From NCBI GenBank assembly GCA_021132495.1, contig GCA_021132495.1_4335.1: a stretch of 44,086 nucleotides of DNA. One strand, written 5' to 3'. How positions within the stretch are numbered: the first letter of the stretch is position 1; each line of letters starts with the position of its first letter. The position numbers were made by a program, and so were the translations under genes. The stretch is from a phage. Positions 1-44,086 of this stretch are shown here, one piece after another. The notes beneath the pieces are model-generated. The model made no database searches and was not told where the DNA came from. It worked only from the letters and a program-made list of their open reading frames with translations.

Positions 1-203
1 GTCGTCGGCACGAGCATCATGATTAGATGCCGTTGTGTATATGCCTTAGTTACCGGGATTGTGTATCTTCCTGTCTTAATCCACCAGCCATACTCACAGG
101 AATCCAGTACATTGAAAACATCACCCACATTTACGCCTATTTTCTCGAGAGTATCACCATCTTCTTCGTAGATAACGGTGTTATCTGTAATTATGATTTG
201 CAT
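1..203 (-). CDS. hypothetical protein, partial (ATG at 203..201, runs off the window start)
   Basis: Open minus-strand frame from ATG overlapping the stop of the upstream gene (TGATG) to the window edge; no stop inside the window. Confidence 0.35.
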   Translation of the reverse strand, partial: MQIIITDNTVIYEEDGDTLEKIGVNVGDVFNVLDSCEYGWWIKTGRYTIPVTKAYTQRHLIMMLVPT

Positions 204-397
204 CACTTCACCCCTTTGAATTTAAAATTGTTGCCGATGAGTGTTAAATTATCTCTGAAAGCGTAACCATGTTTCTTTCGTACAAGAACCCATACGTCTA
301 CAGCGGTACTATATTCATCCTCATTCTGGGTAACTATTACGTACTGTCCGCCGCGTTTTGTTTTAACCAACTGACCCTTCTTAAACATAACCATCAC
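203..397 (-). CDS. hypothetical protein (64 aa)
   Basis: ORF track; tightly packed with neighbouring minus-strand genes. Confidence 0.5.
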   Translation of the reverse strand: MMVMFKKGQLVKTKRGGQYVIVTQNEDEYSTAVDVWVLVRKKHGYAFRDNLTLIGNNFKFKGVK

Positions 398-406
398 TCC
401 TCTGTC

Positions 407-625
407 TTATTTAAAGTAGATAGCAAATTTCTTGTAACCCGCTGGCTCGTTACGAAGTCCTTTACCGTTAGCGAAACGTTGTACGTTAACAAAATCATTT
501 TCATCCATTCCGTCGGTGTCGAACGTAAAGAAGTTGCGCTTGTTCCCGATAATTACGCGCTCTGAGATATCGATGCCGTAAACTTCTTTGATTGCGGAAA
601 CTACGCTTGCGGTCGCTTTGTTCAT
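407..625 (-). CDS. hypothetical protein (72 aa)
   Basis: ORF track; first gene downstream of the minus-strand promoter at 660-688. Confidence 0.55.
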   Translation of the reverse strand: MNKATASVVSAIKEVYGIDISERVIIGNKRNFFTFDTDGMDENDFVNVQRFANGKGLRNEPAGYKKFAIYFK

Positions 626-659
626 TTCTAAATTCCTTATGTCTCGTTCCGATAAGTGA

Positions 660-688
660 ATAGTATCCTATTATGTTGGGGTGTGCAA
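660..688 (-). promoter_or_regulatory. sigma70-like promoter TTGCAC-N17-TACTAT carrying the palindrome AATAG-gata-CTATT
   Basis: Reverse complement of 660-688 reads TTGCAC, 17-nt spacer, TACTAT; same motif as at 23616 and 33233. Confidence 0.45.
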
Positions 689-736
689 GATAATAGTTAC
701 GTTGCCGTTGTGATTCTTTTGTTTCTTTAAAGAGTA

Positions 737-756
737 CGCAACGCAGCGGGTGGGCT
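737..756. other. GC-rich hairpin (gggtgggc-taaa-gcccaccc)
   Basis: Perfect 8-bp stem with 4-nt loop in the intergenic region; no clean U-tract. Confidence 0.3.
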
Positions 757-854
757 AAAGCCCACCCCAGCGGAGTGAAGTACTCTCTACCTTGCTTACG
801 GCAACTATAGAAACTTTTAATTATTAGTGACTTGGGTTATTTAGACGGGATTTA

Positions 855-998
855 CAATAGAGTATGGCCCTTCCGAATGCAGGCAGCGACACTACACTCA
901 GTGCTGACGCACCGCTCCGTTTCCTGCCGCACCGCGGTCGCTTGTTCATACTTCACAAGCTCAGGTGGAGCTTAGCACATTTCTTAGTAAAAGTCAAT
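855..998. repeat. copy A of a ~145-bp repeated intergenic element (second copy at 33024-33167)
   Basis: About 85% identical to 33024-33167 by hand alignment; conserved arms, variable centre; contains hairpin aagctc-aggtg-gagctt at 957-973. Confidence 0.8.
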
Positions 999-1044
999 AC
1001 CATTAGCATCTTTTGTATATCAGTAACTTTGTGTGGTGTTTTGG

Positions 1045-1073
1045 TTGCTTTTACATTCACGCTATCCTATACT
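1045..1073 (+). promoter_or_regulatory. candidate sigma70 promoter TTGCTT-N17-TATACT for the plus-strand early operon
   Basis: Hexamers with 17-nt spacing about 30 nt upstream of the RBS/ATG at 1105. Confidence 0.4.
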
Positions 1074-1104
1074 CGTTTTCACCAAACAAACAGGAGATAT
1101 AAAA

Positions 1105-1287
1105 ATGCAGCATTACATGACACAGAATGAAGTGGCTGAACGTATCGGGGTGACACGTCAAACAATTAATAACTGGTTGCGCAGCGGTAAATTCCCTGAT
1201 TGCTGTATTAAGGTTATGGGTCGCCGTTTACCAGGAACATTTGACCGTAATAAAGTTGAAGCATGGATTAAGGAGAACGTGAAATGA
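1105..1287 (+). CDS. small HTH DNA-binding protein (AlpA/MerR-like)
   Basis: RBS caggag before ATG at 1105; motif EVAERIGVTRQTINNWLRSGKFP typical of AlpA/excisionase-type HTH; ORF track start at 1033 judged too far upstream. Confidence 0.6.
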   Translation: MQHYMTQNEVAERIGVTRQTINNWLRSGKFPDCCIKVMGRRLPGTFDRNKVEAWIKENVK

Positions 1288-1496
1288 TTGGGCGTATGGG
1301 TTGTTACTTTGAAAACTGTAAAGTTAAATACCGGTTTAAGTTTGCGCCGGAAATTACTGACAGCGGATTCTATGCGGAAATATGTAAGCCTAATCATTTG
1401 TTGGAACCGACACGCATTATTAAGATGCCAATCGAGGCTTTAAGTAAGTGTCGTTTCTACGCTTCGGAGCGTGCGTGGATTGCGGGCGTTAAGTAA
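1284..1496 (+). CDS. hypothetical protein (70 aa)
   Basis: ORF track; start overlaps the upstream stop. Confidence 0.45.
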   Translation: MIGRMGCYFENCKVKYRFKFAPEITDSGFYAEICKPNHLLEPTRIIKMPIEALSKCRFYASERAWIAGVK

Positions 1497-1564
1497 AAGA
1501 AACCCCAACGCCAGAACGTCGGGGCTAAAGTACAAATCATCAAAGTAAGCATAAGGATTATACA

Positions 1565-1693
1565 ATGACAAAGTTAATAGTTCCACAGCTACGCCGCCAG
1601 AAACACGGCGCTGACTTCTTCGCACCGGTAAAGATGAACCGCGCAATGCGCCGTATGCAGGAAGCCTTAGAACGTGCGGAGAAAAAGAAATGA
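1565..1693 (+). CDS. small basic hypothetical protein (42 aa)
   Basis: Manual ORF with RBS aagga; stop overlaps the ATG of the next gene (ATGA). Confidence 0.3.
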   Translation: MTKLIVPQLRRQKHGADFFAPVKMNRAMRRMQEALERAEKKK

Positions 1694-3942
1694 ATATTGT
1701 TTTTGCAACGCTGCGCAACACATTCGATAAAAACCCTGTAGCGCGTGAGATGCCTCTCGAGCAGTTTGTGGAGTATGTCTGCGATACATCGAAGCGTTTA
1801 TCCGTGGATCCGTCGTGGTCTAAGGAAGAGTACGACGCTGCCAAGATTAAGCAGAAAGCTATTGCGCCTGTTGGGGGTCGCCGTAAAAGCGCTATCCTGG
1901 AAGACAGTGTGGTTAAGTTCGATTTTGACCATCTCAACCGTACTCAGTACCGCGACCTTACCCGCAAATTCAAGAACGCACCGTTCTTCAATATTCTGCA
2001 TACAACGGCATCGCATCAGCATGTGTGTAAAAACGGTGATTACGCCTTCCGCGTTCTGGTTCCGGCTCGCACGCCGTTTAACTCTAACGACGCGTGGATG
2101 GTCCAACGGGCTATTTGTGCAGAGTTAGAAATAGATGAAGCCTTGCGTGACCACTGCACGGAAGACGGCAACCGCCTTATCTATCTACCACATAGAGAGT
2201 CAAAGATAACGGTTACAGAAGGGCGTGTTATCCGTGCCGAGCGGTACATCAAGAAAGCCGAAGAGATGGGGTTGAGTAAACGTGAAGTTAAGACACTTGC
2301 CGCCGATGAGTATGGGCTTAACGCTGATATAGCGCATTTCTGCGAAGCCGAGCTTGGCCTTGACGCTTTATCTTCCGGGCGCGGGTACGAAGTCCCATGC
2401 CCTAACGAACATCTGCATACAGGCAAAGGCTCCACAAGCATCATGCTTGATGGTAAAGAAGTGCGCTTTGTGTGCCAGCATACAAACAACGGCGCTTGCA
2501 CCGAGCTTAACCGCCGACAGCATTTGGCCCTGCGTATGTGCGGCCTGCCAGACGAGCTTAACGTAGACAAGCAACCTATCAGTATTAACAGCATTCGTGC
2601 GGCTCTGCCTGATTTACCGGATGAAGAGATTGAAGAACTGCACCGCACAGAGAACGAGGAGCCTGTAACTTGCACGCTGGAAGACCTTGAAGAAGAGGAC
2701 GAGTTACCAGAACCGGTAAAGGCTGATTTCGTCGTTGAGGGGTACATGCCGTCGGATTGTATCTGGGATATTGTCGGGGAATCCGGCACGTACAAATCAT
2801 TCTATACGCTGGGGATGATGTACCTGAGCGCCGCCGGGTACCGGTTTGCGGGGGCTGACACCCAACGTTGCCACCATTTCTATATTGACGGCGAGGGTGG
2901 TGCAGCTACACGAACACGTATTGATGCACTCGCGGCTAAATATGGCGAGGAAGGTAAAGATTATGTACATGTCATCGATATGGGCGAAATACTCGCTACG
3001 CATGGTGATAAAAAAATTCCAGCTCTAATCCGCAGGATGCGCGAAACCGCAGGGGATGAACCTATTGGCATGGTTGCCTTCGACACCCTTAACCAGACGC
3101 TGGCCCTGACGATTGATAAGTTCGACGAGAACAGTTCATCAACGGCAATCGGTATGGGTAAAGTTATCGCCATCCTGAAAGAAGTGCGCGATGCAACTAA
3201 AGCCGCTGTCGGTGTCGTTCACCATACTCCGAAGGGCGGAAAGAAAGCCCGCGGCAGTGGAGCATTGTATGCGGGTGTCGACGTGGAACTGACAATCGAA
3301 CGCGCTACCGACCGTCAGATAAACGTATACCACTCTAAATTTAAGCACGGTCCTCAACAGAAGACGGTTGGCATGGTACTGGAGTCTGTACAGTTCCGTG
3401 AAGCACCGCCGCCGAAAGAGTACCGCGCGGTTGAGTTCCTCGGTAGCACAGAGGAATACGGCACAATAGTAAACCTCGACCTGCCTGAGCCGCACAAGGC
3501 GCTTGTATTGATGCCGTGGGGCTTCGAGCCATTCAAGACCGACGAGGAGAAAGAGAGGGGAGAAGGGTTAACTAACGAAGGTAAACAAAATGTACGTAAA
3601 ACCATAGAGAACGCCGTCAACAGTTCCGAGGCCACGATACTCGCGGCGTTTGAACTGGCGGAGGGGACCTACAACGGCAACGAGGGCATCACGGTATCCG
3701 CAGCGAATAAGCTCGCGCAGTCTGACCCCAACGCAAAGGCGTTTAACTCCAAAGAAGCCATAGAACGCGGGAAGATTAAGAAAATGGTTGAGGCTGGGTA
3801 TCTTGTTCCGGGTACTGACGAAAACAATCAGATAATCCCAGGCCGTTACAGACTGAACACCATGATAACAGATAACAAGATTCCGAAGACAATATACGAA
3901 CCGAATGAAATGCTGACAGTGACCGAGGAGGATTTGGAATGA
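1690..3942 (+). CDS. replicative primase-helicase-like protein (RecA/DnaB-type P-loop ATPase, Zn-binding region)
   Basis: 750 aa; Walker A GESGTYKS; Cys/His cluster CPNEHLH...CQHTNNGAC; acidic C-terminus TEEDLE. Confidence 0.6.
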   Translation: MNIVFATLRNTFDKNPVAREMPLEQFVEYVCDTSKRLSVDPSWSKEEYDAAKIKQKAIAPVGGRRKSAILEDSVVKFDFDHLNRTQYRDLTRKFKNAPFFNILHTTASHQHVCKNGDYAFRVLVPARTPFNSNDAWMVQRAICAELEIDEALRDHCTEDGNRLIYLPHRESKITVTEGRVIRAERYIKKAEEMGLSKREVKTLAADEYGLNADIAHFCEAELGLDALSSGRGYEVPCPNEHLHTGKGSTSIMLDGKEVRFVCQHTNNGACTELNRRQHLALRMCGLPDELNVDKQPISINSIRAALPDLPDEEIEELHRTENEEPVTCTLEDLEEEDELPEPVKADFVVEGYMPSDCIWDIVGESGTYKSFYTLGMMYLSAAGYRFAGADTQRCHHFYIDGEGGAATRTRIDALAAKYGEEGKDYVHVIDMGEILATHGDKKIPALIRRMRETAGDEPIGMVAFDTLNQTLALTIDKFDENSSSTAIGMGKVIAILKEVRDATKAAVGVVHHTPKGGKKARGSGALYAGVDVELTIERATDRQINVYHSKFKHGPQQKTVGMVLESVQFREAPPPKEYRAVEFLGSTEEYGTIVNLDLPEPHKALVLMPWGFEPFKTDEEKERGEGLTNEGKQNVRKTIENAVNSSEATILAAFELAEGTYNGNEGITVSAANKLAQSDPNAKAFNSKEAIERGKIKKMVEAGYLVPGTDENNQIIPGRYRLNTMITDNKIPKTIYEPNEMLTVTEEDLE

Positions 3943-4253
3943 ATATTTACGATTTTATAGATAACCCGTTTAAAGCAGTGAAGGCAGGATACCGCCCGTC
4001 ATACCTGACATGTGTTTCCGCTGTAAGCAACAACTGGTGGACTTTTTGTGTGTATGCAGCGGGGATTTTTGCGGAGTTTAAAGACATTTTAGACATGACG
4101 CTGGCAGAGATTATAAAGTGCCTTTTCAAATTAATTATATCGATAACTATTGTTATAAGTTTTCCTGTAAGTGCGTGGTTTCTCGCCTGGATTCAGTACC
4201 TGAACGTGCAACACACTATTAAGAATTTGGAAGAACTCGATAAGTTGCTATAA
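3939..4253 (+). CDS. membrane protein (C-terminal hydrophobic segment)
   Basis: ORF track; ATGA overlap with the upstream gene. Confidence 0.5.
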   Translation: MNIYDFIDNPFKAVKAGYRPSYLTCVSAVSNNWWTFCVYAAGIFAEFKDILDMTLAEIIKCLFKLIISITIVISFPVSAWFLAWIQYLNVQHTIKNLEELDKLL

Positions 4254-4257
4254 AAAG

Positions 4258-4277
4258 AAAGGGGCTTTAAGCCCCTT
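4258..4277. terminator. bidirectional intrinsic terminator (aaggggct-tta-agcccctt)
   Basis: Perfect hairpin between convergent genes 3939..4253 (+) and 4267..4482 (-), A/T flanks. Confidence 0.6.
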
Positions 4278-4482
4278 CACCTAACGCCAGCCACTTGGCG
4301 TCTACTTCCAGAACTTCCGCCAGTTTGAACAGCGTTGCCGGGCGGACGTCCTGAGTTACTCCAAGTGCCAGTTGGTTAATCGCGCCCTGGGAAACGCCGG
4401 TCAGGGCCGCCAAACGGCGCTGGGAGATGCCGAGTTCTTTACGGCGTTGTTCTACACGGATACCTAGTTCAGATGGTTGCAT
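4267..4482 (-). CDS. XRE-family HTH transcriptional regulator (Cro/CI-like)
   Basis: 71 aa; motif ISQRRLAALTGVSQGAINQLALG; RBS aaggag; transcribed divergently from the early operon. Confidence 0.8.
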   Translation of the reverse strand: MQPSELGIRVEQRRKELGISQRRLAALTGVSQGAINQLALGVTQDVRPATLFKLAEVLEVDAKWLALGEGA

Positions 4483-4502
4483 GTCAATTACTCCTTAGTC
4501 AG

Positions 4503-4531
4503 TTGATATGTGAATAGTACCATATTAATTA
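4503..4531 (+). promoter_or_regulatory. weaker promoter-like element TTGATA-N17-TAATTA with palindrome half-site variant (AATAG-tacc-ATATT)
   Basis: In the divergent control region between the XRE gene and the gene at 4604. Confidence 0.35.
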
Positions 4532-4546
4532 TTTTAGAAAAGCCCA

Positions 4547-4575
4547 TTGACATGTGAATAGTTCGCTATTATAGT
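4547..4575 (+). promoter_or_regulatory. sigma70 promoter TTGACA-N17-TATAGT with embedded palindrome AATAG-ttcg-CTATT
   Basis: Consensus -35 and near-consensus -10 at 17-nt spacing, about 30 nt upstream of the gene at 4604. Confidence 0.6.
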
Positions 4576-4603
4576 TAGCCCATACCAAACGAGAGGGGCA
4601 GAT

Positions 4604-4831
4604 ATGAACACAATAACGGGAGCCATAGCTAAAGGTTTTCTAGCAATTTTCGGAGAATCGCAGGAAGTGTGCACAAAACATAAATTTGTACTTTCTTGCG
4701 TAGTCGGGGACGAGTTTGATGGGTTCGATAAACTTGTTGTCTGCGACCATTGCGGGCAAGAAGCTATTCAACACCCAAACGGTAAATTTGAATTAATAGA
4801 CGATAGCCTTACAGAAGGCGACGGCGAGTAA
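4604..4831 (+). CDS. hypothetical Cys-containing protein (possible Zn ribbon)
   Basis: ORF track; motif CDHCGQ. Confidence 0.5.
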   Translation: MNTITGAIAKGFLAIFGESQEVCTKHKFVLSCVVGDEFDGFDKLVVCDHCGQEAIQHPNGKFELIDDSLTEGDGE

Positions 4832-4855
4832 CCCAAATAAACAGGAGAATAAATA

Positions 4856-5356
4856 ATGTTAGAGAAATTCTTAGTATTACTGGAACGTTTCGTAGTTGCG
4901 CATGAACTGATTGCTGCGAACAGTGCGAAACAAGTTGTTCAGGTTGCCACGCCGCTGGAAGTAGAGACGGTATCGTACACCAAAGAAGCGGTAGATGAGT
5001 GCGCTGAAGAAGCAACAAAAGAAATCCCGGTCGAGGGTGAAGACGTAGTTGACACTAAACCGGCGGAGGAAGAGAAGCCAAAACGCAAGCCGCGTAAAGC
5101 TAAAGTAGAGGAACCTGCGCCAGAACCGGAAGAAGAGAAAGAAGAAGTCGATTACAAGTCTCTGCGTGACCAGATTCAGGCCATCGACGATGCAATTAAT
5201 GAAGGTCCTAGCGATGCCGCGTGCGATGATTCTGATGAACTGCTGGAAGAGTTCACAGGTAAGAAGATGAAGATTGCCGCGATTAAAGACGAAGACCTGG
5301 TTGAGTACCTGGAACGCCTGACAGCAATCAAGAACAAGTATTTCGAAGAAGAATAA
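4856..5356 (+). CDS. acidic, Lys/Glu-rich hypothetical protein
   Basis: ORF track; low-complexity EEEKPKRKPRKAKVEEP region. Confidence 0.55.
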   Translation: MLEKFLVLLERFVVAHELIAANSAKQVVQVATPLEVETVSYTKEAVDECAEEATKEIPVEGEDVVDTKPAEEEKPKRKPRKAKVEEPAPEPEEEKEEVDYKSLRDQIQAIDDAINEGPSDAACDDSDELLEEFTGKKMKIAAIKDEDLVEYLERLTAIKNKYFEEE

Positions 5357-5363
5357 CTATCTC

Positions 5364-5385
5364 GCGGCCTTCGGGCCGCTTTAAC
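5364..5385 (+). terminator. candidate intrinsic terminator (gcggcc-ttcg-ggccgc + TTT)
   Basis: GC hairpin with short T run directly after the gene ending at 5356. Confidence 0.4.
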
Positions 5386-5399
5386 GGAGGGGCGGAAAT

Positions 5400-5672
5400 A
5401 TGATTTACCAACTCTACCGCGCCGTAGACAGGCGGGATAACACAGAGGCGTTGTGGCTGTTGCGTGCGCCGTCCGGTGCGCACCAGATGGAAGAGATGGC
5501 GTACTTAGGCAAAGTACCGCGTCCTAAAGATATAGGTCGTCACGTGTCGCGGATTAAACGCACGACATTCGCCAAGCCCGACTTTTATGTCTTCGAGTCG
5601 ATGTATGGATGGGCCTTACATTGCGACCACAAGACACGGCATTTAATTGACCAGTGGGAGAACAGAGCATGA
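5400..5672 (+). CDS. hypothetical protein (90 aa)
   Basis: ORF track; stop overlaps the next ATG. Confidence 0.45.
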   Translation: MIYQLYRAVDRRDNTEALWLLRAPSGAHQMEEMAYLGKVPRPKDIGRHVSRIKRTTFAKPDFYVFESMYGWALHCDHKTRHLIDQWENRA

Positions 5673-6910
5673 AACTAAAAGAACGAGGCGGCAATAATGA
5701 TGTACACGCCTTACTGTCACCGTCAGGCGCTAAAAAGTGGCTGTCATGCGCTGCGTCGCTGGCGTGTGAAAAAGATATCCCTAACACGTCGGGTAAAGCC
5801 GCTGTACTAGGAACCGCCATGCACACCATAGCTGAGGTCCATCTCAACGCCTATATACGCGGCACTGCGTTGCCGTTAGAGCGTGAAGTCGGCGCTTACG
5901 TACTGGATGAAGGCAAAGGTCAGATTAAGGCGCTAATCAGCCTGATGAAAGGCGCGGTACTGATTACGGCGGACATGATTGAGCAGGTGCGCAAGTACAC
6001 CGACTACTGCAAAGCGATTATAGACGTAGCGACTTACGCCAAGCTGGAAATGCGTGTCAATCTTACTGAGGTATTGCATCCGGGGTATGAAGGCGTTGAG
6101 ACGTTCGGAACCGCTGACCTCGTTGCTGTCCAGGAACTGGCAAACACCGACGAGCACATGCTCATTATCGGCGACCTGAAAACCGGGCGGCATCGCGTCG
6201 AAGCGAAAGAAAACAAGCAGCTTATGCTTTACGCTCTCGGTGTTTATCGTCGACTCAAGAGACGTTATAACATAACAACCGTTCGTCTGGTCATCTTCCA
6301 GCCTTACGCTGGGGGTGCGACAGAGTGGGACATCTCGGTTGAAGGACTGGAACTGTTCGCTAAGTTCGCACAGAAACGCGCGCTGTTAGCGCTTGATGCG
6401 TATTTCCGTGGCAAGAAGAACCTGAAAGCGTCGGACTTCAAGCCATCGGTAGATGGTTGTCAGTGGTGCCGGTTCTCTGAACAATGCGCTGCGCGTACAA
6501 AGACGGTTAATTCTGTACTGGCGGAAGAACTGGAAGACGACTTTGTGCTGGAACTGACGCCGGAGCAACTCGTAGCTGAGTATGAGAAGTTGCCGCTGTT
6601 GCGCCAGCACATCGACAAGGTTGAGAAAGCTATGGCGGCCGCGTTGCATTCAGGTAAGAAAGTTCCTGGTTACAAGTTGGTTGAAGGCCGCCCGGGCAAT
6701 CGTGCATGGAAAGACGCGGAGAAAGTAACAGAACTCTACGGCGACAAGCTGACTAAAGAAGTGCTCATGTCACCTACCGAAGCTGTTAAAGTCATACCGG
6801 AAGAAGAACTGAAAGACTTCATTACCCGTAAGCCAGGCGCACCATGTGTCGCAACGGCAGACGACAAACGTCCTGAGTGGAATCAGGTAACAGAGGAGGA
6901 TTTGGAATGA
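5669..6910 (+). CDS. PD-(D/E)XK exonuclease, Cas4/RecB-like, with C-terminal Cys cluster
   Basis: Motif GDLKTGRHRVEAKENKQLMLYAL (D..K..Q..Y); CQWCRFSEQC; start moved to ATG 5669 after RBS gggag; acidic C-terminus TEEDLE. Confidence 0.7.
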   Translation: MKLKERGGNNDVHALLSPSGAKKWLSCAASLACEKDIPNTSGKAAVLGTAMHTIAEVHLNAYIRGTALPLEREVGAYVLDEGKGQIKALISLMKGAVLITADMIEQVRKYTDYCKAIIDVATYAKLEMRVNLTEVLHPGYEGVETFGTADLVAVQELANTDEHMLIIGDLKTGRHRVEAKENKQLMLYALGVYRRLKRRYNITTVRLVIFQPYAGGATEWDISVEGLELFAKFAQKRALLALDAYFRGKKNLKASDFKPSVDGCQWCRFSEQCAARTKTVNSVLAEELEDDFVLELTPEQLVAEYEKLPLLRQHIDKVEKAMAAALHSGKKVPGYKLVEGRPGNRAWKDAEKVTELYGDKLTKEVLMSPTEAVKVIPEEELKDFITRKPGAPCVATADDKRPEWNQVTEEDLE

Positions 6911-7110
6911 TTCAAGTAAATGAAATGCCCACAGATAAAGATTTTGTGATGATATGGCGCTGGGGCGGTTATATCCATTCGGAATCGTTTACGTTCCTGA
7001 ACGGCACGATGGTGCGATACAACCATGTGGAGGATGAATTCGAACCCGTTGATATGAATGATTTCGAGAACATAGTCCGTATTGCGAAATTTTATTTGAC
7101 ACCTGAATAG
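6907..7110 (+). CDS. hypothetical protein (67 aa)
   Basis: ATG at 6907 after RBS gaggagga, overlapping the upstream stop. Confidence 0.45.
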   Translation: MIQVNEMPTDKDFVMIWRWGGYIHSESFTFLNGTMVRYNHVEDEFEPVDMNDFENIVRIAKFYLTPE

Positions 7111-7124
7111 TTAGCTATTATAGT
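7096..7124 (+). promoter_or_regulatory. sigma70 promoter TTGACA-N17-TATAGT with embedded palindrome AATAG-ttag-CTATT
   Basis: Same architecture as 4547-4575; upstream of the gene at 7184. Confidence 0.6.
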
Positions 7125-7183
7125 TCTAATCACTGACCGGGCAGCTTCCCGGAGTAAACGAAACTTAAAAGCGAGAAATTAAG

Positions 7184-7810
7184 ATGGGTATTAAACTGAA
7201 TCTGCGTAAAGTAAACACTGCTTGGGTTAACGTATTTGAACGTGAAAAAGACCGTGAAAACGATGATGGCTCAATCACTAAAGGCCAGTACAGCGCGACT
7301 ATCATCCTGCCGTCTGACCATGCTCAAATCGATGCGCTCTACGACACCGTTTACGCTGTAGTTGAAGAAGCGTTAGGCGCAGCCGCTGCCGAGAAATGGA
7401 TGAAGTCCAACTACGGTGAAGGTAAGCACATGGATAAATGCGCGATTAAAGACATTGCCGAGCGCGACAATCCGTTTGAAGACTTCCCGGAAGGCTTCTA
7501 CTTCAAAGCGAAGGCACAGAAACAGCCGCTGATTGTAACCTCTAAAAAAGGTGAGACTCAGGTAGAGCAGGACTTCAACGTAGACGGCGAACAGATTGAA
7601 GGTGAACAGGTTTACAGCGGATGCTTAGCTAACGTAAGCGTTGAAATCTGGTTCAGCCAGAAATACAAAGTCCTCGGCGTTAACCTGCTGGCGATTAAAT
7701 ACGTTGGCGAAGGCAAAGCGTTCGGCGGTTCTAAAGTCGCTGCGAGCGTCAATGACCTGGAAGACGACGAAGAAGATGAAGCACCGCGCCGCGAACGTCG
7801 CCGCCGCTAA
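7184..7810 (+). CDS. putative ssDNA-binding protein with acidic C-terminal tail
   Basis: 208 aa, directly upstream of the DNA polymerase; C-terminal DLEDDEEDE; assignment by position and composition only. Confidence 0.4.
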   Translation: MGIKLNLRKVNTAWVNVFEREKDRENDDGSITKGQYSATIILPSDHAQIDALYDTVYAVVEEALGAAAAEKWMKSNYGEGKHMDKCAIKDIAERDNPFEDFPEGFYFKAKAQKQPLIVTSKKGETQVEQDFNVDGEQIEGEQVYSGCLANVSVEIWFSQKYKVLGVNLLAIKYVGEGKAFGGSKVAASVNDLEDDEEDEAPRRERRRR

Positions 7811-7829
7811 TATCTGAATCAATTTAACT

Positions 7830-7852
7830 AAGGCCCTTCATTGGGCCTTTTT
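7830..7852 (+). terminator. intrinsic terminator (aggccc-ttcatt-gggcct + TTTTT)
   Basis: Hairpin plus T-tract right after the gene ending at 7810. Confidence 0.6.
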
Positions 7853-7869
7853 ACTAGGGGTCAAAAATA

Positions 7870-10041
7870 ATGAGTTACCTGTTCTTAGACTTTGAAACAT
7901 TCTCAGAAGCCGATTTGAAGAAAGTCGGTTCTTACGCTTACGCCGAACACCCGTCAACCGAAGTGCTTATCTGTACATATGCTTTTGACGACGAACCTGT
8001 GCGGGTATGGGATTGCACCGACGGCAGCGACATGCCGGGGGATTTACACCGCGCACTGCGCCGCCTTGTTAAGCCCAACAGCCGCATCAAGATGGTGTGG
8101 CACAACGGTGGACTTTTCGATCGCCTAATCATGAAACACTGCTGGGACTTTGATATTCCGGTAAGTAACACCATTGATACTATGATTTGGGCGTTCCGTC
8201 ACGCGCTGCCGGGTTCTCTTGATGCGCTGTGCGAAGTGCTGGGCGTGTCTGCAGACAACGCGAAAGATAAACGCGGCAAGGCTCTGATTAAGCGTTTCTC
8301 TAAACCGACGCCGAAGAACTACAAAATCCGCCGCTACACCGCAGAAACTCACCCTGACGAGTGGGCGATGTTCATCAGGTACGCCGTGAGCGACATCACT
8401 GCGATGCGTGAAGTCTTCCATAAGCTGCCGCGTTGGGGTAACTCCGAGTTCGAAGACCGTGTACTGGAACTTGACCAGTTAATCAACGACCGCGGATTTA
8501 AGGTTGACGTCGCACTGGCGGAAGCCGCGATTGAAGCCGTAGAGAAGCACAAGGCACAGTTACAGGAAGAAGCTCAACGTAAATACGGCGGCTCGCTTAC
8601 CGGTAAAGACTTCCTTCCGATTCTGCGTGAACTTGCGCCCGCGCACCGCATACACAATGCACAGAAGTCGACGCTTAACGACCTGTTGGCAGATTATGAT
8701 TTACCGGACGACGCCCGGATGATTATCGAAATGCGCCTCGGGGCCGCGTCAACAGCGTCCACGAAATATAACCCGCTGCTGTTAGGCCGCTCGTCGGACG
8801 ACCGACGCCGCGGTTGTATCCAGTACGGTGGGGCAAAGCGTACGTTACGGTTCGCGGGTAAAGGCTTCCAGCCACAGAACCTGGCGCGTGGGTACTATCA
8901 CGATGATGAACTGGATAAAGGCATTTCAGCGTTACTTAAGGGCCGGGCGCACCGCCGATTTGACGTAGCCAAGCTAACGGCATCGACCGTTCGTAGCTGC
9001 ATCATACCGGAAGCAGGGCATAAGTTTGTCGTTGCCGATTACTCTAACGTCGAAGGCCGCGGTCTTGCGTGGCTGGCGGGTGAAGACGATTTAATCGAAG
9101 TATTTGTAAACGGGGTTGATGTGTATAAGAAACTCGCATCAACGGTGTTCAATGTTGCATATGAAGCCGTAACAAAGGACCAAAGACAAATAGCCAAAGC
9201 AATGGTTCTGGGACTCGGCTACGCGGGGGGCGTCGGTGCTTTCGTCACGTTTGCTAAAAACTTAGGTCTTGATTTGAATGACATGACTAACACTTTAGAC
9301 GGTACATTCCCGGACCATATTTGGGCCGCTACCGCACGCGGATACGAATGGGCGCGTATTCAGGAAGCCAAGCGACCACCACGTCCTGGTGAAAAAGATG
9401 ACCGACCCTCATATATCCTTGATAAGAAAGTTTGGCGCACCTGTGACGCTTTAAAGCGCATGTACCGGGAAGCTAATCCTGCAATAGTCCAATTCTGGCG
9501 CGATATTGAAGACGCAGCTATGGCAGCAATCCGTAATCCGGGGAAAGAGTTCACCGCTGGCCCTCGCGGGGTTAAGTTTTCTCGCAACGTAGAAACAGAC
9601 AACAACGGCAACAAAGTCGCGGGTTGGTGGTTGCGCATGACGTTGCCGTCAGGTCGCGTTATGTCATACCCGGGCGTCGGGTTGAGCGTGTCAAAAGAGA
9701 CAGACGAAGACGGAAAAGTTTCTACTAACGTGCGCATCAAGTATCAGGGCGAAAATCAGTTAACCAGGCAGTGGGGCTTCCAGTACACCTACTCCGGTAA
9801 ACTGGTGGAAAACTGCACTCAGGCACTGTGCCGTGATTTGCTGGCTAACGCCCTGCTGAACGTAGAGGCAAACGGCTACCCTATTGTGCTTCATGTACAC
9901 GATGAGATTATCTGCGAGACACCTGATTTACCGGAATACAATGTTGCAGAGCTTGAGCGGTTGATGTGTGAATTACCGGAATGGGCGGAGGGGTTCCCTC
10001 TTGTAGCAGAAGGTAGCGAAATGTACAGATACGCCAAGTAG
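7870..10041 (+). CDS. family A DNA polymerase with 3'-5' exonuclease domain
   Basis: 723 aa; exo motif FLDFETFS; polymerase motifs DYSNVEGR (A), KAMVLGLGYAGG (B), HVHDEI (C). Confidence 0.9.
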   Translation: MSYLFLDFETFSEADLKKVGSYAYAEHPSTEVLICTYAFDDEPVRVWDCTDGSDMPGDLHRALRRLVKPNSRIKMVWHNGGLFDRLIMKHCWDFDIPVSNTIDTMIWAFRHALPGSLDALCEVLGVSADNAKDKRGKALIKRFSKPTPKNYKIRRYTAETHPDEWAMFIRYAVSDITAMREVFHKLPRWGNSEFEDRVLELDQLINDRGFKVDVALAEAAIEAVEKHKAQLQEEAQRKYGGSLTGKDFLPILRELAPAHRIHNAQKSTLNDLLADYDLPDDARMIIEMRLGAASTASTKYNPLLLGRSSDDRRRGCIQYGGAKRTLRFAGKGFQPQNLARGYYHDDELDKGISALLKGRAHRRFDVAKLTASTVRSCIIPEAGHKFVVADYSNVEGRGLAWLAGEDDLIEVFVNGVDVYKKLASTVFNVAYEAVTKDQRQIAKAMVLGLGYAGGVGAFVTFAKNLGLDLNDMTNTLDGTFPDHIWAATARGYEWARIQEAKRPPRPGEKDDRPSYILDKKVWRTCDALKRMYREANPAIVQFWRDIEDAAMAAIRNPGKEFTAGPRGVKFSRNVETDNNGNKVAGWWLRMTLPSGRVMSYPGVGLSVSKETDEDGKVSTNVRIKYQGENQLTRQWGFQYTYSGKLVENCTQALCRDLLANALLNVEANGYPIVLHVHDEIICETPDLPEYNVAELERLMCELPEWAEGFPLVAEGSEMYRYAK

Positions 10042-10073
10042 TAGATTTAGGAAATACGTTGTAGAAAATGTAA

Positions 10074-10109
10074 ATACCGATATAATGGCTATGTCGGTAT
10101 TTTTTTTTT
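10074..10109 (+). terminator. intrinsic terminator (ataccga ... tcggtat + T9)
   Basis: 7-bp stem, 13-nt loop, nine consecutive T after the polymerase gene. Confidence 0.65.
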
Positions 10110-10119
10110 GGAGTTATTA

Positions 10120-10815
10120 ATGAAAAAGTGTTCAAGATGCGGCGAAGATAAACCGGCGACTACAGAGTATTTTTCAAAGTCAACGCGCCTCGGGCTGCAA
10201 CGCTGGTGTAAAGAGTGTGTAAATGCTAACAGGAAGGAAAAGTATGACGAAAAACTTAAATTACAAGGTAAATCCAGACGAGAAAGCCCTTGGTATGTTT
10301 TCACTGGGAAGCCTGTTAAATGCAGAAAGTGTGGGGAGGTAAAACCTTTAACAGAGGAAAACTTCAGGAAAGGAAATAAAAGTAATGGCTCTCATATCAG
10401 GAAAGATTGCCGGGAGTGTCTCAACAAGCAACGCAGGGAACTGGTGAATAAGGACCAAAGGATGCGGGCGTACGCGCTTTTGTTAGGATACAAAAGAGCA
10501 GATTCAGGAAAAGGGCTTATCTGCGATTTAACACTGGAAAGCGTTATTAAACTAATATCACAGCCATGCCATTATTGCGGAAGCACTACAAAAGTCGGGG
10601 TAGACCGCATAGATAATACAAGCGGGCACATAGTATCTAACTGCGTTTCTTGTTGTCAGACATGTAATCTTACCAGAGGACACCGGTTTACATTCATTGA
10701 AATGGTTACGGAGATAGGTCCCGCCATTAAAAGAATAAAAGCGGCGAGAGAAGTTTCACATATACCGTCTTTTCCTAATAGGTGGCCTGAAGGAGAATGT
10801 AGAGATGCCAAGTAA
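10120..10815 (+). CDS. HNH endonuclease with N-terminal Zn-ribbon repeats
   Basis: Motif CHYCGSTTKVGVDRIDNTSGHIVSNCVSCCQTCN; four CxxC pairs; start moved to ATG 10120 after RBS ggag. Confidence 0.75.
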   Translation: MKKCSRCGEDKPATTEYFSKSTRLGLQRWCKECVNANRKEKYDEKLKLQGKSRRESPWYVFTGKPVKCRKCGEVKPLTEENFRKGNKSNGSHIRKDCRECLNKQRRELVNKDQRMRAYALLLGYKRADSGKGLICDLTLESVIKLISQPCHYCGSTTKVGVDRIDNTSGHIVSNCVSCCQTCNLTRGHRFTFIEMVTEIGPAIKRIKAAREVSHIPSFPNRWPEGECRDAK

Positions 10816-10936
10816 ACTGATTATCGCGGTACTGGCGGGATTTGCTGCCGGTGTCTACTGTCACGAGGGTCAATACGGCATGATGGTTGCCATATTGGGC
10901 ATGTTCATCGCAATTTATCTGTGGGTGCTGGAATGA
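10805..10936 (+). CDS. small hydrophobic peptide (43 aa)
   Basis: Manual ORF, single predicted TM segment, coupled to flanking genes; below the ORF-track length cutoff. Confidence 0.25.
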   Translation: MPSKLIIAVLAGFAAGVYCHEGQYGMMVAILGMFIAIYLWVLE

Positions 10937-11022
10937 AAATCTACTGGTTTTATGAAGAAGACTGTCGAATCTGTCCGCGCTGCGGTACTGAACATACGAA
11001 ACGTGAGGGGTGTGTATTATGA
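10933..11022 (+). CDS. small CxxC peptide (29 aa)
   Basis: Manual ORF MKIYWFYEEDCRICPRCG...; ATGA overlaps on both sides. Confidence 0.25.
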   Translation: MKIYWFYEEDCRICPRCGTEHTKREGCVL

Positions 11023-11516
11023 AAGCACCAAGTGACGATATAAAAGATTTTCTGTCATACGACCCGGATACCGGGATATTTAAATGGGTCAAGCACAGAT
11101 GCCAGACCGCGAAACCCGGAGATGTTGTTACATACAAGGACCGTAAAGGGTACATATTGTTAGGATGGAGTAGGGTGTATTACCGCGCACACAGGCTGGC
11201 GTGGTGGTGGGTGTACGGAGAGATGCCAACTAAGCAAATAGACCATATTAACGGCATACGGGACGATAACCGGATTTGTAACCTACGGCTTGCGGATGAA
11301 TTTCAACAGAACCATAACCGCAAGACCCCAGTTACGAACACCAGCGGCGTGAAAGGGGTTAACTGGAGTAAGCCTCATAATGCTTGGTGTGCTCGAGTTG
11401 CTTTTAAAGGTACACGCTATCAGATTGGGTATTTCCAGAACCTAAATGAAGCAGAGGAATCCCTGAGAGAATTTAGGGCAAAACTGCACGGAGAGTTTTG
11501 CAACCATGGCGACTAA
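11019..11516 (+). CDS. HNH endonuclease with AP2 DNA-binding domain
   Basis: HNH motif IDHINGIRDDNRICNLRLADEFQQNHNRK; AP2-like GVKGVNWSKPHNAWCARVAFKGTRYQIGYF; ATG at 11019 after RBS gagggg. Confidence 0.8.
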   Translation: MKAPSDDIKDFLSYDPDTGIFKWVKHRCQTAKPGDVVTYKDRKGYILLGWSRVYYRAHRLAWWWVYGEMPTKQIDHINGIRDDNRICNLRLADEFQQNHNRKTPVTNTSGVKGVNWSKPHNAWCARVAFKGTRYQIGYFQNLNEAEESLREFRAKLHGEFCNHGD

Positions 11517-11793
11517 AGAGGGCCGCGTACAGAAATACGCAAAAGAGCGATTCGAGGCCATCGGGGGCCTCGTCCGTAAACTGTCTTATGAGGGGCGCTC
11601 CGGCGCTCCCGACCTGCTGGTAATTCTCCCGGGCGGCATCGTCTGGTTCGTCGAGGTGAAGAAAGACGAAAGCACGAAGCCTGACCCACACCAGTTACGA
11701 GAGCATGAGCGGATGCGTAAACGTGGTGCGAATGTTTTTGTCGTCGGGTCGTTCAAACAGGTTGACGACCTAATAGCGAACTATTATAGTTAG
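11506..11793 (+). CDS. VRR-NUC domain nuclease
   Basis: 95 aa; PDLLVI...VWFVEVKKDESTKPDPHQ consistent with the VRR-NUC D/E-K core. Confidence 0.6.
   Translation: MATKEGRVQKYAKERFEAIGGLVRKLSYEGRSGAPDLLVILPGGIVWFVEVKKDESTKPDPHQLREHERMRKRGANVFVVGSFKQVDDLIANYYS
11762..11790 (+). promoter_or_regulatory. sigma70 promoter TTGACG-N17-TATAGT with embedded palindrome AATAG-cgaa-CTATT
   Basis: Same architecture as 4547 and 7096; overlaps the 3' end of the VRR-NUC gene. Confidence 0.55.
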
Positions 11794-11823
11794 CCCTACA
11801 CCAACAATATAAGGAATTGATAG

Positions 11824-12015
11824 ATGAAATACGAATATGACCGTAAACCAGCACGTGGCATCGTACCGGGCGACATGATTTTCAACGTTAAGACCCGTCG
11901 GCCTGTTGCCGTGGATACGGTGTTCGTCGAGTCGAACGGTAAACTGGTTATCGAAGACGTAACTGGCAACGTTACCGCGTTCGGGCGTAAAGAGCTTGTT
12001 CTGGTGGCAAAATGA
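11824..12015 (+). CDS. hypothetical protein (63 aa)
   Basis: ORF track; RBS aaggaa. Confidence 0.45.
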   Translation: MKYEYDRKPARGIVPGDMIFNVKTRRPVAVDTVFVESNGKLVIEDVTGNVTAFGRKELVLVAK

Positions 12016-13436
12016 GTAAGTTTCAAAGGCGCGAATATCAGAAGCTCATGACTTCGTTCATGCTACAGCATCCGCGCTGTAATATCTGGTGCGGCATGGG
12101 AGGGGGCAAAACCTCCTCAACTATGTGGGTGCTTAATCGCCTGTTTCGCAACGGGCAGCTTACAGAAGATGACCGCGTGTTAATCCTCGCCCCGTTACGT
12201 GTTGCGTCCGGTACGTGGCCCGCTGAACAAGAGAAATGGCAATTCCCTTGTCTGCGTGTCGTAGATGCAACTGGTTCGGAGAAGCGCCGCATCGCAGCGC
12301 TGGAGTCAGATGCTAACGTGGTGTGCACTAACTACGAAGTTATCGAGTGGCTAATTGACTACTACGGCAAAGACGACTGGCCTTTTACGGTTATCGTTGC
12401 CGATGAAAGCACGAAGCTTAAATCGTTCCGCAGCCGTTCGGGTGGTAGCAAGCGGGCAAAGGCGCTCAGCAAGGTTGCGTTCGGAAAGGTTAAGCGTTTC
12501 ATCAACCTGACAGGCACACCGTCACCAAACGGCCTCAAAGACTTGTGGGGTCAGAACTGGTTTATCGACGCTGGCGAGCGCCTCGGCTCTTCGTACACAG
12601 CATTCACCGACCGCTGGTTTAACTCGGTACAGAAAGGTAAATCGGCTATGGCCCGCGAGTATCATGCACGACCGGGTGCGGATAATGAGATTCATCAGAA
12701 GATGAAAGACATCAGCCTGACCATAGACCCTGCCGAGTGGTTTGGTTGTGAAGCGCCTGTTATCGTACCGGTGGAAATAGACCTGCCGAAGAAAGCGCGT
12801 CAGGCGTACATAGATATGGAGGAGAAGTTATTCGCAGAACTGGAGAGCGGGGAAGTTGAAGCGGCTAACGCTGCGGCGAAGACCTCAAAGTGCTTGCAGA
12901 TTGCATCTGGTGCCGTGTATGTGTCGGGGCCGGATGGCGAAGCGACCAAAGACTGGGAGAAAGTGCACGACACGAAACTGGATGCGCTCGAGTCGATTGT
13001 TGAGGAGTTGCAGGGTGCGCCGTTGCTGGTAGCCTATCAGTTTAAACACGAACTGGAGCGTATCCTTAAGCGATTCCCACAGGCACAGGCGTTCGCCAAA
13101 GGCGCTAGGGGGAACAAGCAGATGGAAGCGTGGAACCGTGGGGAAATCGAGATTTTATGCGTGCATCCTGCGTCAGCCGGGCATGGTTTGAATTTACAGG
13201 ACGGGGGTCATCATCTGGCGTTCATCTCGCAAGGCTGGAACCTTGAGCACTATTTGCAGGTTGTTGAGCGCATAGGCCCAGTCCGCCAGAAACAGGCGGG
13301 TCACGAGCGCCCGGTGTTCCTTTATCACATCGTTGCTAAAGACACTCTGGACGAGGTTGTCGCCGCGCGTACCGACGAGAAGAAATCGGTACAGGAAGAG
13401 TTGCTTAATTACATGAAGAGACGAGGTAAGAAATGA
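12012..13436 (+). CDS. SNF2-family helicase
   Basis: DExx box IVADEST; motif GTPSPNGLKDLW; C-terminal helicase motifs. Confidence 0.8.
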   Translation: MSKFQRREYQKLMTSFMLQHPRCNIWCGMGGGKTSSTMWVLNRLFRNGQLTEDDRVLILAPLRVASGTWPAEQEKWQFPCLRVVDATGSEKRRIAALESDANVVCTNYEVIEWLIDYYGKDDWPFTVIVADESTKLKSFRSRSGGSKRAKALSKVAFGKVKRFINLTGTPSPNGLKDLWGQNWFIDAGERLGSSYTAFTDRWFNSVQKGKSAMAREYHARPGADNEIHQKMKDISLTIDPAEWFGCEAPVIVPVEIDLPKKARQAYIDMEEKLFAELESGEVEAANAAAKTSKCLQIASGAVYVSGPDGEATKDWEKVHDTKLDALESIVEELQGAPLLVAYQFKHELERILKRFPQAQAFAKGARGNKQMEAWNRGEIEILCVHPASAGHGLNLQDGGHHLAFISQGWNLEHYLQVVERIGPVRQKQAGHERPVFLYHIVAKDTLDEVVAARTDEKKSVQEELLNYMKRRGKK

Positions 13437-13948
13437 TGGATTTCGAAGAGTTTCTACTTAAAGCTCATCTGCTGGCGCGTGGGTTTGACGCTGACCGTCT
13501 CCAGGTAGTCTTAGCCCCTGGAGTAGCTACGTTTTACCTGTGGGGGTTTGACGGCAGGCTACGAGGATACCAGCATTACAAGCCGCATGCTGAAAAGAAC
13601 TGTAAAAACCCTAAAGACGCGCGGTACTTTACCCGAACAACAAGGCCGTGTTTATGGGGACTTGAGTATTTGCCAAGTAGCGGGGTGGTATTTGTTACCG
13701 AAAGCATATTTAAAGCTGTTGCTTTGATGAATTGCGGGTTTAATGCAGTTAGCGCATTGGGGTCGAACATACCAGCTGACTTACGGCAGCAAATGTCACT
13801 TTTGCCGTATGACTGGGTGTGCGCTGGCGACAATGATAAAGCTGGATTAAAGTTCAGCAAAACATTCACCAGAGGATTTGTATCTAACGACCTTGATGAA
13901 CTTTGTGAAGAAGAAATAACGTATCTTGCGAGGAAATTTACCAGATGA
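13433..13948 (+). CDS. Toprim-domain protein (primase-like)
   Basis: VFVTESIFKA (Glu) and CAGDNDKAG (DxD) resemble Toprim catalytic motifs. Confidence 0.45.
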   Translation: MMDFEEFLLKAHLLARGFDADRLQVVLAPGVATFYLWGFDGRLRGYQHYKPHAEKNCKNPKDARYFTRTTRPCLWGLEYLPSSGVVFVTESIFKAVALMNCGFNAVSALGSNIPADLRQQMSLLPYDWVCAGDNDKAGLKFSKTFTRGFVSNDLDELCEEEITYLARKFTR

Positions 13949-14082
13949 ACATCATAGCCCCAATTCCGGCATTGCAAAAACGTATCAAGGAACTCGAAGA
14001 AGAGGTTCTGCGGCTACGTCAGCAAAGAGACGCCGCTAATGCGCAACTGGCGTTTGTACTGGAGAAGTTATCAGAAGAGTAG
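13945..14082 (+). CDS. small coiled-coil protein (45 aa)
   Basis: Manual ORF with ATGA overlap; heptad-like KRIKELEEEVLRLRQQ. Confidence 0.3.
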   Translation: MNIIAPIPALQKRIKELEEEVLRLRQQRDAANAQLAFVLEKLSEE

Positions 14083-14086
14083 AGGA

Positions 14087-14108
14087 AAGGCCCCGTTTGG
14101 GGGCCTTG
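14087..14108. terminator. bidirectional terminator (aaggcccc-gttt-gggggcctt)
   Basis: Perfect GC hairpin between convergent plus early genes and the minus tailspike gene. Confidence 0.55.
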
Positions 14109-14113
14109 TTTAT

Positions 14114-16450
14114 TTAACTGTTTGCCAGGGTAGCCACTAATGTCTCAAGCGCTATAATCCTTTTCTCTAACTGAGCTGCTTTACGTCGCTGTAACGCAGC
14201 CTCTAATATCAATACCTCATCATAACGAATACCATACCGCTCCTCTGCCGCCGTAGCTTTTGTTAATACTTCCCCAGATTCCTCATCAATAATTTCCGGA
14301 GACGCTTCCCACTTATCGTAGCACAGGAAACCGTACTTAGTCGCGTCTAACCCGTGCCGGGTAAACGCCTCAATTGCTCGTTGGGCTACTACTCCAAAGT
14401 GCCACCTAGCTGCATCCTCCCCCTTCTCTGCAACCCTATCCAGGTACTTATATTGAACTAAATTAACTTCAGCCCAAGCGTCTAACATAGCGTCAGTTAA
14501 TTCCAGGGGTAGTGTCTTGGCTCTCTCGTCAGACGTAACCGTAAACGCTGTTTGAGTGAATCCGCCGGACAAAGCGCGACTTGCCGACCCGATAGCGACG
14601 GTGTTTGCACTGGATGGTGTAATAGCCGTCGGGGCTATTTGAATATACGCCGATGCGTCAGAGGCTAAGCGTAAATTACCATCAACCAGAGAAATAGTTC
14701 GATAAGTACCATCAGATGAGAGTAATTTTATATGAGAGGTCGTACCTCCACCAATAGCCAAAGATGTAGCCCCATCGGAAATTAGTCTGAATTTATCAGC
14801 TGTCACAAAAGGCAATGCAGAAGTATCTATATACTTAGTGAACCACTCAAACCTACCGGACATGGACCCTATGTATTGTCCTATAGCGGGGGCGTGTACC
14901 ACGTTACTGGTGGTAGTACCATCAATGCTAGAGACACCGGTTATAGTAGATAGTGAACTAAGAAGACTGTTCTTGGGTCCAGGGTGCTTTACTTCCACAA
15001 AGTTACGGGTAGTCCCTGTCGCTAGTGTAACAACCCCGGAAGCACTATACATAGGGAAAACCGATGCGTAGTTATTACTAGCTCCGTCTAAAAACCTAAT
15101 AGAAGTCGCGGTTTGCGTTTGCCCTAAACTATTAGTTCCGCTGCACCCAACCATTAGAATATTATCAGCGGCATTATAGTTGCCCTGTAATGTAACGCCG
15201 TGTGCTTGCGTGGCCTCGGAGGAGGAGTAATCAGCTACAACATTTGTCACCAGATTACCTGAACCCTTGCCGGCGACCACAGCGGCATACTTAGCGTTAT
15301 TAGCAACAACATTACTGATAATATTACTGCTAGGGGCATTGGTCGTCGCGGTGCCATTATAAACAACGTGCTGACAGCTTTGCCCAATGACGCCACTAAC
15401 AACATTACATTTAGCATCTGTTTTCAACTCAACCGCCCCGAATTGGGGGTAGTTTCGGGCGATAACATCGTTGATTATAGTATTACTTGCGGACTCAAAC
15501 AGCACGCACCCCGCTGTTTTATTTGTAGCATACCCGGAGTAGTCGCCCCGTATGCCGCTTACAATGTATCCAGACGGACCCCCATCGCTAGGGTATGCTA
15601 TTAAACTAAATCCAGTTCCCTTTGCATTTTTAAAATCAATACCTTTAATAGTAACGTCCTGCCCACCGGCGAAGGAAACCTGCTGACCCTGTGTGAAGTC
15701 CGTTGCCTTATTTCCTACAATACTCAGGGTGCTAAGTAGCCCTCCTGCAGGTTTATCAAAGATTAAGTGGTTTCCAGAATCGTTTGATTGTTTTAAAACC
15801 CCACCCCCTGTTCCGAATAGAGAGCATGTCGGGTGGGAGAGTAGCGACGTACTATACTCCCCTTGCGGTACAAGCACCCCGTTACTAGCTGTAAGCGCTC
15901 GGTTAAGGGCGTTTGTGTAATCAGGGTCAGTACCTAAATAGAAGTCCAGAACGGAAACTACTTCTCTATTTTTATCGTGTTGCGTCCTGCCGACAGCGTC
16001 GGTAAATGGTTGTCGGACGCCGACCATGGCATCACCTAATGTCGCATTGTCTGTGCTGGATAAATCATTGCGCAAATCCGGGTCAGTCTGCGGCTTCCAG
16101 TTAGCGTTACCAACCGGGTTAAACGATGCGGGGACAACAACCGGCAGAGTCCCGGTATACGAGTACCACGTCTTGCTTACAGGGTCATACACCACTTTGT
16201 CGCGGTCATTAACTGTTAACGTACCGCCGGTGGAAAAGTCCCACGATACGAGAGAAAAACCGGCATCACGCAACACAGCAGGAAGCGTCTTCTGGGTCTG
16301 CCCGGTAACAGGGTTGGTCGCGTAATCAATATCGGCGCCACCAGCAACCCCGCCGGATTTACCGGTGATAACCTCGGCTTCAAAAATTTGGTGTTTCTTG
16401 GCGGTTTGTAAATCCGCCAGGCTTAAAACGTCACCGCATCCGCTTGACAT
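14114..16450 (-). CDS. tailspike/tail fibre with predicted beta-helix depolymerase domain and C-terminal S74-type intramolecular chaperone
   Basis: 778 aa; conserved fibre N-terminus; Gly/Ser/Asn/Val-rich central repeats; C-terminal motif SDERAKT...WHFGVVAQ typical of self-cleaving chaperone domains. Confidence 0.8.
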   Translation of the reverse strand: MSSGCGDVLSLADLQTAKKHQIFEAEVITGKSGGVAGGADIDYATNPVTGQTQKTLPAVLRDAGFSLVSWDFSTGGTLTVNDRDKVVYDPVSKTWYSYTGTLPVVVPASFNPVGNANWKPQTDPDLRNDLSSTDNATLGDAMVGVRQPFTDAVGRTQHDKNREVVSVLDFYLGTDPDYTNALNRALTASNGVLVPQGEYSTSLLSHPTCSLFGTGGGVLKQSNDSGNHLIFDKPAGGLLSTLSIVGNKATDFTQGQQVSFAGGQDVTIKGIDFKNAKGTGFSLIAYPSDGGPSGYIVSGIRGDYSGYATNKTAGCVLFESASNTIINDVIARNYPQFGAVELKTDAKCNVVSGVIGQSCQHVVYNGTATTNAPSSNIISNVVANNAKYAAVVAGKGSGNLVTNVVADYSSSEATQAHGVTLQGNYNAADNILMVGCSGTNSLGQTQTATSIRFLDGASNNYASVFPMYSASGVVTLATGTTRNFVEVKHPGPKNSLLSSLSTITGVSSIDGTTTSNVVHAPAIGQYIGSMSGRFEWFTKYIDTSALPFVTADKFRLISDGATSLAIGGGTTSHIKLLSSDGTYRTISLVDGNLRLASDASAYIQIAPTAITPSSANTVAIGSASRALSGGFTQTAFTVTSDERAKTLPLELTDAMLDAWAEVNLVQYKYLDRVAEKGEDAARWHFGVVAQRAIEAFTRHGLDATKYGFLCYDKWEASPEIIDEESGEVLTKATAAEERYGIRYDEVLILEAALQRRKAAQLEKRIIALETLVATLANS

Positions 16451-16462
16451 ATAGAGTCCTCT

Positions 16463-19030
16463 TTAATTAAAACCATTGCTGAATCCGTCGGAGAAACCGC
16501 TGCCGTATGGCGCGACGCCGTCGTATTTATAGAATCCGTCATCATAGTTGTAGCCCGTAATCTTGACCGTGCGGTCGTCGCCGGGGTCGATTGAAGAAAC
16601 AACTATCTTCTGAGCATTATGCCTTGCTTCGTTGCCGAATGAAAACTCAGTTTTTAGCGCACTATTCCCCGTGTAGATTGCCTCCTCCGGCGCGGAGAGC
16701 ATAATCACTTCGCGGTCGTGGCTTCCTTTGATAACAGAAATACTCTGCACAGAGCCGTCGCGCTTCTTAAGAATGATGGAATGGTCATCACCAGGAGTAA
16801 ACGTAACAGGCTGAGACAGCGTCAGCGTAAGGCCATTGACGGCAACAACATAACCATCCTGCGGCGCGATACGCGAGCCTTTAACCACACTGATTACGCC
16901 GCCGGGAGTAGCGAGAGCGCCTTCTTCGGTAGCTTCGAACTCTACGACAACTTTACTTAACGTGTTGCGCTGGTAGCGACGCCACGCCAGCCAGTACGCT
17001 TGCTGATAGTTACGTACACCCTTCGATTCGTACTCCTCGGTGCTCGCGCCGAGTTCTTCCGGGATATAAATCGTCTCCTGTACGTTTGTATCCGGGTCAA
17101 TGTACGAGAACGACAGGCTATCGTAGGTTGTCGAATCGTTGAACGTGCGCGTCCATTTCTCCGTACCGGTCGTTTTGCTGCGGTGGGTGAAAACCATCTC
17201 AGGCCCCGCAACAGGACGGTCGAATCGCAGCATAATATCAGCCCCTTTACGGTATGCCGTACAAAACACGGCTTCCGCGATGGTCTGAACGATGTCTTGC
17301 ATGGTTGTGTCGTAGTCGTCGAATGTGTAGCAGAACTGCCCGGCTAATTCACTGTCAAAATACGACTCAATTTCTTCCTGCACGGCAAGTAACTTGTCCA
17401 TATTTGCCGTTGTCAGTTCCAGATTGCCCACCACAGGGTCACGCGCCAGCCTGATTAGCGACTGCACGGCCTGAGTGTTCGGTGTCATTACCGTATCGAA
17501 CACGCCGTTACCTAAGTATTTGTAGCACATCTCGGTTGCAATCATGCGCAGTTCCGGTTCGGACACCTCGGCTGCACGTGGGGTTTGTTTACGGGCGCAG
17601 TGTACGGTAGTACGGTTGCCGTAGTGGGGGGTTGTGTCCAGCGACTGCCCATACAGATTAGTGAAAGTAACCTCGTCGCTAACAGTACCTTCAAAATCTT
17701 TATCGGTGTCCGAAACACGACGCATACGGGCGCGGAATCTGGAAGCAGTTGGTAAACTTCCGTAAAGAGTAATCCCTGTGTAATCCGTGTTCCGGCCTGT
17801 TACGGTTCCTCGTACGGTAAATATGTCACCTACAGGCTGTTTCAATTCATCTACCATCTGGTATTGCAGTTCGACTGTCACTGAAGCGCGGTTATAGTCG
17901 CCGTTGTATTTGTACATGCCGTTGCTGGCGGCCACATTGGCTACAACACGGTCGACGGTTCCGCGGGTGATGTACGCCCATCCAGAGAGGGAAGCCGCGT
18001 AAGTATCCGCCGGGCCTATAAGATGGTTGCCCTCTTCACCTATAAACCATACAGATGTTCCTAGCTGGTTCCATATTGATTGATTTGTACTGACGTCCAC
18101 AATAAGGGTCGTTTCACTAACAGAAAGAACCGTGTACCTCCCGTCCAGGTTAACCTCATTACCCAAAGACCCTGGGGTTGTATCTGCATATACGTTATCG
18201 AAGTATGCCAGGTCCCCGACCGCCAAAAACTCATCGAAACCAGCGTCATCGCCTACTACAACGCCGGTTGTTCCCTGCCGCTGGACAGTGTAGTCCTGCA
18301 CGTCTATAGCGATATCATTAGGGGCGGGAAGAACAGCGCCATCGACATCGGCGTTTTTAAATGTAACGTACAATTTCTGGTCTATAGGGTCGCCGATATG
18401 CAATTGTGGTGTGCTGGTGTTATTCGGCGAAGTGTAAGGAGAATACACCGTCACCGACGAGCCAGTTATCTCGCTGATTCGGGTATCTGCCTCAGTTACA
18501 CCGTCTTCCTCAATATGCAGATACCCTCGACCGGCGTCATAGTACGCATATTCAATAAGCGCCCCCGTGGCGTTAAACACCTTATACGTCTGCATCAGGT
18601 CATTGGGTATAGTCTGCACTGTCCCGCAGATGTCATAAGAACGTTCATAAGGACGTGGCTTGTTCGAGCGGTCAGTAAGACTGTTGTTAGGCGACGTAGC
18701 CTGATTGTTGGTAGCGGAATAATTAGCGTTAGCTGCTGTGTTTAGCCCGAACAATTTGGCAATTGGCTTAAGGATGAAACTGAATACACTACCGATAGCG
18801 TCGCCGATACCACCGCCTGCACCCTCGATAATGTGGTACACGGCGTCCTCGTCTTTGAGCGCATTGAAGTCGTCTGTTACATCTGTATCATCGCCAATCT
18901 CACCGAGATAGACGCGCACAGGCACGCCGTAGGGAATACGGTTAACGACAAACTCCATCGGCATCCCGACGTGTTTTGTACGGTCGAAAGCGCCTTCAGC
19001 GTTTCGCGTGTAGTGCAGGATTATCGCCAA
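16463..19030 (-). CDS. tail tip / host-specificity protein (lambda J-like position)
   Basis: 855 aa, between minor tail genes and the tailspike; assigned by size and position. Confidence 0.5.
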   Translation of the reverse strand: MAIILHYTRNAEGAFDRTKHVGMPMEFVVNRIPYGVPVRVYLGEIGDDTDVTDDFNALKDEDAVYHIIEGAGGGIGDAIGSVFSFILKPIAKLFGLNTAANANYSATNNQATSPNNSLTDRSNKPRPYERSYDICGTVQTIPNDLMQTYKVFNATGALIEYAYYDAGRGYLHIEEDGVTEADTRISEITGSSVTVYSPYTSPNNTSTPQLHIGDPIDQKLYVTFKNADVDGAVLPAPNDIAIDVQDYTVQRQGTTGVVVGDDAGFDEFLAVGDLAYFDNVYADTTPGSLGNEVNLDGRYTVLSVSETTLIVDVSTNQSIWNQLGTSVWFIGEEGNHLIGPADTYAASLSGWAYITRGTVDRVVANVAASNGMYKYNGDYNRASVTVELQYQMVDELKQPVGDIFTVRGTVTGRNTDYTGITLYGSLPTASRFRARMRRVSDTDKDFEGTVSDEVTFTNLYGQSLDTTPHYGNRTTVHCARKQTPRAAEVSEPELRMIATEMCYKYLGNGVFDTVMTPNTQAVQSLIRLARDPVVGNLELTTANMDKLLAVQEEIESYFDSELAGQFCYTFDDYDTTMQDIVQTIAEAVFCTAYRKGADIMLRFDRPVAGPEMVFTHRSKTTGTEKWTRTFNDSTTYDSLSFSYIDPDTNVQETIYIPEELGASTEEYESKGVRNYQQAYWLAWRRYQRNTLSKVVVEFEATEEGALATPGGVISVVKGSRIAPQDGYVVAVNGLTLTLSQPVTFTPGDDHSIILKKRDGSVQSISVIKGSHDREVIMLSAPEEAIYTGNSALKTEFSFGNEARHNAQKIVVSSIDPGDDRTVKITGYNYDDGFYKYDGVAPYGSGFSDGFSNGFN

Positions 19031-19386
19031 AATTCAATCTCCGTGTACGTGTCTCTGAGGTCCACCAGCCTGTCAAGCCGTACCTGACGGGATGCAAGCT
19101 CGCAATGACTCACCATCCCGTCGAAGTAAACTCCAGCGTGCCACACGATACGACCCCCGCGGCGATAACCCATAAGCACCGCGCAGAAGTTTTCAGGCTT
19201 ATCAATTTTTGTAAGCCCCTTCGTGTCACGGTGGCCTTCGTCAAACGCTTCGTTAATTGCCGTTGGGCTTGTAACGTCGAACGCAGGGGTTTCTAACCCG
19301 GCATCCGCGCGGACAATGCGCACGTGATGCCAGCAATTGCGCTTGCGAAAGTCGTAAGGTATGCCCGTGTAGTCATTAATATTCAT
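19021..19386 (-). CDS. minor tail assembly protein (lambda K-like position; possible Cys/His peptidase motif)
   Basis: 121 aa; gene order; CWHH and WHAGVY segments. Confidence 0.4.
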   Translation of the reverse strand: MNINDYTGIPYDFRKRNCWHHVRIVRADAGLETPAFDVTSPTAINEAFDEGHRDTKGLTKIDKPENFCAVLMGYRRGGRIVWHAGVYFDGMVSHCELASRQVRLDRLVDLRDTYTEIEFWR

Positions 19387-19913
19387 GTGGTCAACAGGCC
19401 GCGTAATAACGGTATCTCTTTAGGTGTCATAAGTATACCAGTGCTTCGTTGGTTCAGCATAGGTGTACCGACATCTGCAGAGAACTCGCCCTTCTCCTGG
19501 TTGATGGCCTGTAACTCGTACACGACCGGGCCGTCAGCCGGATAAGACAGGTCGGTGCTGACGTAACGGCGAAATACGAACTTCGGCAACTCCGCATTGC
19601 CCATTGGGATTTTATCCATCTCATCATCAAGTTGATTGAGAATATCCGGTAAAGTAAACGTCGTCGTCTGGTCCATATCGCTGTTGTTAGCTGCCCCCGA
19701 CGCCTCCATCGGGGTGGGTTCGAATGTGATAGTTTCGCCGGTTTCCAGTGTCGCCGTAAGTTCCTGTAGCCCACGAACAAGATAGTACGTCTTTGACAAC
19801 AACGGGTGGCTGATTTGCAATGTGATGTAATCCATCTCGCCGTCGGGATTTGAGGCCAGCTTACGGCGATAGGCGGCTTCTACAGATTCCTGGCTCATTG
19901 CATCGGTTCCCAA
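19383..19913 (-). CDS. minor tail protein (lambda L-like position)
   Basis: ORF track (TTG start; a downstream ATG near 19897 is possible); gene order. Confidence 0.4.
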   Translation of the reverse strand: MGTDAMSQESVEAAYRRKLASNPDGEMDYITLQISHPLLSKTYYLVRGLQELTATLETGETITFEPTPMEASGAANNSDMDQTTTFTLPDILNQLDDEMDKIPMGNAELPKFVFRRYVSTDLSYPADGPVVYELQAINQEKGEFSADVGTPMLNQRSTGILMTPKEIPLLRGLLTT

Positions 19914-20395
19914 ATTCGTGGAAACGTTGATTGTGCGGTTCCGTAGGCTTTAAGGAGACACCCCAGCCCGTCACCATAACAACCATACAAATCCGGCAGA
20001 TTGTTAACAAGGCACTGGTTCTCGAGGTCCTGGAACGGTGATTTCTCAGCGGTTGCCGTGAAAGTAATTGTCCAGTTAATCCCGTCTTCAGTGGACTCGG
20101 CGACGGTGGATGTAATGGTGACTTGATAATCCTCAATACCCATGCCGAAGTCGTGCGCCATCCAGAAACTTGACGCACCGCCGTCTACTTTTTCGAGGAA
20201 CGACAGAAACGCCTGCCGTCCCAGTGCCGATGTAACCAGAGTTACGCTTATCGGAAACACGTCGTAATACGTGTCGCGGCCCTGACGCACTCCGCCACCG
20301 GCTAAATCTACACTCCAGACGTTGTTGCGTCTGGTCATTGAGTAGCCTTTCGATACCACCGGCTTAAGGCTACGTGGGAAATATAAGTCGCTCAT
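19895..20395 (-). CDS. minor tail protein (lambda M-like position)
   Basis: Starts at the TMP stop (ATG/stop overlap); gene order. Confidence 0.4.
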   Translation of the reverse strand: MSDLYFPRSLKPVVSKGYSMTRRNNVWSVDLAGGGVRQGRDTYYDVFPISVTLVTSALGRQAFLSFLEKVDGGASSFWMAHDFGMGIEDYQVTITSTVAESTEDGINWTITFTATAEKSPFQDLENQCLVNNLPDLYGCYGDGLGCLLKAYGTAQSTFPRIWEPMQ

Positions 20396-22734
20396 TATTT
20401 AAACCCCGGCGCATTTCTTGTGGCCTTGCGGGCCTTGCTAATCTTACTGTTACTGTTCTGCAAAGAGGCAGCCACTTGCTCCTCGATGATGATACGCAAA
20501 CGGCCTTCATCATCTTGCTCAGTGGATACGTTGCCGATTTGAGAACTCGTGTTGTTTACGATAGTAACATTAGACGGTCCGGAAGAAGACCCGTTTTGCC
20601 CCATAATTTCTTTCATCTGCTGTGCGGTGCGTACACGTGACGCACCAGCGGGCATGATAACTTCTGGTTTACCGCGTTCGGCGATGGTTGAAGCCTGCCC
20701 CGCGGATAACTGTCCGCCCTGTTCACGTGCGGACCTGATAGCGGAAATCTGCGCCATACCCGCCCCAACGGCAGCAGCGGCAGCTACAGGAGCCAGGAAC
20801 GGGCCAACTACAGGGATAGCCGCTGTTGACTTATACGCCTCAATAGCCGCGGTGTACGTGGCTATAGTGGCCTGCACGATAGCGAATGCCTTGTACGCGC
20901 CAGAAGCCTCGCCCAAAGCCGAACCGATGTTTGAGGCCATGTTACCGAAGGCCGTTGCCGTTGCGTCGGCACGCTTCGTGGCGTACTGCTCGTTGATGGC
21001 ATTAAGCGCAGCCTGATACTGCTTCTCACTAATCAAACCCTGCTCGCGGTACTTATCTGCTACCGACAGTTTCTGCTGTTCCTGAATGTTGAGAAGCTCA
21101 AGCTCAGCGGCGTTCTGACCCATAATCTGAGCCATGAAGTCTTCACCTTTCTGGTTCTTTTCCTGCCGTTCTTTCTCTCGTTTAGCGAGTTCCTCCTGGC
21201 GAGCAGTGTCCGCTTCCAGCATAATCTGCGTCTTGGCGTTTTCGTACTGCTGGTCGCTAAGAAGCTGATTGCCGTAAAACTCCTGTAGCTTGGTTAACTG
21301 CTGTTCCTGGTTGGCTTCTATTTTCTGGAATACGTCATCATTGAGATGAATTGACTGATAGTAGAAATCCTCCGCGGCTTTCTTCTGGCGCTCGAACGCA
21401 TCCGCTGCTTTCTTAGCGGCTTTTGCACCCGCGCTATCATCTTCAGATCCGCCGCCGGTACCAGTTACCTTAAATTTACTAAGCCCTTCTTCCTTAGCGG
21501 CTTCTTTGTCGATGTCATACGCTGCGCGTTTAAGCGCGACGATATTTTGCTGAGCCTCCACCTGTTCGCGGAAACTTTTACGTGTCAGGTCCGCAACGTC
21601 GCGCTGAGTATCCAGTGCCATCCCCAGCTGGAAGTTAATATTTTTTGCTACGTCTACGGATTCCCCTGGTGTGAAGGCGGCCTTAACCAGCCGACCGGCA
21701 TCCTGCGCCCCTTTAACCATATCCTCAAAGAAGCGCTCCATCGCGGTAAATTCTTCCGCGATGAAATCGAGCGCATCGGCGGCTGATTCCGCTATGGTTG
21801 TCGCCGTTTGTTCGCCGCTATCCGTGATACTTTTGCTACTAAAATCCCAAAGCTCATTTAGCCCGTTTATCGCATCACCCACGAAACCAAATGCCGCGTC
21901 GAATGACATCTCTATTGCGCTTCCTACTTCCGACGCGATGTCACCCCACATACGCATCTCTGCGGCAAGTTCACCGGATGCAACCTGTGCGTTAAGTTCC
22001 TGGATTAAATCATCGATGTATCGGATAGGTTCGGCGAGCGCACCAACATCAAGACTGGTAGCCAGTGTCATTTTTAACTGCGACCATGAGTCGCTGGCAC
22101 TGGCGATGGCCCCGTTAAGTGTGTTGGCCTGGTCCGCCATAGCCCCCGCGAAGTTTACGTTACCGATGTTGAGCAGGTATTGCTCGATGTCGGCAGCGCT
22201 CTTCTTAACTACCGTAGTAGTACCCTGGAATGTAAATTCAACATCGTTTTTGTTCTGTTTGGCCTTGATACCAAATTCTTTAAGGCGCTCAAATTCAAAA
22301 GTACTAGCGTCTGCAACCGCCTCAATCATCTGATTCAGGTCTTTACCCATAGCAGCGGCGGTGTTTCCGTAGGAACGCAACGCTTCTTCTGACGGTGTAA
22401 GACCAAGCGCCACAAGTTTACGGAATCCCTCTACCGCCTGTTCAAGGCCATACGGAGTGTCGCGCGCGAAGTCTTGCAGGATGCTTAACGCCTGTCTTGC
22501 ACCCTGCGTGCTTCCGGTTAGTGTTTTCAGGCTGGCGGACATCTTGTCCAGTTGCCGTTGGGATTCTACCAGTTCCTGTGCGGCCTTGTAAGCGGTAGCG
22601 GCGACGATGGAAGCGAGGCCCGCTACCGCAGCTCCGGCTACCTTTGCAGACTTGGAAAGGTTATCAAGACGGTCTGATGTAGCTTTCGCGCCTTGCTCTG
22701 ATACTTTTACAACTAAACTAGCTACATCAGCCAT
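20395..22734 (-). CDS. tail tape measure protein
   Basis: 779 aa, Ala/Gln/Glu-rich and largely helical, directly downstream of the chaperone pair. Confidence 0.75.
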   Translation of the reverse strand: MADVASLVVKVSEQGAKATSDRLDNLSKSAKVAGAAVAGLASIVAATAYKAAQELVESQRQLDKMSASLKTLTGSTQGARQALSILQDFARDTPYGLEQAVEGFRKLVALGLTPSEEALRSYGNTAAAMGKDLNQMIEAVADASTFEFERLKEFGIKAKQNKNDVEFTFQGTTTVVKKSAADIEQYLLNIGNVNFAGAMADQANTLNGAIASASDSWSQLKMTLATSLDVGALAEPIRYIDDLIQELNAQVASGELAAEMRMWGDIASEVGSAIEMSFDAAFGFVGDAINGLNELWDFSSKSITDSGEQTATTIAESAADALDFIAEEFTAMERFFEDMVKGAQDAGRLVKAAFTPGESVDVAKNINFQLGMALDTQRDVADLTRKSFREQVEAQQNIVALKRAAYDIDKEAAKEEGLSKFKVTGTGGGSEDDSAGAKAAKKAADAFERQKKAAEDFYYQSIHLNDDVFQKIEANQEQQLTKLQEFYGNQLLSDQQYENAKTQIMLEADTARQEELAKREKERQEKNQKGEDFMAQIMGQNAAELELLNIQEQQKLSVADKYREQGLISEKQYQAALNAINEQYATKRADATATAFGNMASNIGSALGEASGAYKAFAIVQATIATYTAAIEAYKSTAAIPVVGPFLAPVAAAAAVGAGMAQISAIRSAREQGGQLSAGQASTIAERGKPEVIMPAGASRVRTAQQMKEIMGQNGSSSGPSNVTIVNNTSSQIGNVSTEQDDEGRLRIIIEEQVAASLQNSNSKISKARKATRNAPGFK

Positions 22735-23086
22735 CGTTTCTACCCTCGAAAATAGCGTCTAAGCTCATGATGATGTCAGATTCAAACATGCCTATATTCT
22801 GGCCTGAAACGGTGCTGTATGCCACTAAATCCGACCATCTTAACTGTTCGCGCGGGTACATCTTGATGCCATCGTCATCCACTCGGCGGGTAAATTTGAT
22901 TTCCCGGTACTTCTCGAAGGTGGTTAATAGTTCAGGGGGGCATTCCGGCCCGGTGTCCTGCGTTGCTTCCGGCGCATCTTGCATAACCCCCATAGCAATT
23001 AGCGCGGCTTTATGCCCGTCGGCAATACTGTCAAACTCCCGCCGTTTGTGGCGGGCTATGAAGTTCCAACGGGCAAACTGGAGCAA
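22727..23086 (-). CDS. tail assembly chaperone, frameshift-extension ORF (GT-like)
   Basis: No ATG or RBS (track start is TTG); in -1 frame relative to the upstream chaperone; GGAAAAG at the junction. Confidence 0.45.
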   Translation of the reverse strand: MLQFARWNFIARHKRREFDSIADGHKAALIAMGVMQDAPEATQDTGPECPPELLTTFEKYREIKFTRRVDDDGIKMYPREQLRWSDLVAYSTVSGQNIGMFESDIIMSLDAIFEGRNDG

Positions 23087-23091
23087 CGCGT

Positions 23092-23508
23092 CTACTTTTC
23101 CTGCAATTGGTGAAGCTGTTCGTTGTGGAAAACAACAACGTGTTCAGCGAGGCGTTTATATTGTGAAAAAAGAGTATTCAGGTTCTCTTTATTAAATTCA
23201 TCGTCGAGACTCCAACCGTTAACCAGTTCAAGTGCTAACTGGCGGTTAAGGTCCGTCGCGGCGTCTTCCATCTTAATGTTATATTCCGAGAAATCTTTCA
23301 GTTCCTCGCATTTATCACGAAGCGGCTTCAGTTTACCTAACGACGCGCGGTACGCCAGGGTAAATGCACGCATGGCTTTAACCGCAACGTCTGCCTCCGG
23401 TGAAACAACGTTCAGCCACTCCCCTGAATCGGTGCCGTCTTTCAGTGGGATCGGCATACGGGCGCCTTTTTCTGCCTCAGCTTCGTAATAAAAATCAGAA
23501 AGTTTCAT
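23092..23508 (-). CDS. tail assembly chaperone (G-like)
   Basis: 138 aa acidic protein immediately upstream of the TMP. Confidence 0.5.
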   Translation of the reverse strand: MKLSDFYYEAEAEKGARMPIPLKDGTDSGEWLNVVSPEADVAVKAMRAFTLAYRASLGKLKPLRDKCEELKDFSEYNIKMEDAATDLNRQLALELVNGWSLDDEFNKENLNTLFSQYKRLAEHVVVFHNEQLHQLQEK

Positions 23509-23615
23509 TCTTTAATCCTTTGGTTAAGAGGTTACGGGTTAAGGTTAATGCGCCAGACGGGAACCACCCGCTTTTCGTGTGCGACACTAGGCGCAAAATT
23601 ATTCTATCACATTAC

Positions 23616-23644
23616 TTGCACACCCCAATATAATAGTGTACTAT
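23616..23644 (+). promoter_or_regulatory. sigma70-like promoter TTGCAC-N17-TACTAT with palindrome AATAG-tgta-CTATT
   Basis: Near-identical to motifs at 660-688 (minus) and 33233-33261; about 40 nt upstream of the cassette. Confidence 0.5.
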
Positions 23645-23685
23645 TCACTTACACCAACGATGTTATCCCAAACAGGAGCTACACC

Positions 23686-23877
23686 ATGACGGGTATTACT
23701 ATGTTCTTCTTAATCATTATCGTTTTAGTTTATTTTATTCCATTTCTCGTGGCGCATATGCGCGACCATAAAGCGAAATTAGCGATATTCATGGCTAATC
23801 TGTTTCTTGGATGGGTTCTGCTGCCGTGGGTATTTATTTTAATCTGGGCTTGCAACTCGAATGTCAAAGAGAAGTGA
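23686..23877 (+). CDS. superinfection-immunity-like small membrane protein
   Basis: Two TM segments; motif ANLFLGWVLLPWVFILIWA recalls the Imm_superinfect signature; RBS caggag before ATG 23686. Confidence 0.65.
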   Translation: MTGITMFFLIIIVLVYFIPFLVAHMRDHKAKLAIFMANLFLGWVLLPWVFILIWACNSNVKEK

Positions 23878-23914
23878 GCTAGTATAGGACAAATCCTAAG
23901 CACGAGGAATAAAC

Positions 23915-25045
23915 ATGGCCCGGAAGAAAATAACCGACGAACAGTTGCAGGAAGAATTGAACGCCGGTATGAAGAATGTAGATATCGCCCGTAAATACGG
24001 CATCTCAGACCGCGTAATTCGTATCCGTAAAGCGAAGCTGGCTAAGAAAGGCGTGGGCCACGGGCGCGACGTTAGCCACCTTGTGCCAGACGGCTACAAG
24101 ATTAAAGGAACGTCGTCACTTGTGGACGAGTTCGGCAACACTAAGTTGCAATGGATTAAGACTGATACCGACGCCGAACGTCAGGTTGAATTGATGAAAG
24201 CCGTAATAGAGGGCATGAAGTCAGAGATTACGCCCGTTGCGCCTGTTAAAGCGGCGCGCGCCAAACGTGACGACAAGCTACTCAATCTTTACACTGTATC
24301 TGATTTCCATCTCGGTATGCTGGCATGGGCCGATGAGAGCGGCGACGACTGGGACATGAAGATTGCAGAAGACCTGTTCTCTCGGTGGTTCGACGCGGCG
24401 TTTCAGAAAGCACCGGATGCAGGAACAGGAGTTATTAACCTGCTTGGGGACTTCGCACACTTCGATAGTCTTGATGCCGTTACCCCCGAGTCGCGCCATG
24501 TATTAAATGCGGATACTCGCTATCAGAAACTGGTACGTTACATGATTCGTATGGTCCGCCGTGTTGTTGATATGGCGCTGGTTAAGCATCACACAGTAAA
24601 ACTTTTAATCGTTCAAGGTAACCACGACCCTGTTGGCTCCGTATGGCTTGCCGAAATGTTCACGGTTTTATACTCAAACGACAGCCGAGTGATTGTTGAT
24701 ACGTCGCCGGATGTTTACAAGATGGTGCAACACGGCAAAACGACGCTGTTCTTCCATCACGGGCATAAAGCACGATTCGACGCTATCGAACCGGTTATGA
24801 TTGCCAAGTTCCGTAAAGCGTTCGGCGAGAGTGTTTACAGCTACGCCCACGTAGGCCATCTGCACCACCAGAAGATTGTAGAAAGCCGTAACATGATTGT
24901 TGAGCAACACCGCACCTTAGCGGCTAAAGACGCCTACGCCTCTCGCGGCGGATGGATGTCGGGCCGCAGTGCAAATGTAATTACTTATAGCGCCGAATAT
25001 GGCGAGGTCGCACGTTTAACTATTTCACCGGAGATGCTGGGATGA
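23915..25045 (+). CDS. calcineurin-like metallophosphoesterase with N-terminal HTH domain
   Basis: Motifs DFHLG, GDFAHFD, GNHD, HHGH, GHLHH in canonical order; N-terminal VDIARKYGISDRVIRIRKAKL. Confidence 0.7.
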   Translation: MARKKITDEQLQEELNAGMKNVDIARKYGISDRVIRIRKAKLAKKGVGHGRDVSHLVPDGYKIKGTSSLVDEFGNTKLQWIKTDTDAERQVELMKAVIEGMKSEITPVAPVKAARAKRDDKLLNLYTVSDFHLGMLAWADESGDDWDMKIAEDLFSRWFDAAFQKAPDAGTGVINLLGDFAHFDSLDAVTPESRHVLNADTRYQKLVRYMIRMVRRVVDMALVKHHTVKLLIVQGNHDPVGSVWLAEMFTVLYSNDSRVIVDTSPDVYKMVQHGKTTLFFHHGHKARFDAIEPVMIAKFRKAFGESVYSYAHVGHLHHQKIVESRNMIVEQHRTLAAKDAYASRGGWMSGRSANVITYSAEYGEVARLTISPEMLG

Positions 25046-25530
25046 AAGATATTGTAATTTTCGATTTAGACGGGACATTGGCCGACGGTACCCATCGCTT
25101 ACACCTGTTACCAAAAGATAACTACGGAGAAACGTGGGCGTGGAAGCCATTTAACATGGCCTGCAAAGATGACACTCCGATATACGACAATATCCATTTG
25201 TGTAGCGTACTGTGGCATTCCGGACTTACTATAATTATCCTTACCGGGCGAAGTGATGACGCTGAGGAGGAGACTCGCGAATGGTTACGAGAGAATAACG
25301 TTAGGTTTGACACGCTAATCATGCGCAGCAAACACGACAACAGAAAAGACATCGTAATTAAAGAAGAGGTGTTGCGTGCTTTCGGACTGGAAAGAATCTT
25401 GTGTGCGTTCGACGACTCTCCAGCGGTAATAAAGCATTTCCGTGACCTCGGCATAACCGCACACGCAGTTACCGAATACGACTGTAACGGGAACTCTACA
25501 CACTTAAAACCACACGGGAGCGATAAATAA
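25042..25530 (+). CDS. HAD-superfamily phosphatase resembling the T4 Pnk 3'-phosphatase domain
   Basis: Motif I FDLDGTL, motif II ILTGRS, RKDIVIKEEV and AFDDSP; recalled similarity to the T4 polynucleotide kinase phosphatase half. Confidence 0.7.
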   Translation: MKDIVIFDLDGTLADGTHRLHLLPKDNYGETWAWKPFNMACKDDTPIYDNIHLCSVLWHSGLTIIILTGRSDDAEEETREWLRENNVRFDTLIMRSKHDNRKDIVIKEEVLRAFGLERILCAFDDSPAVIKHFRDLGITAHAVTEYDCNGNSTHLKPHGSDK

Positions 25531-26084
25531 TGGCTAAGGTAATTATTCTTAATGGCCCTGCGGGTTGCGGGAAAGACACGCTTGCTATGGCGCTGGTAGA
25601 AATGGGCTTTGCGAAAGGAACTACCAGTTTCAAGAATCCAATGTTCAATATTGCTTTGGCAGCGTTAGGCCAGGATGCTTACCACGAATTTCTCGACGGC
25701 TACGACGACCGGGCGCGGAAAGAAAAACCCGAGGGTTTTCTTAATGGGTTGTCCCGCCGCCGGTTAATGATTGCCATTTCTGAGCAATTCATTAAACCGG
25801 TATTCGGCGATGATTATTTCGGTAAGTATCTTGCTGAAAACTTGCCTGACGGCGACGAAGTTTTTGTAGTGTCCGATGGTGGATTCGCCAGTGAAGTTGC
25901 CCCTATCGTCGCCGCGGGGCATGACGTGCGAATCGTCCGCCTCCATCGTGACGGCTATACGTTCATCGGCGATAGCCGTGGCTATCTGTACGATGTTAGT
26001 GGTGTAAAAGATTACGACACCTACATCATACCGGGTGACGTTAAATCGAACGTTATAGACATTGCTTTAAAATTAGGTTTGTAA
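25530..26084 (+). CDS. P-loop nucleotide/polynucleotide kinase (T4 dNMP-kinase-like GKDT Walker A)
   Basis: N-terminal ILNGPAGCGKDT; 184 aa; coupled to the HAD gene (TAATG overlap). Confidence 0.6.
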   Translation: MAKVIILNGPAGCGKDTLAMALVEMGFAKGTTSFKNPMFNIALAALGQDAYHEFLDGYDDRARKEKPEGFLNGLSRRRLMIAISEQFIKPVFGDDYFGKYLAENLPDGDEVFVVSDGGFASEVAPIVAAGHDVRIVRLHRDGYTFIGDSRGYLYDVSGVKDYDTYIIPGDVKSNVIDIALKLGL

Positions 26085-26086
26085 GA

Positions 26087-26109
26087 AAAAGGCCCCGAAA
26101 GGGGCCTTA
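26087..26109. terminator. bidirectional terminator (aaggcccc-gaaa-ggggcctt)
   Basis: Perfect hairpin between the cassette end and the convergent tail gene. Confidence 0.6.
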
Positions 26110-26112
26110 GTT

Positions 26113-27285
26113 TTATGCGTAGGTGATACGTTGAATTACGATAGACGACTGGTACTGATTGCCGGTAGCCTGGCCTTCAATGGACTGAGTGATTGACTCA
26201 GGCCCACCAATCTCAGGTGTAACCGCCGTAAGCTCTGCACGTTTCAAACTGAAAGACATAGCCCCGTTTACCCCTGCCAGAATAGAGTTAATCTCTACCT
26301 GCTGCTCGTTGATAAACTTCTGAATCATCGCCATGTCATACAGCTTACCGGAGATGGAGAAGGTGTTAGCTGCACGGCTACGCTCCACAAACGCTACGTT
26401 AGTGTTACCAAGTTCGAACTGCGCGGACGCGCTGTTATCGTTGGTGATGGTGAGAGTATCGCAACGCAACGGCGTGGAGCCATCGAACACCGACACATCT
26501 ACCGACGAGAACGGCTCATCGGTGAACGTAACCTGAGAGAAATCAGAGCCAGACGGCGGCGCGGTAAGAATCTCCTGACTCAGGCCGATGAACGGGAAGC
26601 TGCCGGTGACCATGGCGTTAACCGCCTGCTCTACGGTAAAGCCAGAGATTTCCACACCTTTGGTCAGCATGTACGCGTCCGGGTTACCACACTGGCCCTT
26701 GAACCACGTCAGGATGGAGAACGTCTTACACGCGTTACCGGTTTCCAGCTTGTCGCCAGTTTTTGCGTCAGTGGTTACTGTCTCTGCCGTTAGTGTGTGT
26801 TGAATGCCTGCACCCGTAACTACAAGAGCAGAAACCTCGGTCACGATAAACGGTTTTGCGTTGTCGCCGGTTAAGTCGGTGAACGCAATCAGGTCGCCAA
26901 CTTCTACACCGTCAGTAATGAAGCTACCGGCAGCGCGGGTGAATGTTTTACCTGCTGGGGCGACCGTAATTTCGGCGCCAGTAATCTCTACCCCAGCTTT
27001 CCACGTAGAAGTCATCGCTCCCGCAAGGAAATCATCCTGGCTACGAGAGCTAAGTTCGATGGCATACTCCCCGCTAACCTGCTTGTTACCGGTTCGGATG
27101 GATGTAGTTTCACGGCTGCCGTCCAGTTCGTTGGAAGTCAGTGCATCGCGGGTTACAGCGGGAACGCCACCCGTGTTACGCAACGGCGACCATACCGGGT
27201 TAGCCGGTGTTACGCCAGGGGTAGTTTCCGCCACATAGAATTGCGCGGTATTCGCGCCCTTAAAAGGAGTTGTAGCCATATTCAC
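26113..27285 (-). CDS. major tail protein (by position)
   Basis: 390 aa, Thr/Gly/Val-rich, last large gene before the chaperone pair. Confidence 0.5.
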   Translation of the reverse strand: MNMATTPFKGANTAQFYVAETTPGVTPANPVWSPLRNTGGVPAVTRDALTSNELDGSRETTSIRTGNKQVSGEYAIELSSRSQDDFLAGAMTSTWKAGVEITGAEITVAPAGKTFTRAAGSFITDGVEVGDLIAFTDLTGDNAKPFIVTEVSALVVTGAGIQHTLTAETVTTDAKTGDKLETGNACKTFSILTWFKGQCGNPDAYMLTKGVEISGFTVEQAVNAMVTGSFPFIGLSQEILTAPPSGSDFSQVTFTDEPFSSVDVSVFDGSTPLRCDTLTITNDNSASAQFELGNTNVAFVERSRAANTFSISGKLYDMAMIQKFINEQQVEINSILAGVNGAMSFSLKRAELTAVTPEIGGPESITQSIEGQATGNQYQSSIVIQRITYA

Positions 27286-27698
27286 AGCCTCTTGGTGAAT
27301 GCAATAAAGTTAATTGACAATGGTCGTTTGGCCCATCCGTTTTCTACAATCAGCGGCCCCAGGCTAACCGATTGAACCTCGGCGCAGATGTCGTTACGCG
27401 AAAATGCCTTACCTGATTTAAACGCCGTGTTAAGTAAGTCTGCCATTTTATTGATTGGCGCGCTACCTTTCACCGATGCGTAGTTAATGTCTATCTGATA
27501 GACACCGGCGCGTTGTTCCGTGAAGAATAAGTCAGCCTGCTCGGTATCCGCCAGCAACATGTAACTTGCCAGATACGGCGTATCTGTTGACGTCGGCGCG
27601 TCGATGTTTTCAAGCGCTACCTTGATGCCGTTGGTGGTTCCGAAGGCTACCAGCGGCACATCAAACGCTTTTGTTAAGTCCTCAAAGTAGCCCATCAT
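27282..27698 (-). CDS. tail completion / neck protein (by position)
   Basis: ORF track; coupled series between head genes and the major tail gene. Confidence 0.4.
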   Translation of the reverse strand: MMGYFEDLTKAFDVPLVAFGTTNGIKVALENIDAPTSTDTPYLASYMLLADTEQADLFFTEQRAGVYQIDINYASVKGSAPINKMADLLNTAFKSGKAFSRNDICAEVQSVSLGPLIVENGWAKRPLSINFIAFTKRL

Positions 27699-28090
27699 CT
27701 CACCTTGCTAGCTTCTTCGTTAATGAGTTGCTGGAAGCGGGACACGTTAGTCCTGACGAATCCTTGCGGGGCCTGTTGCGACCAGCCATACTCCAGCCGT
27801 TGTGAATACGGCAGGTTATTTGTCAGCGTGAACTCATGCCAGTCGGTGGCTTTCAGCACGAAACTTGTAGCGTTTCCGGTTGCTGTGTTTCCTGATTTAT
27901 CCGTAGCATCCGTAATCCCGGAAGCAGGAGTACCGCCAGATGCCATCCAGTTCATGCGAAACCGACCAGTATCTACCGGACTCGCCTTTATAATAGCGGA
28001 AAACAGCTTGATAGACACCTGACGCATCACCTTCTCAGGGTTCTTCTTCGCCTTTTCCACGAACTTAGAGACGTCCAGCGCGAAACTCAT
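27695..28090 (-). CDS. head-tail joining protein (by position)
   Basis: ORF track; ATGA overlaps. Confidence 0.4.
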   Translation of the reverse strand: MSFALDVSKFVEKAKKNPEKVMRQVSIKLFSAIIKASPVDTGRFRMNWMASGGTPASGITDATDKSGNTATGNATSFVLKATDWHEFTLTNNLPYSQRLEYGWSQQAPQGFVRTNVSRFQQLINEEASKVR

Positions 28091-28446
28091 TTTCTCACCT
28101 GAATAAAGTAGGCCACAACATCATCGTTAACCACCTTCTTCTCAATGGCTACGACGGACCATTGCTCGCCGCCGAATTGCACTTTGTCTTCCATCTTAGG
28201 AACGACGCTGTAATCGGCTTTAACAATCATGTCACCAGCCTGAATCGTCGTACCGTTCACCAGACCCGCATTAACAGGAACCGGAACGGCCTTCAACGGC
28301 AACACTTCGTCCGCAGACCAGACGTACTCACCGAGAACTTCATCCCACACTTTCGAGCCAGCGCGAATCAGAGATACCGTGCTACCGAATTTGGTTAGCA
28401 GGCGTGTACCCACGCCTTGCATACGTTTACTGAAAGCAGTGCTCAT
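28087..28446 (-). CDS. head-tail joining protein (by position)
   Basis: Start moved to ATG at 28446 (TGATG overlap with the upstream stop). Confidence 0.4.
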   Translation of the reverse strand: MSTAFSKRMQGVGTRLLTKFGSTVSLIRAGSKVWDEVLGEYVWSADEVLPLKAVPVPVNAGLVNGTTIQAGDMIVKADYSVVPKMEDKVQFGGEQWSVVAIEKKVVNDDVVAYFIQVRK

Positions 28447-29060
28447 CAGGCAGCCTCCAGTCTCGAAATAACCAGTAGCGCGGACGGTGCCGTGCCCCAT
28501 GCAGTTACAGTAGCCACCTGCGGGTATACGCCTCCGAAGTTAGTCCCGGCGCTATCTCGCATAATCTGAACGGCGAATGTTTGCCCGGCGGTTGGGTTAA
28601 TCACTACACGGGATTCAATAGGGATGGTGGTTTCCGAGCTAACAAGTTTCGTAGCTGCTGGTGAGCCGTACTGAGCGCCGTTAATGAGGATACGCGACAA
28701 CAGGATAGACGTTCCGCTAGCGCCGGAGCGACCGGCCTGTAACTTGATGCGAACGGCATAGTTACCCGCGGTGTTGAATGTAACCAGCCCCGCAGCATTA
28801 ATCATTACCGGGTCAGATGCACTACCCTGAGCAGAGCCGAACGATACCTGCAACGCCGTATCTACTGCGGTAGGCGCTTGCGCTACTGTCGACGCAGCGC
28901 GGAGAACTTCAACCTCTTTAACACCCGGAGTGGCGTAAATAGGTGAGTCAGCCGTCTGGGTTAATACCCCGCGCAACTTCGCAGGCGTAATAAGTCCGGT
29001 CGTGTTGTCCGGTAGCTCGGAACCGATTAGCGTGAATATCTCTGATTTAGTCTTCGCCAT
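28446..29060 (-). CDS. virion structural protein (by position)
   Basis: ORF track, 204 aa. Confidence 0.4.
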   Translation of the reverse strand: MAKTKSEIFTLIGSELPDNTTGLITPAKLRGVLTQTADSPIYATPGVKEVEVLRAASTVAQAPTAVDTALQVSFGSAQGSASDPVMINAAGLVTFNTAGNYAVRIKLQAGRSGASGTSILLSRILINGAQYGSPAATKLVSSETTIPIESRVVINPTAGQTFAVQIMRDSAGTNFGGVYPQVATVTAWGTAPSALLVISRLEAA

Positions 29061-29062
29061 TT

Positions 29063-29575
29063 TTAACCCCGGTACACGTTAAACGAGAAACCATTGTTAA
29101 GACCGCCACACAATAACGGGCGTAAAGCGTCGTCAGCAGCGGTAATCGCGGTCGTAGCGCCACTGTTGCCATTGTTGAAGTAGGTCACTGTTACCGCACC
29201 CTCGACACGCTCAGTCTGCACGGCGCGACCGTCTGAGTTAGCCCGGACTTCGGTGCCCTCGCCATATGTAGCGGCAGCGATTACCTGCGCAAGAATCACC
29301 TGTTTCGGAATGGCGTTGTTGACCACCGGGAACCCATTTAACGTAACGCCGGTGCGGGGGTATGCAAGAGACTGTTCGGCGGATACTCGACGACCGCACA
29401 TCTGCGGTTCTGCAAGCCCTACATAAGTAGCACCGTTGCGTAAGGCCACCTCTGCTGCGGTATCGTCTTCCGGCAGCTCAAGGCCATAATTAGCCGCTAA
29501 CGCGCGGGCGTCAGCCAGACTAATGTAACTGTCGGCATTTGGGACGATCACCCCAGTTTCCACGATTAGCGGCAT
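29063..29575 (-). CDS. head-tail adaptor/connector protein (by position)
   Basis: ORF track, 170 aa. Confidence 0.4.
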   Translation of the reverse strand: MPLIVETGVIVPNADSYISLADARALAANYGLELPEDDTAAEVALRNGATYVGLAEPQMCGRRVSAEQSLAYPRTGVTLNGFPVVNNAIPKQVILAQVIAAATYGEGTEVRANSDGRAVQTERVEGAVTVTYFNNGNSGATTAITAADDALRPLLCGGLNNGFSFNVYRG

Positions 29576-29578
29576 AAA

Positions 29579-29758
29579 TTATTCCTCTGACTTACGGCGA
29601 CGACGCTTAGTACCACCGCCGTTGTTGTGCGCTTCTTCATTGTCTGGTTGGGTTGCAACCAGTTCATCCGCTTCTACCACACCGCGAACAGGCATCACCT
29701 GTCCGTCAACAATATCAACGTGGGTGTACTTTTCGCGGATTACGTAATTATCTGCCAT
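29579..29758 (-). CDS. small protein with basic C-terminus (59 aa)
   Basis: Manual ORF just under the 60-aa cutoff; RBS aggaaagg; fills a gap in the coupled gene series. Confidence 0.35.
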   Translation of the reverse strand: MADNYVIREKYTHVDIVDGQVMPVRGVVEADELVATQPDNEEAHNNGGGTKRRRRKSEE

Positions 29759-29770
29759 GACCTTTCCTTA

Positions 29771-30139
29771 TTACGGCCCCGAAGGGCCGTTGTGTTGAGA
29801 CACAGTTGCTACGGTGCTACCGGAGATAATATTACCATATACATCGTGAACAACCACTTTATACGTGCCGGAGTCGGCAGAAGCGACAGTGGTGGCTTTG
29901 GTGTAGGTGGCTGCGGTAGCGCCTGGGATAGCGTTGTTATTCTTATACCACTGGTAAGTGTACGGAGCCAGACCGCCAGTAGCCTCAACGGTAAGCGTCA
30001 ATGCGGAGGGCGCACTAACAGTGGTGGTAGCATTGAGTGGGGTAGAGAAAGATGCAGGGGCGATATTTGCCATATCGATTTTAGCGCCTACGGTATCGGC
30101 CGACACACCGGTAATACGACGTTTGATTACATCAACCAT
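29771..30139 (-). CDS. Ig-like domain virion decoration protein
   Basis: PYTYQWYKNNNAIPGATAATY...SGTYKVVVHD typical of Ig-like strands. Confidence 0.5.
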   Translation of the reverse strand: MVDVIKRRITGVSADTVGAKIDMANIAPASFSTPLNATTTVSAPSALTLTVEATGGLAPYTYQWYKNNNAIPGATAATYTKATTVASADSGTYKVVVHDVYGNIISGSTVATVSQHNGPSGP

Positions 30140-30150
30140 TTTTAAGCTCC

Positions 30151-30522
30151 TCAGGATGCGATGATTTTAGCGACACGAAGTTGTGCCAGTAAGGCGTTAA
30201 GTTGAGTGCCTACGGCATTAACCGCAGTCTGTGCGGACGCAGCAACCGCGGTGGCGTCATCGCCAGTTACAGCCTGCGTGCCGACGTCTGTAACCGCAGC
30301 GCCCTGAACGAACTTATTCCCAGCCATCGCGGTAGTCGAAGTTGTTCCGATAGTAAGGTTTGACGTACCTGCGCCAATAGCGGTACGCGCTGCCTCTTGG
30401 GTCGCCCCCGCGGCGATTACCGCCGGTTTGCCGGTTACTTCTTCCCAGCCTACACTGATGTCCAGGTCGCTAAAGTCAACGTTCTTAAGGCTGCGCGGCA
30501 AGCCTTTTCCGGTCTTAGCCAT
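30151..30522 (-). CDS. Ala/Thr-rich capsid-associated protein (possible decoration protein)
   Basis: ORF track; directly after the capsid gene and its attenuator. Confidence 0.4.
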   Translation of the reverse strand: MAKTGKGLPRSLKNVDFSDLDISVGWEEVTGKPAVIAAGATQEAARTAIGAGTSNLTIGTTSTTAMAGNKFVQGAAVTDVGTQAVTGDDATAVAASAQTAVNAVGTQLNALLAQLRVAKIIAS

Positions 30523-30537
30523 AATTTACCTCTTAGT

Positions 30538-30562
30538 AAATGAAAAGAGGGACCGAAGTCCC
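30538..30562 (-). terminator. terminator/attenuator after the major capsid gene (gggac-ttcg-gtccc + TCTTTTCATTT on minus)
   Basis: Hairpin then T-rich tract about 20 nt after the capsid stop. Confidence 0.5.
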
Positions 30563-30581
30563 ACTCGATTATAGCTTAACC

Positions 30582-31631
30582 TTAAGCACCGGCACCAGTT
30601 ACCAGGAAGGCAATCGGTACGTGCTTGCGGTCAACCACACGGTTCCAGTTGGAGGCGTTCGCCAGGTCCTGCCAGGAAGCAGAGCGCGGGGTAGTCTCGG
30701 TGCCGTTGCCAGTGATCACTGCACTGGTGAAGCTGTAACCAAACGGATGCAGCAACCAGGTCTTACGGGTCCACAGGGTTTCTACGCCACCACCGTTACC
30801 GCGAGACGCTTCGCGCTCGTATTCCAGCGGGTTGGACGGATTACCTTCACCGTAACCGATAGCGCCGTTGCCGAAGATGATGGAGATGAACTTATGGGTC
30901 GAGCCAGTGCTGACTACGGTCATGCTGTCGTCAACAATCACGCGGTAGCCCTGGTAGGTGGCGAACATGGTGTTGTTGTCCGCGTCACGGATGAAGTCGA
31001 TAAGCTGCTGCTTACGTGCCTGCGCATAAACGAAGCTATGCATCGCGATAGCCCCCAGCACTTCACCGCCGTTGGCCATCAGAGCATCGCCCATAGTCTG
31101 GGTAGCGTCGATGAACGCGCCCGCATCGAAGCCCAGAGTAGCAGACACGTCGATTACCATGTCATTCTTCTCGTGGTATGCGTCGGTAGCGGCTACGTTG
31201 TCATTGTACAGCCCGAGCGCGGTAGCAATCAGACGGCGTTGTGCCTGGCGCTGCCAGAAGTTATCCAGACGGGACGCTACGGATTGCAGCGGGTTCTGGC
31301 TGGTCAGTTCGACAGTCAAATCCGCCTGACCGAAACCTTCGTTCAGGTATGCAACGCGGGCCATCATCTCACCGGTCTGCACGTTACGCGGGGTGGCGAT
31401 GTCCTGGTATACATCGTTCGAGTAGTTAGGCTCGATAGAGGTATCAATCGCTTTCCAGAACGGAATATTAGCGACGTTGGACGGGCCGCGGGCAATCTCG
31501 GCAGCGTACGGGGTCGGGGTCAGAATACCAGACTGGAAGAACGCGGTTTTTTCTACCGGGTCCTCGGTCATATAAGACGCCAGGACCGGGATGTTGCCAG
31601 TTACGATATCGCCGATAGTGGTAATTGCCAT
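30582..31631 (-). CDS. major capsid protein
   Basis: 349 aa, directly after the scaffold-like gene and followed by an attenuator; assigned by position and size. Confidence 0.7.
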   Translation of the reverse strand: MAITTIGDIVTGNIPVLASYMTEDPVEKTAFFQSGILTPTPYAAEIARGPSNVANIPFWKAIDTSIEPNYSNDVYQDIATPRNVQTGEMMARVAYLNEGFGQADLTVELTSQNPLQSVASRLDNFWQRQAQRRLIATALGLYNDNVAATDAYHEKNDMVIDVSATLGFDAGAFIDATQTMGDALMANGGEVLGAIAMHSFVYAQARKQQLIDFIRDADNNTMFATYQGYRVIVDDSMTVVSTGSTHKFISIIFGNGAIGYGEGNPSNPLEYEREASRGNGGGVETLWTRKTWLLHPFGYSFTSAVITGNGTETTPRSASWQDLANASNWNRVVDRKHVPIAFLVTGAGA

Positions 31632-31633
31632 TA

Positions 31634-32335
31634 TTATTTCCTCAGGGCTTTAAGTTGCCGTTCAAATTCGGCAGGGTTCGATTTATACAGGGCTAAACGC
31701 TCTGCTTCACTCATGTCTTTAAACGCTGGTGCGGCCCCGCCGCCTTTGCTACCGGAAGCCCCGCCGCCGGAAGCTGCATTTGCTTTGATCAAATGCGAAA
31801 ACGCCTTGTGTTCGCGCAGGTATTTGCGGAACTGTTCCGGGTCAGTCGTGATTACGTTACCGTCTGCACCAACAAACTTAGTAACCACATCATCGCCTTC
31901 GAACTCAGTCTTAACGAACGGCGCAAGAATGTCCACTGCTTCTGGGGTAATAAAGTCACCCGCGAAAGAGCCTAGCACCGCTTTACGTTCGCTGCCGAGG
32001 ATACGCTCTGCCATTCTGGAGATGCGACCGTCTTTCTCGGCTAACACCGGGTCATACTGGCTACGAATCGTCTTTTCGAACTCATCCATCTTACCAGCGG
32101 CTTTTAACGCCTCCTGGTGCGCGCGCTGCCGTTCTTCTTCGGCCTCTTTTGCTTTGCGAGCGGCTTCTTTCTTCTCCGCCAACAATGCTTCCTGATTAGC
32201 CTTAAGCCCGGCAACTTCTTTCTCAATCAGCGCCTGAACTTCTTCAGCGGTGAACATTTTCGGCGCGTCACCGCCACCAGCTTTATCTTCTGCCCCAGCT
32301 TCTTCCTGGAACGGATAACGTAAAAAACGATTCAT
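31634..32335 (-). CDS. scaffolding protein
   Basis: Helical, charged KEAEEERQRAHQEALKAAGK; start taken as ATG 32335 rather than the TTG at 32389. Confidence 0.55.
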   Translation of the reverse strand: MNRFLRYPFQEEAGAEDKAGGGDAPKMFTAEEVQALIEKEVAGLKANQEALLAEKKEAARKAKEAEEERQRAHQEALKAAGKMDEFEKTIRSQYDPVLAEKDGRISRMAERILGSERKAVLGSFAGDFITPEAVDILAPFVKTEFEGDDVVTKFVGADGNVITTDPEQFRKYLREHKAFSHLIKANAASGGGASGSKGGGAAPAFKDMSEAERLALYKSNPAEFERQLKALRK

Positions 32336-32417
32336 AGTCAGTATGTCCCCTGGACGTTGGAACCCGGGCCACCCGGATTTACATGTCAAGAATAAATTAT
32401 TCCAACATGCAAGGCAA

Positions 32418-32681
32418 CTATTCCAGAATATTCCTCACGTAATCCTGCAACATGAACACTTTCAGCCGCAGCTGCCGTACGCATTCAGCGTTCTGAACGT
32501 CGATAGCTAAATCCTCGTCAGCGTCGCTACTTGGCGCTGCCAGTTTGCACGGAGGCTGCATCATCGTCGTATCCGGTAATGGAATTAGCGTTTGCGACGG
32601 CGTGGGACTTGAGCAGGACGCGAGCATCGTCGAAAGTGCACACGCTGCGACCTGGCGTTTTAATGTATTTAACGACTTCAC
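32418..32681 (-). CDS. o-spanin (Rz1-like outer-membrane lipoprotein)
   Basis: Signal peptide with lipobox LASC, Pro-rich mature region; overlaps the i-spanin gene out of frame. Confidence 0.55.
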   Translation of the reverse strand: MKSLNTLKRQVAACALSTMLASCSSPTPSQTLIPLPDTTMMQPPCKLAAPSSDADEDLAIDVQNAECVRQLRLKVFMLQDYVRNILE

Positions 32682-32913
32682 GGGTAATCACATCTGATTT
32701 CGTCTTGCCTTCGTTGTCGGCGGCGGCGGCCTTTGATTCGTCCTGCTGCTGCCGTTGTGTTTTCTTAGCTAACTCAGCCTGTGCTTTTTGCTGTTGCTGC
32801 GAAACGAGATTAGCGCGGCCTTCGTGCCAGCCGCTGCGGTACTGATAAATGCCGTGTGTGTAAGCCAGGATGATGAAACATGCTCCTGCTACGACGGTTG
32901 CTTTAAGATTCAT
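32527..32913 (-). CDS. i-spanin (Rz-like)
   Basis: N-terminal TM segment, Gln/Ala-rich helical periplasmic domain, o-spanin ORF overlapping its 3' part. Confidence 0.6.
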   Translation of the reverse strand: MNLKATVVAGACFIILAYTHGIYQYRSGWHEGRANLVSQQQQKAQAELAKKTQRQQQDESKAAAADNEGKTKSDVITREVVKYIKTPGRSVCTFDDARVLLKSHAVANANSITGYDDDAASVQTGSAK

Positions 32914-33023
32914 GTTTCCCCTTTCTCGATAAGTAAAGCCCTGCCTTAAAGCAGGGCGCTAGTCCTTATCATTTAAACATAGAAACGGCGTAATCTCAGT
33001 AAACCAGTTACTTTTTACACAAG

Positions 33024-33167
33024 CAATAGAGTATGGCCCTTCCGAACGCGTCAGCGTAACTACACTCAGGACTTACGTCCCGCTCCGTTACCTGCCCGCG
33101 CCGCGGTCGCTTGTTCATACTTCACAAGCTCAGGTGGAGCTTATCACATTTTTAGTGAAAAGTCAAC
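33024..33167. repeat. copy B of the ~145-bp repeated intergenic element
   Basis: Aligned by hand to 855-998; same hairpin aagctc-aggtg-gagctt at 33126-33142. Confidence 0.8.
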
Positions 33168-33232
33168 TATTCGAATAGTTTATTCCAACATTTACAATTC
33201 GGTGGAATAACTGGAATACGTAAATAAATAGT

Positions 33233-33261
33233 TTGCGCACCCCAATATAATAGGGTACTAT
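33233..33261 (+). promoter_or_regulatory. sigma70-like promoter TTGCGC-N17-TACTAT with palindrome AATAG-ggta-CTATT
   Basis: Same motif family as 23616-23644; upstream of the lipoprotein gene. Confidence 0.5.
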
Positions 33262-33386
33262 TCATTCTATCGAACCGGGGAGGCCGTCACGTTAGTCGTT
33301 ATTTCAGTAGTAATTGCAGTTGATGCGGTGATGTTTCTTTGGGCTTGTAGTGGTATTGGTGACATTGACACGGGTAATGGTGAACT

Positions 33387-33731
33387 ATGAAATATATTAA
33401 ATTAGCAGTAGCAGGTGTTGTAGCCGTTTGTTTGAGTGGTTGCGTAAGGTCGTTGCCAGACCCAGCTTTACAGGTTTATCAGGCGGGGGATACAACGGCA
33501 ACATGTAATCAGTTACTATCGAGAATCGCCACGACAAAACAAGCTCAAGCCAACGCTACGCACCGTGTTAATAAGCAAATAGGTACTAACGTTGTACTCG
33601 GTGTTACAGGCGCATTCCTGATTGTTCCGCTGTTCTTTATGGACACGGGCGCCGGGCCTTCTATGGACGAGATGACAGCCGGTAATCGTCTGTCGCAGTT
33701 ACAACAAACATACGACGAGAAATGCAAATGA
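33387..33731 (+). CDS. lipoprotein with additional C-proximal hydrophobic segment (accessory gene)
   Basis: Signal peptide plus lipobox LSGC; opposite strand to the surrounding structural genes, with its own promoter and terminator. Confidence 0.7.
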   Translation: MKYIKLAVAGVVAVCLSGCVRSLPDPALQVYQAGDTTATCNQLLSRIATTKQAQANATHRVNKQIGTNVVLGVTGAFLIVPLFFMDTGAGPSMDEMTAGNRLSQLQQTYDEKCK

Positions 33732-33803
33732 CAAATAGTGTGATGTTTTATTTTGTTTTGTGGGTATCGGCTGCGGCTATCACCGCGATGTTCATATAAA
33801 AAT

Positions 33804-33826
33804 AAAGCCCCATAGCGGGGCTTTTT
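33804..33826. terminator. bidirectional terminator (aaagcccc-atagc-ggggcttt + T-tracts both sides)
   Basis: Between the plus lipoprotein gene and the convergent minus gene ending at 33828. Confidence 0.55.
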
Positions 33827-33827
33827 A

Positions 33828-34289
33828 TCATTCCGGCTTAGTAACCTTCGCCGCTTTACTGACGGCCTCTACCCCATCGGCATCAGTAACTTTAACGAAG
33901 TATTCGCCGACCGCATTAACCGTCAGAGACAGAGCCTCCTCAGGCGCATTCACCACTTCCTTACCGTCTTTGTACCAGGTCAGAGAATACGGCGCTTTGC
34001 CTACCTTAACCTCGACAGTGATGGTTGCGCTGCCGCCCGCCAGTTCAGCGTCCTGCGGTTGCGCAGAGAAATACACGTCGCCAGCGTCCGCCAGATACGG
34101 AATTTCATAAAGCATACCGGCGGCGGGCAACGCAATACCGGTTTTATCTGCAAACGGCATATCATCTACCGGTGTACCGAGTACACTTTCGTCCTCAATA
34201 AATACCACGTTCTCGCCAGAGCCAGACACGCGGGCGTACTGGACTACGCGACGAGACGGTACGTCAGTTACTTTGAAAAAGCCCATCAT
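33828..34289 (-). CDS. virion protein with C-terminal Ig-like domain
   Basis: TITVEVKVGKAPYSLTWYKDGKEV...GEYFVKVTDADG Ig-like strands. Confidence 0.45.
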   Translation of the reverse strand: MMGFFKVTDVPSRRVVQYARVSGSGENVVFIEDESVLGTPVDDMPFADKTGIALPAAGMLYEIPYLADAGDVYFSAQPQDAELAGGSATITVEVKVGKAPYSLTWYKDGKEVVNAPEEALSLTVNAVGEYFVKVTDADGVEAVSKAAKVTKPE

Positions 34290-35365
34290 TATTCCCCTTT
34301 CAGATAATCAGCAACACGTTTATCGAGTTCCGCCATCTGCTTAAGCGTGAGCGGATTCCCGAAACCATCTACAGATATTACGCGAAACTCTTCCGGCGAT
34401 ATACCGCTGTTACGGAAAATCTTACCTCGCACCGGGCCGAGCGCCTGGTCCTGAAACCACGCCGGTTGTTGTTTAAGGAACTCGTAGTAAGTGGTGTCTG
34501 CGCTTACCTGAGTGCCACCTTCCGCGCCTTTAGCCGCGCGTTTTGCGCCTTTATCGAGGAAGTCGAACTCTGAACTGATTACCGGGGCCGTGGTGCTTCG
34601 ACAATTCGGATGGGCTGGCGGCATCGGACCTTTACCGATTTCCCACGTCATTCCGTCTCTGGCCCTGCAAATCGTGCTGGTACGGCTGTCCAAAGTTGAC
34701 ACCCACTCATATTTCTCGATGATGTCGTCGTTCTGGCGGTACGTCTCGTTACGGGCCTCGTTGGATACGTGGGACAGCGCGGTGCGGATTACCGTAGTCG
34801 CGTTACGTTCTGAGATGTCGGCTAGTCCACCAGCGCCAACAACATTCTTAACAATCTGCCGTGTGGTTTGACCTTGCACAAAGCCCATCTTAACTCCAGT
34901 TACAAGACGTGCTACTTCCGTTTCACCCCATCCAGACATCAGCTTGGTGAAATCAACGGGCTTGTCGCTCAATGATAATGGTTGAAACTCGGCAGCGGCC
35001 CATACCTGCTCAGCGGTAGGCGTAACAAATTCCGCGTCTACGTTGGCGGTCAGTGTCTTTACGTTCCACTCAGCCTCATACGCCGCCAGTTCCTTAAGGT
35101 CTTCTGTCAGCTTTGTCTGCCAGTCGCCCGTAAGCCCCACCAGTGCTTCTTCAAGGTCGCGTAACAATTTATTCAGTCGGGCAGTGCTTCGCCCGTCGTC
35201 ACCGAATAACAGCACCTGCCGTTTGATTTCATCCCTTATCTCCTGAATGAACGGCGTGAGGTCTTTCACTTCACCGGATGCGGTGCGTTGCAGCCATATC
35301 TGGTGGCTGATTAGAGATGTAAGTAAGCTCATAGATAAACCCTGTGGCGCTAAAGTTAATAGCAT
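34289..35365 (-). CDS. head morphogenesis protein (Mu F / SPP1 gp7-like)
   Basis: 358 aa after the portal; conserved-looking segment PAHPNCRST. Confidence 0.65.
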   Translation of the reverse strand: MLLTLAPQGLSMSLLTSLISHQIWLQRTASGEVKDLTPFIQEIRDEIKRQVLLFGDDGRSTARLNKLLRDLEEALVGLTGDWQTKLTEDLKELAAYEAEWNVKTLTANVDAEFVTPTAEQVWAAAEFQPLSLSDKPVDFTKLMSGWGETEVARLVTGVKMGFVQGQTTRQIVKNVVGAGGLADISERNATTVIRTALSHVSNEARNETYRQNDDIIEKYEWVSTLDSRTSTICRARDGMTWEIGKGPMPPAHPNCRSTTAPVISSEFDFLDKGAKRAAKGAEGGTQVSADTTYYEFLKQQPAWFQDQALGPVRGKIFRNSGISPEEFRVISVDGFGNPLTLKQMAELDKRVADYLKGE

Positions 35366-35375
35366 ACTATATGAA

Positions 35376-35391
35376 AGCCCCTTTCGGGGCT
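35376..35391 (-). terminator. possible attenuator hairpin (agcccc-tttc-ggggct) between portal and head morphogenesis genes
   Basis: Perfect 6-bp GC stem; weak U-tract. Confidence 0.3.
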
Positions 35392-35401
35392 ATAGGCGAA
35401 C

Positions 35402-36883
35402 TTACCGCTGAGCAGTGTCCTGTTGCTGCGCCGACTGCGGAATCTCTCCCTCTACCGGAGTAGCCCCGCCAATCGGCAGCGGCGCATCCTCGATAGCGTT
35501 CTGAATGTCCTCGTCCGTCCAGTCGGTTACACCAGCCTTACGCAATGCCGCGTAGTAAGCAGTAGCTGGTAACAGGCCCGCGTTAATGTCCGCCATCCAC
35601 TGAGAGCGGTCCTGAGCGGTCATCGGTTGCAGGAAGAACTCCATATTCAGTTTGAACTCAATCTCGGTGTCTTCACGCAATCCAAGCATCGCAGCAACCC
35701 AGCGCAACGCATCGGTGTACGCCATGCTTACATTACGCGCAATTGTCGCCATGACTGACGTATCTGCACCACGTTGCAGGCGGGCCGATTCTGCGGTGAT
35801 TTGCTGCGTCGGAGTGATAAGCTGCGCCCCAATCTGGATGGCCTGATTCTCTTTATCCAGCATGTTCTGCTTGGCGAGGTTGTTCTCTCCCGCCTGAACC
35901 AGAAACGCATTTCCGCCGTGACCGATGTTATGGCCAGAACGCGACCCCATGCGCACGCCGTGAGGGTTGGCTTCTTTCCATTGTTCCATGCTCATGTTCT
36001 CGCCTGGGGCGATGAACAACGTGGGCTGCCCTACAACGAAGCTGGATTCCTCATTGTCTGCGCTGTTGCGGAAATGTCCAATATTAAGCTCGGCTAACGG
36101 CAGCAAAGGCGCATCGTCAATGGTTGCATCATTGTTGCCCGCCCCAATGAACGTGAACGGGATTTTGCCGCGCAACTGTTCGCCAAGTTCCGGGAATATC
36201 TCTATTACTTCATCCTGTGCGCCACCTTCGGCGTCGAAGCGGTAAATGCGCTGGCGGTAGCGCCCGTCAATCAAATCGAGAACGCGATACTGCTCACCGA
36301 ACTTTGTTTCGAACTCTGAACCCGGTTCTGAGTATTCCCACACCTCGCGCAGCACGACCATCGTCACGCGGTTAACGGAACCAACGCGAGTTAGTCGCCA
36401 GTTGATGATGTTCTCTGCGGTATAGAAAGCGATGACCGGGTTTAATAATCCCGCGTTCTGTTCTGCCGCCGTTGCCGCGGCTGTCTCCGGGGCGTCCACC
36501 AGCAACCCGCCACGGCCCATCGAGTCAATCTCCATTAGCGTATCCTGCGCGTGCTGCCACAGGCCGACACCGGAACCATCAGCATTGCGCAACAGGTACT
36601 CAAGTTCAGGCGGGATAATTTGCTCAGGGTCTTTGCGCATGACGCTACCGACCATCCCTACCAGTGTACGTTTAGTGAAGTTGTAGCAGATAGCGCCGTT
36701 CTCGTATTCTTCCTGGCGCTGTGTAGCGTAGGTCGGGTCAGGTTCGTTCTTACCCACATTGCGCAGATAGCGAATAAGGTCGCCTTCCATAGCGTGGCGC
36801 ACCTTCTGCCATTTATCGAAGTGATGCAGCCATTCCCGGTGTTTTGTCTTAACACCCTGATTCTGACCGTTCATAGTTAACAT
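35402..36883 (-). CDS. portal protein
   Basis: 493 aa, directly downstream of the large terminase subunit. Confidence 0.75.
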   Translation of the reverse strand: MLTMNGQNQGVKTKHREWLHHFDKWQKVRHAMEGDLIRYLRNVGKNEPDPTYATQRQEEYENGAICYNFTKRTLVGMVGSVMRKDPEQIIPPELEYLLRNADGSGVGLWQHAQDTLMEIDSMGRGGLLVDAPETAAATAAEQNAGLLNPVIAFYTAENIINWRLTRVGSVNRVTMVVLREVWEYSEPGSEFETKFGEQYRVLDLIDGRYRQRIYRFDAEGGAQDEVIEIFPELGEQLRGKIPFTFIGAGNNDATIDDAPLLPLAELNIGHFRNSADNEESSFVVGQPTLFIAPGENMSMEQWKEANPHGVRMGSRSGHNIGHGGNAFLVQAGENNLAKQNMLDKENQAIQIGAQLITPTQQITAESARLQRGADTSVMATIARNVSMAYTDALRWVAAMLGLREDTEIEFKLNMEFFLQPMTAQDRSQWMADINAGLLPATAYYAALRKAGVTDWTDEDIQNAIEDAPLPIGGATPVEGEIPQSAQQQDTAQR

Positions 36884-36895
36884 TGAATAATCCTC

Positions 36896-38167
36896 TTAAA
36901 GTGCGAAAGTCACCGGGACGTTAATAACTGGTTTGCGAATCGGCATTTCATACGCGATAGGGTATGTGGTTCCATCATTCTGGTGGTCCACACCGCCTGA
37001 TTTATCCGGTTCGCCGTTCTTGTCGTAAGCCTGTTGCTCCAGGCATCGTGCGGTAACAGGGCAAGCCTGTTCATTAATCATGACCATACCAGATTCAAGC
37101 GCCTTATTCATCGCCGCTACGCGGTCTTTAACCGGTGGGTTTGTCGATTTAGCGCGCACTTCGAAGCCGGCCTGCTGTAACTGGGCAATATCAGATGTGC
37201 TGGCGTTGTTACTTTTACGGTTTTTACCGCTTGCGTCGGGGTACATAACGATATAGTGGCCCTTACTTTTCCAGCGCTCTGTTACGGCTCTCACCACATC
37301 GGGCGTATCGAACATATCCACCAACTCGGCGACTGCATGCCAGACTTTGCCACGTTGCACGTAAACTGTACTAGCCATGTGGCCTACGTTAAAGTCCTGC
37401 CCGATATACAGAGTCTCGCCTGGTTTTATTGTTTCGCGGCTGCTGTTTTTCCTGCGGTCATAGGCGTAATAGACAGTCCCCGCCGTCAGGTTGACGAACT
37501 CGCCGTTGATGTAGGCGTCAATCAACTGACCTGGGTATGTGTCGCGTAACGACTGCACATAATCTTCTGGCAGGAACGGGTTAGACAGGGTGGACGCCTG
37601 AATCATCTCGTAGCCTGGATTCTTTTTGACTACCCAGCGGTCATGTACGAAACGGAATCCTTCCGGGGTAGTGAACACGGAAACGGTATTAGCAGGTTTC
37701 GGTGTAATAGGTTTATATGTCCGCGGCAACTGGCGGTTACGGGCGATGACTTTGTTCCACGCGTGCTCGGCGTGCTCCATGTTAAGGGTGTCCAACTCGT
37801 CGATTTTCGCACGAAACGATTCGTAGCCAACGATTCGTGCTGGATTATCAAGTGTACGCAGAACAAAATCCCCAAATTGTCCGGAAGACGTATAGATTAT
37901 GTTGTCAGACTTGTTGTATTTGTACCGGATACCCCAGTCGGTGAGCTTTTCTTCCATACGCGGTGCAAGGATGAGGCGCACCAGGTCATAAGTCGGCTCA
38001 TACATGGCGATGATAGAATCGCTACCACCTTCCATGCTGTCGAGTAGTGCAGAGTTGCACATAACTTCGGATTTACCCGTACCGAAGCCAGCTACGAATG
38101 CCGGAAACTTGCAATGCATACCGAGAAACGCGCCTTGCGGCTCCGTTGCCGTGATATTAACGTTCAC
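36896..38167 (-). CDS. terL: terminase large subunit
   Basis: 423 aa; N-terminal P-loop AGFGTGKS; canonical position upstream of the portal. Confidence 0.85.
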   Translation of the reverse strand: MNVNITATEPQGAFLGMHCKFPAFVAGFGTGKSEVMCNSALLDSMEGGSDSIIAMYEPTYDLVRLILAPRMEEKLTDWGIRYKYNKSDNIIYTSSGQFGDFVLRTLDNPARIVGYESFRAKIDELDTLNMEHAEHAWNKVIARNRQLPRTYKPITPKPANTVSVFTTPEGFRFVHDRWVVKKNPGYEMIQASTLSNPFLPEDYVQSLRDTYPGQLIDAYINGEFVNLTAGTVYYAYDRRKNSSRETIKPGETLYIGQDFNVGHMASTVYVQRGKVWHAVAELVDMFDTPDVVRAVTERWKSKGHYIVMYPDASGKNRKSNNASTSDIAQLQQAGFEVRAKSTNPPVKDRVAAMNKALESGMVMINEQACPVTARCLEQQAYDKNGEPDKSGGVDHQNDGTTYPIAYEMPIRKPVINVPVTFAL

Positions 38168-38666
38168 CGGACACCACCTTAATTGTTACTTCGCTGATTG
38201 GCTCGTCGCGTACTTCTTCGGCGACAACTGTTTTATTCAGGCCCAGTTTAGCCGCGGCAAACGTAGCCGAGATGCCCGCAGCCCCTGTCTCAGTGAAGTA
38301 TGCCTCTTCCAGCGCCTGTGCTGTCTCCCAGGCTTCTGCAAATGCGGGAATCTCACGCAGCCAAAGCTTAATAATCGGGATAGTGACTCCGATGTGTAAG
38401 GCGAAGCGGGCCAGTGACGGTGGTTTATCCTGAATCAGCGGGCGTTCGTCACCCTTAGACGTAGGCACAAGCTCCCACGACGTGCGGTCGAAGAACTCGA
38501 TTAGTGCATCGCAATAGCCCGGGTCCCACAACGCGGCGGAATTACGGGATGATTGATAAAGGCTCTGTTTACCGCGCGGTCGTTTACGGCGACGGTTTGC
38601 GCTAACAGCTTCTTCATGTGCAGCTTGTACCACCTCTGGCGATGGCTGCTTAAGTTTCAGCTTCAT
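38157..38666 (-). CDS. terminase small subunit (putative)
   Basis: Basic N-terminal region, directly upstream of and overlapping terL; start chosen at ATG 38666 after RBS aagggga (track start 38705). Confidence 0.45.
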   Translation of the reverse strand: MKLKLKQPSPEVVQAAHEEAVSANRRRKRPRGKQSLYQSSRNSAALWDPGYCDALIEFFDRTSWELVPTSKGDERPLIQDKPPSLARFALHIGVTIPIIKLWLREIPAFAEAWETAQALEEAYFTETGAAGISATFAAAKLGLNKTVVAEEVRDEPISEVTIKVVSGER

Positions 38667-38760
38667 AGAATCCCCTTGCATATGCGTCTGACCATCAGAG
38701 CGCACCAGACGCGCCCTACGCGTCTAAAGGGATTATATAAGGGGATTGGGCGGGATGTAC

Positions 38761-38784
38761 AGAAAAGCCCTCCGTAGAGGGCTT
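38761..38784 (-). terminator. intrinsic terminator on the minus strand (agccctc-tacg-gagggct + TTTTCT)
   Basis: Hairpin plus T-tract separating the small-gene block from the packaging genes. Confidence 0.45.
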
Positions 38785-38888
38785 GTATCAGTTATATAGG
38801 CCGTGGCGTGGCGCTCGTTTACCGTCGCCGCCGTAATGGTCGTTAGCTACCGCTATAACCCAGGCATTAGGGAGGATTAGCAGTCTCA

Positions 38889-39089
38889 TCAGCAAATATC
38901 TTCCAGTACGTCGTAATTATCACTTAGATACTGGAACGCATCACCTCTTTCTACGAACTCGTCGCCAATAGCAAATGTTCCATCAGAGACGTCTATTAGG
39001 GGGTCATCGCGCCCGATAAACTGGAATACCACCTGACCTCCATCATCAAGAAGCGTATGCAGCATAAGTAACAATAGTTTTTTGCTCAT
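38889..39089 (-). CDS. hypothetical protein (66 aa)
   Basis: ORF track; coupled chain of small genes. Confidence 0.4.
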   Translation of the reverse strand: MSKKLLLLMLHTLLDDGGQVVFQFIGRDDPLIDVSDGTFAIGDEFVERGDAFQYLSDNYDVLEDIC

Positions 39090-39322
39090 TTCCCGCTCTC
39101 CTCTTTAGCAATGCGTTGCTCTGTTTTAGTGATACCCCGGCGCGTGAATAACACAGGGCTTGTCTTAACGTGCGTCATGAGACGATTGTTATAAATTACG
39201 TGGCGCTCGCAATCAACGTCTTTGCTGTACTTCGCAATCGTCATTTCGTTGAGGCCAGTTTGTCGGCATGTCTCCGCCATCGTGCCGAATTCTTTAATCA
39301 GGTTAGGAATGCTGGTAATCAA
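39086..39322 (-). CDS. hypothetical protein (78 aa)
   Basis: ORF track. Confidence 0.4.
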   Translation of the reverse strand: MITSIPNLIKEFGTMAETCRQTGLNEMTIAKYSKDVDCERHVIYNNRLMTHVKTSPVLFTRRGITKTEQRIAKEESGK

Positions 39323-39600
39323 TTTGCCTCTCCTTTAGTGACAGTAATGTCTTTCTTGTCCAGGTCTACAAAAATCGTATGTGCACCGCTTGTGTAAATG
39401 TGGCACCGCGGGACTAGGCTTTCTGTGGTCCATAAAAACTCGTGCGGACGACCGGCACGCACTCTCCTGATTTCAAACTTGCCGCATTTAATAATAACTC
39501 CGTAGTTATGGGTCGCAGAGGGGTTACAGAATTTACTATAAACGGCTTCTTCTATCGCGGATTCAATATCAGTGAATCTCGATGCAACAGTGCGTGCCAT
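39319..39600 (-). CDS. hypothetical protein (93 aa)
   Basis: ORF track. Confidence 0.45.
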   Translation of the reverse strand: MARTVASRFTDIESAIEEAVYSKFCNPSATHNYGVIIKCGKFEIRRVRAGRPHEFLWTTESLVPRCHIYTSGAHTIFVDLDKKDITVTKGEAN

Positions 39601-39687
39601 TAGTATCTACCCCACAGGAACCCAACCAACAGCCCAATGAAGTAACTAAGACCCACCAGACCGATAACCACCTCTAGACTCATACTC

Positions 39688-39879
39688 TCACCCCACTATC
39701 TCATCACCAAGCCACGCCGTTTCCCGTATATAGTCAACCACACAGGCGGCGTGCTCGCAGCTAATTGCAAAAATGTAGAAGCTAAACTTCTTCCCGTCGG
39801 CGTCGATGTGGTTAACCGAGTAAGGTTTCCACATGACCACATCGATAACTACTGGCTCAGGCGCTTTCATGCCCGTCAC
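39688..39879 (-). CDS. hypothetical protein (63 aa)
   Basis: ORF track. Confidence 0.4.
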   Translation of the reverse strand: MTGMKAPEPVVIDVVMWKPYSVNHIDADGKKFSFYIFAISCEHAACVVDYIRETAWLGDEIVG

Positions 39880-40057
39880 CAGGGGCTTTGTTCAGGTTGA
39901 AGCGGTTGATCAGTTCGCGGCGACGCTCCATAAGGATATCCACCCATTGTGCGTGATGTTTAATCCTGGCATCTAGGACCGCTATTTCGCTTCTGACTTC
40001 GTTTGTTTTGCCCTTTGCGGCCTCTACCATCATCTTTTCGTAGTCACGGTCAGTCAT
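39857..40057 (-). CDS. hypothetical protein (66 aa)
   Basis: ORF track. Confidence 0.4.
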   Translation of the reverse strand: MTDRDYEKMMVEAAKGKTNEVRSEIAVLDARIKHHAQWVDILMERRRELINRFNLNKAPGDGHESA

Positions 40058-40214
40058 TCTTTACGCCCCCCCCCCACATGCGATTGAGATACTTGTTCTT
40101 GTCCGGCCCCGGGAAACTGTTACGTTTCATTAGTTCCTCACGTGTCGGGAACGGGGTGTGGCTGACTTTACGGCCTACTCGTAATGGTTGGCTTACTTGA
40201 CCTTGTTCGCTCAT
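40050..40214 (-). CDS. small hypothetical protein (54 aa) containing a G10 homopolymer in its coding sequence
   Basis: Manual ORF with RBS aggaga; C-terminus WGGGVKND encoded across the homopolymer at 40066-40075. Confidence 0.35.
   Translation of the reverse strand: MSEQGQVSQPLRVGRKVSHTPFPTREELMKRNSFPGPDKNKYLNRMWGGGVKND
40066..40075. repeat. C10/G10 homopolymer tract
   Basis: Ten consecutive C on the plus strand inside a coding region. Confidence 0.9.
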
Positions 40215-40359
40215 TTCTTCTCTCCTGCATAAGCTGCTTTCAGTGCCTGCATCGCGGCGGCCCAGAACGCGTCGGCCGGGATATTACCGCTAAGGTTACC
40301 AACGGCGATGCGTGCCATCAGTTGCGCGTCTTCGAATGCTTCGGTATCTGTGATTTTCA
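40211..40359 (-). CDS. small hypothetical protein (49 aa)
   Basis: Manual ORF; stop overlaps the next ATG. Confidence 0.3.
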
Positions 40360-40518
40360 TTTCCCAAAAACCCCTTTAGTTTTCAGATTATTGCGATAGA
40401 ACTGCATCACATGTTCATTATGGAAGTTACTCATCTTCTCTACTCCGTTCTCGTTGTCGATGAGGTAAATATAATAGGGTCGTAGATAATAGTCAACTAG
40501 TCATTACAGAAAATAGAT

Positions 40519-40550
40519 AAAAAAAAATCCCGGCTGGGTCAGGGCCGGGA
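40519..40550 (-). terminator. intrinsic terminator downstream of the lysis genes (tcccggc ... gccggga + T9 on minus)
   Basis: 7-bp GC stem followed by nine T on the minus strand, about 65 nt after the endolysin stop. Confidence 0.65.
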
Positions 40551-40615
40551 TAAAACTGGAGAGCAGAGGGATGGAGCAGGAGGTGATTTAAGTATCGTCG
40601 GATTAGTCTTATGTG

Positions 40616-41155
40616 TCAACCTTTCACCGCGCGCCCGATAGCCTCAGCCTCCTGCCACGGTTTACCGTCGAACAGCGCCAGACGACCGGCGGTACGGCGA
40701 CGCAGGCCTAGTAACGGTTTGCCGTTCTGGTTGATGAACAGCGCCAGCTTAGCCCGCAGCGTTGCAATATCACCAGAACGCAGTGCCTTACCTGTGCCAG
40801 TAGTAGCCGCAATCACACCGGCACCCGCGTTATACACCAGGTCGCACACTGCGTCGAACTGTGCCTGTGTCAATGAATGGTGCGCTGCAGCATCAACCGC
40901 CGCTACTGCCTTGGCCATATCACGATTCAGTAACAGGAGGCCTTGTCCCGGGGTGATGGTCTTGCCTGGCGTTACGTCTGGCCCATAATGACCGTACCCA
41001 ATAGTCAGGTACTTCTCATTTGGCGTAGCACGATACGCAGTTCCGCGGAACCCCTCGAACGCGGCGGTGAATTTGATGCCATTGTTGCTAATGTTTCGAG
41101 ACACGCTTATGTCCTCCGTACGACAGCCACGCCTGACGAATCTGACGCAGCGCAA
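40616..41155 (-). CDS. endolysin, phage lysozyme family (GH24-like)
   Basis: Motif FEGFRGTAYRATPNEKYLTIGYGHYG matches the lysozyme catalytic region; start uncertain. Confidence 0.8.
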   Translation of the reverse strand: MRCVRFVRRGCRTEDISVSRNISNNGIKFTAAFEGFRGTAYRATPNEKYLTIGYGHYGPDVTPGKTITPGQGLLLLNRDMAKAVAAVDAAAHHSLTQAQFDAVCDLVYNAGAGVIAATTGTGKALRSGDIATLRAKLALFINQNGKPLLGLRRRTAGRLALFDGKPWQEAEAIGRAVKG

Positions 41156-41354
41156 CTAATGTGATTAATGTCTCAGGCAGCGTCGGTGACATGCTGCCCT
41201 GTAACAGGTGGATACATCCGGCGGCGCAGACAATAGCAGTCAGAATATAAAGCACACGCCCGAACAGCCCGTCGTCCACGTGTTCGTTATACACGTTGAA
41301 CAGGGACGAAGCGCCCATTGAAAGCATACCACCAAACCAGAATAACTCATTCAT
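41088..41354 (-). CDS. small membrane protein (second holin component or antiholin)
   Basis: Two predicted TM segments; ATG at 41354 overlaps the holin stop; track start at 41447 judged too far upstream. Confidence 0.45.
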   Translation of the reverse strand: MNELFWFGGMLSMGASSLFNVYNEHVDDGLFGRVLYILTAIVCAAGCIHLLQGSMSPTLPETLITLVALRQIRQAWLSYGGHKRVSKH

Positions 41355-41655
41355 TACCACCTCCGCGACGTGCGATGTATTCTCCGGCGACAATGCCAGA
41401 GAGACGGGAATAAATTGGCATCCAGAGAATAGCAATGATGAATCCAAGGCCCGCTATTTCGCGTTCACCTGCGATACCGAACCATTGAGCGGCGAGAGGC
41501 GCACCGAATACGGCGCACGCAAAGCCAGTGGCGAGAAAACAGAGAGCATCGACAGGGCCGGTAATAGTGACTTTGTGTTGCCGTAAGCCTATTACCCCAC
41601 CAGCTAATGCGGCAGCGAGAAGCCACCCCGTCACTGTTTCAGTAAATTTATCCAA
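41347..41655 (-). CDS. holin
   Basis: 102 aa with multiple TM segments and charged C-terminus, directly upstream of the endolysin. Confidence 0.6.
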   Translation of the reverse strand: MDKFTETVTGWLLAAALAGGVIGLRQHKVTITGPVDALCFLATGFACAVFGAPLAAQWFGIAGEREIAGLGFIIAILWMPIYSRLSGIVAGEYIARRGGGNE

Positions 41656-41730
41656 GATGAATCCTCCAGGTGCGTATTAAGTATGCAGTAACTGGAGGAT
41701 AGCACGGTTAGGAATTATCTTAATAACGGT

Positions 41731-42024
41731 TTATTTATGACGCCAGATGTATTGTCGTCTCTGCGGTTTCGATGGAATATCATCGTATCCCAGCGATTTC
41801 CAGTAATTAAATAACCGATTAGCGATTGCCGCGCGTTCCTGTGTTTTAAACTCTCCTAGATTCACGGCCTTTCCGTTCTGGAATCCACAGGCGCGGATAG
41901 CTTTACGCCGTTCTTGTATCTCTGGGTACAGCACGTTACGGCGACGCTTGTGTATACGTGTCTTCGCTCTCGGTGACAGCGGCGCAAGGCCGCTTCGTTT
42001 CAGGATGTCAGTTGCTAACGACAT
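41731..42024 (-). CDS. basic hypothetical protein (97 aa)
   Basis: Start moved to ATG at 42024 (TGATG overlap with the upstream gene). Confidence 0.4.
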   Translation of the reverse strand: MSLATDILKRSGLAPLSPRAKTRIHKRRRNVLYPEIQERRKAIRACGFQNGKAVNLGEFKTQERAAIANRLFNYWKSLGYDDIPSKPQRRQYIWRHK

Positions 42025-42212
42025 CACGCCACCCCCTCCACATGTGTAACCGACCCACAGTTCGCGCACTCGACATAATCAGGGTACTGGTCTTTGTATT
42101 TCTGTAACTCAGCTTCAAGTTTCGCGTAATCTTCGTAAAGCACTAACACGCCCTCAACATCAGGAGTAAACCCGAATATCTGGTCGTAGGTATATCTCTG
42201 CACCATAATCAC
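42024..42212 (-). CDS. hypothetical protein (62 aa)
   Basis: ORF track. Confidence 0.4.
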   Translation of the reverse strand: MIMVQRYTYDQIFGFTPDVEGVLVLYEDYAKLEAELQKYKDQYPDYVECANCGSVTHVEGVA

Positions 42213-42412
42213 TTCTCCTGTTTACCAAGTCGCTTAGGTGAGCAGATAGCGCGTACCTCTGAATCGATGGGCTTGTCACCCTGAAACAGAAAGTGCGCGT
42301 TCTCTGCAGCGCGGGCAGCCGACTGGCACGCCTCCATTGAGTAAAACGTTTCTGATGCCGCGAGGTGCATCTGGCCCGCGGACAGTACCCAGATGAATAA
42401 GATGCTGGTCAT
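42209..42412 (-). CDS. small secreted protein with N-terminal signal peptide
   Basis: Start taken at ATG 42412 (ATGA overlap); MTSILFIWVLSAGQMHLAASE resembles a cleavable signal peptide. Confidence 0.4.
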   Translation of the reverse strand: MTSILFIWVLSAGQMHLAASETFYSMEACQSAARAAENAHFLFQGDKPIDSEVRAICSPKRLGKQEK

Positions 42413-42957
42413 AAGTTTATCACCCCGCATTTGGTACAACGCCTCCCGTTGGGGTAATAATATTCCCAATCGTGCTCACACTCGCTGGATTTAGTCACGC
42501 CGCAATTAACACATACGGCAGGAGCCTTACCATTAACGAATTGCCAGTTATGGTAGCATTCCCGCGCGTCTTCCTTACGGCAGCCAGATTGCTCCTGCTC
42601 ACGGATAAGTTTGTACGCCTCCACGTCACCAGTAGCTTGGGCCAACGCCTTAATCTGCGCCGACGCATCACGTAACTGATTCTTGAGTGACTGTATCTCC
42701 GCATCTTGTTCCTGAACACATTCCCTAAGAATATCCGCGCGATGTTTGCCCCATTTCTTAAGGAATCTGCTATCCCCTTGCACCCAATCAGTCTTTTTAA
42801 CATAAGCGATATATGGCTTTTTATATCTTGCTAACTCGCTTTTAAGTGACAGCACCTCATGCGCCAGGTCTTCGCACTGTTGCTTATATGGGTTGTTACT
42901 TACATGCTGCCGTAGCTGGTCAATCAGGTATTCGAATACTTGGTTTTTAGTGTTCAT
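42409..42957 (-). CDS. coiled-coil protein with C-terminal Cys-rich (Zn-ribbon-like) domain
   Basis: CVNCG...CEHD...CTKCG; start moved to ATG 42957 (track shows GTG at 42966). Confidence 0.45.
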   Translation of the reverse strand: MNTKNQVFEYLIDQLRQHVSNNPYKQQCEDLAHEVLSLKSELARYKKPYIAYVKKTDWVQGDSRFLKKWGKHRADILRECVQEQDAEIQSLKNQLRDASAQIKALAQATGDVEAYKLIREQEQSGCRKEDARECYHNWQFVNGKAPAVCVNCGVTKSSECEHDWEYYYPNGRRCTKCGVINL

Positions 42958-43075
42958 ATTCTTCACTCACTCCGTTATAGACGCCGTTGTAATCTCCGTC
43001 GCAGATGAACGGGTAGAGCGTATCTTCATACTCGTCCTGCAACTCGCCTAAAGTCACTTCGCTATAATCTTTCAT
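42947..43075 (-). CDS. small acidic protein (42 aa)
   Basis: Manual ORF; first gene downstream of the minus promoter at 43097-43125. Confidence 0.3.
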   Translation of the reverse strand: MKDYSEVTLGELQDEYEDTLYPFICDGDYNGVYNGVSEEYEH

Positions 43076-43096
43076 CCTCTGTCTCTCCTCTAGTTT

Positions 43097-43125
43097 GTGT
43101 AAATGAATAGTAGCCTATTCTATCT
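43097..43125 (-). promoter_or_regulatory. sigma70-like promoter TTGCAC-N17-TACTAT with palindrome AATAG-gcta-CTATT
   Basis: Reverse complement matches the 660-688 motif including the adjacent gtgtgcaag. Confidence 0.45.
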
Positions 43126-43229
43126 TAGTGTGCAAGTAAATTTTATTGGTGTTTGTATTGTTGCATCTCCTGCAATAGTCGCTTCGATTGTTGCGTTTGG
43201 TGAAATAGAACAAAAATGAGAAAAATGAT

Positions 43230-43249
43230 ACGCTGCTGTGTAGCAGCGT
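43230..43249. other. perfect hairpin acgctgct-gtgt-agcagcgt
   Basis: 8-bp inverted repeat in the AT-rich intergenic region next to the tandem repeats. Confidence 0.4.
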
Positions 43250-43278
43250 AAGTCACAAAGCCAAATAGCAACCTATTG

Positions 43279-43374
43279 ACCTGTTACACCACCTGTTACA
43301 CCACCTGTTACACCACCTGTTACACCACCTGTTACACCACCTGTTACACCACCTGTTACACCACCTGTTACACC
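43279..43374. repeat. tandem array of 8 perfect 12-bp direct repeats (ACCTGTTACACC), with a degenerate partial unit at 43271-43278
   Basis: Counted unit by unit; the array starts at the stop codon of gene 43368..43571 and fills the intergenic region. Confidence 0.95.
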
Positions 43375-43571
43375 GGCGATGGTGGCTCAGGTAACGGCAT
43401 CCAGTGCGTCACGTACTTACCGTAGTGATTCCAAAATGGCTTTCTCTCGTCATCAGGAACTATGTAATAATCGTGCTGCACTGCGTTATTCAACGTTTCA
43501 TACACCAGGAATTCTTTATCAGTACTGCCGTTACCCGGTAACATTTCACTACACTTAATCCACTCGCCCAT
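43368..43571 (-). CDS. DUF551-like small protein, paralogue 1
   Basis: N-terminus MGEWIKCSE and internal THWMPLPEP shared with the adjacent gene. Confidence 0.6.
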   Translation of the reverse strand: MGEWIKCSEMLPGNGSTDKEFLVYETLNNAVQHDYYIVPDDERKPFWNHYGKYVTHWMPLPEPPSPV

Positions 43572-43767
43572 ATCTCACCTCTGATTCATCACACTTCAGA
43601 GACTCAGGTAACGGCATCCAGTGTGTTACGCCAACACACTTAACGTATCCATCACAAACAAAGTCACCGATGTATCTTGCTATAAAGCCATACCCGGCGC
43701 GGGCATAAACAATTACGTCCTCACCCTCTTCCGGCATCCGCTCACTACACTTAATCCACTCACCCAT
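43555..43767 (-). CDS. DUF551-like small protein, paralogue 2
   Basis: N-terminus MGEWIKCSE and internal THWMPLPE; tandem paralogue. Confidence 0.6.
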   Translation of the reverse strand: MGEWIKCSERMPEEGEDVIVYARAGYGFIARYIGDFVCDGYVKCVGVTHWMPLPESLKCDESEVRYGRVD

Positions 43768-43770
43768 AAA

Positions 43771-43914
43771 TCACCTCTGATTCGCGATAAACAACACACC
43801 AGCTTTCCACGCCCGCCACGCGAGACGCGTCTTAACGTTCAGGTACTCTTTCTTCGAACCCTTATTAACCGGCAGACCCTCGACGATGGCCCACCGTTCG
43901 AATGCTTCTCTCAT
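43771..43914 (-). CDS. small hypothetical protein (47 aa)
   Basis: Manual ORF with ATGA overlaps on both sides. Confidence 0.3.
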   Translation of the reverse strand: MREAFERWAIVEGLPVNKGSKKEYLNVKTRLAWRAWKAGVLFIANQR

Positions 43915-44066
43915 ACCAGAACCTCGCATTCATCCCGATACACGAACAATAATGACCCTTTGTACTCAATCATAAAACCATAATGGTTGCTGCTGAACGC
44001 CAGAAAAACATCACCTACCGAGATACCGAAATCTATAAGCCTGCGGTCAGTTATTCGAATTTTCAT
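43911..44066 (-). CDS. small hypothetical protein (51 aa)
   Basis: Manual ORF; RBS gggaggt 8 nt upstream of ATG 44066. Confidence 0.3.
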   Translation of the reverse strand: MKIRITDRRLIDFGISVGDVFLAFSSNHYGFMIEYKGSLLFVYRDECEVLV

Positions 44067-44086
44067 TAACGGCAACCTCCCTCAGA

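What the first reader, a model, noticed from the sequence alone, without database searches (positions are those of the whole stretch)
14114..16450. Tailspike with predicted depolymerase domain and self-cleaving C-terminal chaperone
The 778-aa protein has a conserved fibre N-terminus, a long Gly/Ser/Asn/Val-rich middle consistent with a right-handed beta-helix, and a C-terminal module (SDERAKT ... WHFGVVAQ) resembling the intramolecular chaperone of endosialidases and T5-type fibres. This gene probably determines host range through a capsule or O-antigen receptor.
Basis: partly seen in the sequence, partly recalled or inferred. Interest (0 to 1): 0.4.

Follow-up and report, generated by a model that had tools for sequence, protein, structure and literature searches.

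The report
Kagunavirus tailspike carrying K5-lyase module
This gene is an ordinary modular phage tailspike: a siphophage attachment domain joined to a capsule-cutting enzyme of the known K5 (heparosan) lyase family and a self-removing folding domain, and near-identical copies are already in public phage genomes.

Summary
Window 14114-16450 (- strand) is one 778-aa ORF with a good ribosome-binding site, and both quoted motifs are present. The interpretation also holds and can be made more specific.

- **Genome context:** the window is a Kagunavirus (Guernseyvirinae) siphophage genome.
- **Residues 1-130:** the genus-conserved virion anchor.
- **Residues about 131-778:** a swapped cassette.
- **Residues 177-640:** homologous to the crystallised K5 capsule lyase KflA (PDB 2x3h, E 8.5e-175, 56-59% identity). 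The AlphaFold2 model superposes on it (TM 0.75), and the recalled KflA active-site residues are conserved.
- **Residues 641-778:** a Peptidase_S74 intramolecular chaperone. S640 and K645 align with the endosialidase Ser911/Lys916 dyad, and the mature KflA crystal chain ends at the residue matching S640.

The enzyme is therefore most likely a beta-eliminating lyase, not a hydrolase. Its most likely receptor is the E. coli K5 (heparosan) capsule, not an O-antigen. That specificity is inferred.

Eight deposited Kagunaviruses carry 96-98% identical spikes labelled only "tailspike". One of them, vKMB36, makes haloed plaques. I rate this a new member of a known kind, of low interest.

The parts
14114..16450 (-). 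Complete tailspike CDS, 778 aa (81.9 kDa precursor); stop codon at 14114-14116
   Evidence: ORF list; molecular weight; 96-98% identical to annotated tailspikes of 8 Kagunaviruses
16457..16463 (-). Shine-Dalgarno AAGAGGA, 6 nt upstream of the ATG; overlaps the TAA stop of the upstream J-like tail gene
   Evidence: Sequence read directly
16061..16450 (-). N-terminal virion-anchor domain, aa 1-130, conserved across the genus
   Evidence: 88-96% aa identity to most sampled Kagunavirus-type spikes with unrelated centres. 98% nt identity to 22664BS2 down to window 16062. Weak Pfam Tail_spike_N match at aa 77-112, E 8.8e-5, 2 bits below the cutoff.
14112..16061 (.). Exchanged receptor-binding cassette (aa about 131-778 through the stop codon) relative to the otherwise 97-98% identical phage 22664BS2
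   Evidence: blastn: matches at 13000-14111 and 16062-19898, nothing in between. The same cassette is present at 92.6% nt identity in vKMB36.
15923..16060 (-). Neck/linker, aa 131-176, partly helical
   Evidence: Sequence match to the neck of the Sf6 tailspike (2vbe/4urr/7sg7, E 5e-9 to 7e-9, query 132-187); helices 139-142, 157-163 and 167-170 in the model
14951..15922 (-). Catalytic parallel beta-helix, aa 177-500, of the K5 (heparosan) lyase family
   Evidence: 2x3h alignment; 58% identity to K1-5 gp46 'K5 lyase'; pLDDT mostly 85-98; Foldseek 2x3h TM 0.75; 124 of 138 family-invariant residues retained
15359..15442 (-). Putative active-site segment NYPQF337GAVE341LK343...QH361VVY364, equivalent to KflA F202/E206/K208/Y229
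   Evidence: Numbering offset of +135 from the BLASTP alignment to K1-5 gp46; residues verified. Their catalytic role is recalled from Thompson et al. 2010, which could not be read here.
14531..14950 (-). C-terminal stalk, aa 501-640, expected to intertwine in the trimer; ends at the cleavage-site Ser640 (14531-14533)
   Evidence: Aligns with the KflA crystal chain to its last residue...FTVTS. pLDDT below 50 over 530-636 in the monomer model. [quoted passage not shown]
14117..14530 (-). C-terminal intramolecular chaperone domain (Peptidase_S74), aa 641-778, predicted to be released as a 15.6 kDa fragment; Lys645 at 14516-14518
   Evidence: Pfam PF13884, E 1.1e-13; 3gud E 6e-25 and 3gw6 E 1e-22; fold match to 3gud, TM 0.84; S640/K645 align with A911(S911A)/K916 of 3gw6
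14087..14107 (.). GC-rich hairpin (AAGGCCCC-loop-GGGGCCTT) between the convergent tailspike and replication-gene units; likely a bidirectional terminator, lying in the flank conserved across spike types
   Evidence: Terminator scan; sequence; the conserved flank ends at 14111
16463..19030 (-). Context: upstream J-like tail tip protein gene (855-aa ORF); the tailspike sits directly downstream, the standard RBP locus of small siphoviruses
   Evidence: ORF; annotated 'tail protein' in vKMB36; locus described in PMC11990801

Best explanation
The gene encodes the single receptor-binding tailspike of a Kagunavirus (Guernseyvirinae) siphophage and is built from three modules.

(1) Residues 1-130 dock the homotrimer to the tail tip, next to the J-like protein.

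(2) Residues about 177-640 form a right-handed parallel beta-helix followed by an intertwined stalk. They belong to the K5 lyase family (KflA of phage K5A, gp46 of K1-5, the 820-aa prophage enzyme). This module binds the capsule and cuts it by beta-elimination, using a site equivalent to KflA F202/E206/K208/Y229 (here F337/E341/K343/Y364). [quoted passage not shown] Cutting lets the virion tunnel through the capsule to the outer membrane.

(3) Residues 641-778 are a Peptidase_S74 intramolecular chaperone. It nucleates trimerisation of the stalk and then removes itself by Ser640/Lys645-catalysed cleavage after Ser640. The products would be a 66 kDa mature subunit and a 15.6 kDa fragment.

[quoted passage not shown] It sets host range.

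Shown here: the ORF, the homology, the fold, the motif conservation and the mosaic junctions. Inferred: trimerisation, autoproteolysis, lyase chemistry and K5 specificity.
For: ORF and RBS.

PDB sequence matches: 2x3h K5 lyase, E 8.5e-175 over 176-640, with the mature crystal chain ending at the residue aligned to S640; 9vvr tail spike, E 2.5e-229.

58% identity over 592 aa to K1-5 gp46, annotated K5 lyase. K1-5-type phages carrying this enzyme plate on K5 strains (PMC8541614).

The AlphaFold2 model is confident over the beta-helix. Foldseek top hit is 2x3h, E 1e-38, TM 0.75.

F337/E341/K343/Y364 are conserved. 90% of residues invariant across 15 family members are retained in the helix.

The family splits into three roughly equidistant clades (58-62% identity). 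Two contain enzymes named as K5/heparosan lyases in the literature: the KflA type, and the prophage ElmA type.

S74: Pfam E 1e-13; dyad alignment to endoNF 3gw6 and phi29 3gud; fold TM 0.84.

Mosaic junctions at window 16061/16062 and 14111/14112. The general principle, and conserved motifs flanking the receptor-binding domain, are described in PMC10408124.

vKMB36 has a 97.8% identical spike and gives plaques with turbid halos and a very narrow host range (PMC11162368).
Against: No experiment exists on this exact protein.

Identity to characterised K5 lyases is only 56-59% in protein and 64-65% in DNA, so substrate specificity could have drifted.

The K types of the isolation hosts of the eight near-identical phages were not found. 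One host is listed as Escherichia fergusonii.

vKMB36 infected only 2 of 77 UPEC strains, whereas two Vectreviruses with K1-5-like K5 lyase spikes infected 17-22%. That is narrower than K5 specificity alone would predict.

The catalytic roles of the four residues rest on my recollection of Thompson et al. 2010, which is not held in the library. Only their numbering was checked against the sequence.

I did not confirm that the 820-aa prophage protein (P0004) is the published ElmA.

The stalk (530-636) is modelled with low confidence because only a monomer could be predicted.
Confidence: 0.75

Rival explanations
1. The architecture and chemistry are the same (K5-lyase-family beta-helix lyase plus S74 chaperone), but the Kagunavirus clade has diverged to cut a different acidic polysaccharide. 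This could be another GlcA-containing group 2/3 capsule, a modified heparosan, or an O-antigen like those targeted by most characterised Kagunaviruses.
For: Only 56-62% identity to the other two clades. Fourteen family-invariant helix residues are changed, including Y348C, E477A and D319E. Very narrow host ranges: 2/137 for fEg-Eco19 and 2/77 for vKMB36. One relative was isolated on E. fergusonii. BASEL Kagunaviruses depend on O-antigen (PMC11990801).
Against: The KflA-type and 820-aa prophage clades are just as far from each other (57-61%), yet both are described as heparosan lyases. The putative catalytic residues and 90% of the invariant helix positions are retained. Narrow plating range is also explained by host defence systems, to which Kagunaviruses are notably sensitive.
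Confidence: 0.17
2. The spike binds heparosan-like glycans but is catalytically weak or inactive, and acts mainly as an adhesin. This could include binding to unsulfated domains of mammalian heparan sulfate, as proposed for phage ES17.
For: The ES17 tail fibre protein, modelled in part on K5 lyase, binds heparan sulfate proteoglycans (bioRxiv 10.1101/2020.07.20.212829). No activity data exist for this protein.
Against: ES17-TFP is only a remote structural relative of K5 lyase (E 4e-12), whereas this protein is a close homologue with the putative catalytic residues intact. vKMB36 plaques have halos, which indicates a diffusible depolymerase.
Confidence: 0.05
3. The C-terminal domain is retained in the mature spike: it serves as a chaperone or adhesion module without self-cleavage.
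For: Autoproteolysis was not tested. 9vvr, the closest solved structure, aligns through residue 765 of the query (chain residues 169-838), so its deposited sequence includes the chaperone region. Whether that region is resolved in the structure is unknown.
Against: The Ser-x4-Lys dyad is intact and aligns with the endoNF catalytic pair. The crystallised mature KflA ends exactly at the equivalent Ser. K1-5 K5 lyase is listed as 67 kDa with a 52 kDa mature form (PMC5380687).
Confidence: 0.03

Closest known systems
KflA, K5 lyase of coliphage K5A (PDB 2x3h), and the near-identical gp46 of phage K1-5 (Vectrevirus, Autographiviridae)
   Same: The catalytic beta-helix, stalk and S74 chaperone are homologous end to end: 58% identity over 592 aa, with the same cleavage-site context FTVTS|D and the same putative active-site residues.
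   Different: The virion-attachment end differs. KflA/gp46 (632 aa) has only a short N-terminal peptide that docks on an adapter protein of a podovirus. This protein has a 130-aa Kagunavirus anchor plus a neck and sits on a siphovirus tail tip. DNA identity is only about 64%, so it is a separate clade and not a recent transfer.
Kayfunavirus 843-aa tail spike (PDB 9vvr; e.g. vB_EcoP-101120B2 CDS 002, called K5 lyase in PMC8614997)
   Same: Best solved-structure sequence match: E 2.5e-229, covering query 86-765. The match includes the end of the anchor (the Tail_spike_N-like segment), the lyase and the chaperone.
   Different: It has a T7-type tail-fibre N-terminus (PF03906). Its lyase module belongs to the KflA clade (95% identical to the Vectrevirus type, 59% to this protein).
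820-aa E. coli prophage tail protein (P0003/P0004), probably ElmA, the chromosomal N-acetyl-heparosan lyase of E. coli K5
   Same: 62% identity over the lyase and stalk, the closest clade in that region, with an S74 chaperone. It is encoded next to a lysis cassette in 68 complete E. coli genomes.
   Different: It has an unrelated 200-aa N-terminus and comes from a temperate prophage. The chaperone is only 46% identical. Its identity with the published ElmA sequence was not verified here.
Tailspikes of other Kagunaviruses (K1G/K1H endosialidases, O16-, O78- and O145-specific spikes, 22664BS2 spike)
   Same: Same gene position downstream of the J-like protein, and the same N-terminal anchor (88-96% identity for most of those sampled).
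   Different: Their central receptor-binding domains are unrelated (13-21% identity). Several lack an S74 domain (Pfam lists).
C-terminal intramolecular chaperone domains of endosialidase K1F (3gw6), phi29 gp12 (3gud) and T5 pb1 (4uw8)
   Same: Pfam S74 match, the Ser/Lys dyad and the fold (TM 0.84 to 3gud, 45% identity).
   Different: These are attached to different passenger domains: a sialidase beta-propeller, the phi29 appendage, and the T5 fibre tip.

Membership tests
K5 (heparosan) lyase tailspike family (KflA / K1-5 gp46 / ElmA) | Significant full-length sequence homology of the catalytic region to KflA | tested here: met
   2x3h E 8.5e-175 over query 176-640; 58% identity over 592 aa to K1-5 gp46
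K5 (heparosan) lyase tailspike family (KflA / K1-5 gp46 / ElmA) | Single-stranded right-handed parallel beta-helix fold followed by an intertwined trimeric C-terminal domain | tested here: met
   AF2 pLDDT mostly 85-98 over 190-490. Foldseek 2x3h_A E 1e-38, TM(target) 0.75. The stalk (530-636) could not be modelled in a monomer, so that part rests on sequence alignment only.
K5 (heparosan) lyase tailspike family (KflA / K1-5 gp46 / ElmA) | Conservation of the proposed catalytic residues (KflA F202, E206, K208, Y229) | tested here: met
   F337, E341, K343 and Y364 are identical in the alignment. The assignment of these residues as catalytic is from memory of Thompson et al. 2010; the paper is not held.
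K5 (heparosan) lyase tailspike family (KflA / K1-5 gp46 / ElmA) | Beta-eliminative cleavage of K5 heparosan, and K5-capsule-dependent infection | not testable with these tools
   The only indirect evidence is haloed plaques of vKMB36, whose spike is 97.8% identical. The K types of hosts were not found.
Peptidase S74 / C-terminal intramolecular chaperone domain (CIMCD) | Match to Pfam PF13884 above the gathering threshold | tested here: met
   51.7 bits against a cutoff of 22, E 1.1e-13, aa 640-701
Peptidase S74 / C-terminal intramolecular chaperone domain (CIMCD) | Catalytic Ser-Lys dyad with Ser-x4-Lys spacing at the domain boundary | tested here: met
   S640-DERA-K645 aligns with A911(S911A)-NGER-K916 of 3gw6 and with SDERHK of 3gud. 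The endoNF dyad numbering is from established knowledge (Schulz et al. 2010; MEROPS S74).
Peptidase S74 / C-terminal intramolecular chaperone domain (CIMCD) | CIMCD fold | tested here: met
   Foldseek 3gud TM(target) 0.83-0.84, rmsd 2.3-2.4 A, 44-45% identity; 3gw6 E 7e-8
Peptidase S74 / C-terminal intramolecular chaperone domain (CIMCD) | Autoproteolytic release after trimer folding | not testable with these tools
   Supported only by analogy: the mature KflA crystal chain ends at the aligned Ser.
Kagunavirus / Guernseyvirinae tailspike | Genus-conserved N-terminal anchor and a locus directly downstream of the J-like tail tip gene | tested here: met
   88-96% identity over aa 1-130 to most sampled Kagunavirus-type spikes; synteny with 22664BS2 and vKMB36; locus described in PMC11990801
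Endosialidase (K1-specific Kagunavirus spikes such as K1G) | Sialidase beta-propeller catalytic domain | tested here: not met
   The only endosialidase similarity is in the chaperone (3gw6, query 609-769). The central domain matches a lyase beta-helix instead.

The most novel reading that the evidence does not exclude
The Kagunavirus clade is a third, anciently diverged lineage of the K5-lyase family, at about 60% protein and 64% DNA identity to both known lineages. Its substrate range may differ from KflA and ElmA: for example it might tolerate modified heparosan or unsulfated heparan sulfate domains, or recognise a different capsule. If so, it would be a new glycosaminoglycan-active enzyme and possibly a mucus-anchoring phage adhesin.
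Probability: 0.12. Interest if true: 0.45.

Novelty: new member of a known kind. Interest (0 to 1): 0.2.

Why it matters
The practical value is in annotation and phage selection. Eight deposited Kagunaviruses carry this spike labelled only "tailspike". One paper stated that the vKMB36 depolymerase resembled no known depolymerase. Recognising it as a K5-lyase-family enzyme predicts that these siphophages target K5-encapsulated extraintestinal pathogenic E. coli and strains such as Nissle 1917. It also gives a third sequence lineage of heparosan lyase, which could be useful for heparosan or heparin oligosaccharide production. Finally, it is a clean example of receptor-binding-domain exchange at defined junctions. 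It does not reveal a new mechanism.

Tried and rejected
- **Primary KflA papers.** I tried to read Thompson et al. 2010 and Clarke et al. 2000 by DOI and PMC id. Neither is held. A full-text search for the residue names together with KflA found nothing relevant. The catalytic-residue assignment therefore rests on memory plus a numbering check.
- **9vvr.** A search for a publication on 9vvr gave only irrelevant hits.
- **Host K types.** I looked for the K type or receptor of hosts of the near-identical phages (fEg-Eco19, vKMB36, VIPECO phages, EF2-1). None is reported in the held texts, and no supplement is held for the vKMB36 paper.
- **Prophage donor.** Megablast of the cassette against 5,426 complete E. 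coli genomes gave no match, so no recent prophage donor was found.
- **Recent transfer.** I considered a recent transfer from K1-5-like or Kayfunavirus phages and rejected it: DNA identity is only 64-65%.
- **Endosialidase centre.** I considered an endosialidase-type central domain, as in Kagunavirus K1G, and rejected it.
- **Antisense ORFs.** The 77-99-aa ORFs antisense to the gene were treated as chance ORFs and not pursued.
Full report
**Observation.** Window 14114-16450 on the minus strand is a single 778-aa ORF with an ATG start. An AAGAGGA Shine-Dalgarno sequence sits 6 nt upstream and overlaps the stop codon of the preceding 855-aa tail gene. A GC-rich hairpin at 14087-14107 follows the stop codon, between convergent transcription units. 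GC skew changes sign at the same place. The quoted motifs are present: SDERAKT at residues 640-646 and WHFGVVAQ at 683-690. The middle region is enriched in G/S/N/V (38% against 25% elsewhere).

**Genome context.** Megablast of window 10000-22000 hits Kagunavirus (Guernseyvirinae) coliphages at 90-97.5% identity. The neighbouring genes are a tape measure, DUF1833 and a J-like tail protein upstream, with a SNF2 helicase and a Toprim-like gene convergent downstream. In this group the tailspike lies directly downstream of the J-like central fibre gene and is normally the only receptor-binding protein (PMC11990801).

**Three modules.** Pfam finds Peptidase_S74 at 640-701 (E 1.1e-13) and a sub-threshold Tail_spike_N match at 77-112. 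PHROGs places the protein in tail-spike families, with separate families matching the N-terminus, the centre and the C-terminus.

Searching PDB sequences gives these matches:

| PDB entry | Molecule | E-value | Query residues |
|---|---|---|---|
| 9vvr | 843-aa tail spike | 2.5e-229 | 86-765 |
| 2x3h | K5 lyase KflA of coliphage K5A | 8.5e-175 | 176-640 |
| 3gud | phi29 gp12 chaperone | 5.8e-24 | 640-761 |
| 3gw6 | endosialidase K1F chaperone | 2.7e-21 | 609-769 |
| 4uw8 | T5 L-shaped fibre | 2e-7 | 679-748 |
| 2vbe / 4urr / 7sg7 | Sf6 tailspike neck | 5e-9 to 7e-9 | 132-187 |

The crystallised, mature KflA chain ends in ...FTVTS, which aligns exactly with query ...FTVTS640. The phi29 chaperone chain begins SDERHKT, aligned with query S640-DERAKT.

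**Structure.** An AlphaFold2 model was built from a 47-sequence alignment. It has mean pLDDT 78.8, with blocks mostly 85-98 across residues 190-490 and a regular series of short strands. The chaperone region scores roughly 75-92. Residues 530-636 score below 50, which is expected for a segment that folds only as an intertwined trimer. [quoted passage not shown] Foldseek against the PDB returns 2x3h first (E 1e-38, TM 0.75 normalised to the target, 56% identity). Other beta-helix tailspikes follow (CBA120 TSP3 and TSP1, Sf6, Det7, HK620).

**Active sites.** BLASTP against K1-5 gp46, annotated "K5 lyase", gives 58% identity and 76% positives over 592 residues, with a constant numbering offset of 135. 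I recall from Thompson et al. 2010 (JBC 285:23963) that the proposed KflA catalytic site involves Phe202, Glu206, Lys208 and Tyr229. The paper is not held, so this is memory. The numbering does fit gp46 exactly (NYPQF202GAVE206LK208 ... QHVTY229). The query has the same residues at F337, E341, K343 and Y364.

Across 15 family members from the two other clades, 138 positions in 177-500 are invariant. The query keeps 124 of them (90%), and most changes are conservative.

In the chaperone, S640 and K645 align with position 911 (Ala in the S911A crystal construct) and K916 of endosialidase K1F, and with the SDERHK of phi29 gp12. That is the S74 Ser/Lys dyad (established knowledge: MEROPS S74; Schulz et al. 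2010). The predicted products are 66.3 kDa (1-640) and 15.6 kDa (641-778). K1-5 K5 lyase is listed as 67 kDa with a 52 kDa mature form (PMC5380687).

**Mosaic structure.** Phage 22664BS2 is 97-98% identical in DNA on both sides of the gene. It shows no detectable similarity from window 14112 to 16061. The exchanged cassette therefore runs from about residue 131 to the stop codon. The anchor (1-130) and the downstream hairpin-containing flank are backbone. vKMB36 carries the same cassette at 92.6% nt identity.

| Comparison set | Anchor (aa 1-130) | Centre (aa 177-640) |
|---|---|---|
| Most sampled Kagunavirus-type spikes | 88-96% identical | 13-21% identical (helix region) |
| K5-lyase-family proteins | 11-30% identical | 54-64% identical |

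This is the anchor/receptor-binding-domain exchange described for Kagunavirus and other lytic genera. [quoted passage not shown]

**Position within the K5-lyase family.** Over 177-640 there are three roughly equidistant clades at 58-62% identity:
- a tight KflA-type clade, 92-95% identical internally, found on Vectrevirus (632 aa), Kayfunavirus (843 aa, 9vvr) and about 73-kb phages annotated "K5 lyase" (784 aa);
- an 820-aa prophage protein present in 68 complete E. coli genomes next to a lysis cassette. This is probably ElmA, the chromosomal heparosan lyase, though I did not verify the identity;
- the Kagunavirus clade, represented here.

DNA identity between the query and the other two clades is only 64-65%. 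The cassette has no megablast match in complete E. coli genomes. The divergence is therefore old. The KflA-type and 820-aa clades are as far from each other (57%) as either is from the query, and both are described as heparosan lyases. K5 specificity is therefore the most economical inference for the query, but it remains an inference.

**What is already known.** tblastn finds 96-98% identical full-length proteins in eight deposited Kagunaviruses: EF2-1, fEg-Eco19, vKMB36, PDP21P8, fFiEco02, VIPECOTPH05A, VIPECOMC04 and fPoEco01. All are annotated simply "tailspike" or "tail spike protein". The 5.8-billion-protein database holds 97-98% identical clusters.
- fEg-Eco19 infected 2 of 137 clinical E. 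coli strains, and its receptor is unknown (PMC9038960).
- vKMB36 infected 2 of 77 UPEC strains (phylogroup B2) and forms plaques with turbid halos. Its authors wrote that its depolymerase showed no similarity to "any other depolymerases" (PMC11162368).

The halo is indirect experimental support for a diffusible depolymerase in a 97.8% identical protein. I found no paper in the held library linking a Kagunavirus spike to K5 lyase.

**Mechanism (most likely).** The precursor trimerises under control of the C-terminal chaperone, which then cleaves itself off after Ser640. The mature trimer is anchored to the tail tip through residues 1-130. The beta-helix binds and beta-eliminatively cleaves the K5 heparosan capsule, bringing the tail tip to the outer membrane.
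- Shown: the gene, the modules, the fold, the motif conservation and the recombination junctions.
- Inferred: trimerisation, cleavage, lyase chemistry and substrate.
- My confidence is about 0.95 for "beta-helix depolymerase tailspike with an S74 chaperone" and about 0.7 for "K5/heparosan-specific".

**Rivals.**
- Drifted substrate specificity (0.17). This is supported by the roughly 60% identity, a few non-conservative changes (Y348C, E477A), the narrow host ranges and an E. fergusonii host.
- A binding-only adhesin like ES17-TFP (0.05). The intact catalytic residues and the halos argue against it.
- An uncleaved chaperone (0.03).

**Verdict.** The feature is a new member of a known kind, with near-identical but under-annotated copies already public. 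Interest is low (0.2).

Noticed in passing
window 11010-11516 (+): A 168-aa ORF with an HNH_3 endonuclease domain (E 2.5e-12) lies between the DNA polymerase and helicase genes. vKMB36 annotates an HNH protein at the same place, while 22664BS2 has small hypothetical ORFs there. It looks like a mobile homing endonuclease insertion.
   Followed up: partly
window 13433-13948 (+): A Toprim-like 171-aa ORF (Pfam E 2e-4, exactly at the cutoff) overlaps the helicase stop codon. It is conserved in 22664BS2, but window 13437-13944 has no nucleotide match in vKMB36, where a 177-nt ORF sits instead. This is another mosaic indel, right next to the tailspike.
   Followed up: partly
window 23548-26084 (+): A block of four plus-strand genes is embedded in the minus-strand tail module. 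It comprises a superinfection-immunity-like protein (Imm_superinfect, E 3.6e-13), a weak metallophosphatase-like 376-aa protein, a PNKP-type HAD phosphatase (E 2e-20) and a 184-aa protein of unknown function. It may be a nucleic-acid end-repair and exclusion module.
   Followed up: no
window 16463-19030 (-): The 855-aa J-like tail tip protein has no Pfam match at E <= 1e-3. Window 17966-18360 within it has no nucleotide match to vKMB36, although the flanks are 85-93% identical. This is an internal variable patch that could relate to a secondary receptor. The listed TTG start may be slightly upstream of the true start: relatives annotate a 2556-nt gene (vKMB36) and a 2496-nt gene (22664BS2).
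   Followed up: no
window 34289-35365 (-): The Mu-F-like minor head protein is 358 aa. The roughly 900-bp intein reported in the vKMB36 minor head protein gene (PMC11162368) therefore appears to be absent here.
   Followed up: no
L004 3001-5463 (E. coli GCA_053185005.1 contig) and 68 complete E. coli genomes: An 820-aa prophage tail protein with a K5-lyase module lies immediately upstream of a holin / GH19 endolysin / spanin cassette. RefSeq annotates it only as 'tail fiber domain-containing protein'. It is probably ElmA and is under-annotated.
   Followed up: partly

What the first reader, a model, noticed from the sequence alone, without database searches (positions are those of the whole stretch)
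23086..23101. Probable programmed -1 frameshift joining the two tail chaperone ORFs
The upstream chaperone ORF ends ...CAG GAA AAG TAG. The downstream ORF (22727..23086) is in the -1 frame, has no ATG and no RBS, and its frame stays open back through the upstream stop. The shifty AAG lysine codon lies in GGAAAAG (23095-23101, minus strand) directly before the stop. This matches the conserved G/GT-type frameshift of tailed-phage tail assembly chaperones, although the heptamer is not the canonical X-XXY-YYZ form.
Basis: partly seen in the sequence, partly recalled or inferred. Interest (0 to 1): 0.45.

Follow-up and report, generated by a model that had tools for sequence, protein, structure and literature searches.

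The report
Tail chaperone frameshift with long-range RNA helix
The two tail-chaperone reading frames of this E. coli phage (genus Kagunavirus) are almost certainly joined by a programmed backward ribosome slip on the four bases A-AAG just before the stop codon. An RNA helix that pairs across more than 100 bases and had not been noticed before probably helps the slip.

Summary
The window is a Kagunavirus phage. On the minus strand, a 138-codon tail assembly chaperone gene (23508..23092) ends ...CAG GAA AAG TAG. The -1 frame stays open from 49 nt before the stop for 121 codons, and ends on the tape-measure start (ATGGCTGA).

In 80 distinct relatives (down to about 41% identity) the gene always ends NNA_AAG + TAR. 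The penultimate amino acid varies (E/A/V/K/G), but its codon always ends in A. The -1 frame can open as late as 7 nt before the stop. A start codon at +8 (TTG) exists only in the closest group; elsewhere it is CTG. This maps a -1 shift to the tetramer A_AAG. RefSeq already holds the identical K138|V139 fusion for phages fFiEco03 and fPoEco01, so the frameshift itself is not new. One genome announcement denied it for lack of a canonical heptamer.

What appears to be new is a helix. Synonymous sites just after the stop are frozen (GCG YTG), and this segment starts 5 nt after A_AAG. It pairs with a distal partner at about +127 (window 23089-23080 with 22970-22960), or at about +197 in other lineages. 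Compensatory changes, G·U tolerance and 14/14 out-of-sample sequences support it. It is probably the frameshift stimulator. Nothing has been tested experimentally.

The parts
23092..23508 (-). Tail assembly chaperone 'G' ORF, frame 0. It encodes 138 aa (15.9 kDa) and includes the TAG stop at 23094..23092.
   Evidence: Pfam PF08748 Phage_TAC_4. phrog_15027 profile positions 1-138.
23095..23101 (-). Shift site G_GAA_AAG. The conserved core is the tetramer A_AAG at 23098..23095. tRNA-Lys re-pairs from AAG to AAA.
   Evidence: N_NNA_AAG is present in 80/80 distinct relatives. The terminal Lys codon is AAG 80/80, against AAA:AAG = 876:529 elsewhere in these genes. The penultimate codon is always NNA although its amino acid varies. 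The -1 frame opens only 7 nt before the stop in L093/L095.
23092..23094 (-). Frame-0 stop TAG, directly abutting the shift codon. The next base is A.
   Evidence: The stop is TAG in 55 and TAA in 25 of 80 sequences, and never TGA. The following base is always A or C.
22727..23095 (-). 'T' segment read in the -1 frame: 122 codons from GTA (23095..23093) to GGC, then TGA at 22729..22727. The predicted GT fusion is 260 aa (29.8 kDa) with the junction ...LQEK|VDALLQFARW...
   Evidence: Pfam PF23812 Phage_TAC_18. phrog_15027 profile positions 138-259. Alignment of the fusions. Identical junction in QNO11663.1 / YP_010748927.1. Masses.
23080..23089 (-). 5' arm of the long-range helix (GCGUUGCUCC). 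It starts 5 nt after the AAG codon and contains the TTG at 23086..23084.
   Evidence: Synonymous sites are frozen here: GCG 76/76 and YTG 76/76. The helix is in the MFE and centroid folds.
22960..22970 (-). 3' arm of the long-range helix (GG-A-AGCAACGC). It lies about 125-134 nt after the stop, inside the T coding sequence (the variable linker ...EATQ...).
   Evidence: There is perfect U-A/C-G covariation at one pair (11 vs 12 sequences).
23013..23075 (-). Predicted stable hairpin enclosed by the long-range helix. It is seen only in the window and its close relatives.
   Evidence: It is not conserved across the family, so its role is unproven.
20395..22734 (-). Tape measure protein gene (779 aa). 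Its ATG overlaps the T stop (ATGGCTGA, 22734..22727).
   Evidence: phrog_1538 E = 5e-204. The overlap is ATGGCTGA in 74/80 relatives.
26113..27285 (-). Tail tube gene. It is the usual upstream neighbour of G/GT genes, but here it is separated from G by a 2.6-kb block on the opposite strand.
   Evidence: PF18906 Phage_tube_2 E = 3e-37.

Best explanation
This is the tail assembly chaperone pair of a Kagunavirus siphophage. It is expressed like lambda gpG/gpGT.

**What is made.** Most ribosomes translate the 138-codon G ORF and terminate at TAG (23094..23092). A minority slip back one base while tRNA-Lys decodes the last codon: AAG (23097..23095) re-pairs to AAA (23098..23096). These ribosomes then read GUA GAC GCG UUG... 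in the -1 frame. The product is a 260-aa G-T fusion that ends at the tape-measure start.

**The slippery unit.** It is the tetranucleotide A_AAG. E. coli's single tRNA-Lys reads AAG poorly and AAA well. Re-pairing of the P-site codon (GAA to GGA) is possible here but is not conserved in relatives.

**The likely stimulator.** An RNA helix starts 5 nt after the shift codon. Its 5' arm is 23089..23080 and its 3' arm is 22970..22960, about 115 nt downstream. Other lineages use a partner about 190 nt downstream. The abutting stop codon, in a weak-termination context (A or C after it), may add a pause.

**Shown versus inferred.** Shown by sequence comparison: the frame change at this exact site, the conserved A_AAG-stop arrangement, and the covarying helix. 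Inferred: that the helix stimulates the shift; an efficiency of roughly 1-6%; and the G/GT role in building the tail tube around the tape measure.
For: **Anatomy**
- The ORFs, frames and stop are as described.

**Family matches**
- Pfam and PHROG tail-chaperone families match both halves. One 259-position PHROG profile spans both.

**Census of 80 distinct G+T sequences**
- Every one ends N_NNA_AAG + TAR.
- Two heptamers are canonical at the same position: G_GGA_AAG (L064) and A_AAA_AAG (L101/102).
- The -1 frame opens as little as 7 nt upstream of the stop.
- The first ATG/GTG/TTG in the -1 ORF is at +8 only in the closest clade, and at +11 to +323 elsewhere. The +8 codon is CTG in 60/80, and 45 of those have no SD-like motif.

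**Coding signal**
- -1 frame amino-acid conservation starts at the junction.
- The variability phase flips at the stop.
- tblastn with T covers residues 1-122 in 491 phage records.

**Prior annotation**
- The predicted fusion for a relative with 96.7% DNA identity in this region equals RefSeq YP_010748927.1 exactly.

**Helix**
- Synonymous sites are frozen at GCG YTG.
- RNAduplex finds partners in nearly every sequence.
- Class A alignment: 86% of cells paired, against 21-56% with slid partners, and 0/500 shuffles reach this. One pair is CG:12 / UA:11 with no mismatch.
- Class B alignment: 87% of cells paired, against 4-49% slid, with compensatory changes at 3 pairs.
- In an exhaustive scan of all 7-bp helices, it is the only one in class B with at least 95% of cells paired, and one of two in class A.
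- Pair probability is about 1 in 49/50 local folds, and at least 0.74 in 22/26 folds of 540 nt.
- 14/14 new sequences found by a DNA motif scan have the predicted partner.
- The helix cores contain G·U pairs (17) but no A·C. This points to RNA of the sense strand.

**Literature**
- A_AAG is the best -1 tetramer in E. coli. It gave 5.6% with a pseudoknot after a 5-nt spacer, and about background without a stimulator (PMC4066793).
- E. coli has a single tRNA-Lys. Natural uses of CGA_AAG include B. subtilis cdd and IS1222 (PMC5009743).
- The phage encodes no tRNA.
Against: - There is no experimental evidence in this phage group: no fusion protein, reporter assay or RNA probing.
- The window heptamer G_GAA_AAG is not X_XXY_YYZ. 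One published genome announcement for a close relative states there is 'no canonical slippery sequence' (PMC6776780).
- In the window's own clade a TTG with an AGGA 12 nt upstream could start an independent T protein.
- RNAalifold on mixed lineages found no consensus structure. That is explained by partner switching, but it means the helix was found after the fact, by searching for complements.
- Within each class the compensatory events are few (roughly 2-5 independent events), and the sequences are related.
- A closing helix around a 115-190 nt loop is unusual for a bacterial -1 frameshift stimulator.
Confidence: 0.88

Rival explanations
1. Same -1 fusion, but a different slip step (a 'shifty stop'). 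tRNA-Lys slips from AAG to AAA while it sits in the P site and the slowly decoded UAG/UAA occupies the A site. Val-tRNA reading GUA in the -1 frame competes with release factor. In this version the stop codon, not the helix, is the main stimulator.
For: - The stop abuts the shift codon in 80/80 sequences. In other phages the mean distance from slip site to stop is 26-36 nt (PMC10885494).
- The stop is never TGA. The next base is always A or C; a C after the prfB UGA disfavours termination (PMC5009743), and that A is similarly weak is my own recollection.
- The P-site codon of the heptamer is not conserved (GAA/GCA/GTA/GGA/AAA/TCA).
Against: - The review states that a slow A-site codon matters more for +1 than for -1 shifts (PMC5009743).
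- The helix begins 5 nt after AAG. That is the classical spacing when AAG is in the A site. With AAG in the P site, the first base pairs would already be inside the ribosome.
- The A/C after the stop and the GUA codon could equally be protein-level constraints on the -1 frame.
Confidence: 0.25
2. T is a separate protein. It would be started at the UUG/CUG 8 nt after the G stop by ribosomes that terminate and re-initiate. The long-range helix hides that start until G translation opens it (translational coupling), and no fusion is made.
For: - A TTG at 23086 with an AGGA 12 nt upstream. Several GenBank records annotate a 119-aa ORF, some even with a CTG start.
- The third base of the YTG codon is invariant, and the codon lies inside the helix 5' arm.
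Against: - The +8 codon is CTG in 60/80 sequences, and 45 of those have no SD-like motif.
- This model does not explain the invariant A_AAG, the NNA penultimate codon with a varying amino acid, or the AAG 80/80 bias.
- It does not explain the canonical heptamers at the same position in L064 and L101/102.
- In the lambda paradigm, T works only when fused to G (PMC5009743).
Confidence: 0.06
3. The frame change happens during transcription: RNA polymerase slips on the A run and adds or drops a base in a fraction of mRNAs.
For: An A4 run lies at the site (23099..23096).
Against: The run is only 3-4 A in most relatives (GCAAAG, GTAAAG). From my own knowledge, productive slippage needs about 7 or more. 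The conserved G after the A run and the abutting stop are not predicted by this model.
Confidence: 0.01

Closest known systems
Lambda gpG/gpGT and the conserved tail assembly chaperone -1 frameshift of long-tailed phages (Levin 1993; Xu 2004, 2013, 2014, as summarised in PMC5009743)
   Same: - Two overlapping ORFs lie directly upstream of the tape-measure gene, and the second is in the -1 frame.
- The fusion shares its N-terminal domain with the abundant short product.
- Both halves match tail-chaperone protein families.
   Different: - The slip site is a tetramer A_AAG in G_GAA_AAG, not G_GGA_AAG.
- It abuts the stop, at 0 nt distance. Other phages average 26-36 nt.
- A covarying long-range helix starts 5 nt downstream.
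- The tail tube gene is separated from G by a 2.6-kb divergent gene block.
Z_ZZN tetranucleotide -1 sites using A_AAG: IS3-family elements such as IS1222 (G_CGA_AAG), and B. subtilis cdd (A_CGA_AAG)
   Same: - A single-tRNA re-pairing AAG to AAA by tRNA-Lys, with no cognate re-pairing of the P-site codon.
- Dependence on an added stimulator. The 5-nt spacer matches the IS3 pseudoknot construct that gave 5.6% (PMC4066793).
   Different: - The gene context is a phage tail chaperone, not a transposase.
- The stimulator is a long-range closing helix with a 115-190 nt loop, not a compact hairpin, pseudoknot or upstream SD.
Long-distance RNA pairing required for -1 frameshifting in plant RNA viruses (luteo-, diantho- and umbraviruses; PMC4737148, PMC10602861, PMC5893793)
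   Same: The element next to the slip site needs a distal complementary sequence. Covariation supports the pairing.
   Different: - The distances here are 115-190 nt, not kilobases.
- The distal partner pairs directly with the segment 5 nt after the slip site, rather than with a bulge or loop of a local hairpin.
- The setting is a dsDNA phage mRNA in bacteria.
- The partner has switched position between lineages.

Membership tests
Tail assembly chaperone G/GT programmed -1 frameshift | Two overlapping ORFs between the major tail (tube) gene and the tape-measure gene | tested here: met
   G (23508..23092) and T (..22727) lie directly upstream of, and overlap, the tape-measure gene (22734..20395). 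The tube gene (27285..26113) is the next minus-strand gene upstream, but a 2.6-kb plus-strand block intervenes.
Tail assembly chaperone G/GT programmed -1 frameshift | The second ORF is in the -1 frame, overlaps the end of the first, and lacks conserved initiation signals of its own | tested here: met
   The -1 frame is open 49 nt upstream of the stop in the window and 7-205 nt in relatives. The +8 codon is TTG in only 20/80 sequences and CTG in 60/80. In the other lineages the first ATG/GTG/TTG lies at +11 to +323.
Tail assembly chaperone G/GT programmed -1 frameshift | Canonical X_XXY_YYZ slippery heptamer in the overlap | tested here: not met
   The window has G_GAA_AAG. Only 3 of 80 relatives have a canonical heptamer (G_GGA_AAG, A_AAA_AAG). 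The accepted minimal alternative, a Z_ZZN tetramer, is met (A_AAG, 80/80).
Tail assembly chaperone G/GT programmed -1 frameshift | Both halves are homologous to known tail chaperone proteins | tested here: met
   PF08748 (E = 3e-8) for G and PF23812 (E = 1e-18) for T. phrog_15027 spans both halves. No solved structure is found by sequence.
Tail assembly chaperone G/GT programmed -1 frameshift | Two products, G and GT, made at a fixed ratio; both needed for tail assembly and absent from virions | not testable with these tools
   This needs proteomics or genetics. No such data were found for Guernseyvirinae.
A_AAG tetranucleotide -1 frameshift sites | A_AAG in frame, so that tRNA-Lys can re-pair cognately to AAA, in a host with a single tRNA-Lys(UUU) | tested here: met
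   A_AAG is in 80/80 sequences. The hosts are E. coli and Salmonella. E. coli has a single tRNA-Lys according to PMC5009743. The phage has no tRNA gene.
A_AAG tetranucleotide -1 frameshift sites | A stimulatory element, either a 3' structure after a 5-9 nt spacer or an upstream SD | tested here: inconclusive
   A covarying helix starts 5 nt after AAG. Its stimulatory effect is not tested. The AGGA upstream is too close to the slip site and is not conserved.
Long-distance-interaction-dependent -1 PRF (plant RNA viruses) | A kilobase-scale interaction between a local stem-loop next to the slip site and a distal element in an RNA virus genome | tested here: not met
   The loop here is 115-190 nt, the pairing is a direct closing helix, and the mRNA comes from a dsDNA phage. 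This is a functional analogy only.
Rfam frameshift elements | A match to a curated covariance model | tested here: not met
   Only a chance snoRNA hit, E = 1.3.

The most novel reading that the evidence does not exclude
The Guernseyvirinae-type tail chaperone frameshift may use a signal architecture not described for phage G/GT genes. It combines a bare A_AAG tetramer abutting the stop codon with a required long-range RNA closing helix. The helix's 5' arm is fixed 5 nt after the slip site. Its 3' partner has moved during evolution between a linker site (about +127) and a KF-I-Q-R coding site (about +197), and one lineage (L093 group) carries both. If so, this would be the first long-range frameshift stimulator in a dsDNA phage. 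It would also be a natural case of partner switching that keeps a recoding signal intact.
Probability: 0.55. Interest if true: 0.62.

Novelty: new variant of a known kind. Interest (0 to 1): 0.5.

Why it matters
**Annotation.** Hundreds of Kagunavirus and Jerseyvirus genomes, many of them candidates for phage therapy or biocontrol, annotate this locus inconsistently. Versions seen include two genes, a CTG-start gene, no gene at all, and a joined CDS. One paper denies a frameshift for lack of a canonical heptamer. The comparative evidence fixes the junction (K138|V139) and gives a simple rule for annotation: A_AAG-TAR-NN-GCGYTG.

**Mechanism.** The locus offers a compact natural system for asking how a weak tetramer site reaches useful efficiency. 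It combines an abutting stop, a 5-nt spacer, and a long-range helix that can form because the region downstream of the stop is rarely translated. It also shows how such a signal can survive replacement of one helix arm.

**Prediction tools.** Frameshift predictors that scan only 50-100 nt downstream, or that require heptamers, would miss this class.

Tried and rejected
- **RNAalifold on mixed-lineage alignments** (12 and 46 sequences) gave no consensus structure. The cause is that the 3' partner differs between lineages. The helix emerged only from per-sequence duplex searches and class-specific alignments.
- **The stable local hairpin 23075..23013** (z = -3) lies 19 nt from the slip site and is not conserved beyond close relatives. 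I rejected it as the general stimulator.
- **The upstream AGGA as an SD-type stimulator** is too close to the slip site and is absent in the CGCAAAG/AGCAAAG lineages.
- **Rfam** gave no match. A search of solved structures by sequence gave nothing significant.
- **Literature.** The PubMed id 25663216 cited in a GenBank note is not held in the library, so what it says about a frameshift could not be read. Searches for SETP3 or fFiEco papers describing the frameshift found nothing.
- **Distant relatives** (Vibrio phage BA3, Pseudomonas phage Lebethron, 26-29% identity) also have a -1 ORF running to the tape-measure start. They use other, unresolved sites, so the A_AAG-stop design is specific to this clade.
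The fully specified version returns about half chance hits.

Full report
**1. What is in the sequence**

Everything below is read on the minus strand.

- A 138-codon ORF (23508..23092) ends CAG GAA AAG TAG.
- The -1 frame is open from 49 nt before that stop for 121 codons. It ends in TGA at 22729..22727.
- That TGA overlaps the ATG of a 779-aa tape measure gene (ATGGCTGA, 22734..22727).
- The chance of 121 stop-free codons is about 0.003.

- The -1 ORF does have a TTG (23086..23084), and an AGGA lies 12 nt upstream of it.
- The informative unit is the tetramer A_AAG rather than the heptamer.

**2. Identity of the region**

- The region is 99.6% identical to Escherichia phage vB_EcoS_HSE2. It matches 253 Kagunavirus, Jerseyvirus and related records (Guernseyvirinae).
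- The upstream ORF matches Pfam Phage_TAC_4. The -1 ORF matches Phage_TAC_18.
- The next gene is a tape measure protein. A tail tube gene lies at 27285..26113.
- One PHROG profile of 259 positions (phrog_15027, 'tail assembly chaperone') matches the first ORF at positions 1-138 and the -1 ORF at 138-259. Fused proteins of exactly this design are therefore already in the databases.

**3. State of annotation**

GenBank records disagree on this locus.

- fFiEco03, fPoEco01 and Serratia phage Smarc3 carry a joined 'frameshift product' CDS.
- XY1, Shashou, Bas70 and AG11 annotate a separate second gene. Two of these use a CTG start.
- PSDA-2 annotates nothing there.

My predicted fusion for fFiEco03, with junction ...LQEK|VDALLQ..., is residue-for-residue QNO11663.1 / YP_010748927.1. 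The frameshift at this junction is therefore already proposed in RefSeq. I found no paper that describes or tests it.

**4. Comparative test of the frameshift**

I collected 27 and then 80 loci from IMG/VR, plus five GenBank loci. In the 80 distinct G+T nucleotide sequences, which go down to about 41% protein identity:

- **The ending is constant.** G is 138 codons (134 in one sequence) and always ends N_NNA_AAG followed directly by TAG (55) or TAA (25). It never ends in TGA.
- **The heptamers vary.** They are GGAAAAG (58), CGCAAAG (8), AGCAAAG (6), GGTAAAG (4), GGCAAAG (1), and the two canonical forms GGGAAAG (1) and AAAAAAG (2).
- **Selection is on the nucleotides.** The penultimate amino acid varies (E/A/V/K/G), yet its codon always ends in A. 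The last Lys is AAG 80/80, while Lys codons elsewhere in these genes are AAA 876 : AAG 529. This is selection on the nucleotides A_AAG, not on the protein.
- **The shift window is narrow.** The -1 frame opens between 7 and 205 nt upstream of the stop. In L093/L095 a -1 TAA sits immediately before CGCAAAG. The shift must therefore occur within GCA_AAG.
- **Independent initiation is not conserved.** The +8 codon is TTG only in the window's clade (20/80). It is CTG elsewhere (60/80), and 45 of those have no SD-like motif. Outside the window's clade the first ATG/GTG/TTG in the -1 ORF lies between +11 and +323.
- **The -1 frame is coding from the junction.** -1 frame amino-acid conservation starts at the junction (KVxALxxFAxW ... 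FDSIA..H.AAL.AMGV), upstream of those later starts.
- **The coding phase flips at the stop.** Nucleotide variability peaks at the third position of frame 0 before the stop, and at the third position of frame -1 after it.
- **Homology reaches the first residue.** tblastn with the T part covers residues 1-122 in 491 phage records.

Together these results map a -1 shift to A_AAG.

**5. Fit with known mechanism**

- A_AAG is the most shift-prone Z_ZZN tetramer in E. coli. It gave 5.6% with the IS3 pseudoknot placed after a 5-nt spacer. Without a stimulator it was barely above background (PMC4066793).
- E. coli has one tRNA-Lys for both codons. A_AAG sites are used naturally in IS1222 and occur in B. 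subtilis cdd (PMC5009743).
- The phage carries no tRNA gene.
- A stimulator is therefore expected.

**6. The stimulator candidate**

*Frozen synonymous sites.* In 76 distinct fusion-coding sequences, every other invariant Ala/Leu/Gly/Pro/Val/Ser/Arg column has a codon entropy of 1.2-2.4 bits. Just after the stop the picture is different:

| Codon | Usage | Note |
|---|---|---|
| Val139 | GTA 76/76 | forced by the overlap with AAG and TAR |
| Ala141 | GCG 76/76 | frame 0 is not coding here |
| Leu142 | YTG 76/76 | frame 0 is not coding here |

*Why the first structure searches failed.* RNAalifold on mixed lineages found nothing. A per-sequence duplex search of the segment +2..+13 against the next 345 nt found an 8-10 bp complement in nearly every sequence, but at one of two places.

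*Class A.* This class includes the window and all but one of the lineages whose T has 121 codons (in L093's group the best partner lies nearby, at about +118). The pairing is GCGYUGY with RCARCGC at about +127, in a variable linker.

*Class B.* These are the lineages with a 120-codon T. The pairing is GCGCUGUAUGAA with UUCAUACAGCGC at about +197, and this 3' arm encodes KF-I-Q-R. Class A sequences have no complementarity at the class B site (ACCCGCCGA, encoding KFTRR). The L093 group has both partners.

*Pair counts.*

| Measure | Class A (23 sequences) | Class B (27 sequences) |
|---|---|---|
| Cells paired | 86% | 87% |
| Cells paired with partners slid 1-3 columns | 21-56% | 4-49% |
| Shuffles reaching the observed % paired | 0/500 | 3/500 |
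| Covariation | one pair CG:12 / UA:11, no mismatch; another UG:10, CG:6, UA:6 | compensatory changes at three pairs (L077, L101/102, L105) |

*Further checks.*

- An exhaustive scan of all 7-bp helices finds this helix as the only one with at least 95% of cells paired in class B. In class A it is one of two.
- ViennaRNA predicts it with pair probability near 1 in 49/50 local folds. In 540-nt contexts the probability is at least 0.74 in 22/26.
- The window's MFE and centroid structures contain it. There, 23089..23082 pairs with 22967..22960, and 23081-23080 pairs with 22969-22970.
- The helix cores hold 17 G·U pairs and no A·C pairs. This indicates RNA of the sense strand rather than a DNA feature.

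*Out-of-sample test.* A DNA motif scan of IMG/VR (AAAGTAGNNGCGCTGTA) gave 14 junction sequences not used before. In 13 the best duplex partner lies at the predicted site: 11-13 bp at about +197 or 9-11 bp at about +125, with further TAC/GTA compensations. In the fourteenth (L151) a 7-bp partner is present at the class A site, although the duplex search ranked another site higher.

**7. Interpretation**

- The helix begins 5 nt after the shift codon. This is the classical spacing for a -1 stimulator when AAG is in the A site.
- It can persist because the region after the G stop is translated only by the few shifted ribosomes.
- I therefore think it is the frameshift stimulator (about 0.55-0.6). 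The abutting stop may contribute a pause: it is always TAR and is always followed by A or C.
- The strict abutment is unusual. The mean distance from slip site to stop is 26 nt in SEA-PHAGES genomes and 36 nt in the Xu et al. set (PMC10885494).
- A pure 'shifty stop' P-site slip is a live sub-rival. Against it, the review notes that slow A-site codons matter more for +1 than for -1 shifts.
- Independent initiation of T at YUG, with the helix acting as a coupling gate, explains the helix. It does not explain the A_AAG signature, and I rate it at about 0.06.
- Transcriptional slippage is implausible on an A3-A4 run.

**8. Limits**

- Everything here is computational.
- The compensatory events are few, and the sequences are phylogenetically related.
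- The helix was found by searching for complements and then tested on new sequences.
- Frameshift efficiency is unknown.
- The paper cited in a GenBank note (PMID 25663216) could not be read.

**9. Verdict**

- The frameshift itself is a known kind and is already annotated in some close relatives.
- The signal appears to be an undescribed variant: a tetramer abutting the stop, plus a long-range covarying helix whose partner has switched between lineages. It is worth a reporter experiment.

Noticed in passing
window 23548-26084 (+ strand): A 2.6-kb block on the opposite strand sits between the tail tube gene and the chaperone gene. It encodes an Imm_superinfect protein (23548-23877), a weak calcineurin-like metallophosphoesterase (23915-25045), a HAD/PNKP-type phosphatase (25042-25530) and a 184-aa protein with no Pfam hit (25530-26084). 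The G/GT/tape-measure genes must therefore start a transcription unit of their own in 23509-23914. The simple promoter scan found no minus-strand sigma-70 site there.
   Followed up: partly
L064:1408-1414; L101 and L102:1408-1414: Three relatives carry canonical heptamers at exactly the same position: G_GGA_AAG (the lambda type) and A_AAA_AAG (the dnaX type). These are natural 'upgrades' of the tetramer site. They would make good comparison constructs.
   Followed up: partly
all 80 relatives, positions +0..+3 after AAG (window 23094-23091): The stop is TAG or TAA and never TGA, although TGA would still give Val (GTG) in the -1 frame. The base after the stop is always A or C. This is possibly a weak-termination context. 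It could also be only a constraint on the -1 frame amino acid (D/N/E/K/A).
   Followed up: no
L093, L095, L096, L098, L099, L103 (about +118 and +199 after the stop): This lineage has both a class A-like partner (CGCGCAGCGCG at about +118) and the class B partner (ATACAGCGC at about +199) for the same 5' arm. It is a possible intermediate in the partner switch.
   Followed up: partly
L034 (NC_041991 AG11) 710-1066; L031 (PQ850619 Bas70) 710-1066: The deposited annotations start the second chaperone ORF on a CTG codon. PSDA-2 (L033) leaves the 360-nt stretch unannotated. These are likely artefacts of gene callers facing an ORF with no start.
   Followed up: yes
L024 / L056 (IMGVR_UViG_638275545_000001): In this contig the G ORF is broken by a TGA after 37 codons, although it is 84% identical at the protein level. 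This is probably a sequencing indel or a pseudogene. I excluded it from the census.
   Followed up: no
L116 (Vibrio phage BA3) 1266-1595; L117 (Pseudomonas phage Lebethron) 1236-1580: These distant relatives of G (26-29% identity) also have an unannotated or partly annotated -1 ORF of 109-114 codons that ends on the tape-measure start. BA3 has two A_AAG sites (gtA_AAG, caA_AAG) right where the -1 frame opens, 27-33 nt before the stop. Lebethron has no obvious site.
   Followed up: partly
alignment A4 columns 38-44 with 107-113 (window about 23063-23057 with 22994-22988): This is a second 7-bp helix inside the class A domain. It reaches 95% paired cells and has two pairs with changes on both sides. 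It was not examined further and could be chance within conserved coding sequence.
   Followed up: no

Follow-up and report, generated by a model that had tools for sequence, protein, structure and literature searches.

A four-gene cassette in the tail module of a Kagunavirus probably combines a superinfection-immunity gene with a trio of enzymes for deoxynucleotide and DNA salvage, whose substrates would be DNA and deoxynucleotides, not broken RNA. It is an already catalogued accessory operon of Kagunaviruses, and its enzyme trio is common to T1-like phages. The window, by which we mean the whole 44,086-nucleotide stretch analyzed, comes from a phage genome with 99.9% identity to one GenBank phage. 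Four co-oriented plus-strand genes (23686-26084) interrupt its minus-strand tail genes. A first-pass annotation, made from the sequence alone, had set these genes between a promoter and a bidirectional terminator and had called them an Imm-like protein, a metallophosphoesterase (MPE), a HAD phosphatase and a P-loop kinase; the open reading frames, flanks and terminator were upheld, and all four domain calls hold in Pfam and PHROG profile searches.

23092-23508, minus strand: tail assembly chaperone, flanking the cassette
23616-23644, plus strand: sigma-70-like cassette promoter, TTGCAC-N17-TACTAT, read from the sequence and from conservation
23686-23877, plus strand: Imm-like small membrane protein, 63 aa, with two hydrophobic helices (PF14373, phrog_1039, hydropathy)
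23915-25045, plus strand: HTH, beta-hairpin and metallophosphoesterase, 376 aa (database label 'DNA repair exonuclease')
25042-25530, plus strand: stand-alone Pnkp-type HAD phosphatase, 162 aa (PF25109, phrog_415, hhalign)
25530-26084, plus strand: T4 gp1-type deoxynucleoside monophosphate kinase (DNK), 184 aa (phrog_139, hhalign, identity to R1DNK)
26089-26108, called on both strands: bidirectional intrinsic terminator, common to the cassette (plus) and the major tail gene (minus)
26113-27285, minus strand: major tail/tube protein, flanking the cassette

The promoter matches the consensus at only 8 of 12 positions and was missed by a promoter scan, but it is conserved: in alignment A5 its Jerseyvirus counterpart reads TTGCGY-17-TATTAT, with TTGC of the -35 and TAnTAT of the -10 invariant across Kagunavirus and Jerseyvirus. 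An overlapping promoter that the scan did call (ATCACA-17-TATAAT, 23606-23634, 10/12) is not kept across the genera in the same alignment, and we rejected it. At the other end, the terminator has a GC stem of 8 bp, T-runs on both strands and fold z-scores of -4.3 (plus) and -3.9 (minus), and many Jerseyviruses share a 34-nt exact match (100%) around it. A conserved intergenic block at 23545-23580 probably forms no RNA structure (z = -0.4 and -1.4). Recent horizontal acquisition was rejected on composition, with a GC content of 0.46-0.51 in the cassette and 0.503 in the genome. The MPE stop codon overlaps the HAD start as ATGA, and the HAD stop overlaps the kinase start as TAATG. As we picture it, the cassette would be an accessory operon occupying the same point of the tail module in every Guernseyvirinae phage, driven by a host-type promoter and closed by a terminator that also ends major-tail transcription, and it would hold two functionally separate things, the Imm-like protein and three translationally coupled enzymes.

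Neither the gene combination nor its site proved to be new, as had been supposed. The same four genes stand at the same site in 53 GenBank records, dozens of records carry an annotation of the cassette, and the trio recurs in Drexlerviridae, where it has been noted (PMC13164509). In that study an 'exonuclease' persists in 508 of 522 Drexlerviridae, the next-commonest genes are a PNK and a dNMP kinase, and a nucleotide-supply role is proposed. Comparison of related genomes at the tail locus, which had been suggested as a way to find the cassette absent, gave a split answer: the Imm and MPE genes are near-constant in Guernseyvirinae, but of 318 matching records only 53 have the HAD-kinase pair, so the slot is variable and the cassette is not universally conserved. 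The pair is patchy among otherwise near-identical Kagunaviruses, and BASEL phages that lack it exist (Bas72). Our literature searches turned up no study of the cassette's function in Guernseyvirinae, and an NCBIfam scan of the cassette returned nothing that reached a curated cut-off.

The closest comparison is with Escherichia phage Rao1, whose gp56, gp57 and gp58 (R1DNK) share 43% (E 2e-106), 50% (E 5e-53) and 49% (E 2e-60) identity with the MPE, HAD and kinase, respectively. The same three proteins, in the same order and orientation, form a block in Rao1, Webervirus and other Drexlerviridae, and likewise in Klebsiella phage 1513. In Drexlerviridae the block has replication genes on one side and holin/endolysin genes on the other, whereas here the trio is inside the tail module, on the strand opposite to its neighbors and behind an Imm-like gene, in a unit that has a promoter to itself but shares its terminator.

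The kinase is, by its sequence, a T4 gp1-type dNMP kinase and not a polynucleotide kinase, and the activity has been measured in orthologues. It matches the dNMP kinase family phrog_139 at 1e-44 (T4 gp1 does so at 1.8e-65), and its family profile (A4) aligns in 176 columns with residues 1-238 of T4 gp1 (hhalign 93.1%, E 3.3e-7), whereas alignment with T4 Pnkp is confined to the 25-column P-loop. Together with the identity to R1DNK, this overturns the role that the first-pass annotation preferred for it, the 5'-kinase of an end-healing module. The Walker A motif GxxGKDT is present as G-P-A-G-C-G-K-D-T at residues 9-17, and all 77 family members keep G14, K15 and D16. Pfam PF21448 (DNMK), which T4 gp1 matches at 3e-107, gave no match to the kinase at E <= 0.1, which places our protein in a divergent subfamily. 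PDB sequences searched with the kinase alone and with its family profile yielded P-loop matches only (1dek, E 0.02).

Among the three enzymes the kinase alone has experimental support, which comes from orthologues. R1DNK accepts dAMP, dGMP, dCMP and dTMP, its K15A mutant is inactive, and its deletion lowers dATP (bioRxiv 10.1101/2024.12.20.629578). The same study found that R1DNK triggers the Kongming defense, as do the DNKs of the same subfamily from KarlJaspers and from Webervirus VAC2, the latter also 49% identical to our kinase. It reported no fitness cost of a Rao1 dnk deletion in the laboratory; salvage is therefore dispensable there.

The HAD protein is a genuine Pnkp-type HAD and may have 3'-phosphatase activity; its proposed similarity to the 3'-phosphatase half of T4 Pnkp was borne out. 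It matches PF25109 (HAD_PNKP) at 2.2e-20 (73.7 bits, cut-off 27.6) over profile positions 2-140 of 143, matches phrog_415 at 3.7e-64, and shares 129 aligned columns with the phosphatase domain of T4 Pnkp (hhalign 97.4%, E 1e-11). D8, D10, R19, T68 and R70 align with T4 D165, D167, R176, S211 and R213, and D103, K107, D124 and D125 with T4 D254, K258, D277 and D278. The nucleophile motif DxDxT is present (D8-L-D10-G-T12), and all positions of the essential catalytic set of T4 Pnkp, which we take to be R176, S211, R213, D254, K258, D277 and D278, are invariant in alignment A3. The closest solved structures are the RNA-repair protein Pnkp1 (4xrp, 3e-6) and T4 Pnkp.

This kinship is an argument for the counter-defense by RNA (tRNA) end healing that the first-pass annotation favored, in which the HAD would remove 3'-phosphates, the MPE would open 2',3'-cyclic phosphates and the kinase would phosphorylate 5'-OH ends, with host ligase resealing the cuts made by anticodon nucleases or ribotoxins. 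The reported healing of cyclic phosphates by the metallophosphoesterase of CthPnkp (PMC2190708) also speaks for it. We nonetheless consider it very improbable. The kinase is of the gp1 type, with dNMP activity proven in orthologues, and the HAD has no PNK-type polynucleotide 5'-kinase as partner. As the earlier annotation had itself remarked, there is no ligase: searches for RNR, ThyA, ligase and PNK found none in the phage genome, a ligase domain is absent from the ten large plus-strand ORFs of the replication module, and the close relatives K-02 and 22664BS2 carry no ligase annotation. In addition, the MPE is not of CthPnkp's lambda-phosphatase type, with no such matches near the top of its fold search, and it is near-core in about 2,000 phages, most of which are without the HAD and kinase. 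The annotation's alternative, a nucleotide-pool remodeling unit, is the reading that our evidence favors.

That the HAD and the kinase are coupled is indicated by the stop/start overlaps of the operon and by natural single-chain HAD_PNKP-DNK fusion proteins (P0292 and P0334). Because a shared 5'-dNMP substrate in such a fusion would create a futile cycle, the substrate of the HAD must differ from the 5'-dNMP of the kinase. T4 Pnkp (PseT) is alike in that its phosphatase domain is homologous to the HAD, which here adjoins a kinase and is fused to it in some relatives; it differs in that its kinase comes from another P-loop family than the gp1-type mononucleotide kinase of the cassette, in that the natural fusions have the reverse domain order (HAD, then kinase), and in that the cassette has no RNA ligase partner. 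In podoviruses the HAD has an MPE on one side and, on the other, a dATP/dGTP diphosphohydrolase (PF18909), which is again a nucleotide-pool enzyme. MPE-HAD adjacency is seen in three phage families, and the MPE of PP16 is non-orthologous.

The other instructive comparison is T5, where Dmp, a HAD of PHROG 415 like ours (T5 Dmp matches phrog_415 at 3.6e-57), is paired with Dnk, a dNMP kinase of PHROG 139; by analogy, both pairs may work on the dNMPs that the breakdown of host DNA sets free. Dmp is, however, distant from our HAD. The HAD family (A3) aligns with the Dmp alignment A6 (T5, Bas26 and VPG01) over 136 columns (hhalign 85.5%, E 5.7e-6), which is weaker than with T4 Pnkp. It had been anticipated that membership of the two proteins in dNMP-kinase and 5'-nucleotidase families would count against end healing; this placement was found for the kinase and only half so for the HAD, which is Pnkp-type with a weaker likeness to Dmp. 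The HAD's closer relation to the polynucleotide 3'-phosphatase of T4 Pnkp than to the T5 5'-dNMPase also speaks against the salvage reading.

T5 Dmp is expressed pre-early, apart from Dnk, and blocks Kongming. This raises an explanation by anti-defense through nucleotide manipulation: the HAD would deplete dAMP, as T5 Dmp does, and thereby keep the kinase of its own phage from setting off Kongming-type dITP signaling, and/or the MPE would degrade cyclic-nucleotide immune messengers. The shared PHROG, the whole-domain alignment with Dmp and the co-occurrence of Dmps with DNKs, T5-type Dmps being Kongming blockers, are consistent with this, as is the top Foldseek match of the MPE, the cNMP phosphodiesterase Rv0805. 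But Rao1 is Kongming-sensitive despite carrying the orthologous gp57 beside its DNK, and its infection raises dAMP 2-3-fold (bioRxiv 10.1101/2024.12.20.629578); unlike T5 Dmp, the Rao1 HAD does not protect its phage, which is rescued only by T5 Dmp supplied in trans. PADLOC models gave no matches for any of the four cassette proteins, and an MPE found in 508 of 522 Drexlerviridae (PMC13164509) is too persistent for a typical anti-defense accessory. We regard this explanation as quite unlikely.

The MPE carries an N-terminal HTH and intact motifs, as first described. It matches phrog_704 at 1e-161, and 74 sequences show no change in any of the five dinuclear-metal motifs of metallophosphoesterases (D130/H132, D179/H182, N236/H237, H282/H284 and H315/H317). 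Homologue searches with the single sequence and with a six-sequence profile brought up nothing below 91% identity; the diversity that AlphaFold modeling calls for came from a search seeded with a sparsely sampled Rhodobacter phage homologue. The HTH-MPE family is present in about 2,000 phage genomes, mostly without the HAD and kinase, and therefore need not work with them. In sequence and profile searches against PDB sequences only the HTH was matched. T5 A1 was considered as a relative and rejected (26% probability, 17 columns, a different PHROG).

The motifs DxHLG, GDxxH, GNHD and GHxH match the pattern of Mre11/SbcD. The MPE could accordingly be read as an HTH-targeted Mre11/SbcD-like exonuclease and the HAD as a DNA 3'-phosphatase, together cleaning blocked 3'-phosphate ends of replicating or recombining phage DNA or of host DNA under degradation, with the kinase a neighboring nucleotide-supply gene. 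The invariance of those motifs fits, as do the retention in the HAD of every catalytic residue of the T4 Pnkp phosphatase and an MPE-HAD adjacency that persists even with the non-orthologous MPE of PP16. Yet neither this genome nor its relatives show a Rad50/SbcC partner, whether next to the MPE or in their annotation, and the fold-search ranking of the MPE is flat and includes non-nucleases. Moreover, the natural fusion partner of the HAD is a mononucleotide kinase, not the MPE, and the third podovirus gene is again a free-nucleotide enzyme. We think DNA-end processing of this kind unlikely.

The first gene of the cassette stands apart from the trio. The Imm-like protein belongs to the T4 Imm family, would sit in the inner membrane and, judging from that membership, most likely blocks DNA entry of superinfecting phages. 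It matches PF14373 (Imm_superinfect) at 9.5e-14 (51.5 bits, cut-off 27.9) and phrog_1039 at 1.6e-23, and in relatives it is labeled a superinfection immunity protein. Hydropathy places its hydrophobic spans at residues ~4-24 and 33-56. The likeness to T4 Imm is that of a small two-helix membrane protein passing the Pfam threshold; T4 Imm has 83 aa and the cassette protein is shorter, at 63 aa. Its start is preceded by a ribosome-binding site (AGGAG, 7 nt upstream); a mechanically called ORF beginning at 23548 starts too far upstream and is too long. In some Jerseyviruses an unrelated 109-aa secreted protein occupies this position. One RNA-seq study grouped the Imm gene as 'late' with the DNA polymerase and methylases (PMC12645636), and the literature searched held no experiment on any Guernseyvirinae Imm.

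We favor the salvage reading, in which the kinase would convert 5'-dNMPs to dNDPs, and host Ndk would carry these to dNTPs for phage replication. The HTH-MPE would bind DNA through its HTH and cleave phosphodiester bonds of DNA or nucleotides, thereby providing substrate or processing it, and the HAD would clear away phosphates of no use to the kinase (those at the 3' ends of DNA, 3'-dNMPs, bisphosphates) or, alternatively, trim the dNMP pool. The phage itself encodes neither ribonucleotide reductase nor thymidylate synthase. The HAD-kinase pair is optional equipment, and it would carry a cost because its kinase family triggers Kongming. A bacterial defense module, PUA-Calcineurin-CE-HAD, offers an analogy, in that it sets a calcineurin-type phosphoesterase and a HAD phosphatase on deoxynucleotides, where they run a joint dNTP>dNDP>dNMP cascade (PMC12871103); a MazG-type enzyme can replace the partner, as in podovirus versions. 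Unlike the phage trio, this module is host-encoded, forms a sensor-coupled filament and depletes dNTPs.

A bolder form of salvage, which we put forward only tentatively and hold to be improbable, would make the HAD and gp1-type kinase, with the P0292 and P0334 fusions, a mononucleotide-level counterpart of Pnkp and the HTH-MPE its feeding nuclease. The HAD would strip 3'-phosphates (3'-dNMPs, pdNp, 3'-P ends) from host DNA breakdown and the kinase would then drive the resulting 5'-dNMPs to dNDPs, an undescribed three-step salvage line from host DNA to dNDP in small siphoviruses.

As a catalogued feature whose trio T1-like phages share, the cassette itself carries little weight. Two database labels are misleading, 'polynucleotide kinase', given to a protein that is only a phosphatase, and 'DNA repair exonuclease', given to a phosphoesterase in about 2,000 phage genomes, and they thereby invite an RNA-repair reading. 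The natural phosphatase-kinase fusions are one fresh lead, a concrete handle on the function of the stand-alone Pnkp-type phosphatase. The kinase exposes its carrier to Kongming defense, and because it is visible to that system, the patchy presence of the HAD-kinase pair in near-identical Kagunaviruses provides a natural test of the costs and benefits of nucleotide salvage to a phage.

The window is a nearly complete Kagunavirus genome (Guernseyvirinae). In a DNA search of phage records, positions 23400-26300 shared 99.9% identity with Escherichia phage vB_EcoS-22664BS2, and 318 records had a DNA-level match to this stretch. The first-pass annotation had described four co-oriented plus-strand ORFs set between minus-strand tail genes, and every particular of that observation was borne out:

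23092-23508, minus strand, tail assembly chaperone (cassette flank)
23616-23644, plus strand, promoter TTGCAC-17-TACTAT, as first read from the sequence
23686-23877, plus strand, Imm-like protein (63 aa; AGGAG ribosome-binding site)
23915-25045, plus strand, HTH-metallophosphoesterase (MPE; 376 aa)
25042-25530, plus strand, HAD phosphatase (162 aa)
25530-26084, plus strand, P-loop kinase (184 aa)
26089-26108, both strands, bidirectional terminator, called on each strand
26113-27285, minus strand, major tail/tube gene (cassette flank)

Stop-to-start overlaps (ATGA and TAATG) join the MPE, HAD, and kinase genes, which suggests translational coupling of the three enzymes. The composition of the cassette gave no indication of recent import.

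The cassette had been read as an RNA end-healing counter-defence module or, alternatively, as a nucleotide-pool remodelling unit. The kinase had nothing above cut-off against Pfam and matched phrog_139 at 1e-44, a family that also includes the T4 dNMP kinase gp1 (1.8e-65). We searched 1.84 billion representatives and built a family profile of 77 kinase sequences; its alignment with T4 gp1 was full-length (93%, E 3e-7, 176 columns), and that with T4 Pnkp covered the 25-column P-loop only. Using sequences from a bioRxiv supplement, we found the window kinase to be 49% identical both to R1DNK, the gp58 protein of phage Rao1 (E 2e-60), and to the DNK of Webervirus VAC2. R1DNK acts on dAMP, dGMP, dCMP, and dTMP, with K15A abolishing activity, and its deletion lowers dATP at no laboratory fitness cost; R1DNK is also the trigger of Kongming (KomABC), a dITP-signalling defence, which the VAC2 DNK sets off as well (bioRxiv 10.1101/2024.12.20.629578). 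Judged by these comparisons, the window enzyme belongs with the dNMP kinases and not with the polynucleotide kinases, and the nucleotide-pool alternative holds, as do the original domain calls. End healing does not, given the P-loop-only match to Pnkp and our failure to find a ligase or a PNK-type kinase in the phage genome (replication-module ORFs and relatives' annotation), where ribonucleotide reductase and thymidylate synthase were not found either. The dNMP kinase gene of T4 (gene 1; 650-1375 of the fetched T4 locus) likewise lies among tail and structural genes, flanked on one side by 57A, for a tail fibre chaperone, and on the other by gene 3, whose annotation is tail sheath stabilizer/terminator.

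The HAD protein, as first proposed, belongs to HAD_PNKP (PF25109, 2e-20). Its closest solved structures are Pnkp1 and T4 Pnkp, and it aligned with the T4 Pnkp phosphatase domain by hhalign (97.4%, E 1e-11, 129 columns) with all catalytic residues kept. Among the representatives searched for the kinase profile, we also identified two natural single chains, P0292 (403 aa) and P0334 (461 aa), in which an N-terminal HAD_PNKP domain is joined to a C-terminal gp1-type dNMP kinase, with the linker motif 'GPELHG' common to both. Their layout resembles that of Pnkp, but with a mononucleotide kinase and the reverse domain order; the literature searched held no mention of such a fusion. If both domains of such a fusion acted on the same 5'-dNMP, the pairing would be futile, and a 3'-phosphate or other specificity that does not overlap with the kinase is therefore more plausible for the HAD protein. 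By this argument, the earlier idea of a 3'-phosphatase remains alive for DNA or deoxynucleotides, but not for RNA. A role as a dAMP-depleting anti-Kongming factor, like the T5 5'-deoxyribonucleotidase Dmp, is unlikely, because T5-type Dmps are only distant relatives and because Rao1, which carries an orthologous HAD, is still Kongming-sensitive and accumulates dAMP.

The first-pass annotation had not recognised this gene combination or site as described, a claim that did not survive comparison with other phages. In Rao1, gp56 is orthologous to the window MPE (43%, E 2e-106), gp57 to the HAD (50%, E 5e-53), and gp58 to the kinase, in the same order, with replication genes on one side of the block and the holin on the other; Klebsiella phage 1513 is arranged like Rao1. 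PNK and dNMP kinase are the commonest genes immediately after the Drexlerviridae 'exonuclease', and were proposed to extend the replication module and boost nucleotide supply (PMC13164509). The MPE-HAD-kinase trio is thus a known recurrent block. MPE homologues occur far more widely than the trio (2,037 phage records, including Dhillonvirus, Vibrio, Rhodobacter, and Campylobacter phages and one podovirus), and HAD and kinase homologues occur in 2,525 and 1,531 records. In two podoviruses, HAD_PNKP has an MPE on one side and a dATP/dGTP diphosphohydrolase (PF18909) on the other:

4995-7386 of the Escherichia phage altidsur locus, MPE - HAD_PNKP - PF18909 block, MPE orthologous to that of the window
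2518-4531 of the Pectobacterium phage PP16 locus, MPE - HAD_PNKP - PF18909 block, MPE non-orthologous

This combination therefore seems to have come together on at least two occasions. T5 A1 (1709-3376 of its fetched locus), which is needed for host DNA degradation, shared only 'NHDxxxSxWL' with the MPE family; hhalign gave 26% over 17 columns, a weak lead and no evidence of homology.

Gene content at this slot varies: only 53 records had all four genes, the same number as had a kinase at least 80% identical, whereas 285 had an MPE at least 80% identical. The Kagunaviruses fFiEco03, fBC-Eco01, Sciku, Bas72, and ZCEC5 carry Imm and MPE, with small ORFs or an HNH endonuclease after them. Jerseyviruses carry MPE and a 76-aa ORF, preceded by Imm or an unrelated 109-aa secreted protein, and some have HNH and Ant/Rha genes in addition. 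Besides the HNH genes found at the slot in some of these phages, there is an HNH_3 ORF (PF13392, 2.5e-12; 11010-11516, plus strand) in the window's replication module, probably a homing endonuclease.

The Imm-like protein passed the PF14373 cut-off (9.5e-14), in line with the original domain call, matched phrog_1039, and has two hydrophobic helices. From family membership alone, the best-supported reading is that it would be an Imm-type exclusion protein. In Salmonella phage vB_SenS_ER1 (3109-3438 of the fetched locus), the slot's first gene instead encodes a protein of 109 aa whose N-terminus resembles a signal peptide and which matched nothing in Pfam.

The promoter matches consensus weakly, and its -35 and -10 positions are kept between Kagunavirus and Jerseyvirus; a stronger-looking tool-called candidate lacked conservation. 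At 23520-23633 and 23548-23685 (plus strand), relatives' annotation has a 114-nt ORF or a 109-aa extended form of the Imm ORF; both overlap this conserved promoter and are probably annotation artefacts. The fold of the terminator is far more stable than that of shuffled controls (z -4.3 on the plus strand, -3.9 on the minus), and the 34 nt around it (26082-26115) recur with 100% identity in dozens of Salmonella Jerseyviruses, where they are the sole DNA-level match to our 2.9-kb query. The intergenic block GCGCCAGACGGGAACCACCCGCTTTTCGTGTGCGAC (23545-23580), present once in the window, is near-invariant between Kagunavirus and Jerseyvirus; it yielded no significant fold and no sigma-70-like minus-strand promoter call. 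The chaperone and tape-measure genes lie past the cassette and its bidirectional terminator along the minus-strand late transcript, and the block may be a restart promoter or regulator site for them.

The best-supported reading of the three enzymes is a deoxynucleotide/DNA-salvage trio. Its kinase step is one that orthologues have been shown to carry out, and we infer the MPE and HAD steps. A bacterial calcineurin-type phosphoesterase and HAD act as a cascade on dNTPs, a precedent for such pairs acting on free nucleotides (PMC12871103). We conclude that the cassette is an already known genomic feature, with the family of one component experimentally characterised.

Follow-up and report, generated by a model that had tools for sequence, protein, structure and literature searches.

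A probable two-component spanin of the Jersey family in the head gene block of a Kagunavirus genome, and the promoter-leader module upstream of it

The window analyzed here is a phage contig of 44,086 nucleotides (GCA_021132495.1_4335.1, from assembly GCA_021132495.1) and represents a Kagunavirus genome (Guernseyvirinae). Between an Ig-like head decoration gene (34289..33828) and the scaffold gene (32335..31634), it carries two open reading frames at 32913..32527 and 32681..32418. An earlier note, made from the sequence by itself, had read these frames as an overlapping Rz/Rz1-like spanin pair located in the head gene block, about 8 kb from the holin and endolysin genes. Both frames were found at these coordinates, on the minus strand (the strand was unstated in the note), and their identity as a spanin pair was borne out by PHROG matches, by GenBank annotation and by membership in the Jersey family. 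The location was also confirmed, with 7.7 kb separating the i-spanin start from the holin and endolysin genes. The scaffold gene lies directly downstream of the pair and is followed by the major capsid gene (31631..30582), and the holins, endolysin, terminase, portal, head genes, spanins, scaffold and capsid are all encoded on one strand. The pair is preceded by an SPP1 gp7-like head morphogenesis gene and the Ig-like gene, with scaffold and capsid coming after it; this placement is ancestral and conserved, being kept in Jerseyvirus PVP-SE2, Serratia phage Tsm2 and Dhillonvirus PaulFeyerabend. The gap upstream of the spanin promoter, which extends to a terminator behind the Ig-like gene, is an insertion hot spot that holds an opposite-strand gene in this window. 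A separate lipoprotein moron (33387..33731) adjoins the spanin locus.

The i-spanin gene (32913..32527, minus strand) begins with ATG and encodes 128 amino acids that match phrog_2536, "Rz-like spanin", over their full length (E = 8.8e-54); weaker matches were obtained to the other Rz-like families phrog_8821, phrog_1152 and phrog_312, and the gene is annotated as i-spanin in Sciku. Residues 5-23 form a single N-terminal transmembrane segment (best 19-residue Kyte-Doolittle window, mean 1.59) that is kept in relatives, and the protein has no other hydrophobic segment. A single-sequence AlphaFold model of low confidence (pLDDT 60.5) places helices at residues 3-84 and 94-107. Hydropathy and this model are both in line with the transmembrane segment and helical domain described previously, and the helical domain would face the periplasm. 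The gene is preceded by a ribosome-binding site, AAAGGGG (32918..32924, minus strand), located 4-10 nt before the ATG, which is kept as AAAGGGG or AAAGGAG in Kagunavirus and Jerseyvirus relatives and has diverged in Serratia phage Tsm2.

The o-spanin gene (32681..32418, minus strand) starts with GTG, has a weak upstream Shine-Dalgarno match and encodes 87 amino acids. Its product matches phrog_5672 (E = 3.1e-30) and phrog_1267 (E = 2.5e-17) and is annotated as o-spanin in Sciku. The N-terminus reads MKSLNTLKRQVAACALSTMLAS up to the lipidation site, followed by the cysteine; it contains the lipobox LASC with Cys23, a Ser at +2 and basic residues K2, K8 and R9. The lipoprotein signal and Pro-rich mature part that had been described for this frame are thus both present, as judged by a PROSITE PS51257-type rule (K or R within the first seven residues and a lipobox Cys). 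Among 50 o-spanin homologues, the strict PROSITE pattern is found in 40, the other 10 have LLNGC with Asn at -2, and none has Asp at +2, the residue whose absence is the criterion for sorting to the outer membrane. The mature protein has 65 residues with seven prolines, all in the first 28, and a strongly conserved C-terminal part. It also carries two further cysteines, at mature positions 23 and 45 (full-length Cys45 and Cys67), which are invariant across the 50 homologues. The i-spanin likewise has an invariant cysteine, Cys92, in its presumed periplasmic part, and disulfides between the two proteins may form.

The two genes overlap out of frame over 155 bp (32527..32681, minus strand), as had been claimed, with the i-spanin first and the o-spanin running past the i-spanin stop, an architecture termed "overlapped". 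Within the overlap, one frame codes for the o-spanin signal peptide and Pro-rich linker and the other for the i-spanin C-terminus. The 155-bp overlap is also present in 41 of the relatives that were compared.

The pair belongs to a family that has already been catalogued. Kongari et al. (2018, BMC Bioinformatics 19:326; PMC6139136) defined the overlapped class, described overlapping genes for a type II membrane protein and a small Pro-rich outer-membrane lipoprotein with periplasmic cysteines as a spanin signature, and listed within that class a "Jersey" i-/o-spanin family whose members include Jersey, SETP3, K1G, K1H, K1ind1-3, HK578 and EP23; the overlap in phage Jersey is 155 bp, and o-spanin Cys45 and Cys67 are constant. 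The present pair shares the 155-bp overlap, Cys45/Cys67, the i-spanin layout and the position beside the scaffold gene. It differs from the family in nothing of substance, although its lipobox is in the LASC (Cys23) register whereas many Kagunavirus relatives have LSAC (Cys22). Identity of the o-spanin is 83-99% to Kagunavirus and ~60-66% to Jerseyvirus homologues. By tblastn, the K1ind1 o-spanin and i-spanin are 85% and 90% identical, the K1H o-spanin is 93% identical over residues 30-87, and the Jerseyviruses give 58-73%; the Sciku annotation of the pair cites K1G ADA82248/ADA82249. Pfam and NCBIfam scans of both spanins gave nothing above cutoff (best DUF2514, E = 0.012), which leaves PHROGs, GenBank annotation and the literature as the basis for placing the pair in its family. 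The spanin genes of this phage group and their separation from the holin and endolysin genes are already known, the latter having been reported in PMC6763661 and PMC9825357.

Among the better-studied systems, the pair resembles lambda Rz/Rz1 in pairing a type II protein of the inner membrane, whose periplasmic domain is coiled-coil-like, with a small Pro-rich outer-membrane lipoprotein read from the other frame of the same DNA. Both proteins have periplasmic cysteines in both systems, and the mechanism, membrane fusion once the wall has been degraded, is presumed to be the same. The sequence link to lambda consists of PHROG family labels and the sub-threshold DUF2514 match only. Unlike Rz1, which lies wholly inside Rz, the o-spanin here reaches 109 nt past the i-spanin, and the lambda pair directly follows S and R, whereas the present pair lies among the head genes. 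The prototype of the overlapped class is P2 LysB/LysC, in which the o-spanin starts within the i-spanin gene and ends beyond it, but that pair sits in the contiguous P2 lysis cassette and its sequence families are unrelated to those found here. T4 PseT.3/PseT.2 is the classic precedent of an unlinked spanin (PMC6139136), although it belongs to the "separated" class without overlap and to a different family, and lies outside a head gene block.

The holin and endolysin genes had been placed at 40616-41655, and PHROG matches across the locus (phrog_2359, phrog_2508 and phrog_7/33703) together with Pfam substantiated this. A holin (41655..41347) is followed by a second holin or antiholin (~41354..41088) and an endolysin (~41101..40616), all on the minus strand; the endolysin is a canonical lysozyme type without a SAR domain (Pfam Phage_lysozyme, E = 6.6e-27). 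A lambda-type contiguous cassette has its spanins right after the endolysin. Here the endolysin ends at 40616, and the seven small ORFs downstream of it have no transmembrane segment or lipobox; a search near the endolysin for a second spanin, a u-spanin or a disruptin-like candidate gave none.

Upstream of the spanins, a sigma-70-type promoter-like site (33138..33166, minus strand) consists of a -35 element TTGACT, a 17-nt spacer and an extended -10 element TGaTAAGCT. The expression T[TA]GA[CT]T-N14-16-TGnTA[AC]GCT matches 47 of the 48 Kagunavirus and Jerseyvirus loci at this position, and the 48th (L028) fits when C is allowed at position 2; a promoter at this spot was also predicted by the annotators of PVP-SE2. 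Ahead of the -35 element lies a repeat block (33167..33220, minus strand) with two direct TTATTCC repeats, the inverted repeat GGAATA-N3-TATTC and the palindrome AACTATTCGAATAGTT. The palindrome is perfect over 16 bp and its last TT forms the first two bases of the -35 element, so that it reaches ~33165. In alignment, the block is conserved between Kagunavirus and Jerseyvirus, and its repeats and palindrome are candidate binding sites for a regulator. Farther upstream, a bidirectional intrinsic terminator (33804..33824, both strands; -13.5 kcal/mol, GC stem and U-run) follows the Ig-like gene, is annotated in Sciku and PVP-SE2, and divides the upstream head genes from the spanin unit. Downstream of the spanins, the first terminator-like site (30562-30549, minus strand) comes after the capsid gene.

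The promoter and the i-spanin gene are separated by a leader of ~212 nt (32926..33137, minus strand) that is likely to be a conserved structured RNA. RNAalifold on 31 sequences gave 29 pairs, nine of them with changes on both sides. The core helix has 92.8% paired cells (slid controls, 27-40%) and a covariation score of 0.382 (controls, at most 0.068), and covariation supports the ~125-nt core of the leader; the minimum free energy z-score of the leader is -2.68. Just upstream of the i-spanin ribosome-binding site, a GC-rich hairpin (32938..32957, minus strand) with an 8-bp stem (-15.7 kcal/mol) is followed by UUUACUUAU. This hairpin is a terminator-like match with a fold z-score of -3.66, shows compensatory changes in relatives (C-G to U-A, G-C to A-U and C-G to G-C), and is possibly a partial terminator, an attenuator or a processing site. 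Rfam gave no match for the whole window at the gathering threshold and, on the leader at E <= 1, only a chance-level match to wcaG (E = 0.65); no tRNAs were found in the window. A 36-aa ORF inside the leader (33118..33008), labeled "hypothetical protein" in relatives, was considered as a fourth lysis peptide or a regulatory peptide and rejected as probably non-coding. It has no Shine-Dalgarno sequence, its ATG is absent in locus L029, and the corresponding part of the leader is deleted in Jerseyvirus; moreover, its frame shifts between the two leader copies of this genome and is closed in the second copies of other phages.

The second copy, made up of the core promoter and the leader's first ~125 nt, lies at 840..997 on the minus strand (nhmmer with a leader profile, E = 1.3e-30, and alignment); the repeat block is absent from it. 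The copy heads a minus-strand array that crosses the window ends and reaches the holins, endolysin and terminase; a comparison with SHAK7858 shows these ends to be contiguous. Behind the copy come a hairpin that lacks a U-run and then another promoter. E. coli Kagunaviruses carry the module twice. A second copy is also present in SHAK7858, Sciku, RP180, fFiEco03 and phiEc4. In Jerseyvirus PVP-SE2 (bases 1-31600) none was detected at E <= 1e-3, and the duplication is thus apparently limited to Kagunavirus-type genomes. The promoter-leader module and its duplication may be new.

In lambda, pR'-6S RNA-tR' is built from a promoter, a ~200-nt structured leader and a terminator-like hairpin upstream of the lysis and late genes, and HK022 carries two paralogous sites, putL and putR, downstream of two promoters in one genome. 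The resemblance of the present module to both is one of layout and is offered as a lead only; neither a sequence nor an Rfam match accompanies it, and no Q-like protein was identified. We regard as speculative, and on balance improbable, a reading in which the leader would be a new cis-acting RNA (acting by put-like or 6S/tR'-like antitermination, attenuation or processing) that coordinates the split halves of lysis with virion assembly.

With a probability of about 0.9, the two ORFs encode an overlapped two-component spanin from the Jersey family, which occurs in Guernseyvirinae and related siphophages; the spanin function itself is proposed from the signals, the family assignment and analogy with lambda. 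That the lipobox frame might be a chance out-of-frame ORF, and the 128-aa membrane protein something else, such as a head-assembly or membrane-anchoring factor, is suggested by the location between head genes far from the endolysin, the GTG start with its weak ribosome-binding site, the lack of a Pfam or NCBIfam family above cutoff, and several GenBank records in which the o-spanin is truncated or not called at all. Moreover, within the overlap the i frame is constrained (pN/pS 0.41) and purifying selection on the o frame itself is not apparent (pN/pS 1.02); this is expected of a signal peptide and linker and lends no positive support to the o-spanin. We nevertheless find a chance origin scarcely credible. 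Over the 105 nt read solely by the o-spanin frame, past the i-spanin stop, pN/pS is 0.10, compared with 1.05 and 2.52 in control frames, and this part of the o-spanin is under strong purifying selection; the corresponding value for the non-overlapped part of the i-spanin is 0.28. The earlier note would have been contradicted by a lipobox ORF that relatives lack, but both spanin frames are intact in 47/47 related IMG/VR viral contigs, the o-spanin frame remaining open down to ~60% identity, and all 47 retain the lipobox Cys despite the shift in register between LASC and LSAC. The o-spanin ORF is therefore more than a product of chance. It also has the two invariant mature cysteines and a PHROG family independent of that of the i-spanin, and a related pair of "separated" architecture was found in locus L040, as in the FSL SP-031 type (PMC6139136), which shows the o-spanin to be a gene in its own right. 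Homologues of the o-spanin occur in 665 phage records and those of the i-spanin in 528; homologous genes carry the labels i-spanin/o-spanin or Rz-like spanin in GenBank, and both frames are conserved across hundreds of phages.

A real couple of inner-membrane protein and lipoprotein could also have its main role outside lysis, for example in superinfection exclusion or in envelope remodeling during assembly, expressed together with the head proteins. Exclusion is the role of some phage lipoproteins, among them T5 Llp and lambdoid Cor. The pair is unlinked from the holin and endolysin and lies right beside the lipoprotein moron, and in the literature we found no Jersey-family spanin that had been put to an experimental test. 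This role is nonetheless very unlikely in our judgment, as Gram-negative phages whose holin and endolysin are canonical do not normally manage without a spanin, u-spanin or disruptin-like protein and the surroundings of the endolysin offer no other candidate, while the weaker PHROG matches tie the i-spanin to further Rz-like families. Furthermore, the gene architecture is a spanin signature, and unlinked spanins have a precedent in T4 pseT.3/pseT.2 (PMC6139136).

Sequence signals predict that the spanins probably open, as first cistron, a transcription unit that continues through the scaffold and capsid genes. The earlier note had placed the final lysis step under transcription of the structural gene block. 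Co-transcription with the scaffold and capsid genes, the better supported part of that claim, is likely given the terminator at 33824-33804, the conserved promoter-like site and leader, and the absence of a terminator-like site until past the capsid gene. The spanins might instead be expressed from read-through transcripts begun far upstream at the holin/endolysin array, with the local "promoter" irrelevant. In favor of this, the whole holin-to-capsid stretch is encoded on one strand, and the leader hairpin and the Ig-gene terminator could leak. In addition, an RNA-Seq study of K1B4, a member of the Guernseyvirinae, cites the lysozyme and capsid genes among those that illustrate its middle stage (PMC12645636); neither that paper nor its supplements give an expression value or class for the spanin genes. 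We hold read-through to be rather unlikely, since the bidirectional terminator is strong, conserved and annotated in relatives, the opposite-strand gene in the gap between terminator and promoter would collide with such transcription, and the promoter-like site is kept across two genera. With a local start preferred, the conserved sigma-70-type promoter with its upstream repeats and the ~210-nt structured leader ending in the GC hairpin would drive the spanin-scaffold-capsid unit.

The other part of the claim, that this arrangement controls the lysis step, is doubtful. In the lambda model, spanins are built up ahead of lysis and restrained by the intact peptidoglycan; the timing depends on holin triggering and not on spanin transcription. 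By analogy with lambda Rz/Rz1, the anchor of the i-spanin would lie in the inner membrane and that of the o-spanin in the outer membrane's inner leaflet, and the C-termini of the two proteins would bind across the periplasm, with intermolecular disulfides stabilizing the complexes. These would build up in the late period, immobile in the peptidoglycan mesh, until the holin has fired and the endolysin has broken down the wall, upon which the complexes would fuse the inner and outer membranes and free the progeny. Because spanins need only be present before the holin fires, their separation from the holin and endolysin genes leaves the logic of lysis unchanged. Separate control of the lysis step is further argued against by the one-strand array and by the duplication of the core promoter and leader ahead of the holin/endolysin array, in view of which the two lysis loci may share control.

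The spanin arrangement itself adds nothing new to lysis biology, as T4 already provides an example of unlinked spanins and the separation seen here is in print for the subfamily. Its value lies mainly in annotation, given that in several GenBank relatives one or both genes are labeled "hypothetical" or the o-spanin is truncated. Phages of this group are under development for therapy and as synthetic-biology chassis, and the location of the third lysis function matters for the re-engineering of their genomes. The promoter-leader duplication, if true, would be of greater consequence and offer a small testable handle on the order of middle and late transcription in a virulent siphophage without an RNA polymerase of its own.

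Both reading frames of the putative spanin pair proposed in an earlier note are present, on the minus strand. The i-spanin candidate (32913..32527) encodes 128 amino acids from an ATG codon preceded by AAAGGGG at a distance of 4-10 nt. It has a single hydrophobic stretch at residues 5-23 (Kyte-Doolittle mean 1.59), and a single-sequence AlphaFold model of low confidence (pLDDT 60.5) places helices at residues 3-84 and 94-107, consistent with the proposed N-terminal membrane segment and helical remainder. The o-spanin candidate (32681..32418) encodes 87 amino acids from a GTG codon with a weak ribosome-binding site, and its gene overlaps that of the i-spanin out of frame by 155 bp. Its N-terminus reads MKSLNTLKRQVAACALSTMLAS-C-SSPTPSQTLIPLPDTTMMQPPC..., which satisfies a PROSITE PS51257-type lipoprotein rule (Cys23, basic residues among the first seven positions, and a +2 residue that is Ser and not Asp). 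The LASC lipobox described earlier is thus borne out, as is the proline-rich character of the mature part, which carries seven prolines, all within its first 28 residues. Further cysteines occur at full-length positions 45 and 67.

A full-length match (E = 8.8e-54) links the i-spanin to phrog_2536 ("Rz-like spanin"), and three further Rz-like PHROGs match it weakly. The o-spanin matches phrog_5672 and phrog_1267, each also labelled "Rz-like spanin". No model reached its cutoff in Pfam and NCBIfam scans of either protein. Among phage records searched with tblastn, o-spanin homologues occur in 665 and i-spanin homologues in 528, spanning Jerseyvirus, Kagunavirus, Dhillonvirus and siphophages of Serratia and Klebsiella. 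Homologous genes in GenBank are already labelled i-spanin and o-spanin; the Sciku annotation cites the K1G "overlapping inner/outer membrane spanin" (ADA82248/ADA82249), and many other records use "Rz-like spanin". A "Jersey" family of overlapped two-component spanins, comprising Jersey, K1G, K1H, K1ind1-3, HK578 and others, has been described with a 155-bp overlap in Jersey and constant o-spanin Cys45 and Cys67 (Kongari et al. 2018; PMC6139136). The window pair has identical values, which place it in the Jersey family on every feature that can be assessed from sequence, and the claim of an overlapping i-/o-spanin pair is correct. In one relative (IMGVR_UViG_3300045988_013393, positions 2501-3089), the architecture is "separated", with a 118-aa i-spanin and an o-spanin that has another signal peptide (MNKLFLSAVIIGITGC) and begins close to where the i-spanin stops. 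Sequences flanking this pair, with the same leader among them, are otherwise Kagunavirus-like, and the arrangement corresponds to the FSL SP-031 type discussed in PMC6139136.

An IMG/VR scan with the i-spanin as query identified 47 related loci with identities from 98% to 58%. Both spanin frames are kept in 47/47 of these, and conservation of the lipobox ORF in related genomes, on which the earlier note had made its reading depend, extends to the lipobox cysteine in every locus. The register of the lipobox shifts, being LASC (Cys23) in one set of Kagunavirus genomes that includes the window, LSAC (Cys22) in another Kagunavirus set, and LLSGC or LLNGC in Jerseyvirus. Such shifts would be expected if selection acted on the presence of a lipobox and not on one specific sequence. 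Three other cysteines, o-spanin Cys45 and Cys67 and i-spanin Cys92, are invariant among homologues. In 39 distinct ungapped sequences, pN/pS in the o-spanin-only region was 0.10 in the o frame, compared to 1.05 and 2.52 in the two control frames, and it was 0.28 in the i frame of the i-spanin-only region. Within the overlap, the values were 0.41 (i frame) and 1.02 (o frame); this i-frame dominance fits an overlap that codes just the o-spanin signal peptide and proline-rich linker. The pattern as a whole indicates that the o-spanin is a real gene.

PHROG and Pfam matches support the holin and endolysin genes at 40616-41655, all on the minus strand: a holin (41655..41347), a second holin (~41354..41088) and a lysozyme-type endolysin (~41101..40616). 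The endolysin lacks a hydrophobic N-terminus, so it is not of the SAR type. Small ORFs downstream of it carry no membrane or lipobox signal, so no second spanin is apparent next to the endolysin. The spanin start lies 7.7 kb away, and the pair follows an SPP1 gp7-like head morphogenesis gene and an Ig-like decoration gene and precedes the scaffold (32335..31634) and major capsid (31631..30582) genes, in agreement with the head-block location noted previously. Its position is identical in Sciku, SHAK7858, Jerseyvirus PVP-SE2, Serratia phage Tsm2 and Dhillonvirus PaulFeyerabend, in which the o-spanin is only ~36% identical, so spanin placement in the head module is an old arrangement. Separation of spanins from the holin and endolysin has been stated in print (PMC6763661; PMC9825357), and T4 spanins likewise lie away from t and e (PMC6139136). 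With the split published and the family catalogued, the feature is already known, and the pair is an ordinary representative of that family at its customary locus.

A search of phage records with 801 bases around the pair matched 210 records, nearly all of Kagunavirus or Jerseyvirus (Guernseyvirinae) from E. coli and Salmonella. The closest was Escherichia phage vB_EcoM_SHAK7858 (98.3% identity). Comparison with SHAK7858 showed the window ends to be contiguous, so the window is a complete, circularly permuted genome of ~44 kb. In SHAK7858, the second holin and endolysin genes are separated by an HNH endonuclease gene, which is absent from the window. Its record (OR594183.1) is filed as Autographiviridae; Studiervirinae; Kayfunavirus and named "EcoM", although its sequence and gene content are those of a Kagunavirus siphophage; the Kayfunavirus filing is probably a mistake in the record.

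On the minus strand, the Ig-like gene runs to 33828 and is followed by a strong predicted bidirectional terminator (33824-33804). In the simplest relatives, the gap from this terminator to the spanin promoter spans 317-342 nt; others have as much as 1117 nt there, and the gap is an insertion hot spot. A promoter-like site (33166..33138, minus strand; TTGACT, 17 nt, TGaTAAGCT) is present in 47/48 loci of both genera. Upstream of it is a repeat block (33165..33220, minus strand) conserved between Kagunavirus and Jerseyvirus. In this block, TTATTCC occurs twice in direct orientation, GGAATA-N3-TATTC forms an inverted repeat, and AACTATTCGAATAGTT is a perfect palindrome of 16 bp whose center lies ~41.5 bp before the predicted transcription start, a position typical of class II activators. 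A leader of ~212 nt precedes the i-spanin ribosome-binding site and ends in a GC hairpin (32957-32938; -15.7 kcal/mol) with compensatory changes among relatives. Downstream of the spanins, no terminator-like site occurs before 30562-30549, 3' of the capsid gene. Given this layout, the pair probably opens a transcription unit that continues with the scaffold and capsid genes. The suggestion of structural-block control is thus plausible as regards co-transcription, but control of the last lysis step was overstated, because spanins need only be present before the holin fires.

Inserted in the variable gap on the opposite strand is an ORF (33387..33731, plus strand; 114 aa) with an LSGC lipobox (Cys19) and a second hydrophobic segment at residues ~67-87; a separate promoter, in the TTGCRC-N17-TACTAT class, serves this ORF. 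The ORF matches phrog_13472 (no assigned function), with at least 99% identity in 11 Kagunavirus records and ~30% in Aeromonas podophages. It is probably a moron; a superinfection-exclusion role is only a guess. Along the window, the palindrome AATAG-N4-CTATT forms eight 14-bp sites and has a ninth pattern match at 14621-14639, where the gap is 9 nt; 0.14 matches were expected. Of the 14-bp sites, seven lie inside intergenic sigma-70-like promoters of two classes, TTGCAC-N17-TACTAT (659, 23632, 33249 and 43106) and TTGACA...TATAGT (4557, 7106 and 11772); the eighth (43264) has no assigned class. The motif corresponds to the fBC-Eco01 "phage promoter" consensus obtained by PHIRE, tgAATAGTa-ccTATTat-T (PMC9825357), and probably acts, within early promoters, as operator for a phage regulator. 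Site 43264 adjoins a tandem repeat (43279..43374) in which ACCTGTTACACC, 12 bp long, recurs in eight perfect copies. The repeat belongs to the small-gene array, lies immediately upstream of a terminator-like hairpin (43250-43229) and looks like iterons, as in an origin or protein-binding array.

The lysis function of the pair is inferred by analogy with lambda Rz/Rz1, the established spanin model. The i-spanin would be anchored N-in in the inner membrane, while the o-spanin would receive lipid on Cys23 and be directed to the outer membrane. The two C-termini would meet within the periplasm, with disulfides of the conserved cysteines stabilizing the complex. The peptidoglycan mesh would block spanin action until holin triggering and endolysin clearance of the wall, whereupon the complexes would fuse the inner and outer membranes.

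A leader profile search of the window identified a second leader copy (968..840, minus strand; E = 1.3e-30), accompanied by the core promoter seen at the spanin locus, a predicted sigma-70-type TTGACT-17-TGnTAAGCT, here at ~997..969 (minus strand). The module copies occupy 33166..32926 and 997..~840 (both minus strand) and share a leader core of ~125 nt at ~92% identity. In an alignment containing both kinds of copy, 92.8% of cells in the core helix are paired, compared to 27-40% with slid partners. The covariation score is 0.382 (at most 0.068 in slid controls) and was reached by 0/500 shuffles; one pair shows three pair types. Covariation thus supports the predicted long core helix. A small ORF annotated inside the leader in GenBank relatives was rejected as coding, as it is not conserved as an ORF, and an Rfam search returned no family for the leader. 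A put-like or 6S/tR'-like role for the leader RNA is no more than a lead.

Two leader places occur in ~54/181 records. The second copy has a counterpart at the corresponding position in SHAK7858, Sciku, RP180, fFiEco03 and phiEc4, whereas a search of Jerseyvirus PVP-SE2 (bases 1-31600; E <= 1e-3) gave none. The repeat block of the spanin promoter is not shared by this copy, which may mean different regulation of the two promoters. This copy sits in a divergent control region flanked on one side by the replication arm and on the other by a long minus-strand small-gene array that crosses the window ends and reaches the holin, endolysin and terminase genes. One copy of the module precedes the putative spanin-scaffold-capsid unit and the other heads the array toward the holins and endolysin, a further link between the lysis loci. 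Of all the features described, only this duplicated promoter-leader module may warrant separate attention.

What the first reader, a model, noticed from the sequence alone, without database searches (positions are those of the whole stretch)
33233..33826. Stand-alone lipoprotein gene on the opposite strand inside the structural module
Gene 33387..33731 encodes a lipoprotein (lipobox LSGC) with an additional hydrophobic segment. It has its own promoter of the shared motif family and its own bidirectional terminator, and is antisense to the surrounding head genes. This is the typical layout of phage accessory lipoproteins that mask the receptor, such as T5 Llp or Cor-type superinfection exclusion proteins. 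Together with the Imm-like gene at 23686, the phage would carry two independent exclusion candidates.
Basis: inference. Interest (0 to 1): 0.5.

Follow-up and report, generated by a model that had tools for sequence, protein, structure and literature searches.

The report
Phage accessory lipoprotein of unstudied family

Summary
ORF 33387..33731 (+) encodes a 114-aa lipoprotein (lipobox LSGC, Cys19). It has its own promoter-like motif and a bidirectional terminator, and it lies antisense among head and lysis genes of a Kagunavirus. The cassette is a swappable accessory slot. Only 11 of 181 related phage records carry this cargo; others hold a 67-aa acidic protein, a methylase or an endonuclease between the same flanks.

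The protein shows no detectable similarity to Llp, Cor or SieA. It belongs to phrog_13472, part of a large uncharacterised family (1,464 clusters at 50% identity) with no Pfam or NCBIfam model. Covariation and AlphaFold2 indicate an antiparallel helical hairpin with invariant Cys40 and Cys113 in register. The near-invariant hydrophobic stretch NVxLGVTGAFLIVPLFFMD forms its tip, not a membrane-spanning anchor.

Context favours exclusion of incoming DNA. The same 35-nt promoter motif precedes the phage's Imm-family gene. The closest homologues sit directly after ejection gene 16 in P22-like prophages, where P22 has sieA. Against Llp/Cor-style masking, Kagunaviruses use glycan receptors. Some homologues are ordinary chromosomal genes or lie in two-partner-secretion operons. 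Function remains inferred.

The parts
33233..33264 (+). Promoter-like motif of the shared family (-35 TTGCGC 33233-38, 17-nt spacer, -10 TACTAT 33256-61, then TCA)
   Evidence: Three copies of the 26-nt pattern against 0 expected. Eight copies of the core against 0.22 expected. Alignment of the three sites shows about 35 nt conserved. The same motif flanks a different cargo in Bas70. fBC-Eco01 annotates a PHIRE 'phage promoter' here.
33289..33390 (+). Remnant of a 33-aa membrane-peptide ORF (MLVVISVVIAVDAVMFLWACSGIGDIDTGNGEL in relatives) overlapping the lipoprotein start (ATGA); its start codon is ACG here
   Evidence: ATG in 8 of 8 relatives, ACG in the window. Six of 9 substitutions fall at third codon positions. 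Annotated as a CDS in relatives.
33387..33731 (+). Lipoprotein gene, 114 aa, phrog_13472. Signal peptide plus lipobox 33387-33443 (Cys19 codon 33441-43); Cys40; hydrophobic hairpin tip residues 68-86 (33588-33644); Cys113
   Evidence: Among 9 phages there are 5 synonymous and 2 non-synonymous substitutions.
33722..33799 (+). Doubtful 25-aa hydrophobic ORF between the lipoprotein stop and the terminator
   Evidence: Listed. The only 3 substitutions among relatives are non-synonymous, including Trp to Arg in the hydrophobic core. Probably not a gene.
33804..33824 (.). Bidirectional intrinsic-terminator-like hairpin shared with the convergent portal / Mu-F / Hoc-like operon
   Evidence: Found on both strands, 8-9 bp stem with T-runs. 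Annotated on both strands in fBC-Eco01. Conserved in Bas70 around a different cargo.
23616..23877 (+). Second copy of the same promoter motif (23616-23647) driving the Imm_superinfect-family gene 23686..23877
   Evidence: Pfam PF14373 E = 9.5e-14. phrog_1039 'immunity to superinfection' E = 1.6e-23.

Best explanation
The cassette (promoter 33233-64, lipoprotein gene 33387..33731, terminator 33804-24) is an exchangeable accessory unit of a lytic Kagunavirus. It is probably transcribed by host RNA polymerase, independently of the surrounding late genes.

Its product is exported, lipid-modified at Cys19 and, having no Asp at +2, probably sent to the inner leaflet of the outer membrane. The mature part is an antiparallel two-helix hairpin about 35 residues per arm. 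Cys40 and Cys113 are in register at its base and probably form a disulfide. The near-invariant hydrophobic tip (residues 68-86) would dip into a membrane leaflet or bind a membrane partner.

The most likely job is to alter the infected cell's envelope so that DNA from a later-arriving phage cannot get in. That is superinfection exclusion acting at the DNA-entry step, alongside the co-regulated Imm-family protein, rather than masking of a protein receptor.

Shown: the gene, the lipobox, family membership, the hairpin register, the shared promoter motif and the genomic contexts. Inferred: lipidation, localisation, the disulfide, expression timing and the exclusion function itself.
For: (1) Real, constrained gene. 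phrog_13472 E = 1.2e-44. There are 1,464 clusters at 50% identity with E <= 1e-3. Invariant residues are C19, D35, C40, N68, G75, P81, D86, R101, L105 and C113.

(2) The same 35-nt promoter motif precedes this gene and the Imm_superinfect gene.

(3) Swappable cargo between the same promoter and terminator. Only 11 of 181 related records carry it.

(4) All enterobacterial homologues examined (39-42% identity) lie in P22-like or other podovirus prophages, directly after the ejection-protein genes and before the tailspike or tail-fibre gene. P22 has sieA exactly there, and no SieA homologue is present in the example checked.

(5) Other homologues lie inside a prophage early-left region (L010), after a prophage repressor (L032), beside tail-fibre genes (L037), on a plasmid (L006) and directly after traH-traG in a conjugative element (L007).

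(6) Hairpin structure. Thirteen of the 30 top covarying pairs have i+j = 148-156 (p about 1e-7), and C40 + C113 = 153. AlphaFold2 gives helices 40-72 and 93-112. Both Cys co-occur in 339 of 349 sequences.

(7) Not a host gene copy: no DNA match in 5,426 complete E. coli genomes.
Against: No experiment exists for any family member, and every source calls it 'hypothetical'.

Several homologues sit in ordinary chromosomal neighbourhoods with no mobile-element genes (L015, L016, L018). In 75 further genome loci there is no recurrent partner. The family therefore has a cellular role that need not be exclusion.

Rhizobium and Agrobacterium members lie inside two-partner-secretion operons.

The slot carries unrelated cargo in sister phages (methylase, endonuclease), so position in this phage says only 'accessory'.

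The promoter motif also precedes non-envelope genes: an XRE regulator and a 72-aa protein.

The structure model is only moderately confident (pLDDT 68, and below 50 in the hydrophobic tip).

The ICE context is a single case.
Confidence: 0.45

Rival explanations
1. Llp/Cor-type mask. An outer-membrane lipoprotein binds an outer-membrane beta-barrel from the periplasmic side. This inactivates it as a phage receptor or DNA conduit, which also protects progeny from debris.
For: The +2 residue after the lipid Cys is Val, and A, G or V across nearly all of the family, never Asp. By the E. coli sorting rule this predicts outer-membrane targeting. Rhizobiaceae members are encoded between an Omp85-type TpsB barrel gene and its TpsA substrate gene, which hints that the family can work with an outer-membrane barrel. 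The layout (own promoter, antisense) resembles T5 llp.
Against: There is no similarity to Cor beyond the signal peptide (E = 0.29), and Llp was not among the families listed at E <= 1. No Pfam hit. The gene is far from the tail-tip and tailspike genes (tail module about 14-23.5 kb). Kagunaviruses depend on O-antigen or capsule glycans, and no protein receptor is known (PMC11990801). P22-like phages, whose prophages carry the closest homologues, also use O-antigen.
Confidence: 0.12
2. An envelope-physiology factor with no role in exclusion. The phage borrowed a cellular lipoprotein that stabilises or remodels a membrane leaflet. It might be used to tune lysis timing, envelope integrity during infection, or vesicle or debris formation.
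For: Chromosomal, non-mobile homologues occur in many diderm lineages, including reduced-genome endosymbionts. The hydrophobic tip is extremely conserved across phyla, which fits a conserved lipid or core-machinery partner better than a fast-evolving phage target. The gene is adjacent and divergent to the Rz/Rz1 spanin genes.
Against: Most sister phages (170 of 181 records) do without it, so it is not part of the lysis programme. It is on the opposite strand and under a different promoter class from the spanins. In temperate phages it sits in slots typical of prophage-expressed conflict genes.
Confidence: 0.3
3. A unimolecular spanin-like tether: a lipoprotein anchored in the outer membrane with a transmembrane helix in the inner membrane, acting in lysis.
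For: An N-terminal lipobox plus a later hydrophobic segment is superficially the T1 gp11 architecture. The gene lies next to lysis genes.
Against: Covariation puts the two flanking helices antiparallel on the same side of the membrane. Only 17 hydrophobic residues are available. Flank charges are opposite to a stop-transfer anchor: +0.7 before and -2.7 after. Only 48 residues separate Cys19 from the segment. The phage already has Rz and Rz1. Hundreds of bacterial chromosomal homologues exist.
Confidence: 0.03
4. A hitch-hiking or decaying cargo with no function in this phage.
For: The upstream partner ORF has lost its start codon in this window. The cargo is rare among relatives.
Against: All family-invariant residues are retained. 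Substitutions among 9 phages are mostly synonymous, 5 versus 2. The promoter motif and terminator are intact.
Confidence: 0.07

Closest known systems
T5 Llp (FhuA-blocking lipoprotein)
   Same: A small lipoprotein of a lytic siphophage. It is encoded as a stand-alone, oppositely oriented gene with its own promoter. An exclusion role is proposed.
   Different: Llp was not among the four PHROG families listed at E <= 1 for this protein. The gene is not adjacent to the receptor-binding protein gene. The host receptor of Kagunaviruses is a glycan, not FhuA. The predicted fold is a helical hairpin with a hydrophobic tip.
Cor (phi80 / N15 / T1 / HK022) superinfection exclusion lipoprotein, phrog_1119
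   Same: A small phage lipoprotein and exclusion candidate.
   Different: The only match is the signal peptide (residues 1-37, E = 0.29), so it is not a member. Cor genes lie in tail-fibre regions and act on FhuA.
P22 SieA
   Same: The closest homologues of the window protein occupy the same slot in P22-like prophages, immediately after ejection gene 16 and before immI and the tailspike. SieA blocks DNA delivery by interfering with ejection proteins (PMC10883804).
   Different: SieA is a polytopic inner-membrane protein with no lipobox. The profile comparison shows no relationship (probability 0.1%). It is encoded on the opposite strand.
T4 Imm / Pfam Imm_superinfect (PF14373)
   Same: The phage's own Imm-family gene (23686..23877) carries the same 35-nt promoter motif, so the two are probably co-expressed.
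   Different: Imm proteins are small two-helix inner-membrane proteins. The lipoprotein has no similarity to them.
Lambda Bor / Ltp of TP-J34 / F-plasmid TraT (mobile-element lipoproteins)
   Same: Lipoproteins carried as accessory genes by mobile elements. Bor lies next to Rz/Rz1 as an antisense moron. Ltp blocks DNA injection. TraT, encoded after traG-traS, mediates surface exclusion. These comparisons rest on my own knowledge.
   Different: No Pfam match to any of these families. The architectures differ.

Membership tests
Bacterial lipoprotein (signal peptidase II substrate) | Basic n-region, hydrophobic h-region, lipobox [LVI][ASTVI][GAS]C within the first ~35 residues | tested here: met
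   K2 and K5, then LAVAGVVAVC, then L16-S17-G18-C19. The strict PROSITE pattern fails only because position -4 is Cys.
Bacterial lipoprotein (signal peptidase II substrate) | Lipobox Cys conserved in homologues | tested here: met
   Cys at the aligned position in 346 of 349 distinct family sequences.
Bacterial lipoprotein (signal peptidase II substrate) | Actual lipid modification and cleavage | not testable with these tools
   Needs globomycin sensitivity or palmitate labelling.
phrog_13472 / the uncharacterised lipoprotein family defined here | Full-length profile match and the signature D35, C40, N68-x(6)-G75-x(5)-P81-x-FFMD86, R101, L105, C113 | tested here: met
   E = 1.2e-44 over residues 3-114. 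All invariant columns are retained.
T5 Llp | Sequence similarity to Llp | tested here: not met
   The PHROG scan at E <= 1 listed only four families, and Llp was not among them. No direct pairwise test with the T5 sequence was run.
T5 Llp | Gene adjacent to the receptor-binding protein gene; target is a protein receptor (FhuA) | tested here: not met
   The gene lies between the Hoc-like and spanin genes. Kagunavirus receptors are glycans.
Cor | Profile match to phrog_1119 beyond the signal peptide | tested here: not met
   E = 0.29, residues 1-37 only.
P22 SieA | Sequence or profile homology; polytopic inner-membrane protein | tested here: not met
   hhalign probability 0.1%.
P22 SieA | Position between gene 16 and gene 9 of P22-like prophages | tested here: met
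   Met for the homologues P0007, P0173 and L027-L030, not for the window gene itself.
Moron / accessory cassette | Own promoter and terminator, orientation independent of neighbours, presence or absence polymorphism among close relatives | tested here: met
   GC is 0.41-0.49 in the cassette against 0.50-0.58 in the flanks. Promoter activity is not tested.
Unimolecular spanin (T1 gp11 type) | Lipobox plus a C-terminal membrane-spanning helix, with a periplasm-spanning linker | tested here: not met
   Covariation shows a same-side helical hairpin. The flank charges are inverted, and the hydrophobic run is only 17 residues and not C-terminal.
Superinfection exclusion protein (functional class) | Expression reduces infection by the same or related phages at adsorption or DNA entry | not testable with these tools
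   Only contextual evidence is available.

The most novel reading that the evidence does not exclude
The family is a previously unrecognised class of envelope 'gatekeeper' lipoprotein: a disulfide-stapled helical hairpin whose conserved hydrophobic tip engages a membrane or a conserved envelope machine. Lytic phages, P22-like prophages, conjugative elements and two-partner-secretion loci would all use it to block or control passage of macromolecules across the cell envelope. That would make it a new, widespread superinfection/entry-exclusion family, with a cellular ancestor of unknown role.
Probability: 0.25. Interest if true: 0.7.

Novelty: new variant of a known kind. Interest (0 to 1): 0.5.

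Why it matters
Few phage exclusion proteins have a known mechanism, and those known for Gram-negative siphophages (Llp, Cor) act on protein receptors. This candidate belongs to a phage that uses glycan receptors, and it is unrelated to either of them.

The family has more than 1,400 sequence clusters across many diderm phyla, yet has no Pfam or NCBIfam model and no known function. Its closest relatives occupy the sieA slot of P22-like prophages.

Because the cassette is present in some Kagunaviruses and replaced by other cargo in near-identical sisters (including the publicly available BASEL phages Bas70-76), a simple plasmid-expression and plating experiment could assign a first function to the whole family.

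For phage therapy cocktails, a carried exclusion gene would also matter in practice.

Tried and rejected
Searches that found nothing:
- Pfam, NCBIfam and PADLOC on the protein and on 13 diverse homologues gave nothing above threshold.
- A profile search of PDB sequences gave nothing (best E = 0.84).
- Foldseek of the better model against PDB and BFVD gave only generic helical hairpins (best E = 0.66), which are not informative.
- The afdb50 structure library was not available.
- Rfam gave no hit anywhere in the window.
- DNA searches of 5,426 complete E. coli genomes with the cassette and with a prophage homologue gave no match.

Models and analyses with limited yield:
- AlphaFold2 with 21 sequences gave pLDDT 60, too poor to use. 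With 103 sequences it gave pLDDT 68; the helices are usable but the hydrophobic tip is not.
- Clustering neighbour genes over 75 genome loci found no universal partner, only lineage synteny (pepA, lptF/G and minor pilins in Legionellales/Rickettsiella).

Annotations I set aside:
- The 'putative structural protein' label of HSE2 gp35 rests on annotation only; the paper reports no proteomics.
- The K-02 record annotates this stretch as minus-strand ORFs. I rejected that because the plus-strand frame has over a thousand homologues and a synonymous-biased substitution pattern.

Readings considered and rejected:
- u-spanin (see rival explanations).
- A simple transmembrane anchor (contradicted by covariation and flank charges).
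- A real downstream 25-aa gene (its only substitutions among relatives are non-synonymous).

Full report
**What is in the sequence.** The window is a Kagunavirus (Guernseyvirinae), an E. coli siphophage. The 1.4 kb around the finding is 94-96% identical to phages phiEc4, phiSD1, HSE2, SZH-1 and Golestan.

ORF 33387..33731 (+) encodes 114 aa beginning MKYIKLAVAGVVAVCLSGC. All flanking genes are on the minus strand:
- portal (35402..36883);
- Mu-F-like head morphogenesis protein (34289..35365, PF04233);
- Hoc-like decoration protein (33828..34289, phrog_3945);
- Rz-like i-spanin (32527..32913) with the embedded o-spanin;
- scaffold and major capsid.

A hairpin at 33804..33824 scores as an intrinsic terminator on both strands.

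**The promoter motif.** The 26-mer at 33233 recurs at 23616 (+) and 663-688 (-) with 3 or fewer mismatches, against 0 expected. Alignment shows about 35 conserved nucleotides. A looser core occurs 8 times against 0.22 expected.

It can be read as -35 TTGCGC/TTGCAC, a 17-nt spacer, and -10 TACTAT. The generic scan missed it because it matches too few consensus positions. Other copies precede an XRE-type regulator, a 72-aa protein and a small ORF. I infer host-polymerase, non-late transcription, but nothing here measures it.

The copy at 23616 lies 45 nt upstream of gene 23686..23877. That gene is a bona fide Imm_superinfect protein (PF14373, E = 9.5e-14; phrog_1039, E = 1.6e-23). The two envelope genes therefore share a promoter type.

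**The cassette is an exchangeable accessory unit.** Of 181 related phage records, only 11 cover the whole region. The others match the flanks only.

In Bas70 the same promoter motif and the same terminator enclose a different gene, a 67-aa acidic soluble protein. Other relatives carry a DNA adenine methylase, an endonuclease VII, or almost nothing in the slot. Position in this phage therefore says 'accessory cargo' and nothing more specific.

A tblastn search of 50,697 phage records finds the protein only in those 11 Kagunavirus records.

**Small ORFs beside the gene.** In 8 relatives a 33-aa membrane-peptide ORF precedes the lipoprotein gene and overlaps it by ATGA. Six of its 9 substitutions are at third codon positions, so it is probably a real gene. 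In this window its ATG is ACG.

A 25-aa hydrophobic ORF downstream (33722..33799) shows only non-synonymous changes among relatives, including Trp to Arg. It is probably not a gene.

The lipoprotein gene itself shows 5 synonymous and 2 non-synonymous differences among the 9 phages.

**What the protein is.** It matches phrog_13472 (unknown function) at E = 1.2e-44. The Cor family matches only at E = 0.29, over the signal peptide alone. Pfam, NCBIfam and PADLOC give nothing, and neither do ten diverse homologues in Pfam.

A profile search finds 1,464 clusters at 50% identity with E <= 1e-3, 713 of them at E <= 1e-10. A second search finds 1,047 clusters at 90% identity with E <= 1e-5. All are named 'hypothetical' or 'lipoprotein'. 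They span Alpha-, Beta- and Gammaproteobacteria, Legionellales, Rickettsiella, Wolbachia, Planctomycetota, Omnitrophota, Nitrospinota and Deferribacterales.

Invariant or near-invariant positions are C19, P26, Q32, G34, D35, C40, N68, L71, G72, G75, F77, P81, F83, F84, M85, D86, E94, A97, R101, L105, K112 and C113.

The 'additional hydrophobic segment' is thus the most conserved part of the protein (consensus NVALGVTGAFLIVPLFFMD). A mere membrane anchor would not be conserved in sequence like this.

**Architecture.** AlphaFold2 with 103 sequences gives pLDDT 68, with helices 40-72 and 93-112 and a poorly defined hydrophobic stretch.

I ran a separate mutual-information analysis on 349 sequences (effective number 253). 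It places 13 of the 30 strongest pairs on the anti-diagonal i+j = 148-156, where 7.8% is expected by chance (p about 1e-7). This means the two helices pack antiparallel, with the turn near invariant G75.

Cys40 and Cys113 sum to 153, so they face each other at the base. They co-occur in 339 of 349 sequences, which fits a periplasmic disulfide staple. N68 and K67 come opposite D86.

Only 17 hydrophobic residues lie between N68 and D86. Net charge is +0.7 before and -2.7 after the segment, the reverse of a stop-transfer anchor.

I therefore read the segment as the tip of a hairpin that dips into one membrane leaflet or contacts a membrane partner. Both ends of the protein would then be in the periplasm.

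The +2 residue is A, G or V in nearly all members and never Asp. By the established E. coli rule this predicts outer-membrane sorting. Localisation, lipidation and the disulfide are all inferences.

Fold searches and a PDB sequence search found nothing meaningful.

**Context of homologues.**
- The closest relatives (39-45% identity) are enterobacterial. Those whose context was examined are in prophages. In Citrobacter and Kluyvera P22-like prophages, and in IMG/VR contigs, the gene follows the ejection-protein genes (gp7, gp20 and gp16 homologues) by about 70 nt. It precedes the immI genes and the tailspike.
- In P22 itself that slot holds sieA (PMC10883804). The neighbouring gene checked in one such prophage is not SieA-like, and the family is unrelated to SieA.
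- Other members lie antisense in a prophage early-left region in Alcaligenes (L010).
- One follows an S24 repressor and another lipoprotein (L032).
- One lies next to tail-fibre genes and an invertase (L037).
- One is on a small plasmid (L006).
- One lies directly after traH-traG in a Seleniivibrio conjugative element, followed by restriction and BREX-type cargo. From my own knowledge, F-like plasmids keep their exclusion genes traS and traT after traG.

**Context that cuts the other way.** Members in a Nitrosomonadales genome and two other metagenome-assembled genomes sit among housekeeping genes.

Clustering of neighbours across 75 genome loci finds no common partner.

In 43 plasmid or chromid records, almost all Rhizobium, tblastn finds a family member. 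In the three records examined, the gene lies inside a two-partner-secretion operon, between the TpsB barrel gene and the TpsA haemagglutinin-repeat gene.

The family clearly has a cellular role. Mobile elements have recruited one branch of it.

**Interpretation.** The best reading (confidence 0.45) is an accessory envelope lipoprotein that blocks entry of later-arriving phage DNA. It would be expressed with the Imm-family protein. It resembles SieA, Imm or Ltp in the step it affects, not Llp or Cor.

Three things argue against the Llp/Cor reading: there is no detectable homology, the gene is not near the receptor-binding genes, and Kagunaviruses depend on glycans with no known protein receptor (PMC11990801). 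A weaker version survives at about 0.12, namely binding an outer-membrane barrel from the periplasm. The predicted outer-membrane sorting and the TPS link support it.

A non-exclusion envelope role inherited from the cellular homologues is the main rival (0.3). A u-spanin role is disfavoured by topology and by the presence of Rz/Rz1. Decay is disfavoured by conservation.

**Novelty and score.** Phage accessory lipoproteins and exclusion genes are known kinds. This one belongs to a different, uncharacterised and very widespread family with a distinctive predicted architecture. I rate it a new variant of a known kind, interest 0.5. The function is unproven, but a simple plating experiment with available sister phages would test it and could give a first function for the whole family.

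Noticed in passing
window 33289-33291: The 33-aa membrane-peptide ORF that precedes and overlaps the lipoprotein gene has ATG in all 8 sequenced relatives but ACG here. In this phage the peptide is probably not made, or this is a sequencing error.
   Followed up: partly
window 33020-33170 (-) and 835-985 (-); hairpin 32938-32957 (-): A ~150-nt element is duplicated on the minus strand. It has a TTGACT-type promoter-like site followed by a conserved leader containing a 36-41 aa 'MNKRPR...FGRAILYC' ORF. The copy next to the finding is followed by a terminator-like hairpin immediately upstream of the spanin/scaffold/capsid genes. It resembles a promoter-leader-terminator unit for late-gene antitermination. 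There is no Rfam match, and the RNA fold z-score is -2.3.
   Followed up: partly
window 4511-4572 (-), 7104-7121 (-), 40486-40503 (+), 43104-43121 (-), 657-674 (-): These are further copies of the promoter core ATAATAGNNTACTATTCA. Two tandem copies lie upstream of a 71-aa XRE-type regulator (4482..4267, -). One copy at 7104 (-) points into the 3' end of a plus-strand gene.
   Followed up: partly
slot between the Hoc-like and spanin genes in related phages (L002; hits H71, H75-H77): The same slot holds different cargo in sister Guernseyvirinae: a 67-aa acidic protein (Bas70), DNA adenine methylases (EM1, S123, ER23), an endonuclease VII (SETP13), or almost nothing (K1H). It is a hot spot for accessory genes.
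   Followed up: partly
L039 4953-5420, L040 4962-5414, L041 4959-5426: Rhizobium and Agrobacterium members of the family are encoded between a ShlB/FhaC-type TpsB gene and a haemagglutinin-repeat TpsA gene. In L039 and L041 an unrelated lipoprotein or hypothetical gene follows (the L039 one was translated and is a lipoprotein). tblastn found the family in 43 plasmid/chromid records, and three were examined. This suggests a link to two-partner secretion.
   Followed up: partly
L023 (phage K-02) and L021 (phage HSE2): The K-02 record annotates the cassette as five short minus-strand ORFs, which is very likely a miscall. HSE2 labels the lipoprotein 'putative structural protein' without proteomic evidence.
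   Followed up: yes
just after window 33834 (aligned position); L019 and L023: phiEc4 and K-02 carry a 16-nt duplication (GGCTTTTTATCATTCT-like) immediately after the terminator.
   Followed up: no
L028 6364-6837 (-), L012 8373-8812 (-), L004 8377-8559 (-): In P22-like prophages the family gene is followed on the other strand by further small membrane or lipoprotein genes of unknown function. This suggests a cluster of envelope accessory genes in the sieA region.
   Followed up: no
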